From assembly GCA_000165345.1 (NCBI GenBank), contig CM000429.1:512001-576000 (forward strand): DNA of 64,000 bases, read 5' to 3'. Both the position numbers and the translations under genes were made by a program. Each line of letters opens with the position of its first letter. Within the stretch, counting starts at the first letter, position 1. Positions 1 through 64,000 of this stretch are shown here, in pieces. The notes under the pieces were generated by a model. That model had not been told where the DNA came from. It did no database searches and worked only from the letters and a program-made list of their open reading frames with translations.

Positions 1-235
1 GAGTCTTGAGATTCAATGCTTAAATTCCCTTCGCTTAATAGAAAATGGTTTGATTTCTATTGTTCACTTAATACTTTATCCTGTCAGATTTGGTTTCTTT
101 GGCTATATTTTTTTTAATAGCAACTGGAATACTTTTTTATTTGTGAATAAAGTTATAGAATTATTCATTTTTACTACAATTTTTGAATGTTTGAGAATTA
201 AATTATTAATTATTCCTGAACAAAAATCACTTATT

Positions 236-3200
236 ATGAACATTAGTGATTATTTTGATAGCTTGAAGACGCTATTACTATTAAGTAACCATAGAGAAGT
301 TTTCATAAATACACAAAAAATCATTGACTTTACAAAAGGATTATTAAGTTATATACTTGTAATATTTCAAAGTATTTGCACGATGTACCTTGTTTTTAAA
401 ATAGTGCATTTTTTCAATGAAAAGTCACATGAATTTGGCTTATCACAAATCTATATATTCAATTATTGGTTTGCAATCTATTTACTTTATTCAACAAGAT
501 ACATTAATTCATGTATCCATTTCATTATTAATTATCGTTATTTTGTTACTCTTTTTCAATTACCCAGTGATACTGGATTAAATTATAGCTTTATACCACA
601 AAAGATAAGTTATTTCGATAAAAATCATCAAGAATCCGATAAAAATCAAATTTCAGAGCCTTTAATTGATTTCAAAGATTCAGGTAATGAATTTAAAATA
701 AAAAATAATTACGATACTCTTAACAAAAAATATTCATTAATTTACAATATTCACGATAGTCTGGATAACAGATTCCAAAAAAATTATTCCATTTCAAAAA
801 AAGTTTCTGATACAATTAATGTTATATCCAATGGAACCAACATTGGTAATGATAATTATGATACCTTAGAAAATGATCATGAATTTAATTTTCAAATTTC
901 AAATAATTTGTTTAATTCAACAATTATTACTTATAAAAATTTATCAATCTCTGAGAATAAATTTAAAAAACAAATTCACAATTCAAGCAATAAATTTAAG
1001 TTTTTGTTTAATTTATTTGAAAAAAAAATGGGACAAACTAATTATTGTTTAAGCGATCATTGCAATAATCATATGGAAATTACTGACAAGGAATTAATGG
1101 AACATAGATTTTATCTAAATAATATAAATTTATCAATTAAAATGAATGAAGTAATTATTATATTTGGGTCTGATGATAAAAGTAAAGAATTATTAACGAA
1201 ATTTGTTTCTGGATTTCCTGGAATTCAGAGTAATGAACAACTCAAATCTCATTCGACAAATCTTCTCAATTACGATGTTTTTTTAATGAATAGAAAAATG
1301 CTTGAATTTGTCTCAAATTTTTTTGAATATCAAAATTCAGAATTTATAATAGACCCATTCGATTTCATATTATCTGGAAAACCATTTAACAAACATATTT
1401 TTGAGTTGATATATGACTCATTTTTATCTCAATATTTTACGAAGATTGAACCTTCGCATGTGAATTCTGAGACAATTAAAAATTATATTTATCCAAAAGT
1501 TGAAAGTATTCAACAATTTGTCGAGGCAAAAATATTTTTACAACTTTCTCAGTTCTTTTATAACATTTTGACTACGCTTGATAATTATTCATTCGCAATT
1601 GTGATTATTGATGGTATTTTTGAATTATTACTTCCAGAAACTTACATTAAACTAGTTGAAAAGATATTACCGAATAATTCAATATTTTCAGAGTTTAATA
1701 TTTCTTTTATTATTACAACGAATAGTGATTTATTCCCATATTTATCTTATTTATATCAAAATAATTCATATGTCAAGTTGGCAGTGATTAATACGGGAGG
1801 ACTATATTTTACCAAAGATAATTACTTGAAAGTGGAAATTAAAAACAAATTTGTTGAAAATTTGCCGTCAATAGATAATACAATAAATGAAATTTTTAAT
1901 ATTAAATTAAAGAATAACAATACTTACCCTTGTTCAACAAGTATTTCTTCTATCAGCAGATTATTCTTTAAAAGATTTGAAACTAGGAATTTTTATTCAA
2001 GCAAATATTTGATCTATGTTTTTTTTATTGCACTATTTTCATTTACTGTAAAATTGACGATATTTTCTTGCCAGCACCTGACGAAGAATCACAAAAATGT
2101 TAACAATATTTACGACTTTTTTGTATTTGAAACTCTATCTTTTTACCCTCTATACTCGCTAGTTATAACTTCAAGAAATTCTTATTCAAATGGTTTATCA
2201 AGCATACTAATAGGATACGGAGTAATTTCATCGCTTATGCTTAATAGTTATAATGCTTTTTTTTCAGAATCAAACTTCTTGAAAAATAACGAAGTCGTTT
2301 TCAATGAAGGAGAAGTTGATAATTTTGAGGAAATTCCGGAATTTTTGAGAGATATACCAGAAAAACATTACAGTTCCTCACATTTTATTCAATTTAACGG
2401 AAAACAAATATTAAGGACAGAATCATTGTTTTACAAGGATCATTTTCTTAGCTCAAAGACAATAAATATACCTGGAATCAAGCCTAAAGGATTTAATAGT
2501 GCTCTAATTTCGTCCAAGAAAATAAGAAATATCTTAATATGGAAATCAAAAAAAGAATCTAATATTAAATTGTTACAAAAATATGAACAATTTACCATGG
2601 AAAAAAATCATAAATTTAAATTTAACAAAAATACAATCTTGATATTAACAATATTCTTTTTTATAAATATTGTTTCAAAGGCATTAATAAATATATTAAT
2701 TTTTGGATTTTCGTTAATTAACATTAATTCAATGAGTTATTATAATTGTTTTCATGAATTTTTGAAAATTATTTTGTCTTCAGATGATCCTATTTCAGTT
2801 ATTAATGATATTGAGATAAGAAAAAATAGATATTGTTTATATCTTTTCAAAGAAATATATTGCAAAAGAAGTAAAGTTACAATCCATTATCTAACTTTAA
2901 TTCACTTTCTCAATTTATTACTCTTTTTTGGAATTTCAAACAACTTGCATTATACCGTTGGAATTAGAATATTAATGAACAAGAATCTGCTTATTATTAC
3001 AATATTGTTTCCAATTTTATATAATATTATTAATTTTTCAAACTTTAATATTAACAAAACCAAATATTCAAATCTTGGGTGCAATTCATTTGATTATTAT
3101 TATTACTTGAATAAAAGCAACTCATTACCGTGGTTCAAACGCCAAATATTTAAACTATTAAAACTTAAACAGGAAAACCTCAAAGAATTTTCTAGTTTTA

Positions 3201-4339
3201 AAGTGAATTTACTGTTAAATTCGTTCATTTTATCGATTGTAGTTTCATTTCTATACTTTTTATTCAATTATAAAAAGAATGAAAATAATCAACAGCTGAA
3301 AATTGATTTAATAACACTTCTACCAATAATATTTTTTTTAATTCAATCTATTCATTTTCATATTACTCAAAGATCAAAAACTAATACCTTTCATAAACTA
3401 AATCTTTATAGTTACATAAGATGGTTAAAAACATCACTGCAGAAAGCTTATTATTTTCCAATTTATATAAATAAATCAGCAAGTTCAACATCTCCAAAAA
3501 CTAATACTAGCTTTTCATCAAATAAAAGAAATAGTACTTTATATGAAGATGGATATGAACTTTCAACACCAATATCAGGAGATTCTCTGAAAGTTGACCC
3601 GATAATTTCTATTAGTTCGACAAAAGTTCATTTGAGCTCTAATATCGTATTAATTCTGATCAATCCTCTTTTATTTCTAGATAATTCTTTGACATTTGGA
3701 TATGGAAAATCGCCTATATTTCCAATTAAGCAATTAAAGACAGTAAAGATTAATAACTTTGATAGAATTGCAGTAATTTCTAACCATAATTTAATATCAT
3801 CATATTGGACAATTAATATGGTTTTAGATCCGAAAGGCATGTATACAAATGACAATAAAAGCCTTTTGCATACATTAAAATCATTAGACATTTTCCCTAA
3901 TGTACTCGACAATTTTGACCAGAATGTAATTTTGAACATGCCAATACGAGAATATTTAGAATTTTTTAATTCTCAAGTTGTTGATAGTGAATTGTCTGTC
4001 ACCGGTGATATCAAAATTACAAATTTTGAACGCGATATTAGATCACAAGATTTGAATAAATTAGAGCAACACTTAAGTAAAGCAGAAGAAAACTTACGTG
4101 ATACAATTTATATTAAAAAGTTATTGCTTTTTGGACATTTTGCACTTTATTCTATGTACTACAGAGAACTAATTTTACACTTAGATTATAATATGGATCT
4201 TAATGTTTGGATTTCACTTGTCAAACAATTTTTTGATAACGAGGAATCTTCAATTAATAATATAATAATTATTTCAACAGAAACAGATTTACCAAATATC
4301 ATTGAAACTGAAACTAGATTATATAATGAAGGGAAGTAA
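236..4339 (+). CDS. large low-complexity protein with a multi-pass hydrophobic central region (hypothetical)
   Basis: The 1429-codon ORF 50..4339 is open in the standard code. The frame stays open to the window edge, and the ORF-track start at 50 is a TTG. The first in-frame ATG is at 236 (MNISDYFDSL...). The protein is N/I/F/K-rich, with several 20-25 aa hydrophobic stretches (for example ILILTIFFFINIVSKALINILIFGF and LITLLPIIFFLIQSIHF). I recognise no catalytic domain. Confidence 0.5.
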   Translation: MNISDYFDSLKTLLLLSNHREVFINTQKIIDFTKGLLSYILVIFQSICTMYLVFKIVHFFNEKSHEFGLSQIYIFNYWFAIYLLYSTRYINSCIHFIINYRYFVTLFQLPSDTGLNYSFIPQKISYFDKNHQESDKNQISEPLIDFKDSGNEFKIKNNYDTLNKKYSLIYNIHDSLDNRFQKNYSISKKVSDTINVISNGTNIGNDNYDTLENDHEFNFQISNNLFNSTIITYKNLSISENKFKKQIHNSSNKFKFLFNLFEKKMGQTNYCLSDHCNNHMEITDKELMEHRFYLNNINLSIKMNEVIIIFGSDDKSKELLTKFVSGFPGIQSNEQLKSHSTNLLNYDVFLMNRKMLEFVSNFFEYQNSEFIIDPFDFILSGKPFNKHIFELIYDSFLSQYFTKIEPSHVNSETIKNYIYPKVESIQQFVEAKIFLQLSQFFYNILTTLDNYSFAIVIIDGIFELLLPETYIKLVEKILPNNSIFSEFNISFIITTNSDLFPYLSYLYQNNSYVKLAVINTGGLYFTKDNYLKVEIKNKFVENLPSIDNTINEIFNIKLKNNNTYPCSTSISSISRLFFKRFETRNFYSSKYLIYVFFIALFSFTVKLTIFSCQHLTKNHKNVNNIYDFFVFETLSFYPLYSLVITSRNSYSNGLSSILIGYGVISSLMLNSYNAFFSESNFLKNNEVVFNEGEVDNFEEIPEFLRDIPEKHYSSSHFIQFNGKQILRTESLFYKDHFLSSKTINIPGIKPKGFNSALISSKKIRNILIWKSKKESNIKLLQKYEQFTMEKNHKFKFNKNTILILTIFFFINIVSKALINILIFGFSLININSMSYYNCFHEFLKIILSSDDPISVINDIEIRKNRYCLYLFKEIYCKRSKVTIHYLTLIHFLNLLLFFGISNNLHYTVGIRILMNKNLLIITILFPILYNIINFSNFNINKTKYSNLGCNSFDYYYYLNKSNSLPWFKRQIFKLLKLKQENLKEFSSFKVNLLLNSFILSIVVSFLYFLFNYKKNENNQQLKIDLITLLPIIFFLIQSIHFHITQRSKTNTFHKLNLYSYIRWLKTSLQKAYYFPIYINKSASSTSPKTNTSFSSNKRNSTLYEDGYELSTPISGDSLKVDPIISISSTKVHLSSNIVLILINPLLFLDNSLTFGYGKSPIFPIKQLKTVKINNFDRIAVISNHNLISSYWTINMVLDPKGMYTNDNKSLLHTLKSLDIFPNVLDNFDQNVILNMPIREYLEFFNSQVVDSELSVTGDIKITNFERDIRSQDLNKLEQHLSKAEENLRDTIYIKKLLLFGHFALYSMYYRELILHLDYNMDLNVWISLVKQFFDNEESSINNIIIISTETDLPNIIETETRLYNEGK

Positions 4340-4524
4340 ATATTTTTTTTTTATTAAAAGAGAGGTTCCGTTTATGTAGTTGACACAAAGATTAATGGAA
4401 GTTAATTAGATTTTTTGGCCTTATAGTTTGCGCCACTATAGCGAAAATTAAACGATATTTCCAGATTAACTGGAAATAAATTTAAGAATTCAAATAATGA
4501 AATTTGGTTGATTGGACTTTTATT

Positions 4525-5330
4525 ATGGACATAGAAAAAAATAAACTTGATAAAATCAAACAACAGATTGAATTTTACTTCAGCGATTCTAATATCAGAC
4601 ATGATAAATACTTTAGAAGCAAACTTACAGAATACAAATATTTACACAACTTTGGAATTCCAATTTCATTAATTTCTACCTTTAACAAGATGATTGAGCT
4701 TAATGTAAGTCAAAGAATTTCTTAAAATTGATCTAAAGTTGTAATGTTATACTAGGCTTCTGTACAAGACATTATTAATTCTCTTTCTTCTTCGAAAGTA
4801 GTGTTTGTTAACATTGAAACTTTGACTATTCATCGTTTTAAGCCAATTAATATTGATTTATGCACAGTAATTCCACGCGATAAAATGCTCTTTATTAAGA
4901 GTATACCGACAAAATGGAACCACAATAATGTAAAGTCACTTTTGGGTAGATTTGGAAAGGTATCTGTTGTAAAACTACCAAAAATTAATAAATCGAATAC
5001 AAGAAGGTTAGTTGATCTTGAACCAATATTGTGTTTAGGGTGAGATTCAGAAAATACTGTTCACTATTTATTCTTATTTTTCCTATACTCCATGCATTCA
5101 ACATCTACACATTTATCTTCATGTTTAGGCACTATGGATTTGTTGAGATGGAAACGGCTCAACAAGCCACGAACGCTATAGAGAATTACAAAGAAGTTTT
5201 CCCATTCTCAAAGATCATGGTGTTACCTTGGTCTGAGTGGATCTCGACAAAAAACGTTTTTAAGGAAAAGTCGAAGAAAAAAATCAAGTTTTCGATTACA
5301 GCAAAAAAACAAAACGGGCATCCTCATTGA
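4525..5330 (+). CDS. La protein homolog (La motif + RRM), 3 exons
   Basis: Exons are 4525..4704, 4756..5006 and 5129..5330. Intron 1 (GTAAGT...TAG) is 51 bp; intron 2 (GTTAGT...TAG) is 122 bp and in phase 2. Exon 1 carries the La motif (KQQIEFYFSDSNIRHDKYFRSKL; compare the canonical QIEYYFGDxNLPRDKFL). Exon 2 continues with ASVQDIINSLSSSKVVFVNIETL. Exon 3 holds the RRM core (R|HYGFVEMETAQQATNAIE). The three ORF-track fragments 4504.., 4801.. and 5031.. join in frame. Fragment 1 starts at a TTG, so the first ATG is 4525. Confidence 0.6.
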
Positions 5331-5499
5331 TTACACCCACCGCTTATGGGCTGTGGTAACTAGTATCGAAGAGTACTAGAGACGAAATGATAAATTATTA
5401 TAAAAGCGACTGCCAAATAAATACGTCAAAACTACATTAATGTTTCGAAGATTTCAAAAAACATCGACTAATTCTTAATATTGAATTTATTATATATAT

Positions 5500-6822
5500 T
5501 TATCCCCACTCATTGGAGCCCCATGAACTCCACCATTTCTTCCTGACATTCTGGTAGTGACTAGGAGAAGCATGACTTTCTCCATTTTCCGTATTTCTAA
5601 TAGTTCTCAAATTACTTATCATATACCTTGTTAATTCCTTGAGTGAATCCCTTGTATATCCTGTGTAATACTCAACTGCAGGCGCCCAACTTTCTTCAAC
5701 ACCTTCTATTTTATGCGCCAACATTAAGCATGCGCATGCAAGCTTCGATGCGCAAACTCCCATCATCGCGGGCTCGTGAATAGCTAGATGAGAGAGATAA
5801 ATTGATAAACTTTCGACTCTAGTAGCTTTATTGCCAGTATATTGATCTTTAAATACTAAGCAATAACGCTTAATATAATCACTTGGTTTCGGAAATTCAA
5901 TACTCCAGTCTAAAGCATCAAGCACAACCCCTTCACAAAACAATATTGCCGCAATATTAAGCCCACATTTTTCTGCTACATCACTCAATGCAGGAAGAGG
6001 CGGTATCTTCAAATTTTCACCTTGCACGTATGCAGCTTCATATTTAAGGGCTATCCAGAAGCATGTGGCACTCACAAGCGTCATCTCTGAAGCTCTTTGG
6101 AAATGTTTAAGGCCTAAAATACGATCCAACATAGAATTGGCAATAACAGTTACCTCATCGGGAACATTAAACGTGATTTGAAGCCCAAATAGCAGATTCA
6201 CTCCACTTCTTTTCCATTCCAAAATTTGCTTACCTACGCTTGGCTGCGCAGAGACGACTTGTGATGCTGTGAATAACAATGGTTCTTTTTTAGACTCGAG
6301 GTCTCTTGATGTCTGATATATTGCCTCTGCATATTCTGAAAAAAATGAAGCATCAGTATTATTCATATCTACATTAACAACCTTTTCCAATGTACTAGTA
6401 TATTGCGCCCCAACAGTTTTCAACTGTTTTTCTGCGAACGTGTTAGGATTAACAACATTTTCCTTATTAGTAGGACTTTCTTTACCGTTGAATTTTTCAT
6501 TATATGACGGACCGGGAATTGCCTTACTGCCTGGCTTCGCAGCATTTGAATTTTTGGAATTAGCATCCGTCAATTTACTCGAGTGTTTTTGGTTGCACAT
6601 GGATGTGTTTGATATATTAATTACATTCCCTGCGGACGATGTCATGCTTCTTGTGATTGGTTTATTCGTAATAACACCTGCATTCTTCATATCTTGTGAA
6701 TTCATGACTTGTAAATTACCTTGATTAACCAATTTACGACAATTTTCACCATATAATGTTATGTTATTACTAGAGTTACTTGCATGACCTTGAATAATTT
6801 TATTTAGTCTTTCAGACCTCAT
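5500..6822 (-). CDS. cyclin-domain protein
   Basis: The C-terminal half has a cyclin box (QILEWKRSGVNLLFGLQITFNV...EMTLVSATCFWIALKYEAAY...MMGVCASKLACACLMLAHKIEG). The listed ORF start at 7026 is a TTG. The first in-frame ATG is at 6822 (MRSERLNK...). The N-terminal half is S/N-rich low complexity. Confidence 0.7.
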   Translation of the reverse strand: MRSERLNKIIQGHASNSSNNITLYGENCRKLVNQGNLQVMNSQDMKNAGVITNKPITRSMTSSAGNVINISNTSMCNQKHSSKLTDANSKNSNAAKPGSKAIPGPSYNEKFNGKESPTNKENVVNPNTFAEKQLKTVGAQYTSTLEKVVNVDMNNTDASFFSEYAEAIYQTSRDLESKKEPLLFTASQVVSAQPSVGKQILEWKRSGVNLLFGLQITFNVPDEVTVIANSMLDRILGLKHFQRASEMTLVSATCFWIALKYEAAYVQGENLKIPPLPALSDVAEKCGLNIAAILFCEGVVLDALDWSIEFPKPSDYIKRYCLVFKDQYTGNKATRVESLSIYLSHLAIHEPAMMGVCASKLACACLMLAHKIEGVEESWAPAVEYYTGYTRDSLKELTRYMISNLRTIRNTENGESHASPSHYQNVRKKWWSSWGSNEWG

Positions 6823-7361
6823 TATTTCTTTAATTAGTGAATAACCCCAATTAGGTGATATTGAGTACCCAAATACCAGCTCAGATGGTATAAAATAAAC
6901 CAATATATGGATAAAGGTATACTCCTCCAACGAAACAATTACTCGATTAAGTCTAAAGTTTAGTAATTGAATAGAGGAAAATATTCTTGCTACTTGAACT
7001 AAAGATTCCAAATTATTCAGTGCCAATAAACCTTTATATTATAATCTCTTACACTACCTTTTCTTATACTAGCGTACTCGCTGAATCAAAACTAAAGTTA
7101 ACTATTGTATGAATACAATCAATCTTACACAACTTGTTTTCTATTTAATATTTTGGCTCTTCAACTTTTCTTTCAATTAGTATTAGTCACTTACCATAGA
7201 TTCTTCAATTGTTTGCCATCTCTTCTTTCTGCCTCCTCTTGATCTTTATATAAATGACCAACTCTTGACCTAATCTACTCAACCTATTAACTGGTTTCAG
7301 CCACTATGAGATCAAAATCCTTTTACCCGTATATGATACATTACGCCAAAAAACATGCGGA

Positions 7362-7476
7362 CAGACGTGTCAATAAACCACACATTTTATTACAGACATA
7401 AACGCATGCAAGCAGACGTCATAGGGGTTGGACGTGGAAAAGGAATATTACCAGCCTTGGGCGCGCGACAAGACGT
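7362..7476. promoter_or_regulatory. GC-rich motif island in a divergent promoter (3x AGACGT, GCATGCA, GGGCGCGCG)
   Basis: This is a locally GC-rich patch inside the ~1 kb spacer between the cyclin gene (- strand) and the SANT-domain gene (+ strand, 8006). CAGACGT occurs at 7362, 7413 and ~7470. GCATGCA is at 7404-7410. GGGCGCGCG (E2F-like) is at 7459-7467. Confidence 0.3.
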
Positions 7477-8005
7477 ATTCCCCACCTTGGACCAAGTAAA
7501 TGAAAACAAAAGTTTGGATTTATGGAATAACAAATTCGACATTTTTAACTTTGAGAATAAACTATATTCGATTTTCGGGAACATTGATGACACGGTGTTT
7601 AAATAGATATTTTTTCGGTTAATTCTTTTCCCTCGCCCGGATTAAGTTATTGCTGCACAACTAATATGCTGATGCTAGCTTTTAGTGTTTGAAGGTTCAA
7701 TAACTTTAGACACAAAATTAATTGTTGGCTAACTTCAATACGCCATTATGCCTGATAGCTAGAATATCAAATCCCTACTAAAACAGAATCGAAATTCTTG
7801 GTTAGTTCTTCCAGGAATGCGGACATTACCGGACTTTCGTTATCTGAGACGAGGTTATTTTCGGGGATTATCTTTATTATTTTTCCTGGAGTTCAGATTC
7901 TTTAATTTAATCTATCATTTAATTAATATTTTTTAATGTGGTAGTTGCGGTTGAACATTTATTAATTTATCTCTTCGTAGCGGCGTAAAACAAACAAAAA
8001 GTTAA

Positions 8006-8848
8006 ATGAACATTGTGCAGAACATGAAAAAGAATTCAGCTGGAGTTACATTAAATAAATCTAAAAATTTTTCGAGTCACAAATATTCATTTCAAGGAAC
8101 TCAAAATCAGGTTGACAAAACAGCTGTTATTAAAGGTATTAATTCTCAAATTCAAGCTAAAACAAATGATCAAATTCCAAAAAAAAATGTTACAGAAAAT
8201 TCCAATCTTAATGATTCTGAGTTGAACACTATTTCTTGTTCTAATAATAATTCAGACAGTTCTAGCTCAGCTTTTAATAGTACATTTCATTTACCATATA
8301 ATTTCAAGGAAGTTCCAGAACCAAAAATAAGAAGCGAGCTAATGAAAAAAAAAATTTCGAAATTGGAATCTTATCTATCTCTCTGCGAGGATTTATATCT
8401 AGGAGGTATTTCAAAAACACAAACAGTTTCTGAAATATTTCAATCGTTGATAATTTCTCATAATATTGACCATGAAGAACAATTTAATGCATTCTTAAAA
8501 AGGCAGTCGATTAATAATGGCTTCACAAAGTCAAGTACAAAAGCGAACTCAAAAAACTCTAATTTGCAAGAACCGATTACAAACGCAGAGAATATTATAT
8601 CTCCTTTACAGCTACTAACACATCCATTTAGAAATAAAGAAGTAATTGACTTATGGGGCCCACATGAAGTAATCCTCTTTGAATGCGGTGTTTGTAAGTA
8701 TGGTAAGGAATTCGACAAAATTCAAAGAATAATTAAAACAAAGACTACAAAAGAAATAGTTGATTTTTATTATTGTATTTGGAAAAGAACGAGTAGATAT
8801 AAGGCTTGGAAAAGTAATAGACAACTTTCTGAATATATTTTTTCTTAA
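8006..8848 (+). CDS. SANT/Myb-like domain protein (MTA/CoREST-type co-repressor-like)
   Basis: ATG at 8006. The C-terminus reads WGPHEVILFECGVCKYGKEFDKIQRIIKTKTTKEIVDFYYCIWKRTSRY. This matches the SANT consensus W..EE..F..GL.KYGKDF..IQ..V.TKTV.QCVEFYY.WKK. The N-terminus is S/N-rich. Confidence 0.5.
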   Translation: MNIVQNMKKNSAGVTLNKSKNFSSHKYSFQGTQNQVDKTAVIKGINSQIQAKTNDQIPKKNVTENSNLNDSELNTISCSNNNSDSSSSAFNSTFHLPYNFKEVPEPKIRSELMKKKISKLESYLSLCEDLYLGGISKTQTVSEIFQSLIISHNIDHEEQFNAFLKRQSINNGFTKSSTKANSKNSNLQEPITNAENIISPLQLLTHPFRNKEVIDLWGPHEVILFECGVCKYGKEFDKIQRIIKTKTTKEIVDFYYCIWKRTSRYKAWKSNRQLSEYIFS

Positions 8849-9017
8849 AAAGTTTTTGGCCAACATTTTTTTTTTTAATGAAAAGATATTATTTTATAAC
8901 CCGATGTAAATATGGAGCTATCAGTAATTCAAGAGTTATAGATTGTAGTTAATTCATTCTTAGATTAATTAATATTTTTTAAGCAATTAGCCACCGTTTA
9001 AAGGCGCATTAAGCCAG

Positions 9018-9043
9018 TTTTTTCTTTTTTTTTTTTTTTTTTT
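9018..9043. repeat. poly(T) tract (~25 nt) in the RAD1 upstream region
   Basis: Direct read of gttttttcttttttttttttttttttt. A GGCGC element sits immediately 5' (aaaggcgcatt, 9003-9010). Confidence 0.8.
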
Positions 9044-9083
9044 AAATAAAAAGCGTGCGTAAAACGGATAAAAAACAAAGCTG

Positions 9084-10110
9084 ATGGAAGCATGCCTTTT
9101 TGATGTTCAATCGTTGGTAAAGACAATTCAAAGCCTGCAGTTAAGCAAGGCTAACAAAAAAAATGGCGAGGGACAATTTTTAACGTGCATGATTTCAGCG
9201 CAAGGGATCAAATTGAGCAATAGCACTTTGAGCAAAGACGTTTATTGCTGCTCTTGGCTGAGGAAAAATATTTTTAAAAAGTATCTATACGAGGCAAGCC
9301 AAACAAACTGTTCACGCTTCGAGATTTGTTTGGGTACAATTTTAAATTGCATTCAAGTTTTTGGTTTAGATGCAAAGATGGTTATTTTAACCTATGATCA
9401 TGTTAGCCTGCATTTGAGCATTACAGATGATGATGGCGCTGTCACTGATTGTAGCTTATGCACCTATAACATTTCTGAGGAAACTAATGAATTTTATTAT
9501 TCCAATTTTTTAGATTGCAAAAATGTTGCAATTTTTGATTTGGATTATGTGACAATGTTCCCAATCATATTAAGAGAGCTATTAAAAGATCTTTGCGATG
9601 TTGGGAGATCTGAGAGCAAGGTAAGTTAAATAATTGATTATAGTTTCTACTTAGAATAATTTTTATTAGATAAAGATAGAATTTCACCCTATTAACCAGG
9701 AGCAGACTTGCATTCTGTCTTTCTCATGTTCTGTAGAAGGCAAGGAGTGTATTTGGGAATTTTCAGATGATCATAGTGTTTTCACTGGCTGCAGAATTGT
9801 TCAGTCTCACTGTTATTTTTACTCTCTTAAATCATTATCTCAGCTTGAGAAGTCTTTGAATGTTTGTTCACTTCTGCGAATTGTTATTGGAAACAACGGA
9901 TTACTAAATTTACAGATGGCTATAAAAAATGATTCTCAAAATGTAGTTAAAGGAGGAACTTGCAACTCAAATATTGAAGGGCGTAGTCCAGAACACGATG
10001 ATAACAAATATCAGCAAATATTCAATACTGAATTCATTATTTTTCCTATAAACTATGTTCAAGAGGAAGATTATAACTATCAAATTAATAATAATGACTT
10101 TAAACTATAA
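9084..10110 (+). CDS. RAD1: checkpoint clamp subunit RAD1 (9-1-1 complex), 2 exons
   Basis: Exons are 9084..9620 and 9700..10110. The 79 bp intron runs GTAAGT...CCAG in phase 0 and links ORF-track frames 3 and 1. Exon 1 matches the RAD1 family: GQFLTCMISAQGIKLSNSTLSKDVYCCSWLRKNIF...RFEICLGTILNCIQVFG against human EHATCFATKNGIKVTVENAKCVQANAFIQAGIF...INLTVLLDCLSIFG. Exon 2 matches too: LRIVIGNNGLLNLQMAIKND against KVSIRTDNRGFLSLQYMIRNED. Confidence 0.6.
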
Positions 10111-11784
10111 ATTTGCATCGTTACAATTAACAACAGATATACACAAAATACTAATTTCTTCATTTATTCGAAATATTAATAAGTACAAATCATTAACAGA
10201 ATTTTTATTTTCATCAGTAAAATGAGGCTTATAGTTAATAGAAATAGGAGAACTCTCAACACCTTTTAAGTGGAATAAACTCCATAAATATGTTCCAGCT
10301 GCCACTTGACTTGCAACAAACCATATGAGTCTTTGCAATATTGTTGGCCTTAACAAGCCAATTATCTTAATAACCTCGCTTGGTGCTTCTTTAAATGGTA
10401 CACATTTCAATATGTTACATATTTTAGGAGCATCATCACAAACAATAGATTGACCAAATCTCAAATCCCAAAAATAAAATGGATTAATTAAATTTTGGTT
10501 ATCGGAAAATAGATTTTGATGGATTAATATATCGAAATACTCAATTATTTGTTCAAAAATTTGTGTATTTGAAATTTTTGCGTTTACAGAGGTCAAAATT
10601 AACGATGCTAAAGCATTCAAGTCAATAAATACTAGCAAATCTGATAAATAGTCTTTGTTCGAGGGATCACTTTCGGTAATAACACTTAAACCTTTACCAC
10701 TGCATCCTTTTTCATCAATTAACTTATTGTTAATTCGTTCTGAAATAAACTTAACATTTATCGGTGTGATTTTTACATTTGGGGAGCCATTTATACACAG
10801 AATAGTTTTGAGATTTTTTAAAAGTCTTACTTCAGTTTCAATATTCAACAGCTTATCATTTTCAAAGTAGCACAGAAAGTCTGTTTTTGTAAAAAGTAAG
10901 GAGCCGAATTGCTGTTGTAATGAAAAATAAAATTGGTTGTTTCCTGATCCTTTGGTGTTATATGACAAGTTCTTTAATGATGGCTGAAAAGGCGGATTTT
11001 TAGATTCTTGTATCGCGTTACAGTAACATAAATATTTGGGAATTTTATCTCCACTATTACAACAAACACATACATATACATCACTTATTTTACTATTATT
11101 TGGAAAAATGATATCTTTGCAATTATTAAGTAATGGGTTAAAGAAAAATGGATCAACTTCAGCGTGGGCATTTAGGATATCAATTGAGCTGAGGCATTCA
11201 TAATTAAAGTTAATTCCTTGGAAATTACCTGAAATCTTATTCTCTGATTTATCATTCCAATATGACTTTTCACTTAGTTCAATTTTATGAAATGAAAAAT
11301 GATTTGTTTTTTTCATATGTGGGGGTTGTTTCATAAACTTATCAACATTTAGTACATTTTTAAATAGTGTATTTGGCGTTCTAATGATTGCCATCAACTT
11401 TGATTTTTCTTCATTCGATTCTTTAGTTTGCTTATTAATTATAGATAACGCACAACTGGATTCAATTGGCAAGTTAGGAAATGAAATGAATACTCCATTA
11501 TTATTTACAATTGAATTTTGAATAAATGGGATTGATAAAATGCTGTTGGGAAAAATATTCTCAAATAGATAAAATTTTGGTCCAATAATTTGTTGCAATA
11601 GCGGTTCTTCTATATTCACATTTTCACAGTTTGGTTTAATCCAGGTAAATTGGTCGACAAATGGGTGCCTTATTATTGAATTTGTAATTTCTTGGTCGAA
11701 TATGCTGTACCATAGCTCATTTGGAGCACTTTTAATAATAGTTTTTATTCTTCCTTTAGAGTGAGATTTGTTTAATTGATTCAT
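10105..11784 (-). CDS. hypothetical protein (559 aa), no recognised domain
   Basis: ATG start (cat on + strand at 11782-84). It is a long uninterrupted ORF. Its TAG stop (10105-07, - strand) directly abuts the RAD1 TAA stop (10108-10), giving tail-to-tail genes with 0 bp spacing. Composition matches the neighbouring genes. Confidence 0.5.
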   Translation of the reverse strand: MNQLNKSHSKGRIKTIIKSAPNELWYSIFDQEITNSIIRHPFVDQFTWIKPNCENVNIEEPLLQQIIGPKFYLFENIFPNSILSIPFIQNSIVNNNGVFISFPNLPIESSCALSIINKQTKESNEEKSKLMAIIRTPNTLFKNVLNVDKFMKQPPHMKKTNHFSFHKIELSEKSYWNDKSENKISGNFQGINFNYECLSSIDILNAHAEVDPFFFNPLLNNCKDIIFPNNSKISDVYVCVCCNSGDKIPKYLCYCNAIQESKNPPFQPSLKNLSYNTKGSGNNQFYFSLQQQFGSLLFTKTDFLCYFENDKLLNIETEVRLLKNLKTILCINGSPNVKITPINVKFISERINNKLIDEKGCSGKGLSVITESDPSNKDYLSDLLVFIDLNALASLILTSVNAKISNTQIFEQIIEYFDILIHQNLFSDNQNLINPFYFWDLRFGQSIVCDDAPKICNILKCVPFKEAPSEVIKIIGLLRPTILQRLIWFVASQVAAGTYLWSLFHLKGVESSPISINYKPHFTDENKNSVNDLYLLIFRINEEISILCISVVNCNDANL

Positions 11785-12152
11785 TACCAGATTAATTTGA
11801 ATAATAAATTGTATTTATTTATGAATAAATAAAAGTATAGATGCCTGTAGTTGAGTTTATTTATGAATGGTTTTCTTTATCTTTATTTATTCATTTCCAA
11901 AATAAATTATTATATCCGACTTTTCTTTGTATTGCCGGTATACGTATTTTTGAGACATTTACAGTGCAGGTACAAGAAAAGAGTTCTTACAGAGAGAAAA
12001 CTTTTCAGAAACAATAAAATTTTAGAATTAGATTAATTGGAGTAAAAATAATAAATTAATATTACAAGATGCAGTTTGAGTGAATACGTGCTAATTATTG
12101 TTAATAGCTAGAACAAAATTAATGCAGTCGATACATTATCAAGATATTATAA

Positions 12153-13067
12153 ATGAGCGATTTAGACAGACAAATTGAGCAATTGAGACGTTGTGAGCCG
12201 ATTAAAGAATCTGAGGTAAAATTATTATGTATGAAGGCTAGAGAGATTCTTGTAGAGGAGGCGAATGTGCAAAGAATTGATACTCCAGTGACAATTTGCG
12301 GAGATATTCATGGCCAATTTTTTGATCTAATGGAGCTTTTTAAAGTCGGTGGTGAACTTCCTGACACAAATTACTTATTTTTAGGTGATTTCGTTGACAG
12401 AGGATACTACAGTGTAGAAACATTCTTGCTCCTCATTGCTCTTAAAGTCAGGTATCCAGATAGAATTATGCTTATCAGAGGAAACCATGAAACACGACAA
12501 ATCACACAAGTATATGGATTTTACGATGAATGTCTCCGTAAGTACGGGAGTGTAAACGTTTGGAGGTATTGTACAGAAATATTTGATTATCTCTCTCTCG
12601 CTTCATTAATTGAAGACCGAATTTTATGCGTTCATGGGGGGTTGTCCCCCAGTATTGCTACAATTGATGAAATACGAAGCCTAGATAGAAAGCAAGAAGT
12701 TCCTCATGACGGTTCCATGTGCGACCTTCTTTGGTCAGATCCAGAGGAAATAAATGGATGGGGAATAAGCCCAAGAGGAGCAGGATATATTTTTGGGTCA
12801 GATGTAGTAAAGAGTTTCAATCATTGTAACGATATTGAACTGATTACACGAGCTCATCAGCTTGCTATGGACGGTTATAAGTGGTGGTTTGAACAAAATT
12901 TAGTCACAGTTTGGAGTGCGCCAAATTATTGTTATAGATGCGGAAATATTGCTACTGTAATGGAGTTAGATGAACAATTAAACTACCACTTTAAAACATT
13001 TGAGGCAGCTCCTGCTGAACAAAGAGGAATTCCTGCCAAGAGACCTGCTCCTGACTATTTTATTTGA
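12153..13067 (+). CDS. PPP4C: serine/threonine protein phosphatase 4 catalytic subunit
   Basis: Single exon of 304 aa. The N-terminal signature [14 protein letters not shown] is diagnostic for PP4. It also has the PPP metallophosphatase motifs GDIHGQ, GDFVDRG, GNHE and SAPNYC, and the C-terminal DYFI. Confidence 0.9.
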
Positions 13068-13160
13068 AAATTTTTTATCAGTTTGGAAGTTTTTTAAAAA
13101 TTTTAACAAAAAGCATATATTACTTTTTTAGTATTATGTAACTAATTTAGCAAGTTTATA

Positions 13161-14132
13161 CTAATTGATTGACAATATTGATTCAAATAACTTTATCATT
13201 GCTTCATAAATTAGGAACATTATTCCACTGTGCATGCTAACTTTAGGAATATGAGTCATTAGTCCTGGGAAATAATGGTCCCTTGCAAAGTTGACAAACT
13301 CTTTATGGCTTAATTTTAATATATTGATATCGTAGGTTTTTAGTTGGATATTTTCTATCTTAGCCATTTGCATCCTGGATCTAATAACCTGTAGTGGGTA
13401 TGTCAATGCCGATGCTAATAACTTCGAAATGAATCCAAAGATGAAGAAGCGTAGATTACTCAGATAAAGATGTTTTGAATTATAATTAATTGATTGATTT
13501 CGAAATATGTCATATATTACAAGTTGTATCAATGTATGCGGAATCAACATTAAAGTTGGAATGAACCCAGAATATAAACCACATATTCCATTTTTTTGGT
13601 AAATACTATACATGCATTCAGCAATGCCATGTAACCCAGCAGAATATTGCTTCCAGCCCTTTTTCTTTGTATTTACTGATTGAATTTCTAACCTGGATTT
13701 AACTAACCAAAGTGGATGAACGAGAGCAGTCGAAAGCACACTTGCAATGATTGTTGAAATTGAATTTGAGAACGGAGAAATTTGTAAAGGATAAAAGCAT
13801 GTTTGGCTTTTAACAACGTAGCTGAACACAAAACACTTATTTTCTTCTATAAAATAACGGATAAAATCAAAAAAGTACCTAAAAATAAACCATGAGACTC
13901 CAGATGCAACTAACTGGCCGTTTAATCCCTTATATAATCCAATAACTCCTTCAGTATCTATTATAAAGTTGATTGTGGATATCAATGTCGGGTGTGCGAT
14001 CACTGCACCATCGGATGCTGCTGCCACTTGCTGTCTAGTCCTTACTACATCTAGTGGATGAAGTAAAAAAGAAGTTATTATTGCAGATATAAGCGATGAA
14101 GTTGCTGTTAAAAAGAATTTAATTTTCTTCAT
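13161..14132 (-). CDS. mitochondrial carrier family (SLC25) protein
   Basis: Three tandem repeats carry the P-x-[DE]-x-x-[KR] signature: HPLDVVRTRQQV, HPLWLVKSRLEI and YPLQVIRSRMQM. Six hydrophobic helices. ATG start. Confidence 0.8.
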   Translation of the reverse strand: MKKIKFFLTATSSLISAIITSFLLHPLDVVRTRQQVAAASDGAVIAHPTLISTINFIIDTEGVIGLYKGLNGQLVASGVSWFIFRYFFDFIRYFIEENKCFVFSYVVKSQTCFYPLQISPFSNSISTIIASVLSTALVHPLWLVKSRLEIQSVNTKKKGWKQYSAGLHGIAECMYSIYQKNGICGLYSGFIPTLMLIPHTLIQLVIYDIFRNQSINYNSKHLYLSNLRFFIFGFISKLLASALTYPLQVIRSRMQMAKIENIQLKTYDINILKLSHKEFVNFARDHYFPGLMTHIPKVSMHSGIMFLIYEAMIKLFESILSIN

Positions 14133-14550
14133 AAAATTGTTATGCCAGGCCTAAAGAAACGGATGTTTACAAAGGGTTATAAACACAAAAATTTTGATTA
14201 TTTAACATTGCGCCGATATTGACTTAATTTTATAAGCTATTATTCTTTTTTCTTCGTTAGAAAAAAAATGAACTAAAACTTTATGCACATGCGGTAAACA
14301 ATTATAATATTATTTCCAAACACGAGCTGAAACAACCTTTCTACGATATTCTTAGTTTATACTTGGTAAAATTCGATCCTCGCGGCTCTTAAATGAATTG
14401 ATTTATAAAGTTTATCAAGTTTTTGAGCATGTTTCAGCTTATTAGGATCAATACCTGAGCGCTTGTTTTATTTTATCAATATTACACAAATGTTATTCTA
14501 GGAATTGATAAATTCATAATTATGGGTTCGTAGAAAACTTTTATTCAATT

Positions 14551-16239
14551 ATGGAAAAAATACCATTGGAACTTCTTGCAACAGTCAGCGAGTATCTACA
14601 AATGGTAGATATTTTTAGTCTATTGCATCTTAATAGAGGCTTTAACTATCTTTGGACAAGCCTTGAGTACTGGAGCATAGTATGTAGGGGGAGAAGAAAT
14701 TATCTGAATTTACTTGCAAATGAGTTTAATTGTATCTTAGAAGACTTGAAATCATTTAGTTTGAACAAAAGTAGCCAAGACGACTTAGTAGATAGTGATA
14801 ATAACGAATATTTTGGATTTAATTTAAATAACCTTAAAGCTAGTTTTAAACTTATGGGTTACAAGACAAAATGCAATGATAAATCAATTTTATGGAAGAT
14901 TTTTGTTAAGAGAAGATTAAGAAGATTGGACTTAGTACATTTGACTTCTGTTTTTCAGGATGTTAAAATATACAAATACGATAAAAAAATTATTGCTGTT
15001 TTTTCCCCTTTAATAGCAACAATTTCACAACATTTTTTAGAAATTTATGAACTTAGAAATGATAATTATTTAGGTAGAAAGTATTTTGATACCACGCCTG
15101 AAAAGCTAATTGATATAAAAACAAAATTAATCACACGCCTAAATTTAGACTTACTTCAAGGCCAAGAGAATGTTACATTGAACAACATTGAGCCGAAGAT
15201 AAGAACAGCCAACATAGTGAAATGGGCATTTTTTGATAAAAATACAATTCTTTGCGTTACGAAAGATTATGGGATCTATATTCATGAAATCAGCAATTTA
15301 TCAAAAAGAATAGCCTTAAAGAAACCGCAGGTGAACAAGTATCCAACTTTACCAAAAGTCGTCATTTTTGAAATATCTGGCAGCCTGCTTGCTATTGGCT
15401 TAGAAGATGGAGTTGTAGATATTTGGAAGCTTTTATCTTCTGAACGTGCATGTTCTAACTTGAAATGGGAAAAGTGGTATTTGACGCATCACTGTACAAT
15501 TTATTATGAACATAGATATTCCCGGAAAAGTTTAATTGATGTTTTTGAAGAAATACCCTCACCTTTAACATGGGTGAATATATCTCATAATTGCAACTTG
15601 CTACTGGCAATTTATAAAGGGGTCGTAAATGAAATTCGAATATTTTCAATTAATAAGTTAGATTTGAATAATAACCCGGCATTAATGAACAAAATTCCTC
15701 TCTATAGCGACATTCAAATGTGCCAAATAGATCCGAAGGGAAGGTTTGTAATTTGCGTTGATTCGAGCAAAGAAATTCACCCCAAAACTCGATTTTATTC
15801 CCTTTCATCTGGTAAGCTTCTTCTGGTACAGAACTTCAGAATTATTTGTCCATTATTTACCTCTTGCGGACATTTATTGATCGGCGCATACCGTGCACAC
15901 CCGAACATTCCAATTGAAAAATCTCAAAGTACAATGAAAATCATTAAAACATCGCCTAAACATATTAATAGTGAGTTTACGAGTAGCTGTTTTATCTCTA
16001 TTTGGAGTATTCCGTCTCTAAAGGAAATATATTCTTTCAATTGCGGAAAATCAGAACAAATTATAAATATTCGTTTTTCTAAAACTCGTAACTCAACGTC
16101 TATAATCACAACAACAATAAATAAAAATAGTTCAGACTATATTGATGGATCAATAATCAAGACATCTTCAAATATTCATTTTATTTCACATGATTTTTTT
16201 ACAAGCATTAAACCGATGAAATTGCCGCATTTTTTCTAA
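14551..16239 (+). CDS. F-box domain protein with WD-like C-terminal region
   Basis: The N-terminus reads IPLELLATVSEYLQMVDIFSLLHLNRGFNYLWTSLEYW, which fits the F-box pattern LP.E[IL]L..I...L...D...L..V.+.W..L....W. There are WD-like GxxDGxxxIW motifs downstream (IGLEDGVVDIWKL). Confidence 0.45.
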   Translation: MEKIPLELLATVSEYLQMVDIFSLLHLNRGFNYLWTSLEYWSIVCRGRRNYLNLLANEFNCILEDLKSFSLNKSSQDDLVDSDNNEYFGFNLNNLKASFKLMGYKTKCNDKSILWKIFVKRRLRRLDLVHLTSVFQDVKIYKYDKKIIAVFSPLIATISQHFLEIYELRNDNYLGRKYFDTTPEKLIDIKTKLITRLNLDLLQGQENVTLNNIEPKIRTANIVKWAFFDKNTILCVTKDYGIYIHEISNLSKRIALKKPQVNKYPTLPKVVIFEISGSLLAIGLEDGVVDIWKLLSSERACSNLKWEKWYLTHHCTIYYEHRYSRKSLIDVFEEIPSPLTWVNISHNCNLLLAIYKGVVNEIRIFSINKLDLNNNPALMNKIPLYSDIQMCQIDPKGRFVICVDSSKEIHPKTRFYSLSSGKLLLVQNFRIICPLFTSCGHLLIGAYRAHPNIPIEKSQSTMKIIKTSPKHINSEFTSSCFISIWSIPSLKEIYSFNCGKSEQIINIRFSKTRNSTSIITTTINKNSSDYIDGSIIKTSSNIHFISHDFFTSIKPMKLPHFF

Positions 16240-16903
16240 AATAACTTTGGGAATGACAATTATTAGGTGTCAGTTTTTGCCGAGAATGATTGGAATAAAT
16301 AATTCAACTTTCGAAGTAACAAGTAATAAAGCTGTGCATATAGTTGAAATAAGTTAAGTTTTTAGGGCTTTTATAATAAGAATATAAAAGGCAACAAAGA
16401 ATTCAGCTCCGTATATAATTAATGGAGAAATTATTGAGATTTTTTGAGTAACGCAGCACTTGTCCTTCAAAAATGATCGGAATTTAAAGATTAATGATAA
16501 CGTGATAAGGGTGATTTTCAATTGTTTATTTAAATTACTTTGCTGATAAGATATAGTTACTCGTTATACTATATAAATTAAATATACCACTTTAAAATAC
16601 AATTTAAATAATGAATCATTAGCAATAATAAACTATTAATGTTTATGCAATATTCCAATGAAATTATGCAAGATTTCTGTTATAATTTTATATTTTATCT
16701 TTTTTCCAAAGCTATTTAATATCCCGTTAATTTAATATCAATTCACACATACGCACACTAATGTGTACCTTAATTATCTGAGATTTCAAATTTTTAAAAA
16801 ATAAATAATTTTAGAAGGGTATTTAATGAAGATTATTTCAATATTAGAGTTGTTGGAGAGGATCTAAAGGCTTTATTATGTATTCAATATAAATTTTTTT
16901 TCA

Positions 16904-17563
16904 ATGAAAACAATTACTGTTGCGATTGTATTATCTTTGGTTTGGATATATGTACACTTTTGTTCAAGCTTCGAAAACAGGATAGAAGATATTGCATTAC
17001 TCAAGCTTAGAGGTTCTGTAGAAATGGGAGATCAACTAAAAGGTGGTCCTCACTATACAGGGATGATGGTAGGAGGTAGGCATGTTGGGATTGAACATTC
17101 TTTGGATCTTGGCGATTTATCGCAAGTATATCGCTGCTTGTTTTATTCTACTCACCCAGGATCATGCAATCCTTCAGGGACGGTAATAAATCCTTGCCAT
17201 TTTTGTAGAACTGAAGTGGTTTATGCTGTCGCTTCCGCAAAATGCCCTGGAGACGAGTCATTCCCCCCAAGTTTGGCTCCTTTATATATGTGGGTCTTGA
17301 AACCATATCATATTAGAAAAAGATTAGGGCATCAATATCTTTGCGCTGTAGAGCCGAATCCTGCAGCTAAATATGCATCTCGCCCTTCAAATGAATCACC
17401 GCTTTCATCAGATGAAAACTCATATCCGCTACCTCCAGAAATCCCATTTTCTCCATCGAATAATCAAAATGAATCCTTAAGTGAAAGTACATTGATGATT
17501 ATCATTGGGTCAGGCGTTTTGCTCACGCTATTACTTTGCGGTGTAGGGTTGTACATGGTTTAA
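16904..17563 (+). CDS. secreted or surface cysteine-rich protein, probable GPI or C-terminal anchor; paralog A
   Basis: N-terminal signal peptide MKTITVAIVLSLVWIYVHFCSS. The C-terminal hydrophobic tail LMIIIGSGVLLTLLLCGVGLYMV sits at the extreme C-terminus, as a GPI signal or TM anchor would. The central 6-Cys module (YRCLFYSTHPGSCNP...PCHFCRTEVVYAVASAKCPGDESFPPSLAPLYMWV...QYLCAV) is shared with the gene at 18055. Confidence 0.5.
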   Translation: MKTITVAIVLSLVWIYVHFCSSFENRIEDIALLKLRGSVEMGDQLKGGPHYTGMMVGGRHVGIEHSLDLGDLSQVYRCLFYSTHPGSCNPSGTVINPCHFCRTEVVYAVASAKCPGDESFPPSLAPLYMWVLKPYHIRKRLGHQYLCAVEPNPAAKYASRPSNESPLSSDENSYPLPPEIPFSPSNNQNESLSESTLMIIIGSGVLLTLLLCGVGLYMV

Positions 17564-18054
17564 TTAAATTATTATAAAAAATAAAGTCTTATATTAATAA
17601 TGTATCTATATCTATCTATCAGTTCTAAAGATAAGTAGTTGAATTTATTAAAAAAAATGTGTGGCTTGCAGCATTAAAAAGTTACACAGTTAAATAAATC
17701 ACGTGGCAATAAAAAGCCTTGTACCCTAAAATGTAATTATGGGAAGATACAACTAAGGGTCCAATTTGAATGAAGAGGTATCAATATATTTCCAAAGTAA
17801 TGAACAGGACTTTTGTCACAAAAATCTAAATAAAAGCAATATTCCCTCTCTTCTCTCCAAATTATAAATAAAGGGCGGGCAATATAAAACGTTACCTAAA
17901 TGAAAGGTTAGGTTGATTTTTTTTATTATAGAAAAAACGAATATAAGAATTTAGATCAGAAATTTTTAAAGACTTTTTGAATTATATTTATCTTAGTTAA
18001 TTGGGATCAATCTAAATCCCCTGTAATTAAAAATCAAAAAAAAACGCGTCAAAG

Positions 18055-19050
18055 ATGAAATACTACTTGCCTTTCGGAGTATTACTCTTAATTATACAAC
18101 TTTATCTTTCAAGGTGTTCTGAATCTTCGGAAGATACGGAAAGCGAAGTTCTTTCGATTCAAGATTCGTCTGAATTGAGGGATTGCAAACAAGCCATAAG
18201 TGGTATATCAGGAGCTGGTTATCATGAATTTACATTGGACCCTTCACTATTGAAGGTAATTTCGGAAATGGGTAATTCAGGCCAACCGTGCCGATTTATT
18301 GTAGTTGATGGCATGCAGCAGAACTATCAGCAGGCTGATGATGGTGGTTCATCAAGCCAAGTAAATTATTTAAGCCAACAAGTTCAGACTCCAATGCAAA
18401 TGACAATGCAAACGCAAATGCCAGTTCAAATGCCAATGCAAATGCCAATGCAAATGCCAACACAAATGCAAATACAAAGAACTAATCAGGGATTGCAGTT
18501 CGGACACGGTAATATGGTACAATGGGTAGGTGGACCAGTCAACTTTGACAACATGGTTGACTGTAAGTTCTACCGTCAAAATCCGGGATTTTGTGTACCT
18601 ATGTCTATCTATACTCCTTGTTCACGTTGTAAGGCGCGTGTGAGAACAATTTTTAGAACTAGTTACAAGGTTAGATGTCCTGGCCAGGAATCTTTCCCAG
18701 CACAATTGAGGCCTTACTTTGCTTGGGTGCCTACTAGTCATCGTAACCCAAAGAGAGAGAGAGGAATATTTTCCAGATGGAGACGCCAGTTTATGTGCAT
18801 TGTAATGGCAATTTCCGATATTCCAAAGGATGTTTCTTTGTTTTGGCAGCATTCTCAGATAACTTTCGATTCTGCATATGAAACACCACAATATGTTCCT
18901 TTACTTCTTGGTCCATATGGAGATCAGTCTACTGCACTGGGATATGCTGCTGGCACAAACTTCCTTACTTCTAGCGGCTTAAGTTATCAAGGCGCACGTC
19001 ATTATATTCAAAATCAAAATTCAGAACGAAATGCCCACGAAGCTTCCTAA
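18055..19050 (+). CDS. secreted cysteine-rich protein with MQ/MP tandem repeat; paralog B
   Basis: Signal peptide MKYYLPFGVLLLIIQLYLSRCSES. Same 6-Cys module as the gene at 16904 (DCKFYRQNPGFCVP...PCSRCKARVRTIFRTSYKVRCPGQESFPAQLRPYFAWV...QFMCIV). An internal (Q-M-P-M)n repeat. No C-terminal anchor. Confidence 0.5.
   Translation: MKYYLPFGVLLLIIQLYLSRCSESSEDTESEVLSIQDSSELRDCKQAISGISGAGYHEFTLDPSLLKVISEMGNSGQPCRFIVVDGMQQNYQQADDGGSSSQVNYLSQQVQTPMQMTMQTQMPVQMPMQMPMQMPTQMQIQRTNQGLQFGHGNMVQWVGGPVNFDNMVDCKFYRQNPGFCVPMSIYTPCSRCKARVRTIFRTSYKVRCPGQESFPAQLRPYFAWVPTSHRNPKRERGIFSRWRRQFMCIVMAISDIPKDVSLFWQHSQITFDSAYETPQYVPLLLGPYGDQSTALGYAAGTNFLTSSGLSYQGARHYIQNQNSERNAHEAS
18391..18480 (+). repeat. 12-bp coding tandem repeat (atgccaatgcaa)n encoding (MPMQ)n
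   Basis: Direct read: ccaatgcaaatgacaatgcaaacgcaaatgccagttcaaatgccaatgcaaatgccaatgcaaatgccaacacaaatgcaaatacaa. Confidence 0.8.
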
Positions 19051-19204
19051 ATTTTCTTCAAATATAAGTCCTATGTTCGAAAAAAGGTGTTCGTTAAATT
19101 AGGTAGTTAGGCACCTCTATAATTTTGAATTTTTTTAGCTATTTTTTTGTTGTCTTTAATACGGATTATTCCGCCAAATCATTTTTTTTTGTATTTATGT
19201 TTCG

Positions 19205-19758
19205 ATGACAAATCTCTTTGCTGACGAGATGAAAGAGGAGGACACGTTTTTACTTAATAATTCACTAATACCAGGCCGTTCTATTGAAAACGGGCTAGGA
19301 AATATGATTGACAAAATAGAAAGTGAAAAAGCTCAGTTATTTTCATGCGGTAAGTGAAATGTTTATACAAATATTTTCATTTGATTCAATGAAGTAAAAT
19401 CAATAATAGATGCATATTGGGACTGCACAGATATAAAATTTACAACTGATGCAGTTTTTTCAGTAACTAAATTGTCATGCGACTTCATGGATAAGATAGT
19501 AAGTACGATATTTATTAATCTCAGTTTTATTACGTTTTAATTAAGATGTTATGCGCAATTAAATTGACTAACTCAAAGAATATTGACCAGTCCTTTACAT
19601 TTGATAGCATATTGTCCGTGTTGGAGAATGATGATCGGAAACATAAAAGAGCACAAGATGTTATAAGGTCATATAGAAGACATAATGAATTACTATTTGC
19701 ATTCGAGGACAGAGAATATATAAAGTCCTCAAATCGCGACGCAATAGGAACTAAGTGA
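19205..19758 (+). CDS. small histone-fold protein, TAF13-like (TFIID subunit 13 candidate), 3 exons
   Basis: Exons are 19205..19349, 19410..19498 and 19546..19758. Intron 1 (GTAAGT...TAG, 60 bp) is in phase 1. Intron 2 (GTAAGT...AAG, 47 bp) is in phase 0. The AAG acceptor is unusual; an alternative CAG at 19522-24 is also in frame. The assembled protein reads ...EKAQLFSCG|DAYWDCTDIKFTTDAVFSVTKLSCDFMDKI|MLCAIKL...SILSVLENDDRKHKRAQDVIRSYRRHNELLFAFED. It parallels TAF13 (...LRCMMYGFGDDQNPYTESVDILEDLVIEFITEM... / DIVFLIRKDPRKFARVKDLLTMNEELKRARKAFDE). Only exon 3 appears in the ORF track. Confidence 0.4.
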
Positions 19759-19941
19759 GATGATTTATTATTTTCTTTGTATATATTTTCAAACGTCTTT
19801 AATTAATCTATTATTACATTTTCTCTGTACATTTAACCGGTTTTGCATAGACGTAAAAAACTCACATCAGAATAACTTGAAATAGAAAAATAAATTCTTT
19901 AAATGTAACTTTCTATTTTTAAACAATATTTTTTTTTTATA

Positions 19942-32191: not shown

Positions 32192-33142
32192 TTATTTAAA
32201 TGGAATCAAGCTTCCAAACAATATATGCTGTGCAACGGGGAATTTATTTAGTATTTCTGCCACATACATTTTGATCATGCCAGAGTAAATTTTTTCCCAA
32301 GTGGGAACGGAAGTTAAACTATATAAAATAGGAGAGCATTCTGCAAAATATACGTTCGTCTTCATATTGAGAATATGTTGTATAGAATTAATATATAACG
32401 ATTTTGCAGAGTAAATTTCCAATATAGAGCGATCAAGTATCTGATTTGTAAGCACAGGAAATAGTTCGTTTGAGTTAATTAACTGAGCAGATCCGAATAA
32501 AAATGGGAGAAATTGGTAATCATCTAGTCCCCAAACACCCCTTGATCCAGCAGGCTCCAGTAGATATATTGACTGAAGTCTTCTCATTAAAAGGATATAT
32601 CTATAGAATACGACCAATATAAGATCAGGAAGATCATTCTTTTGGAAAGCCCCAAGCCTATGAATACACATAAGAAAAAGGATAAAATTAAGCTCATGTC
32701 CTGTCCCATAATCAACTCTGGATCTATTTCCGAATGATTCTACAAAATAACTCTTAACCTCTTGCAAATATTCGTCAGAATTTTCCTTTAGAATATCAGA
32801 AATATAAGATGTACATGTTTGGTTCGTTTTGTCATACCAAGTTTGAAAAGCCTTATTTCCAAATCTCATCGGCTGTTTTATTGGAGGTATTTCATCAATA
32901 TTAGAATCTAATTTGGATAATAATTTAAGAATGTTTATAATTGAGTTAAATCCGATATCAGATCGTTCTTTTCCGCTTTCTTCATATTCGTGTTGCTGTA
33001 CTAATATTTTTCCTTTAATGCTCTCACTCAACAATTTAATAAAATCTATAATATCTGAATGAGTTTTCCCGCAAATAAAGTAATTTAACTGCGTTAAATC
33101 AGTTATTTTAGCTATGCATTCGACTCTTTCAGCCAGACTCAT
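32192..33142 (-). CDS. PTPA: serine/threonine-protein phosphatase 2A activator (PTPA / PPP2R4)
   Basis: Family-diagnostic motifs [22 protein letters not shown] and [23 protein letters not shown] (PTPA: [23 protein letters not shown]). ATG start. Confidence 0.85.
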   Translation of the reverse strand: [316 protein letters not shown]

Positions 33143-33388
33143 AGGTAATTAGCTTTTTACAAAAACAATTTGATCTGTAGTAAAATAATTTAAATGATTA
33201 TTGTTGATCATTTTGGCGGTCCATGATCAATAAATTTGTTTGGGGTGTTTAATGGAAATTTGACATTGACAAATTTATGCGAAGAAAAAAAACTTATAGC
33301 AGAGGATATAGGGCTATTTTAAGGCATTAGATACAATTAATTCAGAAAAATATAAAGCTCGTATTGCTGTGCTTCAGTTTATTAAAAC

Positions 33389-34797
33389 ATGTCGGATATG
33401 ATCTTAAGCTCAGGAATAGGAAGCCAATCTTCTAGCATCATTCTGGATATCGGTACTCAATCTATTAGAGCAGGATATGGAGGTGACGATTTGCCAAGGA
33501 GTGTAGTTCCTACATGTATTGGAATTCCCAATAAGGAGGTTGATTTAATTGATTCGAATAGACTTTGCAATACCATTTTTCCTCTCAAACCATGGGAGAA
33601 GCGAGACTACATTGAAGTTTTACATCCATTACAATATAATATTCAAGAAAAAGCAATTGAATTTAATGAGGAATACTTAACAAAAATTATTCAAGAATTG
33701 TCTTTATCACAAAAATTTACAAATAGCACCTCTTCATTTTTAACTAAGCACAATTACATTTTTGAACCACTGGATGACAGGATGAATGGCCAAACACTTT
33801 TGATCCCTATTCATTCAACATCAAACCCCAATAATTCTATTAAACTTGCAGAAATTGCATTTGAAAAACTTGAAGTTGCATCGCTATTTACATCAAGAAG
33901 GCCAGTACTTTCTTGTTTTGCTTGTGGTAGGACTTCAGGGATTGTAGTTGACATCGGTGCGTCAGTATCAAATGTTTCTTGCGTTCAAGATGGGCACTGT
34001 ATTCAAGGGAGTATTCAGGAGTATCCTGTTGCAGGAGACTTTTTGGATAATGAAATTTATAAAAAAATACACAAGGTAAACATTATTCCTGAATTTGGAA
34101 TATTCAAAAATGAAGATAAAAATGGGGCAAGTGAATATCATGTACCCTTAACAAATGTTGATGAATCTTACTTAACTTGGGGGATAATGCATGTAATTAG
34201 GGAAATTAAACATTCTAGCCTTTTTTTCCCGAATCCTAATTCAAATAATGAGAATGAGTTTCATCTCCCAGATGGTAATGTAATTGACACTACATCTATT
34301 CGTAACAGCATTCCAAATTTACTTTTTAAATCTGGAAATTCCAATCAAGGCTACCCAGGCATTGTACAAATGGTTATAAATTCAATAACTGAAACTTCAA
34401 ATATCAATAAAGAAATTTCAAGCATTACTTCATCTATTATTCTTGCAGGAGGAACAACATTAATTAATGGATTTGATGCCAAGTTGCACCAAGGAATTAT
34501 CGATCAGAGACCTTCAGTAATATTTAATAACTCTGTAAGTTTTCTGAAATCAAATTACAAAATTTATTCAGCATTTTAGACTGGTCCAGCTCCTAGAATT
34601 GTTGCATCTCCGCGCGCATCAGAAAGATTGGCATCTGCATGGATTGGAGCTTCAATTCTTTCTTCTTTGGGAACATTTCCCCAATTTACAGTTTCAAAGA
34701 GGGTAAGTGTGTTTTGTATATGAACTTCTTATTTTAATTGTTTTTGCAGGACTACCAAGAGTTTGGCCCAAATATTATTAATAAAAAATGCCCATAG
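33389..34797 (+). CDS. actin-related protein, Arp4-like, 3 exons
   Basis: Exons are 33389..34534, 34580..34702 and 34750..34797. Introns are 45 and 47 bp (GTAAGT...TAG, GTAAGT...CAG), both in phase 0. The N-terminus ILDIGTQSIRAGYGGDDLPRSVVPTCIG parallels the Arp4 VIDPGSYTTNIGYSGSDFPQSILPSVYG. Exon 2 is TGPAPRIVASPRASERLASAWIGASILSSLGTFPQFTVSKR. Exon 3 is DYQEFGPNIINKKCP, an actin-like C-terminus. Confidence 0.7.
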
Positions 34798-35055
34798 TCC
34801 TAAATAATAGTATAAGTCATGCTTTTAATCTACTAGTTATCAATCTACTTACAATTATCACAGCTGCCTATCAAAATTTTACTTGAATTTGTTATAATCT
34901 AATAATTTTATTGCCCATAATGAGGAGGCGCCTACCCATTTTTTTCTCTTTCCCCCACATAAGAGTTTAAATGAAACAATTTTCATATCGAAGATTGGAA
35001 ACTGTCGCCATTCAACTAATAAAATTTAAAGAGGTGATATTAGGCACTGGTTCAA

Positions 35056-35844
35056 ATGTATTCCTTAACTAAAAATAGAGATCCTATACAAATTGAGGGA
35101 TTTTGTGGTCAACTCATTTCTGAGACAGAAAAAAAAAGCTATAATGGCAAAATTGAACATAGCTTTAACCCTTATATGAATAATGGTGGTTCATGCGTAG
35201 CCGTAGCAGGGGATGATTTTGTTGTAATCGCCGCAGATACAAGGCTCAGTAAAATGTATAGAATAGCCTCAAGATCAGTTTCTAAAACTTGTCAGTTAAC
35301 AAATAAGTGTATCTTAGCTTGTAGTGGAATGCTTGCAGATATAAATGCACTTAGAAAGACGTTATTAGTAAGTTTCTAAATATTATTAGATAACATTATA
35401 ATCATTTAATTTCAGGCAAAAGTAAAACTATATGAGTTTGAACATAACAAAACGCCCTCTATTAATGCAATTGCTCAATTACTTTCTTGTATATTGTACT
35501 CGAAAAGATTCTTCCCATACTATTCATTTTGTCTACTTTCAGGGTTAGATGAACAGGGTAAAGGTGTTGTTTATGGCTATGATGCAGTGGGTAGTTTTGA
35601 TCAGCATAAATTTGTGGCACTTGGGTCTGGAGGATCGTTAATAACTTCAATCCTTGATAATCAAATATCGGGAAATAATCAGACCTCATTTGAGTCGATT
35701 GATAAAGTTGGAATCATTAATATTGTTAAAGATTCAATTACGAGTGCCAGTGAGAGAGACGTTCATACAGGTGACTCTGCAGAAGTTATTGTTATTGACT
35801 CTTCCGGAATAAGCGTTTCATCATTAAGATTAAGAGAGGATTAA
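35056..35844 (+). CDS. PSMB1: proteasome subunit beta type-1 (beta-6, non-catalytic), 2 exons
   Basis: Exons are 35056..35367 and 35416..35844, with a 48 bp intron (GTAAGT...CAG, phase 0). NPYMNNGGSCVAVAGDDFVVIAADTRLS matches the PSMB1 FSPYxFNGGTxLAIAGEDFAIVASDTRLS. There is no N-terminal Thr nucleophile, which fits the inactive beta-6. Exon 2 is ...AKVKLYEF...GLDEQGKGVVYGYDAVGSF.... Confidence 0.8.
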
Positions 35845-36147
35845 TTTCAAATAATACGATAGGTTATTACAAACTAATAAGTACATAGGCAAACTTTAGT
35901 TATGACCCTAATAAATAGAATCTAAAGATAGCAATTTTTTTAATAAAATTTTAAATTGAATTTAGCTTTGTGTATCGATTTCCCGCAGAACAATTTGATG
36001 GTAGCTCTAATTACAATTCAAATTGTTTGCTCAAAATTTGAAATTATTTATCGGTGTCTTCTTCCGACTAACCAATAATTTATTAGTGAATAATAATCAA
36101 CTTCCACAATATTTGTTTTTTGATGAGCAAATATTGAATATTTAGCG

Positions 36148-38046
36148 ATGGAATCAATTACTAATGATATTTTTGATGAATTAAGTAATGAAATAACTGT
36201 TAAAAATGATGATTTCGGAGACTTCGATATGGAAATCAGCGAAAGAATTGAGTTTCCATTGCTCGTCATTGTAAAACATTTACAATACCAAAACGGTTTA
36301 AAACATAAGGATTTTGCACAATATACACGGTATTGTTCTCGAAAGCTTCATAGATTAAGATCTGGGCTAAAAATGAAATGTGGAAGGAGTAAATTTCAAA
36401 AAAGTTATACTGAATGCAGTGACTACACAAACCATAAACATTTACTACTGTTAATTCTTTTAATCGAGAGAAATTTGAGTTCAGGAGCTGATCTAGGGTG
36501 TGGAACTACTAAAAATGTCAGTGCAAGACTAAATAAAGTAAACAATAGAGGAAGACTGCATGAAATACGCAAGCTGAGGAGAGGATGCAACTTGTCCAAA
36601 CTCCTTGTAGAAGTTGCCAAGAATAGATGCACTCATAGGAGTATTGTTGAAGTTCAAGCCTACCAAAGTTATATTCTCGGTAATTATTATTTGAAATGTT
36701 CAAATTGGGAGAAAGGCGCAATTGAACTGAACAAGTCTTTGAAGCTCTACCAACAGCTTAAACTAGATGTTTCAATATTTGAAAAATATAATATTTTGCC
36801 CCATTATAATATTTCTAAACTATCTAAATCTGAATGTGTCCAAGCTTATGATGATCAAATCATGGAAATGGCACCACTAATTCGACTTTGTTTATATCAT
36901 TGTAAGCGTCTTGATATTTCGGTTCATGTATGCGATAATACAGTTAATGTGCTAAAAAACAATGACTCGCTCAATAATTCAAATATGAAATTTTTTTACA
37001 ATAATAAAGAATATAATGTTCCAATTTCAAATTTGGAAATATTACTAGTCGAATTACAGGAAAATTATAAAGCAGTTAAGGAGTATATTCCTTCTGGAGA
37101 CACTGAGAAAATTCTAAAGCTTCCAGGCAATATAGTAATTGAATTATTCTCTGAAACTTTAATGTCTTCAACCACTTTGAGAAATAAAATTCACGAGGAA
37201 ATGACAAAAGCCAGCGCAAATAATGAAACTTTAGTAATAAATAGTTGTCAATCAAATGAATGGGTTGCGTTCGAATCTTACACTAAAGAATTTAATTCAT
37301 TTGTTTCTATCGAGAGGGATTTAATATTTGTATTCCAGTTGATGGAATACTTCAATAATCCTGAATTTTACACGAAATTGATTTTTCTTAATGATGAACG
37401 TTGGGCAAATATATCACATGAACTTCAGAATTCAACTGCAAAAAAAATCAATTCTTTAAGATATCCTGAAGAGGGAGTTCGTATATGTGACATAGTTAAT
37501 TACACTGTTTCTGAGATCTCTTCTAGCAACAAAGCCACCCATATTTCGGATTTAATAGATATTTTGGAAATTGTAAATAACAATTGCCGCAGCTTGTTTT
37601 TGTCACACTGCTTTGGACAAAAAGGAAAATTTCAAGAAGCATTTGTACTTTGCGACTTGGTGAAGTCACGTCTTGAAATTAAGGAGACGAATTTTAACAA
37701 AATCTATTTAGATAAAGATGAAATATTTCAAAGAATAATTACTCTAATTAAAGAAATCAATCTTAATGTTAATGATATGGCAAACAAGTCATACAACATT
37801 TACCTTTCAAACGCCGCAACTTATGAAACTATACAAATCAAAGCGATGGATTTTAAAAATTCTAATGGAACCCTTAATGATGAAGCAATAAGTCCAAGAG
37901 TTCTTCCGATTCCAGTAAAGCCAATCATGTTTGATATAGCTTCTGATTTTGTTTTATCCCCAGATTTATCAAATAAAATTAAAAAAAATGGGTTAGTGAA
38001 CAAAATTTTCTCGAAAGCTACTTCAAAATTTAGATTATTCAAATAA
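36148..38046 (+). CDS. SRP68: signal recognition particle 68 kDa subunit (SRP68)-like
   Basis: N-terminal RNA-binding region: VIVKHLQYQNGLKHKDFAQYTRYCSRKLHRLRSGLKMKCGRSKFQ...HLLLLILLIERNLSSG. The SRP68 counterpart is [43 protein letters not shown]...YLLLVLMDAERAWSYA. Confidence 0.6.
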   Translation: MESITNDIFDELSNEITVKNDDFGDFDMEISERIEFPLLVIVKHLQYQNGLKHKDFAQYTRYCSRKLHRLRSGLKMKCGRSKFQKSYTECSDYTNHKHLLLLILLIERNLSSGADLGCGTTKNVSARLNKVNNRGRLHEIRKLRRGCNLSKLLVEVAKNRCTHRSIVEVQAYQSYILGNYYLKCSNWEKGAIELNKSLKLYQQLKLDVSIFEKYNILPHYNISKLSKSECVQAYDDQIMEMAPLIRLCLYHCKRLDISVHVCDNTVNVLKNNDSLNNSNMKFFYNNKEYNVPISNLEILLVELQENYKAVKEYIPSGDTEKILKLPGNIVIELFSETLMSSTTLRNKIHEEMTKASANNETLVINSCQSNEWVAFESYTKEFNSFVSIERDLIFVFQLMEYFNNPEFYTKLIFLNDERWANISHELQNSTAKKINSLRYPEEGVRICDIVNYTVSEISSSNKATHISDLIDILEIVNNNCRSLFLSHCFGQKGKFQEAFVLCDLVKSRLEIKETNFNKIYLDKDEIFQRIITLIKEINLNVNDMANKSYNIYLSNAATYETIQIKAMDFKNSNGTLNDEAISPRVLPIPVKPIMFDIASDFVLSPDLSNKIKKNGLVNKIFSKATSKFRLFK

Positions 38047-38091
38047 CTTCAGCACTATCACATCCACCCTACTACTTTATTTTATTGTGAG

Positions 38092-38970
38092 CTATTTATT
38101 GCACGCAGGAAATAGTACATATCCAATATCTTGTTGCACATACGATATTGATCCAAGAAAATACCTCATATTAAAATCTAATTGAACATCCACTACAAAA
38201 CTTCTCACTACCCCGTTTATGCAATTTGAGCCTAATGTCTCGTTCAAAACTTTTTTCGCACCTTCAAAGTCCACATCACCTTTAATTAGCATTAAAAATT
38301 CGTTTTTTCCAGGAGGTAGCCAGGCACCTAATTTCGCTTCTGCTTCGCCATAACGTCCTAATATATGTTCTAATTGACGGAGATCTTTGTTTTCTGTGAC
38401 TAGCGTCACCTTCTTTGCGATTAGTATTTTATCATTATCTGTGGGTAATTTCTTATTTAATGGGAATATGAAGCCATTTGATAGATCTTTATCCAATATA
38501 GAATGCGAAAAAATATTATTGTTGCTTTTGTTAGGAGTACAAACGAATTTTGTTGAAACAGGAACAAAATTTATATTTCTAATTGAGAGCCTACCGCTCA
38601 GCAAACTTTTATTATATACTGGCATCTTTAGAGTCGCAATAAATGTTCCGTCTGCTGAAACGGTTAATGAGTCTGTTTTGATGGGTAATCCGTAGATATT
38701 CCCTATAAAAATAGGAGGGGGTGCCATCTGTCCAATAGTTATTCCTCCTGAAAATAGAATCAGCAAAAAAACCAACAGTATTAATAACAAAAGTAATATA
38801 TTGTATAGACCTATAGTGATCTTTGAATTTTTTTTCTTTTCTTTAAAAGAAATATCCAGAGACAGAATAGACCATGGCTCTTTGATTGCTGCACAAGCCA
38901 CGTATGGAACAGCTTCATTAATGTCGATTTCATGGCTAAATATACATTTGTAAATCTTTTTAAAAAGCAT
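38092..38970 (-). CDS. hypothetical single-pass (signal-anchor) membrane protein
   Basis: ATG start. It has one strong TM segment (ITIGLYNILLLLLILLVFLLILFSGGITIG), followed by a ~200 aa beta-rich region. No confident family assignment. Confidence 0.45.
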   Translation of the reverse strand: MLFKKIYKCIFSHEIDINEAVPYVACAAIKEPWSILSLDISFKEKKKNSKITIGLYNILLLLLILLVFLLILFSGGITIGQMAPPPIFIGNIYGLPIKTDSLTVSADGTFIATLKMPVYNKSLLSGRLSIRNINFVPVSTKFVCTPNKSNNNIFSHSILDKDLSNGFIFPLNKKLPTDNDKILIAKKVTLVTENKDLRQLEHILGRYGEAEAKLGAWLPPGKNEFLMLIKGDVDFEGAKKVLNETLGSNCINGVVRSFVVDVQLDFNMRYFLGSISYVQQDIGYVLFPACNK

Positions 38971-39075
38971 AAATATTAATTAAATAAGCCCGCTATAAAT
39001 AAACCATAAATCCAGTGTATTTCGAATTTATTCTCGATTCATTTGGATTTAGCAATATTAATTATAATTATTTTT

Positions 39076-40202
39076 CTATAATTCTCTAACTTTAGTTGGA
39101 AACCCGAATCTCTGTCTTAATGCCCTTATTCGTTCCGGCTTAGAATTGATCTTCGATGACTGAAACTGTAAAAATTAAATCAAGCCACTATAGATCAACT
39201 TACTTCTTGGCGAATTAACTTTACTGTCTCGCCCAGGTATCTTTTCACAAGTCCAATTGCCCAATCTTGCACTTCGCTAGTTGTTTGTCTATCATCATCC
39301 TGCCTATGGACGTTTTCTCCCTGGAGCAGTAATCGGTCGGTATTGTCAATTATTCCTAGAATAATTCCGTTATAAATATTAGTTAAATGTATAATCTTTT
39401 TGCCTATATATCTTACCGTAATCTTCGTCTCTATATACGAAGTATTCTTTAACGCAATTATCACCTTTTAATTTCATTTTTCTTTTTGGTTGAGAAGTAA
39501 TTATATTGTTTTTTATTAATTTGTTATTATTTTCGCTTCTCAATCTTCTCCCATAAATTATTGGAGGTAGTATCAATTTTCGTTTTTTTATTCCGATATT
39601 CTTGCTTAAAAATGTAATACTTGAAGAAGTTTTAATAGTTGGAGAGTTTTGAGTTTTGTTCGCAAGATTACTAATTTTATCGCATCCTCTAAATTAAAAT
39701 ATAAAATAATAAATGCAAAGCTTTATACTTACATAATTGTAGGAGTAGGCGTTGAATTGCGCACAATTTCTTCTTCGAATAAATTCTTCGACAAAGTTTC
39801 ATCAAAAATACAAACTTCTTGCTTATTCTCAATATTTCTGTCAACTGTAACTTTCTGAAGTTCCGAATGATTAAATAGCTCTGAGTTACTCAGCTGTCCA
39901 AACTCATTATTTTGCGTGGGAATCAATAGAATTCCTGAATTATTGCATTCATATTGGGATGCATAAAATTTGTCTATCTCCTTTTTTTCGCATGTATATA
40001 TTCCTAAATCTTCTGTCCTCTTTCTTTTTCCATATTTACTCAAGTTCATTTTTATTGAATCAACTAAGTTATCAACTATCTTTATGTTCTAAATTCAATT
40101 GTTAATCAATACAGTCTTAATTATCCGCTTACGTACCTTTCTCCAGTCAAACCCTGTTTCTTTAATTATTTTCTTTATTTCTTCGCTGTAAAGATCACAC
40201 AT
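39076..40202 (-). CDS. hypothetical protein, putative 5-exon gene (ORF track shows only fragments)
   Basis: Minus-strand exons are 40202..40137, 40088..39733, 39688..39417, 39355..39204 and 39165..39076. The four introns (48, 44, 61 and 38 bp) have GTACGT/GTAAGT/GTAAGA/GTAAGT donors and TAG/TAG/TAG/CAG acceptors. Phases chain consistently (0, 2, 1, 0) and there are no in-frame stops. The protein is ~311 aa: MCDLYSEEIKKIIKETGFDWRK|NIKIVDNLVDSIKMNLSKYGKRKR...PTPTI|IGCDKISNLANK...VYRDEDYG|IIDNTDRLLLQGENVHRQDDDRQTTSEVQDWAIGLVKRYLGETVKLIRQE|FQSSKINSKPERIRALRQRFGFPTKVREL. Exon 1 is the least certain; an alternative start is the Met in exon 2. Function unknown. Confidence 0.35.
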
Positions 40203-40558
40203 TTATTATTGAATTAATATCTATTGCAATATATAGCCTTAACACACTATTTTTTTAAATCCACCTATTAATTAAAAAAACTAATTATGCAATGCATGTT
40301 TATCCACTTGATAATATACCGGTAAACTATCACATGCATACATGCAGGAAAATAAATATTTCAATACGTGTATAATCATTTAACAGCTATCTTTGAAGCC
40401 ATAATGTGATAATTGTTCAAATTCATTCAGTTTTAAGTAATTTTCAAAGAATAATTATATATTTCACAGATTTAAAAGTTGCTTTTTTTTGTCAATTGTG
40501 AACGTGTGTAAAATGTACAGTTTGCTAATAAATAAAGAGGCGTCATGTCTATTCTTGA

Positions 40559-40575
40559 TTTTTTTTTTTTTTTTA
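40559..40575. repeat. poly(T) tract upstream of the kinesin-like gene
   Basis: Direct read: gattttttttttttttttttaattt. Confidence 0.8.
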
Positions 40576-40647
40576 ATTTATTTAGAATTAAATAAGACAA
40601 GCTATATTTAGTTATACAATAATATTGATGAGATCCAATATAATGAA

Positions 40648-43600
40648 ATGGAAGGTGGGGTAATAAACTTGAAAAAAGAAAGAAGCTCAGTTAGAACATT
40701 CATCAGATTCTGTCCATCTAAAAAAACAATTATCGAAGATTCAAAAGAATGTCAATGGGTATTCAGCACAGGAGATCATGGAAAGTCGATTAGAGCAAGT
40801 AGAAAATCATCTATTTCCAAAACTAGAAGTTGTACTGTCACTGATGAGATATTTAAAGAAGATGCTTGCAATAGCGAAATTTATAGAAAAACTATGTTAC
40901 AGCAGCATGCTGTTGATGTATTAGATGGAATCTCTACGAATATAATAGTTTGCGGCCCTCACAAAACGGGAAAAACCAATTTATTAATTGGTTCTCAAAG
41001 AAGTATTGGGATAGTGCTTCAATCAATATATGATATTTTTGCTGCAATACGATGTTACACAAATGGTATTCATATTAATGAAAAAGGGGTAAATACTGAA
41101 ACAACTGGCAACTTTGATCGACTTTTTGTTGTCAAAGCATCTGTATTAGAAATAGGAGAAGACTCTTCAAACTTTAAATTAGATAATGTTCGTGATTTAA
41201 TAAATCCAGAAAACCCACTACAATTGATTAAAAAATTGGGAGGAGAATTAGGTTATTCTATAAAAGGTGAACATGAACATCTATTTGAGAATGAGGAAAA
41301 ACTAGTGGCATCAATTTTATCTGCTGTAGCAAGAAAAAAAGTTTTAGATGCGATTCGTAGAGAAAGAGTTAATACCAGAAAGAAAAAAAAAACTCCTGAG
41401 CAAATACAAAATACAATATTTGGTGAATTTGGAGAAAGATGGGTTAAAGATGATATGATTGGTAGTTTGTTGATAACTATTTCAGTTGAGTCAGTTGATA
41501 AGTCAGAATTGGAAAATAATATAAGTAAGAATGAAAAAATAGCAAACTCAACCCATGTAAACTATGGTACCTTGCGATTTTTTGAAATTTCATCTTGTAT
41601 TAGCGCAAGCCCAAATTTAAAAGCAGTAATTCCGCTTTTCGGTTTGCTCGATTTAGCATTCGAGATAAGGAAATATTGTTATACAAATGAAAAAAGTAAT
41701 AGAATCAATATTACGAATATTAGTAGTTATATTGCTTCAACCATAATTGATTCAAATTTAACTATAATTGGCACGTTATCTAGGTTTCCTTCAGAGAAAA
41801 AGTGTTGCATTCGCCCTTTAATAGCACCTTACGATAATCAAACAACTGTTCAACCCCATTCAATTTTTGATACATTGCAATTTTTGGAATATATCGGTAA
41901 TAGCATGAAATTTCCCATATATCCTCAAAGAAATTGTTTTAAAAAGCCTTTTGTTCAATCAAAACTAATGGAAGTTTGCAGGAAAAATTTAATGAATGGC
42001 TCCAAGAAAATTCATAGTAAAATGATAATTAAATCAGAAAGAGGAATCTGGCAAAGTGAAAGTAGTGGAAGAGTAACTAGAATTATCCGGCTGCTTACAT
42101 TCATTAATCGTTCAATTGAAGGTTCAGGAATATTGAGAATTTTGATGAGTGGGAATGAAGATGATATTATTCGAATTTACTGCGAAAATATTATTGGATC
42201 TGGTGTAATTGACCTAGATGGATACCAAATTAATAATTCCACTGGAAAATGGTTTCAAATTGATAACTATAAATTACCTGAAAAAGAAAAAGAACAGAGG
42301 AAGAAGTTAGAGTACATGAATCAAATAGAACAGAAATACGGATTGAAAGACAAAAATATTAAAAAGGAAACTTTGCTCATTGATAAAAAGGTCAAATTCG
42401 ACTGTGAAAAAAAAAATGAAAAAGAAATTGAAGATCATATTAAAAAGATGAAAAATCTTGACTTTACAATTGAAAGACCTAAATTTGAAGATAATAACTT
42501 TAAAGAGATTTCAGAAAACAAAGCTCCTAATAAATTTGGAAATAACATTAAATTTGACGAAGTTTTGCTTTCATCAAGTACAAACGAAAGAATTGAAAGT
42601 AGTGAGTCTGATGTAGATATTACTAATATATTCGATTCTACAGCACTTGAGCGTAATAAAGATAAGTTAGATAATGAAGATTTTAATGTAAATCTGTGCG
42701 AACAATTTGATAAGTCAAATAAATCAAAGAAAAAAATATTTATTAGCGAAAACGTAGGCAACAGTAACAATTATTTGAATGTTGACGAATACGTTGGCGA
42801 ATCAAATAATTTTAATGATCAAATAAGTGAAGGAATAGGTCCTGATTCAAACCTATTTGATCCTGTAAAACAATATGAAAAGTTACTAAAAAAAACTATT
42901 TCGCTTAATAAACTACAAAAATCGATTATGGAAAGCCAAAAAAAGGTACTTCAAGATGAATCTTTATATGCAAATAGTAATGCTAATAGCATGAATGATT
43001 ATATTTCTAAGCTAGAAGGGAAGAAACCTTCTAACCGTCTTTCATTAGTTAATAAAAAAGCTATTGAGGCTAGCCAAAAAGCTATTGAAGCTAGTAAAAA
43101 AGCTATTGAAGCTAGTAAACATTTATATGAGAGGGAAGTAAACCACTCGAGAGGAAAAATACATGATCACATACCTGCTTCGAAAAATTTTCCACAAATC
43201 GATATTTATGCACCATCCTATGACTCGGATATTGAATATGACAAATTTCACAACCCAAAAGATATCGTATTTGATTTCAAGTCATCAAACGAAAGCGATG
43301 AAGATCATAAGGAAAGAGTTCTTGAAAGTCATTATAAAAGCAACTTCCCTCATAATAATGAAAGTTGCCCTTGCTGTGACCAACTATCAAAAAGGAGTAA
43401 GTGCCGTTGCCATTATGCGGACGCATCCGTAAATTTCAATGGAATAAGCGAAACATCTGTGAATACTGATAAATCTCTGTTCTTATATTATGAACCAGGA
43501 GCAGGTAAAAATGAACTAATTAAACCAAATGGCAGAAGTTGGGATATTTTTGTTAATGTTCCCAAGAAGTTTGCGAACGTAACAACTCTTGGATTCGAAA

Positions 43601-44544
43601 ATGGGAAAATATTTCAAAGTGATAAACAAGAGTTTGAGAATCCTTTTGAGAACGATGAAAATATTGAAGTCCCAGATTCGAAAATAATAAGTTCATATGA
43701 AGCTTTTTCCGACAAAGATATTTCAAATATTACATCAGAGTTTGATCAAAATTCTTTTCAAACTAAAATAAATCTTGATTCGTTACAAAGAGAAGCTATA
43801 GAAAACAATAAATTAAGTAAAAAAAAGGTGAATTATGAGAGTAACTCAAACGTGGAAAATAAAAATCAAACAATTAAAAATGATATTTTGGACGACCTTA
43901 TGGAGATTAAAAGACAAACTTCAAATCTTAAACATCAGTTCATATTGGATCCCAAATTGTTTAGGCCTCTCTATGAAAGTAACAACCCAGATAAATGTGA
44001 TCTATCAATAAAGAAAATTGATATTGATCAAGAACTAAAAAATGTTGAGAAATATTCCTGTTTTGAGCATAGCTCAAATATAGATAGACTATCTTCGTCC
44101 GCCAATAGCAATGATTTAAACTTTAATTCAAACTTCAATTATTCAGATTATCCCAATTTCAATTTAGAAAATTCATCTCAGGAAAATTCTTTTGAAGGCG
44201 TAACTCCATACAACTCCAAGATTAATCAGCCTTATATTAATAGTTCTTCAAATAACTACTCTGATGACAAATACTTGGAAGAAATAGAAATGGACCTTAA
44301 CGAACAATTGAATAATTTCTCTAAGTATACGAATACAAATTTGTCAAATACACGCCCAAGCGAAAGTAATACAGACAGAAGTATTGAAATTCTCAAACAC
44401 CAGGAAATTCCAATAGAAAACGTTATTCGAGAAGTTGGATGCTGCCATATTAAGTATATTATGCCATTTCCAAAAGATCTAAAACCAAAGATATTTAAAG
44501 GAACTAGCAACTTTCAGTTTCCCTATTTAAGGTCATTATATTAA
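40648..44544 (+). CDS. kinesin-like protein with a degenerate motor domain, plus a long low-complexity/coiled-coil tail
   Basis: The N-terminal ~330 aa follow the kinesin motor layout. VRTFIRFCP corresponds to IRVxCRxRP. FKEDACNSEIYRKTMLQQHAVDVLDGISTNIIVCGPHKTGKTNLLIG corresponds to F..D..Q.EVY......V..VL.GYN.TIFAYGQTGSGKTYTMxG. GIVLQSIYDIF corresponds to GIIPRA...LF. FVVKASVLEIGEDS corresponds to F.V.VSYLEIYNE. LFGLLDLAFEIRK corresponds to L.LVDLAGSER. The P-loop keeps GKT (GPHKTGKT), but switch II reads DLAFE and so lacks the DxxG glycine. The tail contains a 3x KAIEAS[QK] repeat and N/S-rich tracts. Confidence 0.55.
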   Translation: MEGGVINLKKERSSVRTFIRFCPSKKTIIEDSKECQWVFSTGDHGKSIRASRKSSISKTRSCTVTDEIFKEDACNSEIYRKTMLQQHAVDVLDGISTNIIVCGPHKTGKTNLLIGSQRSIGIVLQSIYDIFAAIRCYTNGIHINEKGVNTETTGNFDRLFVVKASVLEIGEDSSNFKLDNVRDLINPENPLQLIKKLGGELGYSIKGEHEHLFENEEKLVASILSAVARKKVLDAIRRERVNTRKKKKTPEQIQNTIFGEFGERWVKDDMIGSLLITISVESVDKSELENNISKNEKIANSTHVNYGTLRFFEISSCISASPNLKAVIPLFGLLDLAFEIRKYCYTNEKSNRINITNISSYIASTIIDSNLTIIGTLSRFPSEKKCCIRPLIAPYDNQTTVQPHSIFDTLQFLEYIGNSMKFPIYPQRNCFKKPFVQSKLMEVCRKNLMNGSKKIHSKMIIKSERGIWQSESSGRVTRIIRLLTFINRSIEGSGILRILMSGNEDDIIRIYCENIIGSGVIDLDGYQINNSTGKWFQIDNYKLPEKEKEQRKKLEYMNQIEQKYGLKDKNIKKETLLIDKKVKFDCEKKNEKEIEDHIKKMKNLDFTIERPKFEDNNFKEISENKAPNKFGNNIKFDEVLLSSSTNERIESSESDVDITNIFDSTALERNKDKLDNEDFNVNLCEQFDKSNKSKKKIFISENVGNSNNYLNVDEYVGESNNFNDQISEGIGPDSNLFDPVKQYEKLLKKTISLNKLQKSIMESQKKVLQDESLYANSNANSMNDYISKLEGKKPSNRLSLVNKKAIEASQKAIEASKKAIEASKHLYEREVNHSRGKIHDHIPASKNFPQIDIYAPSYDSDIEYDKFHNPKDIVFDFKSSNESDEDHKERVLESHYKSNFPHNNESCPCCDQLSKRSKCRCHYADASVNFNGISETSVNTDKSLFLYYEPGAGKNELIKPNGRSWDIFVNVPKKFANVTTLGFENGKIFQSDKQEFENPFENDENIEVPDSKIISSYEAFSDKDISNITSEFDQNSFQTKINLDSLQREAIENNKLSKKKVNYESNSNVENKNQTIKNDILDDLMEIKRQTSNLKHQFILDPKLFRPLYESNNPDKCDLSIKKIDIDQELKNVEKYSCFEHSSNIDRLSSSANSNDLNFNSNFNYSDYPNFNLENSSQENSFEGVTPYNSKINQPYINSSSNNYSDDKYLEEIEMDLNEQLNNFSKYTNTNLSNTRPSESNTDRSIEILKHQEIPIENVIREVGCCHIKYIMPFPKDLKPKIFKGTSNFQFPYLRSLY
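43057..43119 (+). repeat. 3 x 21-bp in-frame tandem repeat (aaagctattgaRgctagYMaa) encoding KAIEAS[QK]
   Basis: Units at 43057-77, 43078-98 and 43099-119. Units 2 and 3 are identical; unit 1 differs at 3 positions. Confidence 0.85.
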
Positions 44545-44747
44545 TAGGATTTCAAATAAATAAATTTAAGTAAATGTGACTAGTATTTTATGATTGTTAA
44601 GTAATTCATTATTTAATTTAAATTGCATTTGCATGTCCACTGAATTAGTCACGTAATGTCTCCGACCAGGTTATATTTATTGATCAATAAAAAAACTGAA
44701 ATAAAAGTTTAAAGAAAGATTAGTTGATGAATTAACTTTTAGGAATT

Positions 44748-47700
44748 ATGCACTCTGTGTGTAGCAACAATGATGACGATAAAAGCGACATATTTTCTGG
44801 TTCAGATTCACATAAATTTGTACCACTGAATCCCAATTTCGCAAAAGAGATCAATGCCTCAATCCCAATGGGAGTATATGGTGGAATTCAAAAAAATGAA
44901 GAACCTTACTTAAACTCCATGAAAAATTCAAGCCTAATGGTTATGGAATTGATTCCTACTCAACAAATTGTCAAGTGCGAGACTCATACTTTACAAAATC
45001 AAGATTTAAATTTTGCTCAGTTAAATAGGGAAGACCTCGTACACAAAGGCAGTTATGATTCATATTCATTTGAAACTATAAAAAATCATTACTTTGATTG
45101 TAGGTATTTACCTAATGAATACACTGATGATAATCTGTTTTTGAAGGATTCTTTTTCTACAAAAAAACAAGGGGAAATTACAATCAAGCAACTAATTAAA
45201 CAAGCATCTGGAATAATCACTGAAGAAGTTGCGAACAACTGTAGAGCAACAGGCATTGGATTAAAACAGGCTGTTTCTGGCGAAATTACTCAAGTGATGA
45301 TTTATACATACTCTGAAAATAACCAGAGAATAACTTATGGCGGATATAATTTCAGGATTTTATTAACGCCTTACAAACTGGACAGTCTAAATAGCCAAGA
45401 TCAAGTTCCATTCATTTCTTTGGAGTTGCTTGATATGAATGAAGTATTTGAGGGAAGTGTAATAGATAATCACGATGGTACCTATACAGCATCTTACATT
45501 TGTAAAAAAGCAGTTCCTCACAAATTAGAAATTGTAGAAAGTAAGAATAAGATTAAAATAGGAGAATCTCCATTTGTGATTCAAGTCACCCCTGGAAAAT
45601 CATATCCGGAATTGTGTTGGGCTGAAGGCGAAGGATTGAAATATTATAATATAGATGAGACAATATCTACTTTCAAAATATATTCTGTAGATAGAATGGG
45701 GAATAAAACGAAAAGAGGAGGCGATAAATATGAGGTATTTGGCGTTGGGGGAATTAAAATTCAACAAATATTAGATTTGAAAAATGGAGAATATGAAGTA
45801 TATTACAAAGTACATAAATGTAACTTAGATGATTATAAGGAAATTAATATTAAATTATTTGGGCAATTTATCAAAACTCCTGCATTTTATCCAGTATCTA
45901 AAGTCTTATTAGATGAAAAAACAATAAATACAAATTATGAGATTGATCAAAATAACTTGTTAAATAAAACTATTTTGAAGTTCGATAATTTGTCCATTGA
46001 TATTAAACCAGCTTACACACTTTCAATGGTATTCAAACACTTTAATGAGATGAAGAAGATGGGGAATGAGATTGACATTTCGATACCCAACTTGGCCCCA
46101 TTTCCAGAAGAAAAAGAAAGCAAAACCAATAGAGAAATAATTAAGAGGCTTGGAATTTTAAATAGTTCAAATAACTTCGAAGTAAATGATGACATGATTT
46201 TAAATGATAAAATTAGAGCTAGTATATTGGATGATTATAAAAATAATATTTTGAAAAATATCACAAATAAGCTGATTAAGAATGAGGAGATTTTGAATGA
46301 TCTGTCTAAAGCTATTATTCTGCATTGCGAAACAGGTAAAAAGCATGATAGAAAACTTGCTAAAGATGAAAAAAAACTAGAGTCTGAATTGGATGAAATA
46401 ACAGATTGCCAACAGAGAATGTTTGCGACGTATTCTTGTTTACAACAAGGTGGTATTGATAGTTTGCCAGTTTCATTTGAATTGGAAGACCCTGGAAAAG
46501 TGAAGTCCCGTCAGACTAAAGATAGAAAATTCTACATAGATACATATAATTTACTAGAAAAGAAGTTTGAAGAAATTAATTTAAGAAAGGAATTATTTGA
46601 GAAAAAAAGGGATGAATACACACAGAAATTACATCGAACGTTGGCAACAAGACAGAAGTCTATAATAAAAACTCAAAGGAGCTATAACAGAATATTGGAT
46701 GAGTTGGACAAAGTTTATTCGCAATTATCAAAAAAACAAACTAGAAGACAAGATTTATACAAAAATTTGAAATCAGATTCACTTAAAGTATATGAAGGAC
46801 TAGAGAATCAAAAAGTATTGGATTTCCATTTAAAGAAAAATACAGTAATAACAATGAATAGTGAAAGACACGAAGTTGATAAGCTTGCAAACCATGATGA
46901 CAATAATAATAATAATAAAAGGATTACCGGGAGGGATAGAAAATATAACAATTACTCTTGCTTAGTCCCCACAGATCCTGAAAGCCCTGCGTTTTGGTTT
47001 GCAGAAGCATCATATCTTAGAGATGAAAAGGAAAAAATCAATCAGTACAAAAAACATGATGATGATTTTAATATAAATAATCTATTAAGTGATAATCCAC
47101 AAAAAATTAAAAGGTGGGATTTAGATGAGGACAGTAGATGGATAAGCTGTCCTTCAAGCGTTTCAATAACATTTTCAACAATGAAAACACCGGAAATACA
47201 ACCTATAAAGCAAAAAGGAATGTTCAAAAATGATATTTATACTGAAAACTTTAATAAAATTAAAAATGAAATTTTATCAGGCGAGAAAAAAGATCCTATG
47301 CTACCTGAAAATATGAATGATGAAGAAATTAATGTTATTATTCAAAAAGATAAGGAAAGAAAGAAGCTATTCAGTAAAATGATAAATACTAAAAAAAGTA
47401 ACGCTTTGGATGATAATTCCAGTCAATGGGTTAATGAACCACCAAGTCCAAGAAAAATTAAATCATTTTATAATAAATATTTGGATTATTACAACGAAAA
47501 ATTATTTAATGTAATTAAAGAAGAATCTAATAATGAAGAATTGAAATATGAAACAGATATAGGCCATGATTACATAGATATTAATTTATTAAATAAAGAT
47601 GTTAAATTAATACCCAAATTATTTTGGGATAAAGATTTTATACTTAAATTAAATGCTGGAGCAACACAGAAAGAAGATTTTGACAAGATAAAGAATGTTT

Positions 47701-48314
47701 GGGAAGATCAGCTAAAAGCAGGCCGTGAAATGAAGAAAAGTATCGAAGCAGAAAAATTAAAGCTGATGAAGTTACTTCCAAAAGATGATTTTAATATTAA
47801 TCATTTAGATGTTATGGAATACCATGACGAAAATAACCTGGTTAACAATATTAAAGATAGTAATATAGTGAAAACTGACTGGAGGCAAATTAATCATACA
47901 TTTAAAAGCGATCCTAGGGATGTTCCATGGGAATTTTTGGATGAGATTTCTAAATTGGACACTATGCCAAGCCAAGAGTTGAATAAGGAAGATTTACAAA
48001 AATATATTGTAGAATCACTGGTATTGAATGGTAAAGGTTTATCTAATATAAAAAATCAAATTAAGGAGAGCTTAATTCAAGAAGAAAAAAGTATTAGGGA
48101 GGCACAAAGTAATAAAATGCCCAACAAAGAATTGGAAAATATTAATAATGAGCAAAAACAAAAATTGGAAGCAAGTAAAAGTAACATTAAAATGTTTGAT
48201 AAATCGAAGAAACTCAAGGCAAATACATTGAATCGTGAAAAAACAAAATTGCTAATAAGTAGAAAAAATTTTGATACGAGGAGAGAGCAGTTCGAGCATG
48301 ACAACATTAAATAA
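44748..48314 (+). CDS. filamin-repeat (IG-FLMN) domain protein with a long charged coiled-coil C-terminal region
   Basis: Residues ~150-380 contain at least two filamin-type repeats: GIGLKQAVSGEITQVMIYTYSENNQRITYGG...DNHDGTYTASYICKKAVPHKLEIVESKNKIKIGESPFVIQVTPG, then ...GEGLKYYNIDETISTFKIYSVDRMGNKTKRGGDKYEVFGVGG...NGEYEVYYKV. The match is to the filamin consensus DNGDGTY.V.Y.P.E.G.H.V.V.....HI.GSPF.V.V. The remainder is K/E/N-rich. Confidence 0.6.
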   Translation: MHSVCSNNDDDKSDIFSGSDSHKFVPLNPNFAKEINASIPMGVYGGIQKNEEPYLNSMKNSSLMVMELIPTQQIVKCETHTLQNQDLNFAQLNREDLVHKGSYDSYSFETIKNHYFDCRYLPNEYTDDNLFLKDSFSTKKQGEITIKQLIKQASGIITEEVANNCRATGIGLKQAVSGEITQVMIYTYSENNQRITYGGYNFRILLTPYKLDSLNSQDQVPFISLELLDMNEVFEGSVIDNHDGTYTASYICKKAVPHKLEIVESKNKIKIGESPFVIQVTPGKSYPELCWAEGEGLKYYNIDETISTFKIYSVDRMGNKTKRGGDKYEVFGVGGIKIQQILDLKNGEYEVYYKVHKCNLDDYKEINIKLFGQFIKTPAFYPVSKVLLDEKTINTNYEIDQNNLLNKTILKFDNLSIDIKPAYTLSMVFKHFNEMKKMGNEIDISIPNLAPFPEEKESKTNREIIKRLGILNSSNNFEVNDDMILNDKIRASILDDYKNNILKNITNKLIKNEEILNDLSKAIILHCETGKKHDRKLAKDEKKLESELDEITDCQQRMFATYSCLQQGGIDSLPVSFELEDPGKVKSRQTKDRKFYIDTYNLLEKKFEEINLRKELFEKKRDEYTQKLHRTLATRQKSIIKTQRSYNRILDELDKVYSQLSKKQTRRQDLYKNLKSDSLKVYEGLENQKVLDFHLKKNTVITMNSERHEVDKLANHDDNNNNNKRITGRDRKYNNYSCLVPTDPESPAFWFAEASYLRDEKEKINQYKKHDDDFNINNLLSDNPQKIKRWDLDEDSRWISCPSSVSITFSTMKTPEIQPIKQKGMFKNDIYTENFNKIKNEILSGEKKDPMLPENMNDEEINVIIQKDKERKKLFSKMINTKKSNALDDNSSQWVNEPPSPRKIKSFYNKYLDYYNEKLFNVIKEESNNEELKYETDIGHDYIDINLLNKDVKLIPKLFWDKDFILKLNAGATQKEDFDKIKNVWEDQLKAGREMKKSIEAEKLKLMKLLPKDDFNINHLDVMEYHDENNLVNNIKDSNIVKTDWRQINHTFKSDPRDVPWEFLDEISKLDTMPSQELNKEDLQKYIVESLVLNGKGLSNIKNQIKESLIQEEKSIREAQSNKMPNKELENINNEQKQKLEASKSNIKMFDKSKKLKANTLNREKTKLLISRKNFDTRREQFEHDNIK

Positions 48315-48447
48315 TTTTTCTTTTTCTTTTTTTAAATTAATAATAATTTATTTAGATATATATATTCGAGCTATAAATTATTCTGATTAATTAAACAAAT
48401 ATATTATTACAAATAGTTATAATTTAGTCGTTTTTTTTTTTTGAAAA

Positions 48448-48984
48448 ATGTGTTGTTCTAGTAAACAAAATGCAATTAGATTGATTAAAGATACCCATGG
48501 AGTACATAGTGCAATTATTCAAGATCCAACTAAAGACGATTTAAATCAAATAAATAATAAAAGCTTGCTTTCAATTGCAATGCAAATGACATTCCATCAA
48601 AGCTTTGAATCAGTTATTTTGTTTGAATCATGGAGAACATCTAATAGATTTGATTATTTCATTTCATGTTTATTCATAATTTTAATGGGGTGTTTTACAA
48701 TGTTCATCTCTTCCATAAACAAAAAATACATTAAAGAGATAAAAAAAAACAGAGTAGAACACGAAAATTTAGGTATAAAAGTTATATGTACGAATGTATT
48801 ATTAACTATTTTGTACTACTTTATGCATTATCTATTAATGCTAATTGCTATGACATTTAATTGGGGATTATTCTTTTCCGTTATTATCGGTCTTTCGATA
48901 GGCTATGGAATATTTGAACTAGGCTCAATAACAAAAAATGAATGTAGCTGCAATAATGACTGCGATTTACCGTCATGTTGTTGA
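48448..48984 (+). CDS. Ctr-family copper transporter
   Basis: 178 aa with three TM helices. TM2 carries the MxxxM motif (YLLMLIAMTF) and TM3 the GxxxG motif (IGLSIGYGIF); both are Ctr hallmarks. Cys-rich C-terminus (CSCNNDCDLPSCC). ATG start. Confidence 0.6.
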   Translation: MCCSSKQNAIRLIKDTHGVHSAIIQDPTKDDLNQINNKSLLSIAMQMTFHQSFESVILFESWRTSNRFDYFISCLFIILMGCFTMFISSINKKYIKEIKKNRVEHENLGIKVICTNVLLTILYYFMHYLLMLIAMTFNWGLFFSVIIGLSIGYGIFELGSITKNECSCNNDCDLPSCC

Positions 48985-49197
48985 TCACTTGGAATGTTTT
49001 TAGTGATGAGTATTCATAGGCGCTATATTAAGTTGTGTAATAATTTTTCTAGACTAATTGAATCAAAAAATTTTAATTAATCTGAAAATTAAATATTTGT
49101 AAAGTTGATAATTGTTTTTGACTTTATTTTTTCTCATTATTGCAATAATTATATATTTGTTCAATAACAATATATTGTTTTTTGGCTAGTTTTATAG

Positions 49198-50127
49198 ATG
49201 AGCAGACTTCAGCACGAAACAGATGGGGGAAATGAAAGAACAAATAAATCATTGCAATATGAAAACTTTTCTTTAGAATCCCAAAGTATATTTCAAAGAG
49301 AAAGTTTTGATGGTTTCAGAGCTGAAATAGCTAAGTCTGTCACCTCAAATTTACAAACTTCTTATTCATTATTTTTAGGCACTTCAAATATTAAAGGCTA
49401 TTCTTATCAACTTGGACCTTCGTATCAAAGCTCATCAAAAAATACACTCATTTTAGCTAGAGTTAATGATGAAGGGACAGTCAGCGGTCGTTTTTCTCGT
49501 TGCTTTGGAAATAATATTGAGGGTAGAATTTCAATAAATTCGAGCTTGTCAGACGAAAATAAGAACATGAGTGAAGTTTCTATCGATTATAATGGTGAAG
49601 AGAGTAGCTATTCATTAAAAGTTGCATATCAAGGAATATTTTTGCTAAATGGACTATTTTCTCAATTGATCACAAATAAACTGCAATTGGGTGGTGAACT
49701 AACATGGATTGCAGCCAATAATACATCAATAATGTCTTTGGGGTCGCGATATTGCCACGGAAAAAATATTTTTTTTAACCAAATTACAAGGCAACCGGAT
49801 TTCACGAGCCCAGGACGAATTTTCGCAAATATTCACTCACTCAGATCATCTTTCTATAGGAAATTAAGTGATAGGTTATCTTTAGCGAGCGAATTAGAAG
49901 TATCAATACCTAATTTTGAGTCGACATTGCGCTTTGGGTATGAGTACTTATTCAAAACAGCGAGAATTCAAGGGATGATAGATACTTGCGGAAAAATATC
50001 ACTGCAGTGTTTAGATAACAAAGGATTTGGGATTTCTGCTGCAATAGACTACTTAAGAAATGACTACAAGTTTGGATTTATGATGCAATTTTTTCCAAAT
50101 GAAAAAGATGATAAATTAGATGATTAA
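49198..50127 (+). CDS. mitochondrial outer-membrane beta-barrel protein of the porin-3 superfamily (Tom40/VDAC-like)
   Basis: 309 aa with alternating hydrophobic/polar beta-strand periodicity throughout (SYSLKVAYQGIFLL, LQLGGELTWIAANN, ISLQCLDNKGFGISAAIDYL, KFGFMMQFF). No TM helices. The size and the terminal [KR]FGF[GM] strands fit Tom40/VDAC. Deciding Tom40 versus VDAC needs a profile search. Confidence 0.45.
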   Translation: MSRLQHETDGGNERTNKSLQYENFSLESQSIFQRESFDGFRAEIAKSVTSNLQTSYSLFLGTSNIKGYSYQLGPSYQSSSKNTLILARVNDEGTVSGRFSRCFGNNIEGRISINSSLSDENKNMSEVSIDYNGEESSYSLKVAYQGIFLLNGLFSQLITNKLQLGGELTWIAANNTSIMSLGSRYCHGKNIFFNQITRQPDFTSPGRIFANIHSLRSSFYRKLSDRLSLASELEVSIPNFESTLRFGYEYLFKTARIQGMIDTCGKISLQCLDNKGFGISAAIDYLRNDYKFGFMMQFFPNEKDDKLDD

Positions 50128-51743
50128 TGAAAGAATTAGTTTTAATTCACATTTTTTTCTTTTTTTTTTTTAAGCGATGTTAAAATATATTAAGTCAGTT
50201 TGATTCAATGAACTTGGACTTACCTAAAAGTGGTAAGCTAATATTTGAAACAACAATAAGAGAAATTGATATTGAATCATGGTGTAAAGAATGCCAAATT
50301 GTTAAAAGAAGATTTCTTGAATTGCGTGAAAGTAGTTTTTTTTTGATTGGAATTCAATTAAGAAGATATTTAAGGGTCAGTTCATTGTTTTGGGAAAGTT
50401 AGAAATTGATTTTAAATATAAACATGGACTAGAATATTGCTCCAGACTAAAATTTAAATACTGTCAAGTGTTGGAGTTATTTAATGAAGATAATTATGCA
50501 AGTAGTATTGAATTTTAAAACCATATATGTATTACATTGAATAAAATTGAAAATAATCCATATATAACTTAACGGATATGCAAGATGTTGAAATTGATGA
50601 GCATTTATTTTCAAAAATACCAATTAAATAATAAAGACAATTATATTTGTGAATCTTTTTTCAGGTGTAAAATGTTTGATAATAGACTCCAAGGATCATC
50701 AAAATTAACAATACTTTGATCTTTTTCCGATTCTAACAAAAATAAGAAGATAGACAACCGAAATTTATTGCCATTCTATCGAGATGAAAGTGCTAAACCC
50801 AATTTGAAATTAACTTATTAAATTCTGATAAAAAATCATTAAAAATCAAATTAATTTGAATAAAAACAATGGCAAGAATATCTCTCAAAAAAAACTTAAG
50901 AATAGCACTTATATGATCTAATTACAAACGGTGAGGAGTTGCCACTTCAGCATGAGATTAAATTACCTAAAATTAACAAAGGCGTTCAAACAAGAATGAA
51001 TAATAGACACCGGAGACATTGAAAGAGTTAATTAGAAGGCTAAAGACTTCTTTAAGATCAGATGGTAAAGAATTATATAGCATAACTAGTGGTTTTTGAA
51101 TCAATTTGATTAATGTATACAAACATTCGAAAACACAGTAAATCTAGATATTAGTAATTCAATGCAAATTAATTACCATTCTATATGAAGCACTTCAGAA
51201 TAATAGAGATAATATTTATAATTTGTTTTTAATAGATATTTACTGTTATAGGTGTTGGCCATTTTACCAATCAATATTTTAAGGAACTTGAGAATTTATA
51301 CGCGGGAGACATACAACAATTTTCCCCACGCCGCCTAATGGCTGCATACATGCATTACTGGAAATTCTGTCTAATGAAACGAGAAAAAATTGTTAATATA
51401 AAATTAACAAAACGTGCTCGCTTGCACAGGATTTATATTCAATTTAGTAAGTATAAGTTGTTTGTTTTGGAAGAATTTTTCTTTATAGATTATACAATTA
51501 TTCGGAATTATAGGCGGGTAAAAAGCGAGTCTGAGAATTTGTGAATTTGTGTACGGTTAATCACTGGAGAATAAATCATAATGTACTTAAGCTAGCAAAA
51601 TTTTTCAACTTCGGGTTCATTAAAACTTTGTTTAAGCGTGCGGACTAGTGAATATTAATTAAAACATATTTACTGTACAACTTTTTCCTAAATCTATATA
51701 ATGCAAACAAAAAAAAAATTAGAGAATTTCAGAATACAATAAG

Positions 51744-54700
51744 ATGGTAATTCAAAAGTTTGTGGATGTCGCAATGTTCCCCGGAACATACTCCTCATAT
51801 GATATCACTTCTTATCCAGAAACAATTTTAATACCTGGGCCAATAGATGCGGACAAAAAAATACCATGTTTTTTTTTTGCTCCGAGATCAAATTCAAAAA
51901 TTTTGGTTATTTATGCGCATGCAAATGGAGTAGATATTGGTGAGATACACAGCAGATTACATTATGTAAGTGAGAGATTAAAAGTAAACATGTTGCTTTT
52001 TGATTATCCAGGATATGGAAAATATGAGGGTAGGTCTGATGAGTCAAGCGTTGACCAGTGTATGAATATACTTTTAAATTTCGCAACACAAGAATTAAAT
52101 TGGCCTATAGAAAATATAATTTTATGGGGATGCTCAATTGGAACTGGACCAAGTACACGCCAGGCAAAAATTTTGAATGAACGAAAAAAGAAACTGGGAG
52201 GACTAGTTTTGCAATGCCCATATAAAAGCATTAAGCACGCAGCAGAGAGCTTAGCAGGGAAAATAGGCCGGTTTTTAATTTCACAAAGATGGAACATTCA
52301 ATCTGAAATAATGGACTGTTCCTGCCCAGTTTTGTGGATTCATGGGAAGAAGGATTCGTTATTCAATTGGCATGGTAGCCTTGAGATGTACAATAATTAC
52401 CACATTCATTTAAGAAGTTGCCATTTCCCAAAAGATGCAAATCATCACTATTTCGATATAGAGGTTGATATAATTCAACCAATTCAGAAATTTATTAATA
52501 AATTTGTATTGCCGAATACTCTCCCAATATTTGATCATGGTTCCATTAGAAATGGAAAGAAAGTTAAGTTAAATATTAATAAGGTATATAGTAGTAAATT
52601 GAACCCATTTAGACCAACTATTTTAGATGTTTATCTTACTAGAAATACAAATGTTAAAGTGTCCAAAGACAATTGTTTGCCAGGAGAAAAAAAATCTAAC
52701 GATACTTCTAACAACAATATTGATGATGAAGGCAATCATATTAGAATTATTGGGCCAAAAGATATAAAATCAATTCTACCGTTTTGGGGAAATAACAAGA
52801 AAGATACAAGCTCTACTATTCATAGCCAGAAAAATATGATTTATTTGGAGGGCGATTTTGCACCTAAATATATTTGGCTAAATGGTGAGGCAGGGGAATA
52901 TATCAAGCATTCACAAGAAAATATCTCTAAAACGAATTCTTCTTCAAGTATTTACCTTTCATCATCAGGGGAAGATGAATTTGAAAATAATAGTGATTAT
53001 GACAATGGATTTTATAGTGATGCCGACTCAAATCAAAGCGATGATTATTCTAACGAAGAATTCAAATGCTACAATAAATTAGTTAATTCAAACATAATCA
53101 GTTCAAATAATATATTTCATAAAAATATTAAACAATGCATTTCTTACAACAATATCAATACAAATGTCTATTCAATTTATAATAATGCATTTGAAAAAAG
53201 CCATAAGCTCAATTTTAGGAAAAGAAATGTTATTTTGAACAACCCAAGTGTATTTAGAATGGAATGTAGGAATCGAATGGAGAGGCTAAATTTCAGATCT
53301 TTCATAAAAAATGAAGAGTTGCTTTTAAATTTCTGGCCAATTACGAATCTTTATTGCTATTTATTTGATCAATATTATCAATTTTTCCAAATAATACTGC
53401 AAAAACTTAAACAAGGTGAATTTTCATTCATAAAAAATGGTAATGATACGTTTTTATCAGTCATTATGTGGGTTAGAAGGCTTTATTATTTATATACTCC
53501 AACATTATTTATGAATTCTATCTATTTATATGATCCTGACTCTGATAAATGGGTTTTAGAAGGTATTACAATAGGTAATATTTATATTCAACTAAAAAAT
53601 ATTGATGGAGTATGTGGCAGGCTGGCAGTAAGATTATTGGATAATTATCCTATATCTAACAGTTTTCCTCCACCTTATTACATAATTGTACCAATTTATG
53701 TGCCCCCAAAGCCATTTTTCCAACCAATTGCTGAATGGATTGTTAGAAATATTTATAGGTTTCACGTATATAATCTAATTAAATTGAATAAATCAACTAA
53801 ATATAGAGAGTTACTCATTTCTCAAAAATACACGAATATAGACTTTTTTAATGACCCAATGAATCAATTGGAAACGAAGTGCCTTTTAGAAGAGCTCTCG
53901 TTTTCAAGTTTACAACATTTTCTTTTGTCAAATACAAGGCCAAAGATTGAGAAGCTTGCATTAATCACAGGTTTTGGGAACTGGATTCCCTTTGGATGGT
54001 GCGAATTCTTCGTTAAGCTATTCGAAACAAATTCAAAACACTATCTTCAGAGGTTATTTTTGAACCACGAAAAGGTAAATATCAATAGTAATGACTTCAT
54101 CAATTTATTGGTTCCATTTTATTTGCCAAGTTTCGTAAATTTAGAAATTATGTTTAGAATAATTAAAACAAAGATAAAGACGAGAGATGAATGGATTGAT
54201 AGCATGAAAACTAATTCAAAAAATGAATTTCAGGAAAATCAAATTAACAGTTTAATTCATCCAGATATATGTAACAACATTTTTAGTAATTTAATGATTG
54301 TGATAAATTCATCAATAAAAATAACAGATGGTTTAAAAATTCGTAGTGATACGAAAAACAAACATTTAGATTTTCAAACAAATACGCAAAACAGCTTTTT
54401 ATTACAAAGCAACCAATTAAATTGGGAAGAAATATTAAGGGATTTTGATTCATTTTCTAATTTTATGTCTCAAATTAATTTCATAACTCCTGATCTTTTC
54501 TTGCCTGGTATCAGCCAGACTTTCAGAGGGAGACAACGCACTGAAAATCAAAAACCAAGTCATGAAAAAACAAATGAATTAATACATTCGACTTCTGATA
54601 ATGTTTTAGAGACAATTCCAATCTTTGGAAACATGGGATTTGATCAAATTAACCAATCTGCTGATACGGATGAGTTTAATTACGAGGAAATACCGGAAGT

Positions 54701-56090
54701 TGATAGCAATAAAATTGAGAAGCTTCACGATGAAATCGAGTCTCCAGAACAAACAATAATGAGATCATTCCAAGGAAAAATTATTGTAATAGATGACTCC
54801 TTAGACGCTATTAAATACGATAATAGTGAAAAAAATTCTTCTGACGGATGTGAAGGGTTGATTGAAAAATCTGCAAATAACGAGTTACCTTTAACTTGGG
54901 AATCTGTATTTTTAGATTCACATGACCCGCTATTAATCATAAACCAATTACAATATCGTGATAGGATATATATGGGTATGTCTCCAACGAATTACATGGT
55001 TCTTCATAGGTCGTTGTATGAGAAATATTCATTTTTGAGATTGAACTATGAATCCGAGTATCTATTTCGCCTATTATGGCATTTTTCTCATTGCTGTATT
55101 TACCATGGAAATTTGCTGAATAGTTCTACTCTAAATAGAGATTTTGAAAGTTCCATTATTCACCCATTACAATGTATCTTGCTAATTATAGGTATTTTAA
55201 GAAGGTCATTGGAGAATCCAAATCATTCTGACTTGAAACAACTCAACTGGGAAAGAGACAATAGCGATGATCAATACTCAGGTTTTAATTCTTCATGTAT
55301 TAATTCAAGCACAAACAAAAAATTGAATGTAGTAGAAAGGATACTTGCAGTTTCTATTGAGTTACTTGAGAATGGAGTTTGCAATCAGATCGTAAATTAC
55401 CAAATGAATTGCAAATCTAATTATGACCCATTTATTCTTGGAAGCAATATTCAAGGTATTTTGGATTCAAAAAATAATGAATCTTTGAATTCTATTTTAC
55501 ATGAAAACGAATCAAACTTAGAGTCTAGTTCCAATTGCAAGAAAAATATTAATTCTACTCTTGAAAAAAATTATGAGGTAAATATAAATAAGGAAGAAAC
55601 AAAAATTTTAAACTGTAAGAATAATCTATCTAATGATTCTTCGTTATCTTCTTCACGTATATCGTCATTAGAATCTGTGATACAAAAAGTTTACGATTGC
55701 AAAATCAATAAAAATGAATTATCAAACACTGATAGAAAACAACCACGCAAAGTTGTTATTTATTCTTCAACAACTAAGTCAATACACAAAGATAATTTTT
55801 TTGGAGAAGAAACGGGAATTCTTAAAAGGATGGTTAAAAATAAGAAGCAGATGAAAGAAACGAGGATTGTTAACATAAACCAGCAATCCAAGAAATTTAA
55901 CACATTTTCTCCTACGTTAGTAGCTAATCAAAATTTAGATAGGCCCCAGAGCCAGAATATTTTGAGATCTATTGGATTAGAATCTACAAACGCATTTTGT
56001 GAAAGAAATCTCGAATCTTACAAGGGTGATAAGCTACAAAGCAAATTTAAGGTTTTTACCTCTTCTCCACTGAGAATATTTAAGAAGTAG
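51744..56090 (+). CDS. ABHD17-like alpha/beta serine hydrolase domain fused to a ~1100 aa low-complexity C-terminal region
   Basis: Residues 1-280 have a strong ABHD17/BEM46-type match. ILVIYAHANGVDIGEI matches LLYSHGNAVDLGQM. LLFDYPGYGKYEGRSDE matches FSYDYSGYGISSGRPSE. The nucleophile elbow is IILWGCSIGTG (GxSxG). CPVLWIHGKKDSLFNWHGSLEMYN matches [24 protein letters not shown]. The remaining ~1150 aa are N/S/I-rich with no recognised domain. Confidence 0.65.
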   Translation: MVIQKFVDVAMFPGTYSSYDITSYPETILIPGPIDADKKIPCFFFAPRSNSKILVIYAHANGVDIGEIHSRLHYVSERLKVNMLLFDYPGYGKYEGRSDESSVDQCMNILLNFATQELNWPIENIILWGCSIGTGPSTRQAKILNERKKKLGGLVLQCPYKSIKHAAESLAGKIGRFLISQRWNIQSEIMDCSCPVLWIHGKKDSLFNWHGSLEMYNNYHIHLRSCHFPKDANHHYFDIEVDIIQPIQKFINKFVLPNTLPIFDHGSIRNGKKVKLNINKVYSSKLNPFRPTILDVYLTRNTNVKVSKDNCLPGEKKSNDTSNNNIDDEGNHIRIIGPKDIKSILPFWGNNKKDTSSTIHSQKNMIYLEGDFAPKYIWLNGEAGEYIKHSQENISKTNSSSSIYLSSSGEDEFENNSDYDNGFYSDADSNQSDDYSNEEFKCYNKLVNSNIISSNNIFHKNIKQCISYNNINTNVYSIYNNAFEKSHKLNFRKRNVILNNPSVFRMECRNRMERLNFRSFIKNEELLLNFWPITNLYCYLFDQYYQFFQIILQKLKQGEFSFIKNGNDTFLSVIMWVRRLYYLYTPTLFMNSIYLYDPDSDKWVLEGITIGNIYIQLKNIDGVCGRLAVRLLDNYPISNSFPPPYYIIVPIYVPPKPFFQPIAEWIVRNIYRFHVYNLIKLNKSTKYRELLISQKYTNIDFFNDPMNQLETKCLLEELSFSSLQHFLLSNTRPKIEKLALITGFGNWIPFGWCEFFVKLFETNSKHYLQRLFLNHEKVNINSNDFINLLVPFYLPSFVNLEIMFRIIKTKIKTRDEWIDSMKTNSKNEFQENQINSLIHPDICNNIFSNLMIVINSSIKITDGLKIRSDTKNKHLDFQTNTQNSFLLQSNQLNWEEILRDFDSFSNFMSQINFITPDLFLPGISQTFRGRQRTENQKPSHEKTNELIHSTSDNVLETIPIFGNMGFDQINQSADTDEFNYEEIPEVDSNKIEKLHDEIESPEQTIMRSFQGKIIVIDDSLDAIKYDNSEKNSSDGCEGLIEKSANNELPLTWESVFLDSHDPLLIINQLQYRDRIYMGMSPTNYMVLHRSLYEKYSFLRLNYESEYLFRLLWHFSHCCIYHGNLLNSSTLNRDFESSIIHPLQCILLIIGILRRSLENPNHSDLKQLNWERDNSDDQYSGFNSSCINSSTNKKLNVVERILAVSIELLENGVCNQIVNYQMNCKSNYDPFILGSNIQGILDSKNNESLNSILHENESNLESSSNCKKNINSTLEKNYEVNINKEETKILNCKNNLSNDSSLSSSRISSLESVIQKVYDCKINKNELSNTDRKQPRKVVIYSSTTKSIHKDNFFGEETGILKRMVKNKKQMKETRIVNINQQSKKFNTFSPTLVANQNLDRPQSQNILRSIGLESTNAFCERNLESYKGDKLQSKFKVFTSSPLRIFKK

Positions 56091-56286
56091 ATCGCTTCTA
56101 CACTAACCTTAGACAAAATTATAAATTAATTTAGTATATCTCTTTAATTTTTTTTTTTTGATAAAATAACTTTTTTTCTAACAAAGCACTACCGCAGTTT
56201 ATTTTCATGTGGACAAGCATTTTAGATTGCTAAAAAAAAAAATTTCAAGGTTGTGTGAAGGTAGCATTTCCTATTCTTTCCTTCTT

Positions 56287-57030
56287 ATGAAGAGTTTATT
56301 CTCATTTGATTTTCTTGGAAAATGCAATTCTCGTTGTTTTAATATTTTATTGACAGGGCCTGCATCATCAGGTAGAACAACATTCCTACTCAGACATTTA
56401 AAAGGTAGGTATGTAGATTCAGCAACAACTGAAAACATTTATTCAGCTGTAATTGAAAGAGAAAATTGTGTACTGAATATTGTTGATAAGGACATTTTTT
56501 CCCAATCCGATAACTCTTATAATTGTACTTTAAAAATCAAAAATAGAAACGAGATTGATAAAAATGGATGCATTGTAAAAAAAAAAGGTAAAGATAAAAT
56601 GCAAATTATTGGTAAAGATACTATAAATGATGAAGATAATAGTAATATTGATGGAATTTTGTTTTTTATTGATTCAAGCGACCATGGTCGAATACCTCTT
56701 GCTAGGAGGCTGTTGATGCAATTATTAAAGAAAGCAAACAAACAAACTCCTATATTAATTATTGCAACAAGGCAAGATATAATCGGCGCATTAGCTCCTG
56801 GAGAATTAGCAGCAAAGCTAAAAATTGAGGATATCGCAAGTATGTTTGAAGACCAAGCCTGGGACTACGGCATTATTGGAGTCTCTGCATATACAGGGTT
56901 GGGCTGCAACGAAGCTTTAGACTGGATTTCGGAAGCCATTTGGAGACATCAGTTATTATGCCATTGCATTCCATTCAACCGTTTTTGTTATAATTTATGT
57001 AACTCTGGCATTTTAATGTTAAATTTTTGA
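56287..57030 (+). CDS. SRP receptor beta-like or Arf-family-like small GTPase-fold protein with non-canonical G motifs
   Basis: The ORF-track start at 56209 is GTG; the first ATG is 56287. ILLTGPASSGRTTFLLRHLKGRYVDSATT parallels the SR-beta ILLLGLDNSGKTLLFVRLLTGLYRDTQTS. ILIIATRQDIIGALAPGELAAKLKIE parallels LIACNKQDIAMAKSAKLIQQQLEKE. The P-loop lysine is replaced (GRT), and NKxD reads TRQD. No N-terminal TM anchor is visible. Confidence 0.45.
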   Translation: MKSLFSFDFLGKCNSRCFNILLTGPASSGRTTFLLRHLKGRYVDSATTENIYSAVIERENCVLNIVDKDIFSQSDNSYNCTLKIKNRNEIDKNGCIVKKKGKDKMQIIGKDTINDEDNSNIDGILFFIDSSDHGRIPLARRLLMQLLKKANKQTPILIIATRQDIIGALAPGELAAKLKIEDIASMFEDQAWDYGIIGVSAYTGLGCNEALDWISEAIWRHQLLCHCIPFNRFCYNLCNSGILMLNF

Positions 57031-57049
57031 ACCAGCACTTACGAATTAT

Positions 57050-57820
57050 TCAATCTTCTAACCTCGTATTGTATCCTCCGCATGTTTGGCATTTAAGCCC
57101 GTAAGGGTGTGAATAGGTATTACATTTAATATTGCAATCATTACAAAATATATTTACAAGTTCCTTGGATTCCTCAGGTATTGGGGATTCGGCGATCATT
57201 TTATCTATTTCATTCCATATCTGAGAATTGTCTCCCAAGGACTTACTGCAAATTGGACAACGTAGGCTGGTTAGCCCCTTTGCTTCTCCTAGTAGAAGTA
57301 AACAATCCTCATGTATTGTGTGACCACAATTTAAAATTGACACAGTTTTTATTGAATAAAATAGATCTTCTAAGCATAAGGGGCATGGGCGTCTACATGA
57401 ATTCTCAATGCATTTGTGGGTTTCTTTAATGCTCAGTGGGTAGCACATGCAACAAACTTTGCAGTGAAAGTAAGATTCTTGACCACCCACTCTACAAATT
57501 CCGCATTCATCACAATGAAATACATTTTTTTCTATTCCATTGTCGTCCCAAAGGTTGCATTTACTACAAAAGTACTTGGCAAATTGAGTTACATCACATT
57601 TTTTACCAGATTTTTCGCCACACTCTGCGCTATTAATACAAGAGTTACTTGCTGGCTGACGCTTATTACATCTTCTACATACCACTTCTTTAATGCTAAA
57701 TCTATCAACCTCGTGATGGTCTTCTTGGCTCTCATTATGACAATGTCTACACCAATATTCATTATTACAGCATGGTGCAATAATTCTGCACCTAGATTTA
57801 TAGTGTTTACACCCGTCCAT
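57050..57820 (-). CDS. CHY zinc finger / RING-H2 / zinc-ribbon E3 ubiquitin ligase (RCHY1/Pirh2-like)
   Basis: CHY zinc finger: GCKHYKSRCRIIAPCCNNEYWCRHCHNE...CRRC...C..C...FCSKCNLWDD...FHCDECGICR. RING-H2: CPLCLEDLFYS...LNCGHTIHEDCL...CPIC. C-terminal zinc ribbon: CNDCNIKCNTYSHPYGLKCQTCGGYNT. ATG start at 57820. Confidence 0.8.
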   Translation of the reverse strand: MDGCKHYKSRCRIIAPCCNNEYWCRHCHNESQEDHHEVDRFSIKEVVCRRCNKRQPASNSCINSAECGEKSGKKCDVTQFAKYFCSKCNLWDDNGIEKNVFHCDECGICRVGGQESYFHCKVCCMCYPLSIKETHKCIENSCRRPCPLCLEDLFYSIKTVSILNCGHTIHEDCLLLLGEAKGLTSLRCPICSKSLGDNSQIWNEIDKMIAESPIPEESKELVNIFCNDCNIKCNTYSHPYGLKCQTCGGYNTRLED

Positions 57821-58076
57821 AGACCCGAGTTATTGGATTATTTATAATAACTATATAGTTATTATAAATATAAATATAAGTAATTATATAATTTTTCGGA
57901 TCAGTTTTTTTTTTAACCGCAAAAAATCAATTTATGGCGAAAATTACGCAAACAATCATTCCTAGTAGTTCTTGGCTTTTTTTGATTAAATTTATACATA
58001 TTCTGAATATTTATGGGTAGAATTATCTGTTGAATTGTTAATGAAATAAAGGGTTATTGCTTTTTGATATAAAAAA

Positions 58077-60338
58077 ATGTCAAATCAACAATATTCTCTT
58101 AATAATAATGTATTTCAAAACTTTCAAAGACAAATTTCTTCTCAAAATCAAAGTTCTTCTGAGCAAATATCATCTCAATCTTCAACTTACACTAATCAAA
58201 TGGTTAACAATAATATTAGTTTAATGAAAACGTTTGTGCCTCATACTCAAAATGGTGTTGAAAATGATGGTAGTATTACACAAGTTATTAAATACTTAAG
58301 AAAAAATGGGTATATTGAGACAATTGATACTTTGCTATTTGAAATGAATGAAAATGATAGAAAATTAAAAATTAATTCTCTTGAGAACGAGATGACTGAT
58401 TCTGAAGTTGAAAATTTAATTAATTTTACTAGGAAAATAGATAATATTGACACTCAAGTGATTTCGGATAAATATTCCAAGTTCAGAAATTGGATTCTGA
58501 ATTCGCTATCTTCTGTTCGAGAAGAACTCATTTCTGTTTGTTTTATTGTTTTTGTTAATATCTGCTATATCTTATACAAGAACTCATCTATTGAGAGATA
58601 TAGAAACTTCTTAAATAAGTTTTCAGATGATTTTTCGCTATCTAAATATAGAGAAGCTGTCACATTATTAAGAAATTCAAGTGATTTGGGTTATTTAAAA
58701 AATGCAGAATTGTTGAAACCATTTTTTGGATCGAAATTTCATATCATCCTAAACCGAACATCTATTTCATTATTGAATAACTTCTTATTGTCCCATTGTG
58801 ATACTCTAATTTTAGGAATTATGCAAGAGAAATTGGTTATTCATGCTTTTGATCACAAGACAAATAATAATGACGTTACGCTTACCAGCAGAAATGAAGA
58901 ATTGGGTTGTTTGAAGGAAGTTGGGAATTTTCAGATTGGCGAGCTTTATTCTGAAGACTCCTTATTCATTGAATTTAACTCAAAAAATAACCAAAAAAAC
59001 AATACTTATGGCGACATATCTGTAGTTGCAAAAGATGCATCAAAAGTACTTGAAACTGATATGTCAGGTAAAGGCTATTCCCAAAGTAATTCTATTATCA
59101 ACTGGGGGCTTCATCCTGAGAATTACAGTGGAATAATTTCCAAAGAAAATGAAATGAAAAAATCCAAATTTAATCGATTTGATGACGAAATTACAGAAGA
59201 AATTAAAAACGTTGAAATAGAATTCAATCCCATTAACGATTCAAACAACTCTTTTACGTTTAAATATAAAAAACATTTATATGAAGAAGTATCAAATCGA
59301 AAATTTGTTGATTCTACCCATCTTCCCTCTATAATTTGTAGCAGTTTGGAATGCTCAAATTGTAATGAAATAATTGACATGAATATTTCACATAACCATG
59401 AAGTTGGCGCATATTGTACCGATGATGGCTGTATACAAGTTTTTGATATAGAAAATCCGGAATCAAAGATTGAACCTATATGGATCCATAGAAATAGAGT
59501 ACAGTGTGTAAGGTTTCACCCATGGAATCCGGAGTTTTTATTATCTGCTGGAATCGACAGTATTATTAAACTTTCAATTATTACCAAAGATCAAGAACCC
59601 ACTTTATATCAACTAGTTACATTCTCTGGACATTCAACAAATTCTTGTATTTGGGATCTCAGCTGGGATGATCACGGGATTTCCTTTATTAGTGGCTCAA
59701 GCGACCAAAGTGCAAGATTATGGTGTACATCAAGGACTTATCCAATTCGTATATTTACAGGTCACTTTGGAGATGTTAGATCGGTGTCAATACATCCAAA
59801 CTCTTCTATTACTGTAACTGGTGGCAGCGATAATCAAATTATTATTTGGGATGTACGTACAGGAAAGAAGGAAGGCACAATTCATAACAGAAAAGTTATG
59901 TCAGGAATTATTAATCAGGTCAAATTCAGCCATAATGGATATTTGTTAGCTTCCTCTTCAATTAATAATCAAGCTACTCGCTTTTATTCTCAAAACCAGC
60001 TTATAGTACCAATTTGGGATATTCGTAAATTGTGCAATTCTAATAGAGCTACTGAATTTTATCAGCTTTGTCAATTCCCAAATGATACAATAGATTCAAA
60101 AAAACAAACGTTTGTTAAATCGCTTGATTTTTCATTTGGGAGCCGTGTCATTGCATCTGCAACTAATAGTGGTATAGTTTCTATCTGGGATACAAACGTA
60201 GAGACAAGTTTTAATCAAACGGACAATCCAAACTTAGTTAACAATTCTGCGCAGATTTATAAATTAAAGAACTCAAGTATAAAAAGCCTCAAATTCCTAT
60301 CTAGAAATTTACTATCAATATCGTCTGTAAAGTTATAG
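58077..60338 (+). CDS. TAF5: TFIID subunit TAF5 (LisH + NTD2 + WD40)
   Basis: LisH-like GSITQVIKYLRKNGYIETIDTLLFEM. The NTD2 region FRNWILNSLSSVREELISVCFIVFVNICYILYKNSSIERYRNFLNKFSDDF matches the TAF5 WIESSLDIYKYELSRLLYPVFVHCYLDLVAKGHSEEARSFFEKFSGEH. The C-terminal WD40 repeats match the TAF5 pattern: IWDLSWDDHGISFISGSSDQSARLWCTSRTYPIRIFTGHFGDVRSVSIHPNSSITVTGGSDNQIIIWDVRTGK against ...FASGSHDRTARLWS.D...PLRIF.GH.SDV.CV.FHPNSNY.ATGSSD.TVRLWDV.TG. Confidence 0.7.
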   Translation: MSNQQYSLNNNVFQNFQRQISSQNQSSSEQISSQSSTYTNQMVNNNISLMKTFVPHTQNGVENDGSITQVIKYLRKNGYIETIDTLLFEMNENDRKLKINSLENEMTDSEVENLINFTRKIDNIDTQVISDKYSKFRNWILNSLSSVREELISVCFIVFVNICYILYKNSSIERYRNFLNKFSDDFSLSKYREAVTLLRNSSDLGYLKNAELLKPFFGSKFHIILNRTSISLLNNFLLSHCDTLILGIMQEKLVIHAFDHKTNNNDVTLTSRNEELGCLKEVGNFQIGELYSEDSLFIEFNSKNNQKNNTYGDISVVAKDASKVLETDMSGKGYSQSNSIINWGLHPENYSGIISKENEMKKSKFNRFDDEITEEIKNVEIEFNPINDSNNSFTFKYKKHLYEEVSNRKFVDSTHLPSIICSSLECSNCNEIIDMNISHNHEVGAYCTDDGCIQVFDIENPESKIEPIWIHRNRVQCVRFHPWNPEFLLSAGIDSIIKLSIITKDQEPTLYQLVTFSGHSTNSCIWDLSWDDHGISFISGSSDQSARLWCTSRTYPIRIFTGHFGDVRSVSIHPNSSITVTGGSDNQIIIWDVRTGKKEGTIHNRKVMSGIINQVKFSHNGYLLASSSINNQATRFYSQNQLIVPIWDIRKLCNSNRATEFYQLCQFPNDTIDSKKQTFVKSLDFSFGSRVIASATNSGIVSIWDTNVETSFNQTDNPNLVNNSAQIYKLKNSSIKSLKFLSRNLLSISSVKL

Positions 60339-60515
60339 AATCTTCACATAAATATTTATTTTCCTTTTTCCATTTTTATTTTCTCCGCATGAATTGATTT
60401 TTGACCTAATCAGACATTCTGCCGCAATAGAAATATATTATTGCAAAGAATGAAAATAAAATGACTATTATGATTATGCAAATCTTTTCAACGACTAAAA
60501 GTTAATTTTTTAATC

Positions 60516-63500
60516 ATGAAAATTTCTCTTTCCGGTTATAAAGTAATTAATTTGTTTGATCTTGAGCTTGATCGCTTGACAATAATCTCAAAAAATAAAT
60601 CGTTTCGAATATCGATTAAAAAGTTAAAAATATCTGTTTTCAATTGGTTTACATTTATCATTTTTGTTATTTATATTCTTTTAATAGGCTGCAGACATAT
60701 TGATTTATTTTTCAATTTTTTTTCCAAATTTACTGAGAAGAAAATTGCAAGTTTAAAACTAGATCAAGTAGAAATATATCATTTAAAGAAAGATGGATCT
60801 AGCGTACCAAATGTCAAAAGGTCAAATCTTATTAATTTTGTTTCTTCATATTTTGATTTTGAGCTTTTCAGTGTTTGTCTATTATCAGAATATAAACTAT
60901 TAGGAAAAACATTTTTATTTGGAACTAATATTGGATCTATTTACAAGAAAAATTATTCATTCAGGAAAACTAACATTTTTATACGAAGGATTTCTGTCAG
61001 ATTTAATGAATATTTTGATGATATTTCTACTTACGATATAATTGATTTAATTGGATTGAAAGCATATTTTTTCTCAATTTTAAAAGATCAAGAAACGATC
61101 CTAGCTTTTCCGGGTCTTTTAAACATTGATATGGTAAATTCAAATTATGAATCATTTATCACAATAATTGAGGATAATATTGAAAAGGTATACTCAGGTA
61201 TTTATTTATCAATCCCATTATTAAATTATGTCTTTTTCAACATTAAGTCGTTATTCATAAATAAAAATGGAAGTAGTTTAATTCATAACGTGTTTAATTG
61301 GAAGCTCAAGATTTTGATTAATTTTAAAAGAATATTTTTGGAGACATATGAAAGTAATAAATTATTTCTAACAATTAGTTCTATTGTATTCACTTTAGAA
61401 TATAATATGCACAACTTCTCGCTAGTAATTAAACTTTTGAATTGCTACTTATTAATCAACTTGGAAAACTCTATTCAAATTCTGGAATCTATAATTTATT
61501 TTGATGTTAAAGATAAAATAATAAGAGCGAATATGAAATATTTAAGATTATACTCAAAAGCGATACACTCTAATAGTCTCGACAACTTCATTGATGTAAT
61601 AGAGATTCCAGAAATGAATATATTTTCAACTAAGATCGAGCATTGTCCAGAAAACCTTTCGATTGTATTTTTTACTTGTATTGAATTAAATAGTGAGCTG
61701 CTGATCATTAAATTGACGGGCCTGGATGAAATCTTTTGCCAAAATGTTGAATTTAAAAATGAGATCTCAGATTTGCTTGAATTCTCAAATCAATATTTAT
61801 CAGTATCAGATAACGAAGAGAGTGTTTATACAATTTTCTATACTCTAGAGAGAATTGAAAATAAAAACTTGAATATTCAGATAAACTTTAATTTTAATTC
61901 AAATATTCAACTAATCTATAATATGAATAATATAGAACTAAACATTGAAAGAAGTCAAGCTAATTTAACATTCAACTCAAATGAGAAGTTTCTGAAGATT
62001 ACAGATTTTGAATTAGCCCAGTATAATTATTTATATGAAAATGTGTTTTCAATGAAAATAAAAACCATTTTGCTTAACTTTAAAACTAGTAACAAAAGTA
62101 TATTTTTGCAAGAAATAGTTTTTGAAAAAGAAAGTACAATATGCATTTTCTTAAAAGATATTTCAATATTTACAATAGAAAATTCATGCAATTTGAGTGC
62201 AAAAAATATAAAAATTTATTTATATTTAAATACTTCATTAAATTATAACTCAATATTTACTGTATTTGAAATTGAATACGTCAACTTTATTTTCCAAAAA
62301 ACGATTTATTGCTGGAAATCTATAGAAATATACAAGATAATTATTAAACAATGTTTTTCAAAAGATGAGCCATTATTTTACGAGCTAATAAGAATTGATG
62401 AAGATCCAGTTAAAATTCGTAATGAAAACTTGAGTAACAAATATCTAACAATTTGCATTCCAAAACTGTTATTAGCGGCAAGTAATTATCAGATAATGAA
62501 GCTGAGCAATTTGTTTTCAAATTTTAAGCAAAATTCACTCGTCAAAACTAGGATTAGTCAATTAAATTTGATTATAACATTAAATAATGCAAGTATACAT
62601 TATTACTTTCACACTGAAAATAAATGCACAACATTATTAGCTTATTTTGAGAATGGTAAAATCTTTTTATCAATTAATGATAAGTATGAAATTGACATCA
62701 GCTCAAAATTTAATCGAGTTGAAATAATGGCTGGTGAAGTTCATATTGGTAATGATAAAATAATTAAATTCCCACATTACAGTGAAACTTTGTATTCAAA
62801 ACTTCATAATAGAGACATATATTGCGATATTGTTTATTATGAAATTACGAAAAAGATCAAGACTAATCTACTAATTGATGAAGGCAAAATACAGAATTCT
62901 GGTTTTAAAGACAAAATTTTTCCAATTTTTATTAGTAGTATCGACATTTCTCATAACTTTCATATAAAGTTACGCAAAAATACAAAAATAAGAGTTCATT
63001 ACAACTTTAGTAAAGATTCTTTTCTTGTAAACTCAAATTTGGTCAATAATACGATGCTTATTTTAATAGATGTACATGATTATGTGAATTCCAATGAATT
63101 ATTTTATTCTATCAGCTCTGAAGATAATAAATACAAGCTTTCAACATTTTTGGAAAAGATAAATGATATTTGTTTGTTTGAAATTAGACTTCAATGCCTA
63201 AATATGTTATTAATAAAAGCCCAGCTCGAATCGAAATATTTAATTCTTAATTTGAATGGCATTTTGTTTTCTAACCTTAATTCTTTTGAATTATGTATTG
63301 AAAAGTTTAAGATATTTGTCAAATATCCCAGCAACAATTTCAGCGGAGAATATATAAATTTAATAATAAATAACAATCTAATTAAGGCAAATCTCAAGAT
63401 CCTAGATTCCAAAATGTTTTTTTTTGCTGAAAAACTTATTTTTAATTTAAAATTTCTAATTAGAGAATTCGAATGCAAAATTGAAGCAGTTCAACTCAAA

Positions 63501-64000
63501 GTTTCAAAAAATTTGATAGATGTGGTAGTAGGTATTGCGTTTGACTCGGAATTTAGCCATAAAGAAAATGAATTGTATTCAATTAAGTATTATCGGGGAA
63601 CAAACTCATTTCATTATTTATTCGATTTGAGGCAGTCTCAAGCATTTGTAAATAATCTAATGCTTTTATCAAATGAAGATGTATCAGTTGTTCCTTATTT
63701 TCATATTAACTGTTTAAGTAACGCAAAATTTAATATAAAAAATATTGAAGTACCACTATTTTATAACTCAGAATATTTGCTCGATTTAAATAACTCATTT
63801 TTTGACAAAATATATTCAAGTTATAATGAGCCTTTTTATTCTCGTTATTTCAATGATAACATTTATTCCATCAATTGTAGAATAGATTTAAATGTTTTTA
63901 ACTTGGATAATATCAGCAGCGAAATTCCATACTCCAAATTATGTGATTTTTCGGCAAGCAATGCCACTGTTGGATTAAAAATTTGCTTTTCCTCAAAAGT
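60516..64000 (+). CDS. large low-complexity protein, 5' part only (ORF continues past the window end); hypothetical
   Basis: ATG at 60516. I read the frame (positions congruent to 0 mod 3) codon by codon across 60516..~62700 and by eye to 64000, and found no stop. It translates as MKISLSGYKVINLFDLELDRLTIISKNKSFRISIKKLKISVFNWFTFIIFVIYILLIGC... for more than 1160 codons. It is absent from the ORF track, presumably because it has no in-window stop. The I/N/F/L/K-rich composition resembles the 236..4339 protein. Confidence 0.55.
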   Translation, partial: MKISLSGYKVINLFDLELDRLTIISKNKSFRISIKKLKISVFNWFTFIIFVIYILLIGCRHIDLFFNFFSKFTEKKIASLKLDQVEIYHLKKDGSSVPNVKRSNLINFVSSYFDFELFSVCLLSEYKLLGKTFLFGTNIGSIYKKNYSFRKTNIFIRRISVRFNEYFDDISTYDIIDLIGLKAYFFSILKDQETILAFPGLLNIDMVNSNYESFITIIEDNIEKVYSGIYLSIPLLNYVFFNIKSLFINKNGSSLIHNVFNWKLKILINFKRIFLETYESNKLFLTISSIVFTLEYNMHNFSLVIKLLNCYLLINLENSIQILESIIYFDVKDKIIRANMKYLRLYSKAIHSNSLDNFIDVIEIPEMNIFSTKIEHCPENLSIVFFTCIELNSELLIIKLTGLDEIFCQNVEFKNEISDLLEFSNQYLSVSDNEESVYTIFYTLERIENKNLNIQINFNFNSNIQLIYNMNNIELNIERSQANLTFNSNEKFLKITDFELAQYNYLYENVFSMKIKTILLNFKTSNKSIFLQEIVFEKESTICIFLKDISIFTIENSCNLSAKNIKIYLYLNTSLNYNSIFTVFEIEYVNFIFQKTIYCWKSIEIYKIIIKQCFSKDEPLFYELIRIDEDPVKIRNENLSNKYLTICIPKLLLAASNYQIMKLSNLFSNFKQNSLVKTRISQLNLIITLNNASIHYYFHTENKCTTLLAYFENGKIFLSINDKYEIDISSKFNRVEIMAGEVHIGNDKIIKFPHYSETLYSKLHNRDIYCDIVYYEITKKIKTNLLIDEGKIQNSGFKDKIFPIFISSIDISHNFHIKLRKNTKIRVHYNFSKDSFLVNSNLVNNTMLILIDVHDYVNSNELFYSISSEDNKYKLSTFLEKINDICLFEIRLQCLNMLLIKAQLESKYLILNLNGILFSNLNSFELCIEKFKIFVKYPSNNFSGEYINLIINNNLIKANLKILDSKMFFFAEKLIFNLKFLIREFECKIEAVQLKVSKNLIDVVVGIAFDSEFSHKENELYSIKYYRGTNSFHYLFDLRQSQAFVNNLMLLSNEDVSVVPYFHINCLSNAKFNIKNIEVPLFYNSEYLLDLNNSFFDKIYSSYNEPFYSRYFNDNIYSINCRIDLNVFNLDNISSEIPYSKLCDFSASNATVGLKICFSSK

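Follow-up and report, generated by a model that had tools for sequence, protein, structure and literature searches.

A tandem gene pair of Cryptosporidium parvum encodes predicted secretory proteins that share an unclassified six-cysteine module

Two adjacent genes on chromosome 1

The stretch of DNA analysed here (the window) is a 64-kb part of C. parvum chromosome 1. It holds two open reading frames on the same strand, separated by 491 bp and each beginning at the first ATG of its own open frame. Both are real, with exactly the coordinates and strand given in a first-pass annotation of the sequence. The upstream gene, here called A, is cgd1_2390 (EAK88377.1 / CPATCC_000170); its number is fixed by the anchors cgd1_2330, 2370 and 2440 together with the ordered gene list in a supplement of Tandel 2019. 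The downstream gene, B, is cgd1_2400 (EAK88376.1 / CPATCC_000169). The C. parvum Iowa II record that it matches is annotated 'signal peptide, secreted protein', and it is entered as 'Uncharacterized secreted protein' in the supplement (Tandel 2019). The genes and their parts are as follows.

16904..17563, + strand: gene A, 219 aa (open reading frame and exact protein look-up)
16904..16969, + strand: A, predicted signal peptide, about aa 1-22, MKTITVAIVLSLVWIYVHFCSS (Kyte-Doolittle hydropathy and orthologs)
17042..17122, + strand: A, conserved pre-module segment, aa 47-73, GGPHYTGMMVGGRHVGIEHSLDLGDLSQV (invariant columns G48-Q74)
17123..17362, + strand: A, six-cysteine module, aa 74-153, with Cys78, 88, 98, 101, 114 and 147 (HMM envelope)
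17363..17491, + strand: A, Ser/Pro/Asn-rich linker, aa 154-196, with two N-x-S sequons
17492..17560, + strand: A, C-terminal hydrophobic tail, aa 197-219, LMIIIGSGVLLTLLLCGVGLYMV, through the last residue (Kyte-Doolittle 2.67)
18055..19050, + strand: gene B, 331 aa (open reading frame and 100% C. parvum Iowa II match)
18055..18123, + strand: B, predicted signal peptide, about aa 1-23 (hydropathy 2.08 at residue 5; conserved in orthologs)
18124..18504, + strand: B, acidic/Gln-rich N-terminal half including a Q-M-P repeat, fast-evolving
18393..18478, + strand: B, imperfect hexanucleotide repeat encoding (Q-M/T/V-P/Q-M)n (TRF: period 6, 14.3 copies)
18550..18816, + strand: B, six-cysteine module, aa 166-254, with Cys170, 180, 189, 192, 208 and 248 (HMM envelope)
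18817..18927, + strand: B, C-terminal extension, SDIPxDxSxFWQHSQ ... VPLLLGPY (invariant columns S254-Q291)

The common strand and the short gap would allow an annotation artefact, in which A and B belong to a single gene as its exons or one copy is a decaying duplicate. Such an artefact can hardly be credited. Each frame has its own start, predicted signal peptide and stop, and in-frame continuation between the two is absent. Both are full-length, conserved and annotated as separate genes in about 10 species, and their mRNA levels lie ~60-fold apart (Tandel 2019). The separate stops, the separate annotation and the difference in mRNA all argue for two distinct genes and against a single gene with two exons, a possibility that the first reading had left to be checked. 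The locus is chromosome-internal, flanked by cgd1_2380 and cgd1_2410, and has housekeeping neighbours (RAD50, Sua5, POFUT2, PP1). A six-frame HMM scan finds no third copy of the module within the window, and reading by eye reveals no obvious common motif in the regions upstream of A and B.

A shared six-cysteine module

BLASTP between A and B returns one region of significant similarity, with 33% identity over 82 aa (E=5e-12), and hhalign of the two ortholog sets aligns them at 97.4% probability (E=1e-11). The shared cysteine module of ~80 aa described earlier is thereby confirmed. BLASTP finds no similarity beyond it, so that the complete divergence claimed for the rest of the proteins holds as well. 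Each module contains exactly six cysteines, invariant in 25 of 25 aligned family members and spaced C-x9-C-x8/9-C-x2-C-x12-17-C-x28-40-C. A fuller family signature, C-x9-C-x8/9-C-x2-C-x12-17-C-P-x3-S-...-W-x13-24-C, is matched by both proteins, which score 119.7 (A) and 120.0 bits (B) with the family HMM. Given secretory routing and an even number of invariant cysteines, the module is presumably disulfide-rich, with three disulfides. A zinc-binding role for its CxxC is less likely in a protein with a signal peptide.

AF2 models of A and B assign both modules the same topology, a short helix, β1 and a β2-β3 hairpin (three β-strands in all), and the module is predicted to be β-rich. Confidence is moderate for the whole models (pLDDT 73-75); in the core it stands at 85-94 over the two models, with about 75-92 given for the core of the A module. 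The hairpin, which lies between the conserved Trp and the sixth Cys, is rich in Lys and Arg and carries a net charge of +2 to +7 in all 25 sequences. B-type modules as a whole reach +13 to +16, with a charge count of +15 for B itself.

The module is unclassified, and its first description as unrecognised is upheld by profile searches without a Pfam or PDB match. The Pfam gathering score is reached by none of A, B, 25 module fragments and 10 full-length relatives, and the sub-threshold matches at E<=1 are to unrelated domains (e.g., Cauli_VI for B at E=0.11). There is no profile match to CPW-WPC, COWP, PAN/Apple, EGF, TSP1, Kazal or other Pfam cysteine-rich apicomplexan domains, and the module matches neither the profile nor the β-sandwich fold of the Plasmodium 6-Cys (s48/45) domain. 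The sole PDB sequence-profile match, to IL-1RAcP at E=0.36, was dismissed as noise, and a structure search of the PDB finds no match to the module fold. Neither gene is named in the searchable literature: cgd1_2390/2400, the cpbgf and CPATCC identifiers and the ortholog locus tags occur in no main text there, and among the supplements searched only those of Tandel 2019 have entries for A and B.

Architecture of A and B

Both proteins have the signal-like N-termini first attributed to them, predicted from inspection, hydropathy and depositor annotations and kept hydrophobic in orthologs. In A the best 15-residue Kyte-Doolittle window (2.35) starts at residue 3, and the predicted signal peptide has a hydrophobic h-region and small residues at a C-S-S junction. 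All A orthologs keep this hydrophobicity while the residues themselves vary. The pre-module segment of A has low pLDDT in the model and is partly recognisable in an upstream alignment of coccidian relatives (G-x-I-x-GG...GDLS...). The linker that follows the module is conserved in intestinal species and divergent in C. serpentis.

Hydropathy also bears out the claim that A ends in a hydrophobic tail. The tail comprises the last 23 residues of the protein, with no cytoplasmic residues beyond it, and is preceded by small residues (S-L-S-E-S), with a short spacer. Depositors have labelled the A-type protein variously, once as 'signal peptide plus GPI signal' and otherwise as 'integral membrane' or 'transmembrane'. 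The tail could act as a signal for GPI attachment or as a transmembrane anchor that lacks a cytoplasmic tail. Its LLCGxGxY motif is invariant within the genus Cryptosporidium, which fits a retained transmembrane helix better than a cleaved GPI signal, and a similar G-x-G-x-Y occurs in Porospora. No retention motif is present at the C-terminus of either A or B.

B is anchor-less and carries a QMPM-type repeat, as first noted; its C-terminus is hydrophilic and TRF places the repeat within the N-terminal half. This half aligns poorly between species and contains, at aa 28-135, 20 of the 26 differences between C. parvum and C. hominis. The repeat varies in length between species, with ortholog indels at its position. 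The C-terminal extension is conserved in the genus and is not found in A; the AF2 model gives it a helix (112-119) and low confidence thereafter. With a predicted signal peptide and no anchor, B appears to be a soluble secreted, genus-specific paralogue and is counted as a derived member of the family.

Distribution and evolutionary history

A family profile search of 1.84 billion proteins (representatives) recovers members with six intact cysteines in Porospora, Gregarina, Blabericola, Neospora, Besnoitia and Cardiosporidium, so that the family comprises Cryptosporidium, gregarine, Sarcocystidae and Cardiosporidium groups. The same search did not detect the module in named Plasmodium, Babesia or Theileria proteins. 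A word-indexed homology search with the family profile yielded 10 proteins, the new taxa being two gregarines only. The domain appears, from these sequences, to be old and restricted to apicomplexans, and with its distant relatives the family is not lineage-restricted. The initial view of a fast-diverging family specific to protists holds in part only.

Each Cryptosporidium genome has two copies only, in tandem across the genus, and A and B have 1:1 orthologs in every genome sampled, gastric species included. Their locus tags are adjacent in C. serpentis, C. ryanae and C. ubiquitum, which places the duplication before the split of gastric and intestinal Cryptosporidium. The module is nearly invariant within the genus and in both proteins ranks with the best-conserved parts; the core of A hardly changes from C. 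parvum to C. serpentis. Identity to outgroup members is 36-45% for A and 28-34% for B. Nearly all relatives have the layout of A, with a predicted signal peptide, the module and a C-terminal hydrophobic anchor, and the terminal hydrophobic tail is found from Cryptosporidium to Neospora in all non-B members scanned except P0050. Being closer to the outgroup members and having the same anchor, A probably represents the ancestral-type form.

The first-pass annotation had seen in the pair tandemly duplicated, rapidly diverging and typical host-interface factors. A and B would then be lineage-specific, fast-diversifying effectors or variant surface antigens, as the tandem genes, the predicted signal peptides and the variable N-terminal half of B with its length-variable repeat might suggest. 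This reading is largely refuted and very improbable. Rapid divergence applies to the N-terminal half of B only; the module is near-invariant, the duplication is old and homologues exist in distant apicomplexans. The MEDLE, SKSR and FGLN-type secreted families of Cryptosporidium are multi-copy, species-variable and clustered near chromosome ends, whereas A and B are two genes with 1:1 orthologs across the genus, set among housekeeping genes inside the chromosome and not in a subtelomeric array.

Expression

In published RNA-seq, transcripts of both genes peak in sporozoites, and both appear in sporozoite gene lists (Tandel 2019, supplements). With the column order inferred from the sample table, A stands at ~7.3 log2 CPM in sporozoites and ~4 in 24/48 h culture, and B at ~13.5 and ~7.8 (Tandel 2019). 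B makes up ~1% of sporozoite mRNA and ranks in the top 500 genes of sorted asexual and female stages, with a lower level in females than in asexuals (logFC -1.77) (Tandel 2019). The tables of female-conserved genes (supplement, file 6) contain no match to A or B (Tandel 2019). The source of the 'sporozoite' RNA was parasites freshly excysted from oocysts (Tandel 2019).

It follows from this source that the transcripts could be leftovers of sporulation. A and B might accordingly be components of the oocyst or sporocyst that build or line the oocyst or tether sporozoites inside it and play no part in host-cell invasion. COWPs, too, are cysteine-rich secreted proteins, and they are distributed over Cryptosporidium, coccidia and gregarines. 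The A/B family resembles them in this, with members in Cryptosporidium, gregarines, coccidia and Cardiosporidium and no named protein of Plasmodium, Babesia or Theileria detected among the 1.84 billion representatives. Like COWP/OWP and CPW-WPC proteins, A and B are cysteine-rich, secreted and apicomplexan, with fixed Cys spacing. Wall proteins, however, are female-specific. The lower level of B in females, its top-500 rank in asexuals, the lack of either gene in the female-conserved tables searched and the failure of Pfam to find COWP-type repeats make an oocyst role rather improbable. A and B further differ from the COWP/OWP and CPW-WPC proteins in lacking a Pfam match, in having a single module and not arrays, in expression that is not female-specific and in the presence of a membrane anchor.

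Proposed function

We tentatively favour, at a little below even confidence, the view that A and B would be secretory or surface proteins of zoites that bind an anionic ligand through their conserved basic β-hairpin. B would have arisen by tandem duplication of an ancestral A-type form before the Cryptosporidium radiation, and would subsequently have lost the anchor, gained its variable acidic/Q-rich N-terminal half and acquired a strongly basic module. Production of both would chiefly serve the invasive zoite stages, and the proteins would pass through the secretory pathway to the zoite surface or to a secretory organelle. A may be held in the membrane and B released or retained non-covalently, possibly by A. 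The Lys/Arg-rich hairpin could then touch an anionic ligand (glycosaminoglycan, mucin or membrane) during attachment or invasion. The support that a basic hairpin lends to polyanion binding is weak.

A surface adhesin exposed to immunity would not usually be as highly conserved as A is, and such conservation would suit equally well a role that is internal, structural or of receptor type. A and B might thus be factors of the secretory pathway or of an organelle lumen, e.g., a membrane-tethered scaffold or sorting partner for the building or discharge of apical organelles, without contact with the host. The near-invariant core of A, the invariant LLCGxGxY and the stable two copies per genome agree with such a role, and the apicomplexan-wide family points to a cell-biological and not a host-specific function. 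Yet neither C-terminus has a retention motif, the exposed-looking N-terminal half of B diverges fast, as in exposed proteins, while its module does not, and the share of B in sporozoite mRNA would suit cargo better than machinery. An internal role is unlikely on balance.

A wider extension of the zoite-surface reading, which we regard as quite doubtful, is that the module is a new fold of early apicomplexans that forms a two-component adhesin, in which an anchored A-type protein holds a soluble, highly basic B-type protein (or, in gregarines, the adjacent second copy). In the gut-dwelling lineages (gregarines, Cryptosporidium and coccidia) it would fasten zoites to anionic glycoconjugates of the epithelium, and blood-cell lineages would have lost it. 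If so, the invariant B module would serve as an invasion ligand conserved throughout Cryptosporidium and as a target for vaccines or antibodies.

To our knowledge, there is no vaccine against Cryptosporidium and few invasion ligands have been validated. Polymorphism marks most of the known Cryptosporidium surface antigens (GP60 and the mucins, for example); the A/B core hardly varies between species of the genus, C. hominis, C. parvum and C. meleagridis among them, and B is among the most abundant sporozoite transcripts. Should A and B prove to be internal or wall components, they would amount to one more conserved hypothetical family. The family links Cryptosporidium, gregarines and coccidia; domain databases do not list it, and no solved structure is related to it. 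It thus supplies a missing entry among the extracellular modules catalogued for apicomplexans, and cgd1_2390/2400 offer a concrete target that is genetically tractable.

Comparison with known systems

Ly6/uPAR-type proteins have 8-10 Cys ending in CN, and their families include secreted anchor-less paralogues. They have one compact domain of ~70-90 aa held by several disulfides, then a short linker and a GPI-type signal at the C-terminus; A has a similar layout, with presumed disulfides and a tail that may be such a signal. The A/B module differs in its six Cys and their pattern, has no structural match in the PDB and shows no evolutionary link to them.

The 6-Cys (s48/45) proteins of Plasmodium are apicomplexan-restricted, with six-cysteine, disulfide-rich domains displayed on zoite and gamete surfaces. 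GPI-anchored members hold soluble paralogues, as P12 (GPI-anchored) does P41 (soluble), and Pfs48/45 and Pfs47 are encoded in tandem. The A/B family is similarly apicomplexan-restricted and six-cysteine, with anchored and soluble paralogues in tandem.

In Cryptosporidium itself, gp40/15 (GP60, cgd6_1080) is a secretory glycoprotein of sporozoites and merozoites in which gp15 is GPI-anchored and soluble gp40 stays associated. GP60 resembles A and B in its anchored and soluble parts and in a Ser-rich and length-variable region. In contrast to the A/B pair, it is a single cleaved precursor without a cysteine module; it is highly polymorphic throughout and confined to Cryptosporidium, whereas the A/B core is invariant and pan-apicomplexan.

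The tandem pair and its gene identities

Adjacent genes in the window encode protein A (219 aa) and protein B (331 aa), which share a six-cysteine module of about 80 residues. Judged from sequence comparison, this module is a new, apicomplexan-restricted family of extracellular domains, real, previously unclassified and unstudied, and carried here by a conserved tandem pair. The ORF coordinates proposed in the first-pass annotation were reproduced exactly. They delimit two genes rather than exons of one, as the annotation of each species lists them apart and their transcripts differ ~60-fold in abundance. Identifiers were assigned by counting ORFs between three anchors with published ids.

Gene pair and anchor genes
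16904-17563, + strand, gene A
18055-19050, + strand, gene B
8006-8848, Myb/SANT gene, cgd1_2330
13161-14132, mitochondrial carrier, cgd1_2370
26076-27461, POFUT2, 461 aa, cgd1_2440

By this count A is cgd1_2390 and B is cgd1_2400, and the gene order in a published supplement is consistent with both (Tandel et al. 2019, PMC6877471). An exact protein look-up returned EAK88377.1/CPATCC_000170 for A, and B matches a protein of C. parvum Iowa II at 100% identity. The surrounding genes have housekeeping functions (Rad1, PP1, RAD50-like, Sua5, POFUT2, ELP3, PTPA, SRP68).

The shared module

The module is the sole significant segment between A and B (BLASTP E=5e-12), and the two ortholog profiles align at 97.4% and E=1e-11 in hhalign. 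The other features first described for the pair also held on inspection: both N-termini are hydrophobic, like signal peptides, the last 23 residues of A are hydrophobic while the C-terminus of B is hydrophilic, and a Q-M-P repeat is present in B at 18393-18478. The module matches no named domain, in that no Pfam family reached its curated gathering score, whether the query was A, B, any of 25 module fragments or any of 10 full-length relatives, and a PDB sequence search with the module returned only noise. No mention of A, B or their orthologs was found in the main text of searchable papers. AF2 models (pLDDT 74.5 for A, core 75-92; 72.8 for B, core 85-94) predict the same topology, with a short helix after Cys1, a strand after CxxC and a long β-hairpin leading to Cys6; the model of B alone has a hairpin-tip insertion and an additional helix. 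From the conserved Trp to Cys6 the hairpin carries a net charge of +2 to +7 in 25/25 sequences, and the whole module of B reaches +13 to +16.

Relatives outside Cryptosporidium

A module profile searched against 1.84 billion representative proteins matched 22 at E<=1e-3. These include gregarine proteins (Porospora cf. gigantea A and B, with three paralogues, Gregarina sp. and Blabericola migrator), the Sarcocystidae proteins BN1204_018680 of Neospora caninum and BESB_014700 of Besnoitia besnoiti, one from Cardiosporidium cionae and one from a EukProt transcriptome. All other matches come from SRA assemblies and one metagenome, in records lacking a taxon label; no Plasmodium, Babesia, Theileria or chromerid name occurs among the matches. 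All six cysteines are kept in 100% of members, spaced C-x9-C-x8/9-C-x2-C-x12-17-C-x28-40-C.

Every non-B member scanned, except the relative P0050, has a hydrophobic stretch reaching the C-terminus. Module identity to outgroup members is 36-45% for A and 28-34% for B, so A is the ancestral-type ortholog and B a derived paralogue that has no anchor. The ancestral form of the family is anchored, and Cryptosporidium gained a soluble, abundant, basic paralogue. Two Porospora members are adjacent and convergent (locus L006, 9862-10452, + strand, and 10579-11019, - strand), so pairing is not unique to Cryptosporidium; the Porospora genes may be an old pair or have arisen by a separate duplication. 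The same arrangement is seen at a second Porospora locus, L007, and both members of the pair have hydrophobic tails. At two further loci, L001 3006-3155 (on a metagenome contig of 25% GC) and L002 4433-4690 (on an SRA contig of 43% GC), a family member is preceded upstream by a gene with Adaptin_N fragments. Synteny may thus be conserved between these two loci; the C. parvum pair has no flanking adaptin gene.

The C-terminal layout of A (window 17492-17560) is that of a GPI signal. Its tail motif, LLCGxGxY, is invariant across the genus, and the tail of a Porospora paralogue (compare P0043 and P0056, proteins of relatives) contains the similar LGIGSY, likewise G-x-G-x-Y. Together these sequences suggest a helix that is retained rather than cleaved. 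Such conservation is unexpected for a cleaved-off GPI signal peptide.

Conservation within the genus

A and B have 1:1 orthologs in both intestinal and gastric Cryptosporidium. Adjacent locus tags in C. ubiquitum (cubi_00234/235), C. ryanae (FG386_002914/915) and C. serpentis (ACR3K2_00620/630) place the duplication before the radiation of the genus. Residues 47-160 of A are near-invariant; in B residues ~156-291 are conserved and the N-terminal half is hardly alignable between species. C. parvum and C. hominis differ at 5/219 positions of A, none in the module, and at 26 of B; of these 26, residues 28-135 account for 20 and the module for a single one. The early description of the pair as rapidly diverging thus holds for the N-terminal half of B alone. 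Diversifying selection could account for the variability at residues 28-135, as could relaxed constraint. Repeat length varies between species within residues 24-150 of B (window 18124-18504). The first-pass annotation had likened the pair to typical host-interface or cell-surface factors; a reading of them as variant effectors is very improbable given that copy number, orthology and conservation all contradict it. A role inside the secretory pathway would agree with the extreme conservation, but it is unlikely in view of the variable half of B and its abundance.

Expression and proposed function

Both genes are on the sporozoite-expressed sheet of the supplements of Tandel et al. 2019 (PMC6877471). 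In its nine-column table, with column order inferred from the sample table, sporozoite, 24 h and 48 h values are ~7.3, 4.0 and 4.1 log2 CPM for A and ~13.5, 7.8 and 7.9 for B (PMC6877471), the sporozoite value of B corresponding to ~1% of sporozoite mRNA. Among sorted cells, B averages 10.98 in asexual stages, 9.21 in females in vitro and 10.24 in females in vivo (logFC of female versus asexual, -1.77), and ranks in the top 500 genes of all three populations (PMC6877471). The pattern is zoite-type, neither female nor wall-forming. An oocyst-related role, with which the phyletic pattern of the family agrees, is quite improbable, expression being lower in females. A plausible, still tentative reading is that A and B are delivered to the zoite surface or a secretory organelle, where the basic hairpin would bind an anionic partner in attachment or invasion. 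B may also be held by A, by analogy with Plasmodium, in which P12 retains P41.

Other genes in the window

Remaining features
19942-22831, + strand, RAD50-like gene cgd1_2410, named 'Uncharacterized protein' (AAA_23 at 5.8e-31, SMC_N)
50-4339, + strand, ORF of 1429 aa
40648-44544, + strand, ORF of 1298 aa
10105-11784, - strand, ORF of 559 aa
44748-48314, ORF of 1188 aa, one filamin repeat only

With the thresholds applied, Pfam gave no match to the ORFs of 1429, 1298 and 559 aa. The RAD50-like gene has a canonical short intron (AG/GTAAGT ... TTTATAG/, ~22006-22046), and its second ORF stops after DMKGRI, just before the point where we presume the RAD50 signature motif to lie, so the gene probably continues downstream with one or more additional introns or exons. 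The window is AT-rich (GC ~30%), with GC of ~30-35% in the middle falling to 23-26% at 1-4000 and 60000-64000.
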